DNA of 6,321 nt. It comes from Zygophlyctis sp. KS116. Lineage: Eukaryota; Fungi; Chytridiomycota. Position numbers and translations under genes: made by a program. Every line of letters begins with the position of its first letter. Within the stretch, counting starts at the first letter, position 1. The notes under the pieces are model-generated. The model worked only from the letters and a program-made list of their open reading frames with translations, ran no database searches and had not been told where the DNA came from. Shown one piece after another: positions 1 to 6,321 of the stretch. The stretch spans positions 1 through 6,321 of the forward strand of contig BAAFSQ010000446.1 in assembly GCA_054661495.1 (NCBI GenBank), read 5' to 3'.

Positions 1-450
1 CACATGATCTTGGAACGGGAACTCAAGCAGCTCAGGAAATCAAATTAAATGATCTAAATGGTGTAGGAATTGTTTGTCTTTTCAACAAAAGTTATTTGGT
101 GATTAATTCTTGTCTTCGTTTGAGTGAGAGTTATTTAAAGTAATTGAATTAAGTTGAAAAGTTTATATCTTTGGTTATATAAAGATATCTGGTTTCCCAG
201 ACTCTAACAAACCTGATAATATGATAGACTCGGAAACCTTGGATCAGTCTCAAACTCCAACATACTCTCGGGCCTAGTACCTTTTTTCCCTGTTCAGGGT
301 TTTTCATGGCTAGTAAATGCTTAGGATTTCTACTTGTTCTGAATTAAATTTAAGTGACTAATTTAATTCCTCTAAGAAATCTGTTGATTTTAGTTAGTTA
401 AACCTCAATCTTACTCTAAACTCAATCTGTTGGAAAACCCCGATTTTTCA

Positions 451-454
451 CAAA
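451..454. repeat. Target-site duplication CAAA (left copy)
   Basis: caaa|TGTTAC at the left junction and GCAACA|caaa at the right junction (4922-4925). Confidence 0.85.
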
Positions 455-669
455 TGTTACGGTCTGAACGATCTCAGACTGTATGAAATAAGAGTAACAA
501 CCAAAAATACTTTGTATTAAAAAGTACAAAAGATCCCTAAGTCCGAGTAAGCCTCCATAAGCACCAAGACTCGATCACTAAGCCATGTAAGCACCTAAAC
601 ATAGATCTAGCTTTATAACCTAAAACAAGAACCTAGACAGTCATTAACTTGAGTCTCTAAGACGCAACA
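455..669 (-). repeat. 3' LTR of element 1 (215 bp)
   Basis: Matches 4707-4921 except at 615/4867 and 663/4915. Minus-strand ends are TGTTGC...GTAACA, and the PPT lies immediately upstream. Confidence 0.97.
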
Positions 670-1715
670 GTACCCCCCCTCCTGAATTATCCGATTGATG
701 ATTTTCCAATTCAGCGTTAGAACTTGCTAATTCCGTGAGGCTAATCCATGGGGCTAAATACACTCCACTATGTGGGTTTTCTAATTCTGAGCCATCTGGG
801 CGCTTAAGATAATATGAGTTGTGAGGTCCGATCCCATAGATTATAAATGGGTTAACCCTTCCACTTAAATTGTAACTTTAATTTAGTATAATTTTTAAGC
901 TTCACGAATTCTCCAATCTTAAAAGTCCTATGATCCTTAGATGTACTTGCATAAGCTTCCGCATTTTGTTGAGATCTTTTTAAAGCAAGAGCTCTATTCT
1001 GTCCTAGTCTGGTTAACTCTCGTGTGGTTTGGAGAGATATATCAGATTCACTTCTGCTATAAATAAAAGTATCACCAGGGAGACGAGGATTAAGTCCATA
1101 GACGAGGTAAAATGGTGCAAATCCAGTAACATCATGTTTCCGAGCATTTAGATTAAAAACTGCAGCCGGGACGAATTCGTCCCATTTCTCGCGAGTACCC
1201 AGTGTCATTTTTGTCAACATTGCTCCTAAAGTACCATTTACTCTCTCGACCATACCATTTGTTCTTGGATGGTATGGTGTGCTTGGATAATGATTTATAG
1301 CCTGGATTTGCAGGTATTCACTTAAAGTATGCCAAGTAAAGACAGGTGCCCTGTCACTGACTATTTCTTTTGGTGCACCAAAGGCCAGCATGAGCTTGTA
1401 AATAAATTTCGCCACTGTTACGGCAGTTCTATCCGGGGTTGCTTCAGCGACTACAAAGCGTGTTGCATGATCTACGGCAACTATAATATTAGAGTTTCTC
1501 TTTTCACTTGGTTCCAGATCTTGTATAAAATCTATTGACCACCGGTAGAAGGGTAATCCAGTAGGAGGGATGGGGATAGACGGTTCTCCGCTACATCGAT
1601 TACTTCTATTTAATTGGCAGACTTTACAACTGGCTACTAGATCTTTTAAACTTTTTAGTTGCTGAGGCCACCAACCTCGAGTGCGCAGAGAATCAAATAC
1701 AGAGTCAGTGCCCAA
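644..1715 (-). pseudogene. Integrase (HHCC remnant, DDE core, GPY/F motif), frameshifted near 1716 and at 851-854
   Basis: WWP...CKVCQ, WSIDFI, IVSDRA, HPRTNGMVERVN. KWKG continues, after a 4-nt insertion, as PFIIYGIGPHNSYYLKRPDG...SGGGVLLRLRDSS* with the stop at 644-646 inside the LTR. Confidence 0.93.
673..683 (-). promoter_or_regulatory. Polypurine tract (plus-strand primer), AGGAGGGGGGG
   Basis: Purine run on the minus strand, separated from the TG of the 3' LTR by 3 nt (TAC). Confidence 0.92.
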
Positions 1716-3660
1716 AAGATTTCGTGCAGTTGAGTCACCATCTGAGTCCTCTGATTTTGACCAATGTAGGGCACCCAGTAAGATACTCCAAGATACGTCA
1801 CCTTTCTTAGTAATTTTCCATTTTTTAAATGCATATACTTCTTATTCTTTTTCAATAATGTTTTGAACATTGCCGGAAGTGAAGTGGGTAATTGAAGATT
1901 TTTAAGAATATATATAGCGAATATTGGCCAGTTTTCCATAGTAGTTTTTGAAGGGTCTTGCAGTACAGCATTTTCCAAAGGTTCTTCTTCAGAATTTTTT
2001 AGAAAAGATAGGTCGAACAACGAATCGGCATCTTCTTCTTTCTCCGAAATCGAGCTAATCAGAGATGAGTGTATATAAGATTTATTCTGATCAAACTGAT
2101 TGTCCGCTTCCGGCCTTGATAGACAATCGGCTACAACGTTTTTGGTTCCAGGAATATACGTCACCTCAAGGTTGAAATCTGATAAGAATTCTTGCCATCT
2201 ACACTGCCGCTCGTTTAATAATTGAGGTTTCTTAAAATACGTTAAATTTTTGTGGTCACAGCGTATCTTAACCGGACTATCAGTGTGAATAAGTAGGTGG
2301 CGCCAATTTTCTAAAGATGCTTTGATCGCTAGCATTTCTTTGTCATAAATGGCATAATTCCTTTCGGCACTTGTCAATGTTCGACTGTAGAAAGAAATTG
2401 GTACCTCTACTCCGGAATCACTAATCTGATGCAACGCGCCTCCTAATGCGACTTTCGAGCAATCTGTATATAGAATAAAAGTTTTTCTTCGATCAGGAAT
2501 AGATAAAAACCCTTCTTCAGCGAAACTCATCTTTAATAAGTTAAACGAAGATTCAGCATCTGCGTTCCAAATAAACTGGTTCTCCTTCTTTAGTAACGAA
2601 TAAAGGTGTCGAGCCTTTGCTGAATAATCTTTTATAAAGTTTCTATAGTAATTGCATAACCCCAAAAATCTTTGAAGAGACTTAATTCTTGTAGGAGTTT
2701 TGAAATTTAAAATTGATTGAATCTTTTCCTTTTGCATATTGACTCCTCTAGAAGAAAGTGTATGGCCAAGAAATTCCACTTCTGGTACTTCAAACACACA
2801 TTTTTCCAAGTTTGCTACCAGTTTGTTTTGCGTTAAGATGTCGAGGACTTTCAGGATCATATTTCTATGTTTGACAGGGTCTGATTCATAGATTAATATG
2901 TCATCCAGGTATGCATAAAGACCTCTACCAATCAAGTCCTGGAGAATCGTATCCATCAATTTCTGAAAGTGTCCTGGGGCGTTCTTTAATCCAAATGGGA
3001 TCACATTATACATAAATTTGCCAAATTTGGAAACAAAAGAAGTTTTCGACTCGTCCCCTTTTCGAATTCTTAACTGATGAAATGCACCTTTAAGATCAAT
3101 TTTTGTGAATAAACACCTGTTCTGTGCAGAAAGATAATGAAAAATGTCTTCAATATTAGGTAGGATAGCTTGAATAGAATCAGTAATCTTATTTAGTTCT
3201 CTATAGTCAATACAAAGCCTTAAAGACCCATCTGGTTTTTTAACAAAAAGGACTGGGCAGCCGCCATCAGCATTTGAGACTGAGATATTTCCTGATTTCA
3301 ACCCATCGTTCAAAGCGTTTCGAAGTGCGTCTTCCTCTTTGGATGAAAGCTTATAAGGGGTAGCAGAGGGCAACCTAGAACCTGGAGTGAGATTTATAGG
3401 CATGGCGCAACTTTCTTGATAATCTGGAATCTTACTTAGTTTCCCTAGATCAAACACAGACTCGTACTTTTTGAGATAATCTGGCAAGTTCGCCTCTGCA
3501 TTGTCACACTTCAATGACAATATAGAAGTGGAGCTTCCTTTGTCCTTAAAACAAACAAAGTAAACTTGCAGTTGGTCCTTCTCAGAAATTTTCTGTAAAG
3601 CTTCCATTGATACGGTGGTGGCTACAATATTTCTTTGTTTAAATTTTAGACTTCGAGTGG
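1716..3660 (-). pseudogene. pol: Pol: reverse transcriptase (about 2750-3400) and RNase H (about 2110-2480), acidic linker, start of integrase zinc finger
   Basis: VLFVKKPDGSLRLCIDYRELN, FTKIDLKGAFHQLRI, IPFGLKNAP, YLDD (2900-2911), EFLGH, LYTDCS, YDKEMLAI, CDHKNL, VADCLSR in ORF 1655-3733. Confidence 0.96.
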
Positions 3661-3683
3661 GTTTAATTTTAGACTTCGAGTGG
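3637..3683. repeat. Tandem duplication, 24-nt and 23-nt units
   Basis: gtttaaattttagacttcgagtgg (3637-3660) followed by gtttaattttagacttcgagtgg (3661-3683). Confidence 0.95.
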
Positions 3684-3726
3684 AGCAGTCGATCATTATC
3701 TGATTTTTCTCTAACCAACCCAGAAT
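3637..3726 (-). pseudogene. C-terminal remnant of the aspartic protease
   Basis: A third frame reads ILGWLEKNQIMIDCSTRSLK, resembling the retropepsin C-terminal pattern (LGxxWL....IDxxxRxLxF). It joins the pol frame if the 23-nt duplicate at 3661-3683 is removed. No D(S/T)G motif is present. Confidence 0.7.
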
Positions 3727-4643
3727 TCAACATAATCTCGGCAGACTAAACAACATTTCAACTTGAGTAGAGTTTCCTTTAAAATCGACCATTTTTCTCC
3801 TTCTAAGCTTTTCCATTTTATTTTCTGAGTATCCTGAGAAAAATTACTTAGATCCATAGGGTCACCAGCGGGTAGAGTTCCAGGAATAGTAACCGAGTAA
3901 CCATCGTGCTCCAAAGAAACAATCCTATTCGACTCTTCTGCCTTAAGATATCTCTTAATTTCTGCGTAATTTGACTTCATATCCGGATTTATTAAAAATA
4001 TATCCCTGAGATTCAATTTAACATCAGCATTCAAAGTTTTTATGACACTTAACCCGAAATCCGAGTAAACGTCAAGGCCAGCCTGAATAATCAAAGATTC
4101 AGCATCTGCTAAATGATCATGCATTCTTTTCTTTCCCTGCCTCAATTTATCCAGCTTCATTTTTGCTTGAGATCTAGATTCACGATTCATAAAATGTTCA
4201 ACAAAGCTAGAAGAGAATGCATGGAAATCACGCAATTCAGGTACATGGTAGTGACGAGATCTGTCACGCAGGGCCTGATACCAAACTTAAGCACTACCAG
4301 AGAGAAGACTAGACACAAAAGTAATCTTGGAAAAGTCATCATTAAACAATCCTGCTTTCACCTTCAGATAATCATTGACATCACCCCAAAATATATCAAA
4401 ACCTTCAGCACTACCATCGTACTGTAATGGTATTCCCAATTTTGGCGTTTTACTGATAGTAGAGTTTCTCTGAGAAAGAATATTAACCTGCTCCTGTAAA
4501 GACTGAACCATTGCAGAGAGTATTCCAAATTGGTCAGGTAGCTGAGGAGTGTGGCTTCCAGTAGGGGTATGGACTCCAACTGGGTATTCCGTATTTATAG
4601 AGAAGTTCCCTGGGGGAGTGTGAGTAGGATCCGAGAAAGACAT
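3711..4643 (-). pseudogene. gag: Gag (retrotransposon capsid-like, partial zinc knuckle), interrupted by in-frame TAA at 4287-4289
   Basis: ORFs 4287-4658 and 3711-4235 share one frame and join as LLSGSA*VWYQALRDRSRHYHVPELRDF. First ATG is at 4643. Motifs: P..YDGS, LxGxAxxWY, KLRQGK, PMDLS, CxxC. Colinear with the element 2 Gag. Confidence 0.9.
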
Positions 4644-4693
4644 TAGTTTGCACTTCAATAAACTAAAATAGACTTCTTCAAAACTATTAGGAG

Positions 4694-4704
4694 GTACTTT
4701 TTAA
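4694..4704 (-). promoter_or_regulatory. Primer-binding site of element 1, self-priming type (TTAAAAAGTAC)
   Basis: Starts 2 nt after the 5' LTR end, has no TGG, and is the exact reverse complement of the LTR 11-mer at 4769-4779. Confidence 0.82.
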
Positions 4705-4706
4705 AA

Positions 4707-4921
4707 TGTTACGGTCTGAACGATCTCAGACTGTATGAAATAAGAGTAACAACCAAAAATACTTTGTATTAAAAAGTACAAAAGATCCCTAAGTCCGAGT
4801 AAGCCTCCATAAGCACCAAGACTCGATCACTAAGCCATGTAAGCACCTAAACATAGATCTAGCTTTCTAACCTAAAACAAGAACCTAGACAGTCATTAAC
4901 TTGAGTCTCTAAGAAGCAACA
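4707..4921 (-). repeat. 5' LTR of element 1 (215 bp)
   Basis: 213/215 identical to 455-669 and lies upstream of gag on the minus strand. Confidence 0.97.
4769..4779 (-). promoter_or_regulatory. Predicted transcript 5' end / self-primer of element 1 (GTACTTTTTAA); predicted TSS about 4779
   Basis: 11/11 complementary to the PBS. The TSS is inferred by analogy to S. pombe Tf1. Confidence 0.7.
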
Positions 4922-4925
4922 CAAA
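4922..4925. repeat. Target-site duplication CAAA (right copy)
   Basis: Identical to 451-454 and directly abuts the LTR end. Confidence 0.85.
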
Positions 4926-5204
4926 CTGTTACCCCCTGTTTTAGGTGTATCAATGTTTCAATTAAAATTTGGTGATCAATTAAGCTCAAGTTACTTGAAA
5001 TTTTAAATGCTGGATTGCAAAAGCAGATGAAAAATTTGTGTATTAATTAGAAGCAATTGGATGCTTGGTTTTTCAGAAAATAAATTGGTTTTCTGAATAA
5101 CTAGTTTAATTTTTATTGATCTTTGACCAAGAGAGTTTATTGATCAATTAAGTACGAAAAAATACTAAAATCAGCTATAAAGTAAAGCCGGTTTTATCAA
5201 AATC

Positions 5205-5460
5205 TGTCAATCAGTGATTGCTTATTAAATTATCAGTCTATAAGATCCATTTAATCTTATCACTCTTATTGGTATATAATCTTATTAGAACTATTATGCT
5301 TTAGAACCTTCTAGTTTTAGGTCATCGTGTTAGGTTGAAACACGTCGGACCTTTCCTTTGTAGAAAATATCAATAAAGATATTTACTATAAATGTAATTA
5401 CTCAATAAAGATATTTACCATAAAGGGTTTTATCTGAGGTCATTAAGTTTAGATCTCACA
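5205..5460 (+). repeat. Putative 5' LTR of element 2 (end at 5460 well supported; start at TGT 5205, alternatively TGTTAG 5328)
   Basis: Ends ...CTCACA and contains TATATAA (5273-5279), two AATAAA and a U5-like hairpin. The partner LTR is outside the window, so the start is a guess. Confidence 0.55.
5370..5424 (+). repeat. 23-bp direct repeat (22/23 identical, 32-nt period), each copy with AATAAA
   Basis: tcaataaagatatttactataaa (5370-5392) and tcaataaagatatttaccataaa (5402-5424). Confidence 0.93.
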
Positions 5461-5462
5461 GA

Positions 5463-5473
5463 ATATTTTCTAC
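5463..5473 (+). promoter_or_regulatory. Primer-binding site of element 2, self-priming type (ATATTTTCTAC)
   Basis: 2 nt after the ACA end and the exact reverse complement of GTAGAAAATAT at 5360-5370. Confidence 0.8.
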
Positions 5474-5477
5474 CTCA

Positions 5478-6321
5478 ATGTCTGAATCTAGACCTTCTTC
5501 GCCGTTGGACAATGTCTTATCCAATACGGCAAATATTGAACAATTAATAAATAAGCAAAATGAAATGGAGGGACTGCTTGGTCAAATGTATCAAATGATG
5601 AATAAGTTACAAGGGAATCAAGCCACCATTTTGAAAGAGGGCAGCGTCAGGAAAGACGCGAAGCTACCAGATGTTAAAGAGTTCTCGGGTAAACCTCAAG
5701 ATTTTTCTCAATTTGAAATCTTATTGGAATCTTTTTTTAGAAATCAGCCTACCAGATTCTCACAGGATTACACGAGAATTGATTATGTTGGTTCTCGTCT
5801 TGTTGGTAATGCATTGGAGTGGTTTACCTCTCTTCGTTTAGGTGAAAAGAAGCGCCCTTCGGAGCTTTCTACTTCTTATTCTGCATTTTGGGAACGATTC
5901 AGTCTAGCCTTTGCCGATCCAAATGAATCTGATGTAGCCGAAAATGAATTATATACTTTGAAACAAGGGGTCACATCTATAAGAGCTTTTATAACCAAAT
6001 TTGAATCAGTTCGTGCATGTACAGTGTCAACAGATGATCGAATCGATGTCTTCATTCGGGCCCTGAACTCAAAAGGAAATTTTGGATAGTGCTCGTTTCC
6101 AGCCAAAACTCAAAACAGATTATCTGGTTCTTCGGTCATTCTTGCTTCAGGGGGTTTCTAATAATGAGATTTGCACGGAAACAGGCATAGCTCCCATGGA
6201 TTTGTCTCGTATGGAACATTTCTCAAAGTCTAAATGGAAATTTATAGCTCCTGAGGAATATCAACAGTTCAAAAAATCTTGCGCTTCTATAAATCTCTGC
6301 TTCAAATGTCGCGAATTTAAG
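5478..6321 (+). pseudogene. gag: Gag of element 2, frameshifted near 6072, running off the window end
   Basis: Coiled-coil-like N-terminus, LPDVKEFSGK, LVGNALEWF, LKQG. From 6073 the +1 frame reads KEILDSARFQP...APMDLSRMEHFSKSKWKFI...LCFKCREFK, matching element 1 PMDLS...KWK...CLVCRDY. Confidence 0.88.

Follow-up and report, generated by a model that had tools for sequence, protein, structure and literature searches.

Self-priming of reverse transcription was defined in the fission-yeast element Tf1 and is mostly linked to the Tf1/sushi chromoviruses. The first 11 bases of Tf1 pair with its primer-binding site (PBS); the cut by RNase H falls between bases 11 and 12 (PMC7175516). In addition to the primer/PBS duplex, Tf1 has two PBS-adjacent duplexes, the three together being called the "pretzel" (PMC10085805). 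Self-priming is established or predicted for Tf1, Tf2, Tj1, the Tosmo elements and Tcry1 (PMC4600332, PMC10085805) and is predicted for the Tcn1 clade, including an element of Batrachochytrium (PMC2864245, PMC6317226). It is also predicted from sequence for the TAR lineage of plant Ty1/copia elements (PMC6317226), which shows that the strategy has also arisen in elements other than the Tf1/sushi group. As a mechanism, self-priming is already well known, and the element described here, together with its relatives, adds a further example.

The window analysed is the whole of a small contig of Zygophlyctis sp. KS116 (C446, BAAFSQ010000446.1), 6,321 nt long, from assembly GCA_054661495.1 (12.7 Mb in 1175 contigs). 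The largest part of the description below concerns element 1, a Ty3/gypsy-type LTR retrotransposon situated on the minus strand and read from right to left, as is seen from its pair of LTRs and from the minus-strand gag, RT, RNase H and integrase remnants between them. Its main features are as follows.

4707 to 4921, minus strand: 5' LTR of element 1 (TGTTGC...GTAACA), 215 bp, a direct repeat with 455-669
455 to 669, minus strand: 3' LTR of element 1, a direct repeat with 4707-4921
451 to 454 and 4922 to 4925, no strand: left and right copies of the 4 bp target-site duplication CAAA, read directly
673 to 683, minus strand: polypurine tract AGGAGGGGGGG, 3 nt ahead of the 3' LTR, read directly
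689 to 4643, minus strand: gag-pol remnant of element 1, broken and without the protease region, found by tblastn and Pfam

The terminus of the 5' LTR at 4707 reads ...CCGTAACA. RT, RNase H and integrase were detected by Pfam in the ORFs of the window, and a gag remnant is also located between the LTRs. Taken together, the window ORFs and the intact relatives, which have a single gag-pol ORF, display the attributes of the Ty3/gypsy type (the order gag, protease, RT, RNase H, integrase; the LTRs; the polypurine tract; the duplication), the window copy being without the protease part. The coding state of element 1 was assessed by tblastn of the intact polyprotein of a relative, on contig C534, onto the window. 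Pieces of this polyprotein map in frames -2, -3, -2 and -3, with frame shifts near 3726/3622, 1724/1715 and 855/850, and its residues ~290-446, the protease region, are unmatched in the window. The window copy is thus coding-defective and unable to make its own proteins, although its two LTRs are 99% identical and differ at just 2 of 215 positions. A 22-nt direct repeat is present in the element at 3639-3660 and 3662-3683, with a start-to-start spacing of 23 bp.

According to the initial annotation, the 5' LTR is followed by TT and not by TGG, and the LTR contains an exact complement of the sequence that comes after the TT, with 64 nt between the two 11-mers. Both statements agree with the sequence. 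On the minus strand, TT at 4706-4705 is followed by TTAAAAAGTAC at 4704..4694; its complement, GTACTTTTTAA, is at 4779..4769; and the gap between them, 4768..4705, is exactly 64 nt.

4769 to 4779, minus strand: predicted self-primer GTACTTTTTAA, the 11 nt with which the RNA (and R) is predicted to begin; an exact complement of the PBS and invariant in the sublineages
517 to 527, minus strand: copy of the self-primer motif GTACTTTTTAA in the 3' LTR, read directly
4694 to 4704, minus strand: candidate PBS TTAAAAAGTAC, 2 nt past the LTR-terminal CA, fully paired (100%) to the primer across the alignment of 10 relatives
4705 to 4706, minus strand: TT spacer from the end of the LTR (CA) to the PBS, read directly

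The duplex is exactly 11 bp long and is flanked by the mismatches T/C and T/T. Nine of the 11 motif positions are A or T, and the genome contains 58 exact copies of the motif against 38 of a reversed control, as might be expected if the match were a product of chance in AT-rich sequence. Shuffling speaks against this. When the LTR of element 1 was dinucleotide-shuffled and compared with the first bases past the LTR, allowing offsets of 0-6, 9 of the 2000 shuffles gave an exact complement of at least 11 nt; in 13 elements treated in this way, the figure was 0-10 of 2000 for each. The pattern with at most one mismatch occurs 4 times in the window, where 0.35 are expected, and a count of 4 was reached in 0 of 200 shuffles of the window. 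The pattern also recurs in all 23 elements described below, whose sequences differ. Chance complementarity was rejected on these two grounds, the shuffle tests and the recurrence, and its probability is negligible.

The comparison set consisted of 20 further gypsy loci of the genome, found with the RT protein, and five metagenome contigs encoding the closest database proteins. The junction between the 5' LTR and the leader is readable in 23 elements, 18 from this genome and five from metagenomes, the contigs encoding P0005 and P0011 being left out. In every one of the 23, an LTR-internal stretch of 10-17 nt exactly complements a sequence that begins 1-4 nt past the LTR, and in 17 of them the duplex is 11 nt long. 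The spacer between LTR and PBS in the other lineages is TT, GA, GT, AGT or xAGT. There are 16 distinct primer/PBS pairs among the 23 elements. All changes between them are compensated, none being one-sided, and wobble pairs are absent. Complementarity in other copies, on which the initial annotation had made its proposal depend, is retained throughout the readable elements and in 16 different versions. Five of the pairs are given here, primer first.

C527: AGATTAATCAA and TTGATTAATCT
L038: AGATTATTCAA and TTGAATAATCT
L040: AGAATTTCCAA and TTGGAAATTCT
C74: ATAGCGAATAT and ATATTCGCTAT
C344: ATAGCAAATAT and ATATTTGCTAT

A genome search with the LTR found about eight sublineages of element 1's own lineage. 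Their U3 regions are unalignable with one another, and near identity sets in some 8 nt ahead of the motif and continues across U5, the PBS and the leader. Neither motif nor PBS varies in any of the approximately eight sublineages. Taken by itself, such invariance would show constraint and not prove pairing, and since the pair is invariant within the lineage, the covariation was drawn only from sister lineages. Across an alignment of 10 sequences from the nearest lineages, pairing in the primer/PBS helix is complete (100%); at seven of the 11 pairs both bases have changed, and at none has a single base changed alone. As a control, one partner was slid by 1-3 columns, and this reduced the pairing to 41-51%. 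Judged by the invariance among sublineages and this covariation, the primer/PBS pairing is under selection.

Many contigs of about 4.7 kb are single elements (C534, C536, C521, C537, C515 and others; L018, L019, L027, L029, L037). The ends of each overlap within the LTR, by 71-244 bp, indicating that the assembler merged both LTRs and that copy numbers are underestimated in the assembly.

The window holds three elements in a nest. A second, different gypsy element, of the C74/C344 lineage, is situated on the plus strand to the right of element 1. Its 5' LTR ends at 5460, and its gag runs from 5478 off the contig.

5360 to 5370 and 5463 to 5473, plus strand: primer and PBS of the second element, GTAGAAAATAT and GA-ATATTTTCTAC, the latter followed by CAATAAAG

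Part of an LTR of a third lineage, resembling C521/C531, occupies positions 1-209 on the plus strand. It carries the motif GTCTTTTCAA at 76-85 and ends in ...CTCTAACA at 209. No matching PBS comes after it, and it is thus a solo LTR or a 3' LTR.

The absence of TGG from the PBS in all 23 elements bears on the possibility that the PBS binds a host tRNA or a tRNA fragment and that the match to the LTR is incidental. The host tRNA set was covered in part, by 62 located genes, which leaves this explanation some room. The comparison was made with the coordinates of these genes and not with their sequences, and the 11-mer's 58 exact matches in the genome all fall outside the 62. The initial annotation had named a host tRNA matching the PBS as evidence against its reading; by coordinates, none was found among these genes. 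There is also no tRNA gene within the window. A TTTTT run would terminate RNA polymerase III, and U5 is unexpected in an RNA polymerase III transcript. Furthermore, a tRNA does not explain why the LTR motif and the PBS have changed jointly into 16 different pairs. Priming by tRNA was rejected for want of TGG, for want of the 11-mer in the 62 located tRNA genes, and on the primer/PBS covariation, and there is only the slightest likelihood that it operates here.

The sequence between primer and PBS contains two further paired segments.

4746 to 4751, minus strand: 5' arm TGTTAC of a PBS-adjacent helix, paired with GTAACA at 4712..4707
4707 to 4712, minus strand: 3' arm GTAACA of the same helix, the last six bases of U5, paired with TGTTAC at 4751..4746
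4714 to 4731, minus strand: U5 hairpin GTCTGAG-ATCG-TTCAGAC, part of the minimum-energy fold

The minimum-energy fold of the 89 nt 4779..4691 has an energy of -18.3 kcal/mol (z = -3.07) and is closed by the primer/PBS duplex. The sixth pair of the PBS-adjacent helix covaries: lineage A has C-G and C527 has A-T, and in the two metagenome relatives the pair is G-C. The U5 hairpin is preserved in most copies of lineage A, with 81% of cells paired. A search for a third duplex of the "pretzel", between the post-PBS sequence and the interior of R/U5 in 10 relatives, gave no consistent pairing. The complementarity of primer and PBS, its conservation and covariation, the second helix and the absence of a tRNA-type PBS are all direct observations.

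Covariation reveals pairing and not its purpose. The gag ATG is just ~50 nt downstream, and a conserved long-range duplex might have another job there, in packaging, dimerisation or the translational control of gag, with priming accomplished in some other way. In every lineage, however, the paired site is the place where minus-strand synthesis must begin to give the observed LTR end, 1-4 nt past CA, and there is no other PBS. In its length of 11 nt and its flanking helix, moreover, the duplex matches the experimentally defined Tf1 system (PMC7175516, PMC10085805). It is thus unlikely that the duplex serves one of these other functions in place of priming.

Transcription is predicted to start at about 4779, where the motif begins, and the surrounding sequence fits this prediction. 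Conservation among the sublineages sets in at about this point. A pyrimidine run always comes before the motif, and 18 of 21 elements have a pyrimidine at -1 and a purine at +1. Two lineages, C493 and C503, have TATAAA about 33 nt upstream of the motif. A conserved box is located just past the motif.

4763 to 4770, minus strand: AATACAAA box overlapping the 3' end of the primer, a candidate poly(A) signal, invariant in 10 of 10 aligned relatives

Several other lineages have CAATAAA at the equivalent place, the general form past the motif being CAATA(A/C)A. The AATACAAA/CAATAAA box looks like a poly(A) signal, in which case R would end some 10-30 nt beyond it.

The position of this box is relevant to another possible origin of the primer, namely the polyadenylated 3' end of the element's own RNA, if cleavage falls immediately behind GTACTTTTTAA in the 3' LTR. 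A 13 bp duplex would then form between the TT and the PBS on one side and the motif with the leading As of the tail on the other. This would apply to the TT-spacer sub-clade (element 1, C527 and two metagenome relatives), in which TT always comes before the PBS and the motif always ends in AA. In sister lineages with the same layout, however, the PBS is preceded by GA, GT or AGT, so that a tail would be unable to extend the pairing. The AATAAA/AATACAAA box is also found just past the motif and not 10-30 nt ahead of it, a position that puts cleavage further downstream, and there is no consistent A-rich signal upstream of the motif. Priming from a polyadenylated end would be a way of starting reverse transcription undescribed for LTR elements; on the above evidence it is highly improbable.

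A single RNA-library contig falls on the window. It is 243 nt long, comes from a lake-water metatranscriptome library, matches window 4793-5035 without a difference and covers U3 of element 1 plus the flank, in the neighbouring element. The same insertion of element 1 is thus found in the lake sample, indicating that the same or a very close strain was there. The contig may represent DNA carry-over. A scan of the window for bacterial promoters and terminators found nothing, the models being irrelevant to a eukaryotic LTR.

Element 1 is a defective Ty3/gypsy-type element whose cis-acting signals are probably built for self-primed reverse transcription of the Tf1 kind. This had been proposed in the initial annotation, and the comparison with relatives supports it through the 16 covarying pairs in 23 elements and the PBS-adjacent helix. 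Priming itself is inferred, as are the places where transcription starts and RNase H cuts. Transcription would start at or adjacent to 4779, giving an RNA that begins GUACUUUUUAA. The first 11 nt of this RNA would fold back onto the PBS at 4704..4694, 2 nt downstream of U5, and the 6-bp PBS-adjacent helix (4751..4746 with 4712..4707) and the U5 hairpin would help to hold the fold. The element's own RNase H would presumably cut past nucleotide 11, and the freed 3' OH would prime minus-strand strong-stop DNA through U5 and R. If the 11-nt RNA primer is later copied by the plus strand, the PBS would be rewritten in each cycle. Such rewriting from the primer could account for the perfect match between primer and PBS, with neither one-sided changes nor wobble pairs.

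All readable members of this gypsy clade, which is diverse, has no chromodomain and comes from a chytrid and lake metagenomes, bear the signature, and it widens the known range of self-priming to early-branching fungi. This suggests that self-priming is older than the Tf1/sushi group or has arisen again independently. An annotation rule can also be stated: the PBS is 10-11 nt long, begins 1-4 nt past the LTR and matches the LTR sequence just after a pyrimidine run. The U3/R boundary becomes predictable from the motif, by sequence alone. These results are of moderate interest to transposon specialists.

No chromodomain (PF00385, E <= 0.001) was found by Pfam in six intact polyproteins or in the integrase ORF of the window; these elements may have a very divergent one. 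In a quick IQ-TREE tree, all the chytrid lineages and the chromodomain-less metagenome relatives form one clade (SH-aLRT 98) beside a chromodomain-bearing clade (99) made up of vertebrate, fungal and algal elements; arachnid elements fall outside. The tree has a midpoint root and was built without Tf1, Ty3 or other reference sequences; hence the placement of the chytrid elements in a clade of their own beside the chromoviruses is provisional. In the closest metagenome relatives, RNase H and integrase are separated by a Dam-like N6-adenine DNA methyltransferase domain.

P0002, residues 1225 to 1333 (locus L038): Dam-like domain PF05869, E = 1.8e-12, with an NPPY motif; also in P0003, P0004 and P0007

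This domain is absent from the window element and from its relatives in this genome. LTR elements carrying Dam have been described in green algae, ichthyosporeans, a red alga and Euglena, chytrids being unmentioned (10.64898/2026.05.21.726589, a 2026 preprint).

Three relatives of element 1 are situated near tRNA genes or a tRNA-like sequence. In L020 (C167, positions 2203-2289) the element is 10-12 bp upstream of a tRNA-Asn gene, and in L042 (positions 154-246) it is at such a distance upstream of a tRNA-Leu gene. In L040 (positions 1-74) the element is 10-12 bp upstream of a partial tRNA-like sequence, which was read by eye and has no ARAGORN call. These positions recall the targeting of Tj1 and Ty3.

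Of the known systems, Tf1 and Tf2 of Schizosaccharomyces pombe resemble element 1 in having an 11-nt primer and a PBS 2 nt past the CA of the LTR (PMC7175516, PMC10085805). They are also alike in the helix that joins PBS-adjacent sequence to LTR sequence downstream of the primer, and in the single gag-pol ORF, which here is that of the intact relatives. In contrast to Tf1 and Tf2, six of the present lineages have no chromodomain by Pfam, and the elements are outside the chromodomain-bearing clade in the quick tree; the third "pretzel" duplex was not found here, and the chytrid elements are known from sequence alone. Given the lack of a chromodomain and the separate clade, the likeness to Tf1 is a functional one, and membership of the Tf1/sushi group is not claimed.

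Tj1, the fission-yeast relative from Schizosaccharomyces japonicus, is similar in that its self-priming is predicted from complementarity between LTR and PBS (PMC4600332). Tj1 is about 5 kb long with 244-bp LTRs (PMC4600332), and the chytrid elements are about 4.5-4.7 kb long with LTRs of about 210-330 bp. The target-site duplication is 5 bp in Tj1 (PMC4600332), whereas it is 4 bp in element 1. Tj1 integrates within 12 bp upstream of tRNA genes (PMC4600332), comparable to the 10-12 bp seen in the three relatives of the chytrid element.

The chromoviruses of the Tcn1 clade, from Cryptococcus, mosses and Batrachochytrium (BatDenTy3-1), share predicted self-priming with the present elements and include a chytrid member (PMC6317226, PMC7175516, PMC2864245). 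Tcn1 elements have chromodomains, whereas the present clade has none and is apart from the sampled chromodomain-bearing elements. The TAR lineage belongs to another superfamily and has another gene order, but is like the chytrid elements in its predicted self-priming.

What the first reader, a model, noticed from the sequence alone, without database searches (positions are those of the whole stretch)
5360..5473. Element 2 has the same self-priming geometry with a different sequence (natural covariation)
Seen: GTAGAAAATAT (5360-5370) pairs 11/11 with ATATTTTCTAC (5463-5473), again 2 nt after the LTR's ACA end. The two elements' primers agree at only 5 of 11 positions, yet both pair perfectly, and their LTRs are otherwise not obviously alignable. 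Independent recurrence at the same position and length argues strongly against chance and suggests a family of self-priming elements in this genome.
Basis: partly seen in the sequence, partly recalled or inferred. Interest (0 to 1): 0.82.

Follow-up and report, generated by a model that had tools for sequence, protein, structure and literature searches.

The report
Self-priming LTR retrotransposons in a chytrid
Two jumping genes in this freshwater chytrid genome carry, inside their terminal repeat, an 11-letter stretch that pairs perfectly with the primer site just after the repeat, so they most likely start copying themselves with a piece of their own RNA instead of a tRNA; yeast Tf1 is known to do this, and here the trick shows up in many sequence versions.

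Summary
GTAGAAAATAT (5360-5370) is the exact reverse complement of ATATTTTCTAC (5463-5473). The second stretch begins 2 nt after the ACA end of a 256-nt LTR (5205-5460). That end is fixed by paralogous 3'/solo LTRs and by an independent metagenome contig.

Chance is excluded:
- About 3e-4 occurrences are expected for this site.
- The geometry occurs at 20 places in 147 kb of held loci, against 1.7 in shuffles, always at an LTR/gag junction.
- 23 elements carry 14 different arm sequences, and each matches its own primer site perfectly.
- Close subfamilies differ by compensatory double changes.
- Metagenomic relatives from other organisms, and a Fusarium element, show the same layout.

The arm follows a T-rich run, starts with a purine and lies just upstream of AATAAA. 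This fits the first bases of the transcript, as in Tf1/Tf2 self-priming.

Not shown: the transcription start, the RNase H cut and the priming itself. No RNA data exist.

The elements are Ty3/gypsy with no detectable chromodomain. They nest among fungal and vertebrate relatives.

Verdict: a real feature and a new member of a known kind. The scan had already noted Element 1 on this window. It also noted an own-RNA (poly(A)-junction) priming idea on other contigs of this genome.

The parts
5205..5460 (+). 5' LTR of Element 2 (256 nt, TGT...ACA)
   Evidence: Paralog matches begin at query position 280-281 = window 5204-5205. 3'/solo copies stop at ACA 5458-5460. Contig breakpoints in independent runs lie at 5204/5205 and 5460.
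5360..5370 (+). Self-primer arm GTAGAAAATAT, predicted first 11 nt of the transcript (start of R)
   Evidence: 11/11 complement of 5463-5473. It follows the T-rich run CCTTTCCTTT, starts with a purine, and is followed 2 nt later by AATAAA. Compensatory variants occur in C74, C344, C224 and C586.
5372..5409 (+). Two AATAAA poly(A)-signal motifs (5372-5377, 5404-5409) inside a 23-nt direct repeat, placed in predicted R
   Evidence: Direct repeat D3. The motif recurs 12-22 nt after the arm start in most lineages.
5436..5457 (+). Predicted U5 hairpin (GAGGTC/GATCTC, 6 bp) ending 3 nt before the LTR end
   Evidence: MFE fold. The pairs are kept through GC<->CG and GU/AU/UA changes in relatives.
5461..5462 (+). 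2-nt spacer GA between the LTR end and the primer site
   Evidence: Conserved as GA in the whole Element-2 lineage; TT in the Element-1 lineage.
5463..5473 (+). Primer binding site ATATTTTCTAC, complementary to the element's own arm
   Evidence: No TGG tRNA-type site. No tRNA gene or Rfam family in the window. The 16-mer complement is not enriched elsewhere in the genome.
5478..6321 (+). Element 2 gag (Retrotrans_gag / Ty3_capsid); frame changes near 6067-6071; cut by the contig end
   Evidence: Pfam. tblastn against the intact C74 relative switches frame at 6067-6071.
4707..4921 (-). 5' LTR of Element 1 (215 nt)
   Evidence: 99% identical to 455-669. Solo/3' copies stop at ACA. Contig breakpoint at 4921.
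4769..4779 (-). Element 1 self-primer arm GTACTTTTTAA
   Evidence: 11/11 with 4694-4704. Invariant in 9 copies whose U3 regions have diverged.
4694..4704 (-). Element 1 primer binding site TTAAAAAGTAC, 2 nt (TT) after the LTR
4710..4735 (-). Element 1 predicted U5 hairpin (3 + 7 bp)
   Evidence: Fold. Conserved in 8 of 9 relatives, with few changes.
670..4706 (-). Element 1 internal region: gag, RT, RNase H, integrase, with several frame breaks and a shortened protease region; polypurine tract at 670-684
   Evidence: Pfam. tblastn against the intact C534 relative. The polypurine tract was read.
455..669 (-). 3' LTR of Element 1; flanked by a 4-bp target duplication TTTG
   Evidence: flanks read.

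Best explanation
Element 2, like Element 1, is a Ty3/gypsy LTR retrotransposon that starts reverse transcription by Tf1-type self-priming. Transcription begins at G5360 inside the 5' LTR. The first 11 nt of the RNA fold back over about 90 nt of R-U5 onto the complementary site 2 nt past the LTR. The element's RNase H cuts after nt 11. The released 11-nt RNA, still paired, primes minus-strand synthesis through the spacer, U5 and R. Transfer to the 3' R then follows as in any LTR element.

Shown: the exact complementarity, its position, its covariation, the absence of a tRNA-type site, and the Ty3/gypsy gene content.

Inferred: the transcription start at the arm, the cleavage, and the priming itself.
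For: - Pairing and position. 11/11 pairing sits exactly where a primer site belongs, 2 nt after the LTR end.
- Covariation. 23 elements in the held loci carry 14 distinct arms, each perfectly matched to its own site. Non-cognate pairs average 48% complementarity. Within the Element-2 lineage 4 of 11 columns show double changes; within the Element-1 lineage 6 of 11 do; 100% of cells are paired.
- Enrichment. The geometry is enriched about 12-fold over shuffles and is found only at LTR/gag junctions.
- Other organisms. Relatives elsewhere keep the layout with new sequences: GTAGGAATCAA/TTGATTCCTAC after ACA+GA, and GTAGAGATTAT/ATAATCTCTAC after ACA+GT, in metagenome contigs. A Fusarium relative has 9 bp after ACA+CT.
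- Arm as 5' end of R. The arm follows a pyrimidine run and starts with a purine in 22 of the 23 elements (the C506 arm as scored begins with T). AATAAA lies 12-22 nt from its start in most lineages. Subfamily LTRs diverge upstream of the arm and are conserved from it onward.
- Folding. Both leaders fold with the 11-bp closing helix plus a hairpin just before the LTR end (z = -3.2 each). Tf1 needs a U5-IR-like stem-loop there (cited in PMC7175516).
- Mechanism precedent. [quoted passage not shown] Tj1 is predicted to do the same (PMC4600332).
- No competing primer. The window has no tRNA gene and no Rfam hit, and the genome holds no enriched 16-mer complementary to the site.
Against: - There are no RNA data: no RNA run holds the element, so the transcription start, the poly(A) site and the cleaved primer are unobserved.
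- No TATA box is evident upstream of the arm.
- The two copies in the window are themselves defective (frame breaks), so any function is inferred for the family, not for these copies.
- The elements lack the chromodomain typical of the Tf1/sushi group.
- No named Tf1/sushi reference could be placed in the tree.
- Covariation proves pairing, not priming.
Confidence: 0.8

Rival explanations
1. The arm/site duplex is a conserved RNA structure with another role (packaging, dimerisation, translation control or strand-transfer aid). Priming is then done by some other, unidentified RNA.
For: Covariation demonstrates base pairing only. No experiment links it to priming.
Against: The 3' arm sits exactly where primer sites sit, 2-4 nt after the LTR's CA. 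No alternative primer site (TGG... tRNA type) lies between the LTR and gag, which is only 4-50 nt further on. The 16-mer complement is not enriched elsewhere in the genome. Tf1 uses the same geometry for priming (PMC7175516).
Confidence: 0.08
2. Priming comes from the 3' end of the RNA. The arm copy in the 3' LTR marks the poly(A) site, and the polyadenylated 3' end anneals to the site after the 5' LTR. This is the poly(A)-junction reading noted elsewhere in this genome (s1-545057, s1-559220).
For: The arm lies in the LTR, so it is present near both RNA ends if it is in R. In the Element-1 lineage the spacer is TT and the arm ends in AA, so two added A residues would lengthen the duplex to 13 bp.
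Against: In Element 2 and its lineage the spacer is GA, and in other lineages GT, AGT or AAGT, none of which pairs with a poly(A) tail. AATAAA lies downstream of the arm, the wrong side for a cleavage site at the arm. A long tail would leave an unpaired 3' flap. Conservation begins at or just before the arm, as expected for a U3/R border.
Confidence: 0.05
3. The same Tf1-type primer, but used in trans: the 5' arm of one packaged RNA pairs with the site of the co-packaged RNA.
For: Sequence alone cannot separate cis from trans pairing. Retroelements package RNA dimers (general knowledge).
Against: Both leaders fold in cis with the helix as the closing stem, better than shuffles. The loop is short (58-140 nt) in all lineages.
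Confidence: 0.05
4. Chance inverted repeat in AT-rich DNA.
For: The 11-mer is AT-rich. Three 10-nt chance hits were seen elsewhere in the loci.
Against: Expectation is 3.4e-4 per site. There are 20 sites against 1.7 in shuffles, all at LTR/gag junctions. 14 or more covarying versions exist.
Confidence: 0.01

Closest known systems
Tf1 and Tf2 of Schizosaccharomyces pombe (founding self-priming Ty3/gypsy elements)
   Same: The first 11 nt of the RNA are complementary to the primer site just after the 5' LTR (PMC7175516). No tRNA site. A hairpin lies in U5 next to the site. Intact relatives here encode one long gag-pol frame of 1300-1540 aa, as I recall Tf1 also does (not checked in a paper here).
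   Different: No chromodomain or Tf2-type SH3 domain is detectable after the integrase. The host is a chytrid. Element 1 has a 4-bp target duplication. Arm length is 10-13 nt and the spacer 2-4 nt in sister lineages. The transcription start and the RNase H cut are untested here.
Tj1 of Schizosaccharomyces japonicus
   Same: Self-priming was inferred from LTR/primer-site complementarity, as here. Many element families cluster together in the genome (PMC4600332).
   Different: Tj1 was shown to transpose. Here nothing is tested, and both window copies are broken.
Tcn1 clade (Cryptococcus Tcn1, moss and club-moss Tcn1-like elements; one Batrachochytrium element was placed there)
   Same: Predicted self-priming in fungi and, by probable transfer, in plants (PMC6317226, PMC7175516). 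A chytrid element is on record in this clade (PMC2864245).
   Different: Those are chromodomain-bearing. Priming of the Batrachochytrium element was not described in that paper. Whether the present elements belong to the Tcn1 clade is untested.
Skippy/Maggy-type Dikarya elements and vertebrate sushi-type elements
   Same: They are among the nearest named database relatives of the RT-RNase H. The Fusarium relative fetched here has a 9-bp LTR/primer-site complement 2 nt after ACA and a very similar polypurine tract.
   Different: They carry SH3_Tf2-1 and chromo domains. RT identity is about 40-45%.
tRNA-primed Ty3/gypsy elements (e.g. Ty3)
   Same: The same gene order, LTR ends, polypurine tract, and a short spacer between LTR and primer site (2 nt in the two window elements).
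   Different: Their site matches a tRNA. Here the site covaries with the element's own LTR and has no TGG start.

Membership tests
Ty3/gypsy (Metaviridae) LTR retrotransposon | Direct LTRs ending TG...CA | tested here: met
   Element 2 LTR: TGT...ACA, 5205-5460. Element 1 LTRs are 99% identical.
Ty3/gypsy (Metaviridae) LTR retrotransposon | Gene order gag - protease - RT - RNase H - integrase | tested here: met
   Pfam on Element 1 pieces and on six intact relatives, including the C74 relative of Element 2. Element 2 itself shows only gag before the contig ends.
Ty3/gypsy (Metaviridae) LTR retrotransposon | Polypurine tract before the 3' LTR, and a target-site duplication | tested here: met
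   Element 1: G-rich tract at 670-684 and TTTG duplication. Similar tracts occur in relatives. Not testable for Element 2, whose 3' end is absent.
Tf1-type self-priming elements (by mechanism) | Primer site just after the 5' LTR, complementary to a stretch inside the LTR | tested here: met
   11/11 in both window elements. 23 elements, 14 versions.
Tf1-type self-priming elements (by mechanism) | The complementary stretch is the first bases of the transcript | not testable with these tools
   No RNA run holds the element. Indirect support: a pyrimidine run then a purine (22 of 23 elements), AATAAA downstream, and conservation starting at the arm.
Tf1-type self-priming elements (by mechanism) | RNase H cleavage after base 11 releases the primer | not testable with these tools
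   A biochemical step. The only relevant observation is that the duplex ends exactly at 11 bp, with mismatches beyond.
Tf1-type self-priming elements (by mechanism) | No tRNA-complementary primer site | tested here: met
   No TGG-type site between LTR and gag. The site covaries with the LTR. No tRNA or Rfam hit in the window. No enriched complement in the genome.
Tf1-type self-priming elements (by mechanism) | U5 stem-loop next to the primer site | tested here: inconclusive
   Predicted in both elements, with some compensatory changes in the Element-2 lineage. The alignments are small and the requirement is untested.
Tf1/sushi clade of chromoviruses (by descent) | RT groups with Tf1, sushi, Maggy and similar elements in a tree | tested here: inconclusive
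   The chytrid elements nest among Dikarya and fish/amphibian/lizard elements, apart from the plant and alga rows (SH-aLRT 99). No named Tf1/sushi or outgroup reference was obtainable.
Tf1/sushi clade of chromoviruses (by descent) | Chromodomain at the integrase C-terminus | tested here: not met
   No PF00385 or PF24626 in six intact relatives, even at E up to 5 on the C-terminal pieces. Many database relatives carry both.

The most novel reading that the evidence does not exclude
Self-priming may be the default way of starting reverse transcription for a whole chromodomain-less radiation of Ty3/gypsy elements in chytrids and their uncultured freshwater relatives. About sixteen mutually non-matching primer/site 'addresses' would then coexist in one 12.7-Mb genome. 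That would push the origin of Tf1-type priming to the base of the fungi or earlier. It would also suggest selection for private primers, so that families do not prime or interfere with each other.
Probability: 0.3. Interest if true: 0.55.

Novelty: new member of a known kind. Interest (0 to 1): 0.4.

Why it matters
Self-priming was worked out in one yeast element (Tf1) and has since been inferred from sequence in scattered fungi, vertebrates and a few plants.

This genome offers an unusually dense natural experiment: many related families share one geometry but carry different, perfectly compensated primer sequences, and they lack the chromodomain of the classical group.

- It gives strong comparative support that the pairing is under selection.
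- It extends the trait to an early-diverging fungal lineage.
- It gives annotators a rule for finding primer sites in elements that have no tRNA match.

It does not reveal a new mechanism.

Tried and rejected
- Whole-genome survey. Only about a third of the 64 or more pol-bearing copies were examined. Eight contigs hold too little sequence upstream of gag to judge.
- Reversed-sequence control for the geometry scan. It gave 10 hits. I rejected it because reversal preserves inverted repeats, and the Element-1 arm happens to be followed by TACA. Block shuffles were used instead.
- RNA evidence. No RNA run holds the element. The one possible RNA contig covers only 5844-6069.
- Papers. Levin 1995, Lin & Levin 1997 and the Esnault & Levin review are not held. 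Tf1 details are cited from PMC7175516.
- Chromodomain search on integrase C-termini. Nothing was found except a weak MLV-integrase-C-like motif.
- tRNA priming. Rejected.
- Poly(A)-junction priming. Considered for the Element-1 lineage because of its TT spacer. Rejected for Element 2, which has a GA spacer and AATAAA downstream of the arm.
- The Element-1 lines used an off-by-one LTR end and are superseded.
- The count of structure pairs was not used. The same pair counts were made in a script on alignments A1 and A2.

Full report
WHAT IS IN THE WINDOW

The 6321-base window is contig C446 of a 12.7-Mb, 1175-contig assembly. Earlier notes of this scan take the organism for a freshwater chytrid. 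The DNA is held by freshwater, lake and wetland metagenome runs from 16 studies.

The window is a nest of LTR retrotransposons.

- Element 1 lies on the minus strand. Its LTRs are at 4921..4707 and 669..455 and are 99% identical. It has a G-rich polypurine tract at 670-684 and a TTTG target duplication. Its pieces of gag, RT, RNase H and integrase are separated by frame breaks.
- Element 2 lies on the plus strand. It consists of a 5' LTR and the start of gag (Retrotrans_gag and Ty3_capsid). The frame changes near 6067-6071, and the contig ends at 6321.

CHECK OF THE OBSERVATION

GTAGAAAATAT occupies 5360-5370 and ATATTTTCTAC occupies 5463-5473. They are exact reverse complements. The bases next to the duplex mismatch on both sides, so it is exactly 11 bp.

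The LTR runs 5205-5460.
- Start. Paralogous copies begin to match at 5204-5205. Contigs from independent runs break there.
- End. Five 3' or solo copies lose similarity right after ACA. The intact C74 relative has two identical LTRs ending in the same ACA, one followed by its primer site and the other by flanking DNA. A contig from another metagenome matches the window only as far as 5460 (record 21).

Element 1 has the same layout: arm 4779..4769, site 4704..4694, spacer TT. Its arm agrees with that of Element 2 at 5 of 11 positions.

IS IT MORE THAN CHANCE?

- For this one site the expected number of matches in the LTR is 3.4e-4. Allowing offsets 0-5, 36 of 20000 shuffles gave one.
- I scanned 147 kb of non-redundant held loci for ACA, 1-4 nt, then a stretch of 11 nt or more whose complement lies in the preceding 220 nt. 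The scan found 20 sites, against a mean of 1.7 (maximum 4) in 30 block shuffles.
- Every real hit of 11 nt or more sits between an LTR and a gag start.

COVARIATION

The genome holds at least 64 Ty3/gypsy pol copies, many with intact frames of 1300-1540 aa. In the loci I could fetch, 23 elements show the geometry with 14 different arms. Each arm is perfectly complementary to its own site. Non-cognate arm/site pairs average 48% complementarity.

Within the Element-2 lineage the arm/site pairs are:
- GTAGAAAATAT / ATATTTTCTAC
- ATAGCGAATAT / ATATTCGCTAT
- ATAGCAAATAT / ATATTTGCTAT
- GTAGTAAATAT / ATATTTACTAC
- GTAGAAATTAT / ATAATTTCTAC

Four of the 11 columns carry double changes and all 66 cells are paired. 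In the Element-1 lineage eight copies keep GTACTTTTTAA while their U3 regions are unalignable. The C527 relative has AGATTAATCAA/TTGATTAATCT, which changes six columns on both sides.

A second deep lineage has arms of 10-13 nt and spacers AGT or AAGT. Examples are ATAATTGGATTAT, ATAATCAGATTAT, TAGTAGTTTTAT, AGTGGTTTAT and AGCGAATTAT. The C521 lineage has a 10-nt pair, GTCTTTTCAA/TTGAAAAGAC.

RELATIVES OUTSIDE THIS GENOME

I fetched contigs that encode the nearest database relatives of the RT.
- An ENA metagenome element has ...CCCTT|GTAGGAATCAA... and ...ACA|GA|TTGATTCCTAC.
- Two JGI metagenome contigs have GTAGAGATTAT and ACA|GT|ATAATCTCTAC.
- A very AT-rich contig has a candidate 12-nt pair.
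- A Fusarium oxysporum element has a 9-bp pair, ACA|CT|ACGTAGCTC, and a polypurine tract much like that of Element 1.

WHERE THE ARM SITS IN THE LTR

In all 23 elements the arm follows a T-rich or pyrimidine run, and in 22 of them it begins with a purine (the C506 arm as scored begins with T). In most lineages AATAAA lies 12-22 nt after its first base. Element 2 has two copies, at 5372-5377 and 5404-5409, inside a 23-nt direct repeat.

Subfamily LTRs are unalignable upstream and conserved from shortly before the arm onward. Assembly graphs of independent samples branch 7-9 nt upstream of the Element-1 arm.

This is what a U3/R border looks like: the arm is the start of R and the poly(A) signal lies inside R. 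It is the wrong arrangement for the arm to be a poly(A) site.

FOLDING

RNA from the arm to just past the site folds with the 11-bp helix as the closing stem in both elements (-23.2 and -18.3 kcal/mol, z = -3.2 each). A hairpin ends 3-4 nt before the LTR end.

In the Element-2 lineage that hairpin keeps its pairs through GC to CG and GU/AU/UA changes. In the Element-1 lineage it is mostly invariant. The alignments are small, so I rate the hairpin as suggestive only.

ALTERNATIVES

- tRNA priming. There is no TGG-type site. The site covaries with the LTR. The window has no tRNA gene or Rfam family. A 16-mer complementary to the site and its 3' neighbours is no commoner in the genome than its control, and occurs with 0-1 mismatch almost only at copies of the family.
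- Poly(A)-junction priming. This reading was noted on other contigs of this genome. It could fit the TT spacer of the Element-1 lineage. It does not fit the GA, GT, AGT or AAGT spacers elsewhere, nor the position of AATAAA.
- A structural role without priming. This cannot be excluded by sequence, but nothing else between the LTR and gag could serve as a primer site.

MECHANISM

The best explanation is Tf1-type self-priming. [quoted passage not shown] The same is predicted for Tj1 (PMC4600332), for Tcn1 and plant Tcn1-like elements, and for the TAR lineage of Ty1/copia (PMC6317226).

Shown here: the pairing, its position, its selection, and the lack of a tRNA site.

Inferred: the transcription start, the cut, and the priming.

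FAMILY PLACEMENT

The polyproteins are Ty3/gypsy by domain order.

The nearest database relatives are a mix of uncultured freshwater sequences, Dikarya (Fusarium, Penicillium, Trametes, Ceratobasidium) and fish, frog and lizard elements. Many of these carry SH3_Tf2-1 and chromo domains.

In a quick maximum-likelihood tree of 378 RT-RNase H columns, rooted on the alga row, the chytrid elements form two lineages nested among those fungal and vertebrate rows. They are separated from the plant and alga rows with SH-aLRT 99. One short row, C369, was left out. That taxon mix is what the literature describes for the Tf1/sushi group.

I had no named Tf1, sushi, Maggy or Ty3 sequence to anchor the tree. 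The chytrid elements also have no detectable chromodomain. I therefore file them as working like Tf1. Membership of the Tf1/sushi clade is left open.

NOVELTY

The mechanism is known. I found no paper in the searchable library that describes self-priming elements in chytrids. The only paper combining the terms places one Batrachochytrium element in the Tcn1 clade without discussing its priming.

What is new is the host lineage, the absence of a chromodomain, and the number of coexisting primer versions. This makes it a new member of a known kind, of moderate interest.

LIMITS

- Only part of the genome's elements could be fetched.
- No RNA data exist.
- Both copies in the window are defective.
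One functional test is listed under referred steps rather than proposed.

Noticed in passing
window 1-209 (+): The 3' part of a third LTR family, like those of contigs C521 and C531, ending CTCTAACA at 209. It holds GTCTTTTCAA at 76-85, which in C521 pairs with TTGAAAAGAC 2 nt after the LTR. Here it is followed by unrelated sequence, so this is a 3' or solo LTR.
   Followed up: partly
window about 262-454 (+): The stretch holds the motif CAGGGTTTTTCATGGCTAG. It resembles the GGGTTTTTAA(T/C)GGC motif found 35-50 nt upstream of the arm in the second chytrid lineage (C506, C537, C344 minus, C597, C603). It is probably another LTR fragment, and the motif may be a core promoter element.
   Followed up: no
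L042 (contig C537), LTR end and downstream: Here the complementarity is bipartite. The LTR has a run of nine T, then AG, then CAGTTTAT. The region after the LTR reads ATAAACTG, CTC, then TAAAAAAAAA. That gives 9 bp plus 11 bp around a 2-nt bulge, much longer than in the other families.
   Followed up: partly
window 5324-5359 and its relatives (alignment): A block reading GTGTTAGGTTGAAACACGTCGGACC, followed by a T-rich run, is nearly invariant upstream of the arm across Element-2 subfamilies whose remaining U3 has diverged. It contains its own small inverted repeat (GTGTT/AACAC). It could be a promoter or another cis element.
   Followed up: no
L035 (contig C74) and L036 (contig C344): In Element-2 relatives the single gag-pol frame runs into the 3' LTR, so the stop codon lies inside the LTR. 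The polypurine tract is coding. The C74 copy has two 100%-identical LTRs over 280 nt.
   Followed up: partly
L051, L052, L053 (metagenome contigs): These contigs end in exact 119- or 141-nt copies of their own starts and hold one LTR plus one internal region. This may be an assembler collapse of the two LTRs or reads from one-LTR circles; I cannot tell which.
   Followed up: no
window 3622-3726 (-): Compared with the intact C534 relative, about 158 residues around the protease of Element 1 correspond to only about 100 nt here. This copy has lost most of its protease region although its LTRs are 99% identical.
   Followed up: partly
window 6071 (+): A copy in another freshwater sample has 8 extra letters at this place, where the window's gag changes frame. 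Several nearby substitutions (6103-6107) also differ between samples.
   Followed up: no
hit P0003: One of the best-scoring relatives of the chytrid RT-RNase H (45% identity) is annotated in a corroboree frog genome. In the tree it sits with the other vertebrate elements. I saw no sign of transfer from a chytrid, but this was not examined further.
   Followed up: partly
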